The position numbers were made by a program, and so were the translations under genes. DNA of 6,305 bases from Promethearchaeota archaeon (GTDB lineage Archaea; Asgardarchaeota; Thorarchaeia; Thorarchaeales; Thorarchaeaceae): NCBI GenBank assembly GCA_027031765.1, contig JALVPN010000008.1, forward strand, positions 1 to 6,305, in the 5' to 3' direction. The notes below the pieces were generated by a model, which saw only the letters and a list, made by a program, of their open reading frames with translations, did not search any database and was not told where the DNA came from. This document shows positions 1-6,305 of this stretch, one piece after another; the stretch's first letter is position 1; every line of letters starts with the position of its first letter.

Positions 1-112
1 CCGGCCTGCGAACACAGGGGTCCCGTGCTGCCCCACAGGGACAGCTACTTGGAGCGGATCATCTGCGGGGCCAGGCCGTGCCCCACGACTCAGCTCAGGA
101 GCACCCTGTCAC

Positions 113-571
113 TCACTCGGGACGTACGGACATGATGCCACCGACCTGGGACATGGGACTGTTGCCCACGTCCTGGCCGTCCTCATCAACAACGCCCCAC
201 TGTCCGGGCATCTCCTCCGGGAACGGCCACTGTGCCACGAGCACCTCACGGACGGTGGCCGATGGTGGCCCACGTATCAGGTACTCACGCTGATGGCCCT
301 CAAGGCGCACGACCCGTACCACCACATCCGAGTCGGGTGTGTCAGGCTGTTCGATGAACGGCATCCGTGTGACGAAGGAGGTGCCCGCCAGCATGGTGTT
401 CACTGCCAGACACATTGCCGACAGGAACAGGACAAAGGTCGCAGGCACCACCACTCGCGGGTCGAGGGGGAGCACATGATGGCCACCTAGGTAGGCCAGT
501 GACAGGCCCACGGCTAGGACTATCAGCCCGCCCGCACATATGCGGGTCATTCTACCGACTGCACGTGTCAT
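113..571 (-). CDS. Small membrane protein: two N-terminal TM helices plus a putative ubiquitin-like (beta-grasp) C-terminal domain
   Basis: ORF 113..601 in the track, with in-frame starts GTG 601, ATG 571 and ATG 550 (start uncertain). Hydrophobic segments ICAGGLIVLAVGLSLAYLG and VVVPATFVLFLSAMCLAVNTMLA. The last ~70 aa (VVVRVVRLEGHQREYLIRGPPSATVREVL...QWGVVDEDGQDVG...IMSVRPE) follow the ubiquitin strand-strand-helix-strand-strand pattern. No C-terminal di-Gly. Confidence 0.7.
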   Translation of the reverse strand: MTRAVGRMTRICAGGLIVLAVGLSLAYLGGHHVLPLDPRVVVPATFVLFLSAMCLAVNTMLAGTSFVTRMPFIEQPDTPDSDVVVRVVRLEGHQREYLIRGPPSATVREVLVAQWPFPEEMPGQWGVVDEDGQDVGNSPMSQVGGIMSVRPE

Positions 572-659
572 ATAGACCACCGACTTGGGAGCTGACAACA
601 CGACCCTGACGCATGGACACTCCCCTAGCCGTGCCGGACAGACGCAGCACGCGACACCA

Positions 660-675
660 CACCGGAACGCCGGTG
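660..675 (-). other. Small hairpin just downstream of the GTPase stop codon
   Basis: CACCGG-AACG-CCGGTG is a perfect 6-bp stem with a 4-nt loop, extendable by two G-U pairs on the minus strand. It lies 15 nt after the GTPase stop. No U-tract follows, so its function is unknown. Confidence 0.3.
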
Positions 676-690
676 CACCCTGAGACCACG

Positions 691-1281
691 CTACGGGCGG
701 CGGAACACCGTCTGCTCCGCCTTCTTCGCCTCCGCCTCGGCCATCATCTCGAGCAGTGAGTGGAATGCCGTGGATATGTTCTCGCCAGTCTTGGCGGACG
801 TCTCGATGAACCTAGCCGGTACACCGAGCTTCTCGATGAAGTGCTCCGTGAAGGCCACACCCTGTTCGGTCGTGACCTCAGGACCATTGGTCGTACCACG
901 GAGGTCGACCTTGTTGCCCACGATTATGGTGGGTGGGAGGTAGCCCAAGTTACGGTACGCCTCAACGAGCCACTTCGAGGCGTTGTCAAAAGAGGTGGGG
1001 TCCGTGATTGAGTACACCAGTATGATGCCGTTCGACCCGTGGTAGTAGTGTCCGCGCACCTGTTCAAAGGAGGGCTGGCCGGCCAGGTCCCACAGGATGA
1101 ACTTGATCACCTCGCCGTCGTACAGGACCCGTTTGGTCGCCAGGTCAACACCGATGGTAGCAAGGTGGCCTTCTATGAACTCTTCGCCAAGGTAGTTGCG
1201 GCGCATGCTTGTCTTGCCGACAGCCCCGTCGCCTATCAGGACCGCCTTCAGGATTATGCTTCCGTCGTCCTGGTCGCGCAT
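691..1281 (-). CDS. Ras-superfamily small GTPase, Rab-like
   Basis: All five G boxes are present: G1 GDGAVGKT, G2 ATIGVD, G3 WDLAGQ, G4 NKVD, G5 ETSAK. Rab-family-like motifs are IGVDL, KFILW, YYHGS and LVYSIT. ATG 1281 has GAGTGAGG upstream (SD-like), and an upstream in-frame TTG lies at 1302. Confidence 0.96.
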   Translation of the reverse strand: MRDQDDGSIILKAVLIGDGAVGKTSMRRNYLGEEFIEGHLATIGVDLATKRVLYDGEVIKFILWDLAGQPSFEQVRGHYYHGSNGIILVYSITDPTSFDNASKWLVEAYRNLGYLPPTIIVGNKVDLRGTTNGPEVTTEQGVAFTEHFIEKLGVPARFIETSAKTGENISTAFHSLLEMMAEAEAKKAEQTVFRRP

Positions 1282-1302
1282 CAGTCTTTCCTCACTCTGC
1301 AA

Positions 1303-1609
1303 GGGCCTCTAAGGGCGCCAACAAAGAAAAGTCTTGTCACACGTGACGACGGAGTGCGCCCGGGCGGGGCCACCGGGGGCTTCTCAGCCAAGACCCTGAG
1401 GTCCGAGTCTGCATGGGCCCGGTGATGGGAGGGCCGTGGTGGTCAGCAGATGTGACCCGGTCTCTGACGGCACCGTCTTTGCGGGCTCGGGGACGAGACT
1501 GGTCCGGAGTGGCGGGTCTCGGACTGGACGGCACACACGGTGCAGGCACAGGCTGGGGTCAGTATACACAAAGTAGAAAAACGACCGGTGGGCGCCGGGC
1601 TCGGTCACA
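1303..1609. promoter_or_regulatory. Divergent intergenic region with A/T tracts at both ends and a self-complementary GC-rich core
   Basis: The region lies between divergent genes. A-rich tracts ACAAAGAAAA (1321-1330) and ACAAAGTAGAAAAA (1568-1581) each sit ~30-50 nt from a start codon. Palindrome GTCAC-AC-GTGAC at 1336-1347. No canonical TTTAWA TATA box is seen. Confidence 0.45.
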
Positions 1610-2356
1610 ATGGTGGAACTGGTGTTCGGGGACCTCGCGACAGTGGACATTGTCCTCGCTGTGTTGACAGGTGTGTGCGGTTCGGTCGTCCTCGCGGCGG
1701 CCTACAGGATGGCAAACAGTGGAGTCCCGAACTGGAAGTCGAGGAAACTGGTACACGTGACTGTGGGCACACTGATCGGCCTCACAGTCATGGGCTACAC
1801 GAACCTGAGTGGCCCGGCGCTGGCAATAGTACTGTTCCTGGTGGTGCTGCTGTATGCATGGGCCCACAAGAGCGACCTGGTCTTCGACCTGCTGGTGGCA
1901 GGCAGCCGCGAGGGCGAGAGCAGGCTGAACACGTTCGCTTCCGGGCTCATGGGCGTGGTGGCATTTGGTGCGGTGTTCGTCCTGTTCTTCTCAAGGCCGG
2001 AGATCTTCGTGGCGTCAATCCTCGCGGTCGCATGGGGTGATGCCGCGGGAGAGGTCATTGGTAGGCCGTACGGTGGCAGGTTCATCAGGAAACGGTTCAG
2101 GAAGAAGTCCTTCGAAGGCGCGCTGGCAGTGTTTGTGTTCACATTGCTGGGGATTGTCTCAGCGCTCGCCGTCTACTCCACGGAGGTCAGCCCACTAGCG
2201 TCGCTCCCGCAGATAGCACTGATTGGTCTCGTCGTAGCACTCATAGAGGTCCTGTCAATCGGGTGGACCGACAACTTCTTCATACCACTCGTGACTGCGG
2301 GGCTCATGTGGCAGCTGCTCTTCCCTGGCATGCCGCTGCTGCTGTTCTCAGGCTAG
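1610..2356 (+). CDS. CTP-dependent polyprenol/phytol/dolichol/diacylglycerol kinase family integral membrane protein (COG0170/SEC59-VTE5-DGK1-like)
   Basis: About 7-8 hydrophobic segments. N-terminal SRKLVHV motif, CTP-binding signature WGDAAGEVIGRPYG...KKSFEGALA, and C-terminal TDNFFIP. ATG start and tandem TAG TAG stop. Confidence 0.88.
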   Translation: MVELVFGDLATVDIVLAVLTGVCGSVVLAAAYRMANSGVPNWKSRKLVHVTVGTLIGLTVMGYTNLSGPALAIVLFLVVLLYAWAHKSDLVFDLLVAGSREGESRLNTFASGLMGVVAFGAVFVLFFSRPEIFVASILAVAWGDAAGEVIGRPYGGRFIRKRFRKKSFEGALAVFVFTLLGIVSALAVYSTEVSPLASLPQIALIGLVVALIEVLSIGWTDNFFIPLVTAGLMWQLLFPGMPLLLFSG

Positions 2357-2402
2357 TAGGGTGCTGGGCCGGTGAGGGCCGCATGACGACCCACGTAGCG
2401 GC

Positions 2403-3335
2403 TCACCACTCATCCTCGAAGTGCAGGACAGGTTCGACCGGCCCATCGTAGTCGCTCATGCGCTCAATGCCCGACTCGCCCAGCTCACACACGAGCTTCA
2501 GTTCGCTGAGGATACTTGCCCACCCGATGTCGTAGCCGACCGCAGCCTCCGGCGTACGGAACCCGTAGTGGTGTAGCACGACGAGGGTGTCCTCGCCAAC
2601 CTGCTCGAACCGTACGTTCACCCGGGTCTCGAGCTCATCACCGTACACCCACGAGAACTCGATTTCCTTCTCCGGCTCCATCTTCGTGAACACAACCGGG
2701 CCCATGCCCTCGCCCCACCACGTGTATATCCCCGCATACCGCCGGTCAACACGTGGGCTGGTAGCACGGATGAAGTGGCGGAGCTTCTCCGGGTTCGTCC
2801 ACACATCGAAGGGCAGGGACGGTGGCGCCCGGCAGAGCACACTCATGCGCACCTCGGTGGGGTCGTACCGTGTCACGCGCAGGGGGTGGTACTTGGAATA
2901 GTCGAAACGCACTGCGGGCTCGCCGAGTTCGACAACGGACTTGAAGTTTGCCAGCAGTAGGTTCCAGTGCTCGGCCATGTGCAGGTCCTTGGCAGCCGAC
3001 GGTATGGCCCCGTGTCGCACCTCGAGCACCGAGTAGGTGGGCCGTTCCGCGAACCGCAGGAGGAACAGGGTGTCAGCACCGAGCACCCGCCACAAACACA
3101 GCACGGCCTCCTTTGGCTTCATGCGCTTGATCTCCCACTGTCCGCCCAGGTCCGTTGTCGCAGGCGCATTGTCCCCCATGAACTTGATGGCGCCGCCCTC
3201 CTCCAGGTCAGTGTGGATCTCGTTGCCAAGCCACTGTACCATCAGTACCGGGTCGAAGAACAGGTCCCAGACCTCAGTCGCAGGACGCGCAAAACGGACC
3301 ATGACGCGTAGCACTGGTAGCACTTCGTCAGGCAC
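2403..3335 (-). CDS. Tandem SRPBCC (AHSA1-like / START superfamily) domain protein
   Basis: Two repeats of the AHSA1-like pattern: RFARPATEVWDLFFDPVLMVQW...LEVRHG...HWNLLLANFKSVVE and CRAPPSLPFDVWTNPEKLRHF...IEFSW...VVLHHYGF...GWASILSELKLVCE. Probable start is GTG 3335 (alternatives GTG 3347, ATG 3302). The track's 423-aa N-terminal extension looks non-coding. Confidence 0.85.
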   Translation of the reverse strand: MPDEVLPVLRVMVRFARPATEVWDLFFDPVLMVQWLGNEIHTDLEEGGAIKFMGDNAPATTDLGGQWEIKRMKPKEAVLCLWRVLGADTLFLLRFAERPTYSVLEVRHGAIPSAAKDLHMAEHWNLLLANFKSVVELGEPAVRFDYSKYHPLRVTRYDPTEVRMSVLCRAPPSLPFDVWTNPEKLRHFIRATSPRVDRRYAGIYTWWGEGMGPVVFTKMEPEKEIEFSWVYGDELETRVNVRFEQVGEDTLVVLHHYGFRTPEAAVGYDIGWASILSELKLVCELGESGIERMSDYDGPVEPVLHFEDEW

Positions 3336-3374
3336 TCCATCGCCCACCCTTGAAAGTCCTATCAATGGACTATG

Positions 3375-3541
3375 GGCACACACCCTTATCTCTGTGACGG
3401 CAGGCACAGGGGACTGTCTGGGTGACCGACTGTCGCCAGTTGGGTCCACGGAGGTCTCGCCCTGTGCACTCGGTGTCCCGTGCCTACTCTCCCACGACCG
3501 GCAACAGGGTCTACGTGGTAGGGGACAGGGGGGTGTGTGCC
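3375..3541. repeat. 167-nt intergenic element bounded by an 11-bp perfect inverted repeat, with internal stems
   Basis: GGCACACACCC (3375-3385) pairs with GGGTGTGTGCC (3531-3541). Internal pairs are GCACAGGG/CCCTGTGC (3404-3411/3460-3467), TGTCCC/GGGACA (3474-3479/3522-3527) and CCACG/CGTGG (3492-3496/3514-3518). No target-site duplication is evident. Confidence 0.5.
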
Positions 3542-3556
3542 GGGCATGCTGCACCA

Positions 3557-3578
3557 CCAACACAGGCGAGTGTGTTGG
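3557..3578. other. 8-bp hairpin downstream of the minus-strand membrane-protein gene
   Basis: CCAACACA-GGCGAG-TGTGTTGG lies ~55 nt beyond the stop at 3634. There is no U-tail on either strand, so it is not called a terminator. Confidence 0.3.
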
Positions 3579-3633
3579 AGAAGAGAGGGGCCCGGGGTGG
3601 TACTGTCGTGCCATCCCTTCGTACCCGTGTGGC

Positions 3634-4068
3634 CTACTCAATCGCGCGGTACACAGGCCACCGACGCGACCCATAGGCGAACAGAAGTCCGGACCAGAGG
3701 GACCGGAGGAGGGATTCGGTGGGGTTGTCCGACCACGGGTTGCCAGGGCCCAGTAGCAGAGACCTCAAGGTGGGATAGTAGGTGAGGAACAACACGGCCC
3801 CGAGTAGGAGCACGACCACGGACCGCACCAACAGGTTCTTCGACAGTATGTACTTCTCCGGCCAGTTGTCGAGGAACAGGGAGACCACTATGACGGCAGC
3901 GATTGGCCAGTCGGCCAGGGCCGTGTTCACGTACACGATGCCGGTCGGGAAGGCGGTAGTGCCAACTGAAACACTGACGTCGAGGACTGCCGCGAATGCC
4001 GGTACAATCACGGCGACGAGAACCCCAGCGACGTAGAGCGTGACAAGCCCACGCAACGTGCAACACAC
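3634..4068 (-). CDS. Multi-pass membrane protein of unknown function, probably an N-terminally truncated fragment
   Basis: Third positions are strongly G/C from ~4044 to the stop. There are about 4 hydrophobic segments and three W-P motifs (ADWPI, DNWPE, RRWPV). No ATG or SD is seen at the start of the coding-like part (GTG 4068 and TTG 4056 are possible starts). The track's extension to 4167 is not hydrophobic and overlaps the hydrolase remnant. Confidence 0.6.
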   Translation of the reverse strand: MCCTLRGLVTLYVAGVLVAVIVPAFAAVLDVSVSVGTTAFPTGIVYVNTALADWPIAAVIVVSLFLDNWPEKYILSKNLLVRSVVVLLLGAVLFLTYYPTLRSLLLGPGNPWSDNPTESLLRSLWSGLLFAYGSRRWPVYRAIE

Positions 4069-4089
4069 CAGTGCAGCCAGGCCTGTTCT

Positions 4090-4359
4090 TGGTTGTCTGC
4101 TTGGGCTCACGACCGCGAGGCCGTGCTCGCAACAGCCGCCTCTGTATGGTTCCACGTCTGCGAGCACCTCAAGAGTTTCAGGGTGCTAACACTCCTCATT
4201 GTCGGCGAGAAGGACATTGCCACTCCCGGCTGGCCCTCATAGATGCTACGCGACTGGCGGCCGGACCAAGACGTGGTGGTGCTCCCCGGGACCGGACACC
4301 TTGTTGTCATTGTCCGCGCCGGCGAGTTCGACCGTCATGTAGAGGGATCCCTCGGATGA
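4090..4359 (+). pseudogene. Alpha/beta-hydrolase C-terminal remnant with an in-frame TAG
   Basis: Frame +1 reads WLSAWAHDREAVLATAASVWFHVCEHLKSFRVLTLLIVGEKDIATPGWPS*MLRDWRPDQDVVVLPGTGHLVVIVRAGEFDRHVEGSLG*. Acid motif LLIVGEKD (Asp 4213-4215) and His motif LPGTGH (His 4297-4299) are 28 codons apart. TAG at 4240-4242, TGA at 4357-4359. No start codon or GxSxG nucleophile lies upstream in frame (TGA at 3967-3969). Confidence 0.72.
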
Positions 4360-4529
4360 CATGCAGTCCCACCGTGATGAGATGGCAGACGCGATGCACA
4401 AGGGGTCGTGGGCGGCATGGTAGGAGGTGGGCCCAGTAGGCCCACTGGAGTGTGCCACGGAGAGTGAGAGTGGGACAGCCCGCATGGCCGTGACACGCGC
4501 CGTCAGCATGGACACGCAGGGACGTGGGG

Positions 4530-5414
4530 TCACTGGGAGACCGAGGCGGCACCGGCCCGCAAGAGGAGTCGGAGCACGGAGGGGACGACCAGCTCCTCGA
4601 ACTCATGGTATGGTACGTGGCCGACGAACTCAAGCTCAGCCTTCAGCTCCCTCTTGGCGGACTCGTCCAACGAGTGCCAGCGGTTGTGCTGGTACATTAC
4701 GCTGACCGGGTGAAAGAGTCCCGCGTCAGCAAGGGCCCGGAGGTGTTTCTCATATCCCACGGCCATACAGATGACAGTGACTATTGACTCCACAAGTGAC
4801 GTGAACTGTTTCGACGCCATCGACCGCGAGTGCTGTCGGACGACGGCACGGATTTCCGCCTCCGAGGGCGATGCAAGGCGCAGCTGGCCAAGGATGCTCT
4901 GCATGTTGTTGCCACCCTCCACGTAGGGTACCAACAGTGTGCCCCCAACAGCCACGAGCTCGGCGGAGGAGAACAGTGCAGCACACCCACCACCTACGAG
5001 CTGTTCGGAGACCTCGAAGAGCAGGCAGTTCTTGAGGTCCTCGACAACGGCGTCGTATTCCTTGAAGTCGGGCATCTCGTCGACCAGTCCAAAGATGTCG
5101 TTGTCGTAGCCCCTGAACGCATACAGGCCAAACATCTTCAGCAGGGCCCGTCTGGCCCCAAACCACTGGTCGCGGTAGAGACCGGCCAGCGAGTCACCAA
5201 GTTCCTTCCACGTCCTGTCCCACCCGACGGCGTGGACAGATGAACGCACTGTACTGCGTAGTGTCTCATCATTGAGGGTGGCCACAGCCCTCGGGATTGA
5301 CAGGGCCTTGCCACGGTACGCTCGGTTCGGCGTCAACAGGTGAGCCCCCGTACTAGTATGTATGACAACGCCCGTATTAAGTGGTCTGTATGCCACTCGA
5401 CCCCGACCATCCAC
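4530..5414 (-). CDS. Hypothetical soluble protein (~295-306 aa)
   Basis: Long open frame with G/C-rich third positions and a globular, acidic/helical composition. No motif recognised. Start uncertain (TTG 5450 or GTG 5414). Confidence 0.7.
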   Translation of the reverse strand: MDGRGRVAYRPLNTGVVIHTSTGAHLLTPNRAYRGKALSIPRAVATLNDETLRSTVRSSVHAVGWDRTWKELGDSLAGLYRDQWFGARRALLKMFGLYAFRGYDNDIFGLVDEMPDFKEYDAVVEDLKNCLLFEVSEQLVGGGCAALFSSAELVAVGGTLLVPYVEGGNNMQSILGQLRLASPSEAEIRAVVRQHSRSMASKQFTSLVESIVTVICMAVGYEKHLRALADAGLFHPVSVMYQHNRWHSLDESAKRELKAELEFVGHVPYHEFEELVVPSVLRLLLRAGAASVSQ

Positions 5415-5800
5415 CCCCAGCGACCACGGCCCCGACCAGTGGGACTGCAAGAGACGTGTCTGCCCAGTGGCTCCTTGCTAGCCCAGCAGTCGGACCGTGC
5501 CGGGTGTGTGTGGCTAGGCAGAGCGTTCAAGACTGCAACAGGACACCGGGTCACGGAAAGCAGCCCCGCGGCTCCCTCTCCCAGTAGTCTGGGCCGTGAC
5601 TGTGCTGTCATGGGACTGGAGGAGGTGCCCACAGACTTGACGACGTGGGGTGGGGCGTCTAGAGAGCTGTCCGGGCGCGACCGCCTTGGCCCGGGCCTCC
5701 CCCCACGGGGTCTCCTTTCAACCGTGTAGGAGAGCCGTGATGGCGGTGAGGGGACGGACGGTGGTGCGTATGGTGCCTGCTCGCACCGACCACACTGCCG

Positions 5801-6232
5801 TCATGGCTCCATCATCTTCACAAGGGCCTCCCCATCGAGGACAAGTTCGCCGTCCTGGTTGGTACAGGTCGTGCGGAGGCGCAGTCGCAGTCGTCCGGGC
5901 TGCTTCTCAATGACCTCAACGCGCGCAGTGACCGTGTCGCCGATGCGCACCGGTGCGAGGAAGCGCATACTCTGACTGAGGTATATTGTCCCCGGCCCTG
6001 GCAGTTGCATGCCAATGGCAGTGCTGACAAACGAGGCTGTGAGGAGGCCGTGGGCTATCCTGCCACCGAACACTGTGTTCTTGGCCCACTCCTCGTTGAA
6101 GTGAAGGGGGTTGTAGTCACCGCTCAGGTCACCGAAGGTCTGGATATCTTCCTCGGTAACAGTGTGTACCACTTCGGCCGACTGGCCCACCTCAACGTCA
6201 CCGAACCGCGTAACGTGTACCCGTTCGTTCAC
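5801..6232 (-). CDS. MaoC-family (hotdog-fold) dehydratase, (R)-specific enoyl-CoA hydratase/PhaJ-like
   Basis: Catalytic signature DIQTFGDLSGDYNPLH (Asp/His dyad) followed by FGGRIAHGLL, PGPGTIYLSQSMRFLAPVRIGDTV and the terminal V-L-D-G-E-A strand. GTG 6232 is preceded by SD-like GGAGTGAG. An upstream ATG lies at 6262. Confidence 0.93.
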   Translation of the reverse strand: MNERVHVTRFGDVEVGQSAEVVHTVTEEDIQTFGDLSGDYNPLHFNEEWAKNTVFGGRIAHGLLTASFVSTAIGMQLPGPGTIYLSQSMRFLAPVRIGDTVTARVEVIEKQPGRLRLRLRTTCTNQDGELVLDGEALVKMMEP

Positions 6233-6305
6233 TGTACTCACTCCACTTGACGACCAGTGCATTCTATGACGAGCCGATACCAGTTGCCGTCCCGGGTCTT
6301 TCCGG

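Follow-up and report, generated by a model that had tools for sequence, protein, structure and literature searches.

The window described here is a stretch of DNA of 6305 nucleotides at the start of a contig (C8) of 7.7 kb, and it thus begins at a contig end. The host assembly is a metagenome-assembled genome of Candidatus Thorarchaeota (Asgard archaea), 2.95 Mb in 229 contigs, which is 95% complete. Two genes lie one after the other on its minus strand, the first encoding a small GTPase of the Rab/Ras kind and the second a small membrane protein with a C-terminal beta-grasp domain. An earlier note on this DNA had proposed that the two form a functional module, in which the membrane protein docks a GTPase that carries no lipid anchor. 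The genes and features that bear on this proposal are given below in order from the contig end.

113..571, minus strand: gene for a protein with two transmembrane (TM) helices and a beta-grasp domain, 152 aa from ATG 571 (open reading frame list; AlphaFold2)
116..331, minus strand: beta-grasp domain, residues 91-162 (alignments A1 and A2; AlphaFold2; fold searches)
383..451, minus strand: TM helix 2, residues 51-73 (hydropathy; AlphaFold2 helix 48-78; alignment A1)
479..538, minus strand: TM helix 1, residues 22-41 in the numbering of the 162-aa form (hydropathy; AlphaFold2 helix 6-40)
572..690, minus strand: intergenic spacer, 119 nt to ATG 571, 89 nt to GTG 601 and 140 nt to ATG 550
691..1281, minus strand: gene for a Rab/Ras-like small GTPase, 196 aa from ATG 1281 (Pfam Ras; G motifs; orthologue alignment A3)
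1610..2356, plus strand: gene for a polytopic membrane protein of 248 aa, divergent from the GTPase gene (tblastn synteny)
2403-3674, minus strand: AHSA1-domain gene

The longest open reading frame of the GTPase gene spans 691-1302 and would give a protein of 203 aa from a TTG start. Since 15 of 15 orthologues begin with MRDQDDGS or MKDQDDGS, however, the true start is probably ATG 1281. The product scores 140.4 bits with the Pfam Ras family (PF00071), for which the cut-off is 21.6 (E 5e-41); Roc and Arf are matched less strongly. Its closest relatives in the PDB are Rab1A (E 5e-31) and a Thorarchaeota Rab (7ezb, E 2.7e-30). The motifs G1 to G5 are intact (GDGAVGKT, the switch-I T within ATIGVD, DLAGQ, NKVD and TSAK) and are invariant or near-invariant across 16 orthologues. 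Given that the GTP-binding and hydrolysis motifs are complete, this protein, one of about 27 Ras-superfamily members (the genome has 27 Pfam Ras matches), should act as a nucleotide-dependent switch.

The description of this protein in the earlier note as a cysteine-free Rab-like GTPase is borne out, as there is no cysteine at all in the 203-aa form. The C-terminal CC, CxC or CAAX cysteines that serve as the criterion for geranylgeranylation in the eukaryotic Rab family are therefore absent, and tail cysteines are likewise missing from the orthologues in alignment A3. This feature does not single out the window GTPase, because 14 of the 15 Ras-like paralogues examined in the same genome also have no cysteine among their last 10 residues. 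Orthologues, which are 64-77% identical to the window protein, were found in 59 of 60 Thorarchaeaceae genomes, and the mean column identity of their alignment is 82%. Judged by its sequence, the window GTPase falls into a strongly conserved Rab-like group of orthologues that is present throughout the Thorarchaeaceae. In most members of the group an acidic stretch precedes a C-terminal [FY][IVM]G, unlike in the window protein, which ends VFRRP. The genes for the 248-aa membrane protein and the AHSA1-domain protein are conserved neighbours of the GTPase gene in genera g5 and g14; the synteny of the former was traced by tblastn at four loci (L029, L032, L034 and L035, 53-57% identity), and its product has no match in Pfam or NCBIfam.

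A useful comparison is offered by Thor-Rab (7ezb; Tran et al. 2024, PMC10933270), which is like the window GTPase in its Ras/Rab core with all G motifs and in its short tail without C-terminal cysteines. The crystallised protein is nonetheless another paralogue, and the window GTPase forms a highly conserved orthologous group of its own. Thor-Rab has no prenylated cysteine tail and no known route of membrane targeting; homologues of REP or geranylgeranyltransferase were not found in that study, and membrane targeting was not seen (PMC10933270).

The open reading frame of the second gene reaches back to GTG 601 (113-601, 162 aa), and the 152-aa form from ATG 571 is the one that a gene caller chose elsewhere. 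Its two hydrophobic segments have Kyte-Doolittle maxima of 2.14 and 2.17, and an AlphaFold2 model of the whole protein (13-sequence alignment, pLDDT 85.5) shows a helical hairpin (H6-40 and H48-78) that a low-confidence linker joins to a compact C-terminal domain. The short loop ahead of TM helix 2 bears a conserved G-x-L/I-P/N-L/V-D-P motif. The N-terminus before TM helix 1 is basic with a net charge of +4, compared with 0 for the loop between the helices, and by the positive-inside rule this would place both termini, and hence the beta-grasp domain, in the cytosol. We therefore predict that the domain lies on the cytosolic face of the membrane. Conserved positions within it are R96, V97, E106, W125-P126-F127, W135 and D144. 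The C-terminus carries no Gly-Gly; it reads SVRPE in the window protein and is variable in the family.

Modelled on their own with AlphaFold2, the C-terminal 72 residues gave a pLDDT of 95.2 and a pTM of 0.82, with secondary structure elements in the order beta-beta-alpha-beta-beta (E4-10, E16-21, H27-34, E45-48 and E66-71). Hydropathy, the modelled hairpin and this domain model together agree with the earlier account of the neighbouring gene as encoding two TM helices and a Ubl-like domain. In a Foldseek search of the PDB the best 50 matches were all ubiquitin-like, RBD or other beta-grasp structures, most with TM scores of 0.63-0.72. They include ubiquitin and its variants, NEDD8, ISG15, SUMO and UFM1, and also the B-Raf and RGS14 RBDs, the SPN domain of SHANK3 bound to Rap1, TmoB, EccD (7npt, 6umm) and MUB (4x57). 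An exhaustive search with VIA-align was headed by the RGS14 RBD (Z 8.6), the TINCR Ubl (8.2) and the RBDs of RAF1 and BRAF (8.0 each), with Rad60 SLD2 at 7.7 and 266 chains at Z>=5, the best rows being all beta-grasp; in this search rows within 1 Z unit are tied, and a Z near 8 is a common best score where there is no clear relative. Because the RBD and Ubl scores tie at such a common value, the fold is settled and the subfamily is not. On the strength of the AlphaFold2 model and both structural searches we have high confidence that the C-terminal domain folds as a beta-grasp, as had been supposed, and it stands as close to Raf-type RBDs as to ubiquitin-like proteins.

Sequence searches gave no family assignment for the domain. 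Pfam and NCBIfam scans were empty, and a relaxed Pfam search with 13 family members found no match at E<=10, whether to ubiquitin (PF00240), RBD (PF02196), RA (PF00788) or any other family. The PDB sequence matches drawn by the A2 profile were short and spurious (the designed protein Tako8 and glycosidases) and were rejected.

Several known systems share the fold, and the differences from each of them are informative. The RBDs of RGS14, RAF1 and BRAF have the beta-grasp in common with the window domain (68-70 residues aligned, rmsd 2.4-3.0, Z 8.0-8.6), but Pfam detects no RBD or RA sequence similarity in the latter, and the structural match to Raf-type domains ties with that to ubiquitin-like proteins. 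Eukaryotic RBD and RA domains also occur in soluble kinases or GEFs, whereas the window domain is anchored by a TM hairpin of its own. The MUBs of plants and animals and EccD/YukD of type VII secretion place a ubiquitin fold at the cytosolic membrane face, as is predicted for the window protein. MUBs are anchored by C-terminal prenylation (CAAX), however, and in EccD the Ubl is N-terminal, with 11 TM helices after it; the window protein has no C-terminal cysteine, and in it an N-terminal 2-TM hairpin precedes a C-terminal Ubl. With about 150 aa it is in addition a small protein, and it occurs in a single archaeal family only. Ubiquitin, NEDD8, ISG15 and SUMO share the beta-beta-alpha-beta-beta grasp topology with the window domain (TM 0.63-0.72). 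In contrast to ubiquitin, SAMP and other conjugatable Ubls, the window protein has no Gly-Gly, belongs to a family with variable C-termini and is fixed in the membrane by its N-terminus, and it therefore cannot be a conjugated modifier. We picture instead a hairpin of two TM segments, with both ends predicted to be cytosolic, that would tether a beta-grasp domain of ~70 residues to the inner face of the membrane. To judge from its fold and architecture, this domain is most likely a protein-protein interaction module.

The spacing of the two genes had been put at 90-140 nt on the same strand, and we measured 89, 119 or 140 nt depending on which start is used. Read by eye, the spacer is GC-rich. 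It contains no oligo-T terminator and no clear TATA/BRE other than TCTATAT, its sole AT-rich element, which lies at ~573-579, overlaps ATG 571 and could drive leaderless transcription from ATG 550. A common strand, a short GC-rich spacer and no visible terminator would be compatible with an operon in the window genome. Co-transcription and independent transcription of the two genes are both possible on this reading, and the adjoining genes may now be co-transcribed.

An arrangement that is unique, and that is seen on a contig of 7.7 kb with the window at the contig end, invites the suspicion of an assembly chimera in a metagenome-assembled genome. We regard this as extremely improbable. A contig from a separately deposited assembly (JAGSHO010000481.1) is 99.945% identical to window positions 1-3625 and holds the same four genes in the same order, and a Logan contig of 2296 nt covers 480-1400, across the junction between the GTPase and TM-beta-grasp genes, without a mismatch; these two probably derive from the same vent sample, and their independence is that of the assembler only. 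Among the sequencing runs searched, the sole holder of the window sequence is one DNA run from a hydrothermal-vent metagenome. The GC content is also even through the junction, which is real DNA.

If the two proteins worked together as a module, the pair might be expected to stay together in relatives. The earlier note had named a pair not conserved in relatives as the first of its refuting conditions, and this is where its functional proposal fails, as the adjacency is found in the window only. A beta-grasp HMM, which recovered every positive control, had no match in 80 loci of orthologous or paralogous GTPases with flanks of up to 10 kb (1.15 Mb in all). By tblastn, no TM-Ubl gene was found within 1.5 kb of 24 further GTPase orthologue loci. 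There is likewise no GTPase within 1.5 kb of 14 loci of TM-beta-grasp homologues. Searches that started from the family led to the same result. A GTPase lies next door only in the window among 31 family members at 23 loci with 6-kb flanks, and within 1.5 kb only in the window among 30 beta-grasp loci (30 genomes, 37 members); over all of about 50 beta-grasp loci, the window alone has a GTPase neighbour. Most of the relatives examined carry both genes, yet apart. The window genome is the sole member of its genus, g1, among the genomes searched. Nor is a single adjacency hard to obtain by chance. With 27 Ras matches, two beta-grasp family genes (on C8 and C146) and roughly 3100 genes, the chance of one adjacency in the window genome is about 3%. 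For the 31 family members in relatives about 0.6 adjacencies would be expected (about 30 GTPase genes per about 3100 genes) and one was observed, that of the window, so the adjacency alone is not significant.

These counts bear directly on the idea of the membrane-anchored beta-grasp domain as a receptor or effector of the RBD/RA kind that docks the GTP-bound, lipid-free GTPase, with the two genes forming an operon. There are several observations with which it agrees. The genes adjoin on one strand at 89-140 nt with no oligo-T terminator between them, the domain is predicted to face the cytosol, and three RBDs (RGS14, RAF1 and BRAF; Z 8.0-8.6) are among its four best structural matches, with the Rap1-bound SHANK3 SPN domain also among the Foldseek hits. 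A Rab from Thorarchaeota is known to have neither a prenylated tail nor a known membrane-targeting route (PMC10933270). Furthermore, in our own reading of the alignments, switch I of the GTPase is acidic (EEFIE) and the beta-grasp family keeps R/K on beta1 and on the helix. Set against this are a pair that is unconserved in every relative examined, although most carry both genes, and a single adjacency that equals chance expectation. In structure, ubiquitin-like proteins score within 1 Z unit of the RBDs, which is a tie, and at a Z that is typical where there is no clear relative; in sequence, none of the Pfam RBD, RA and ubiquitin families is matched. The want of a C-terminal cysteine in 14 of the 15 paralogues examined indicates no special need for a receptor on the part of this GTPase. 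When the GTPase (alignment A3) was modelled together with GTP, Mg and the beta-grasp domain (alignment A2), the predicted complex scored 0.00 in both runs (mark 0.32); the prediction was made without controls and we have counted it neither way. Overall, we consider such a dedicated receptor unlikely.

The arrangement in relatives suggests how the two genes may have come to adjoin. In at least nine of them, spanning genera g4, g5, g6, g8 and g13, a GTPase orthologue is followed on its own strand, 12-28 kb further downstream, by a family member. The distance is about 12 kb in G012, G026 and G035, 14.5 kb in G007, 16 kb in G003, 15 and 27 kb in G064, 27 kb in both G074 and G080, and 28 kb in G019. 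In G003 the family member is the best orthologue of the window TM-Ubl protein (39% identity); 16 kb downstream of the GTPase orthologue and on the same strand, it lies 27 nt downstream of a 1692-aa gene of the S8 subtilase family and faces a TauE gene in convergent orientation. The window genome (G000) has its best matches to the intervening G003 genes spread over other contigs, namely C73 for S8, C144 for a P-type ATPase and the very end of C92 for TauE. From the synteny with G003, C8 and C92 would be expected to abut, but no sequence overlap was found between them, and so the link between these two contigs is one of synteny only.

Since relatives keep the two genes 12-28 kb apart on one strand, the adjacency in the window looks like a lineage-specific rearrangement, and the simplest reading of the gene orders would be that an old, loose linkage was compacted in the window lineage. 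By such a rearrangement the intervening genes would have come to lie elsewhere, and the GTPase and a family member would have become neighbours. Our preferred explanation, which we hold to be probable, is accordingly that of two real genes in a lineage-specific juxtaposition, one for a conserved Rab-like switch and the other for a membrane-tethered beta-grasp protein of a new family. The linkage over 12-28 kb in five genera could itself reflect more than inherited synteny. One may go further and suppose that the whole 2-TM beta-grasp family provides RBD-like docking sites in trans for Rab-like GTPases without prenylation, and that the rearrangement in the window fused one such pair into a single transcription unit, but this we think decidedly unlikely.

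The family to which the membrane protein belongs came to light only through genome searches and a profile search, a word-indexed homologue search with the whole TM-beta-grasp protein having recovered nothing but the query itself. Among 1.84 billion proteins the domain profile found 126 representatives, nearly all of them 75-230 aa long and carrying the domain C-terminally; some consist of the domain alone. Of 76 Thorarchaeaceae genomes 54 have it, and a search of 224 genomes from 29 other Asgard families found none. Genomes that carry it have one to six copies, often in tandem arrays of two or three. On the evidence of these searches, the beta-grasp domain proteins are a new sequence family that occurs only in the Thorarchaeaceae, and neither the family nor the pairing of an Asgard GTPase with a beta-grasp protein was described in the literature searched. 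The N-terminal hairpin alone recurs in fusion with a TPR-like helical domain (L024:1441-1989), which suggests that it is a reusable membrane anchor for different interaction domains.

The surroundings of other family members raise a further possibility, namely that the family acts as a membrane-tethered ubiquitin-like adaptor in protein turnover, together with peptidases or JAB-type enzymes. In genus g4 and in G015 the gene immediately upstream, on the same strand, is a large one of the S8 subtilase family, as it is across the 27-nt gap in G003, and an M29 aminopeptidase gene recurs one to four genes away from family members at eight loci, mostly in divergent orientation. Among predicted structures, those nearest to the domain (ESM Atlas, TM 0.81) belong to archaeal hypothetical proteins, of which one cluster is fused to a JAB domain. 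The neighbours nevertheless vary between orthologous groups, S8 subtilase and TauE being those that recur in the window protein's own group, and the M29, S8 and TauE neighbourhood may be inherited synteny among close relatives. By our own reading the N-terminus of the S8 protein is hydrophobic and resembles a signal peptide, so this peptidase probably lies outside the cell, while the predicted place of the beta-grasp domain is the cytosol. The missing C-terminal Gly-Gly also speaks against a role of this kind, as do the lack of any E1, E2 or JAB gene nearby and the fact that neither peptidase gene adjoins in the window genome. We regard a turnover adaptor as improbable.

The targeting of Asgard small GTPases to membranes without lipid anchors is a question that matters for the origin of eukaryotic membrane trafficking (PMC10933270). 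The proposed pair is a juxtaposition in one genome, and so this locus does not answer it. The case also carries a caution, in that function cannot be read from a single adjacency in genomes with dozens of GTPase genes. What is new is a family of membrane-tethered proteins with the ubiquitin/RBD fold, confidently folded and confined to the Thorarchaeaceae. The beta-grasp domain is small and soluble, which would make it a cheap pull-down reagent against the roughly 27 GTPases of such a genome, and, where a genome encodes so many anchorless GTPases, a cytosol-facing RBD/Ubl-like fold makes a simple binding experiment reasonable. If docking by beta-grasp receptors proved true, it would represent a pre-eukaryotic route to GTPase membrane targeting that relies on a protein receptor.

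The GTPase and the beta-grasp family are collinear over a long range, and this arrangement is compacted in the window genome only. In at least nine genomes from five genera, a GTPase orthologue and a member of the beta-grasp family lie in the same order and on the same strand, 12-28 kb apart (linked pairs, as genome:contig, on G003:C3, G007:C110, G012:C12, G019:C4, G026:C39, G035:C75, G064:C3, G074:C4 and G080:C6).

The immediate surroundings of the GTPase are as follows, the last entry being from a locus of genome G062.

1610-2356, plus strand: polytopic membrane protein of 248 aa; divergent from the GTPase and, with the AHSA1 gene, conserved beside it in genera g5 and g14
2403-3674, minus strand: AHSA1 ORF of 423 aa, with a long N-terminal extension rich in proline and arginine
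L029:2141-2359, minus strand: 72-aa fragment with a CxxC...NAARNI zinc-ribbon motif, directly downstream of the GTPase orthologue

The 248-aa membrane protein matches nothing in Pfam or NCBIfam, and we take its GD..G..IG..YG and S.EG motifs to recall the CTP-dependent polyprenol (dolichol/phytol) kinases; a paralogue of it adjoins a TM-Ubl homologue in genome G030 (L015:510-1274). The AHSA1 gene is called at 310 aa on the near-identical contig L155, and an ORF at 3634-4167 overlaps the 5' end of the 423-aa AHSA1 ORF, whose N-terminal extension is probably not translated. On the downstream side, the neighbours of this GTPase change with nearly every genus, and this flank therefore seems prone to rearrangement. 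The zinc-ribbon of the fragment in G062 is typical of IS200/IS605 TnpB.

The C-terminal end of the GTPase is alike in most orthologues. Following an acidic stretch, [FY][IVM]G forms the extreme C-terminus in 12 of the 16 orthologues (for example LFIG, HFVG and IFIG; at the GTPase 3' ends of loci L028, L030, L032, L035, L036, L042, L044-L046 and L048-L050; the counterpart in the window is 691-735, minus strand), and two further orthologues end in IFQG plus four more residues. Of this pattern, the window GTPase (VFRRP) and the L027 orthologue (IYRSKV) retain the aromatic residue alone. On a Rab-like GTPase that lacks cysteine, the pattern could be a short linear motif conserved at the C-terminus, or else a site of modification.

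Peptidase genes recur beside the beta-grasp family. At L051:12499-17577 (+) and L138:2858-6187 (+), the gene immediately upstream of the beta-grasp gene, and co-oriented with it, belongs to the S8 subtilase family; these genes encode very large, probably secreted proteins (1692 aa in G003 and 1109 aa in G015). In G015 the S8 gene is itself preceded by one for a GTPase-domain protein of 406 aa. In the window genome, the S8 gene has its best match on contig C73, where no beta-grasp gene adjoins that match. An M29 (thermophilic metalloprotease) aminopeptidase gene is found one to four genes from the second orthologous group of the family at eight loci, mostly divergent (including L052:11061-12125, L053:1709-2791, L142:4974-6038, L149:7387-8448 and L151:6852-7919).

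In the ESM Atlas, the predicted structures nearest to the beta-grasp domain (TM 0.81; 69 residues at rmsd 1.6-1.7) belong to hypothetical proteins, mostly of Thermoplasmatota archaea, and include one 567-aa cluster in which all members carry a JAB (JAMM) domain. Tandem arrays of two or three family genes occur on G029:C430, G035:C75, G019:C4, G267:C59 and G009:C6, which indicates that the family underwent repeated local duplication. A 182-aa protein at L024:1441-1989 (+) has in common with the TM-Ubl family the N-terminal 2-TM hairpin, including its G-x-L-P-L-D-P loop, and bears a TPR-like helical domain at the C-terminus in place of the beta-grasp; similar matches are found in G006, G021 and G031. 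As an anchor in the membrane, the 2-TM hairpin thus seems reusable.
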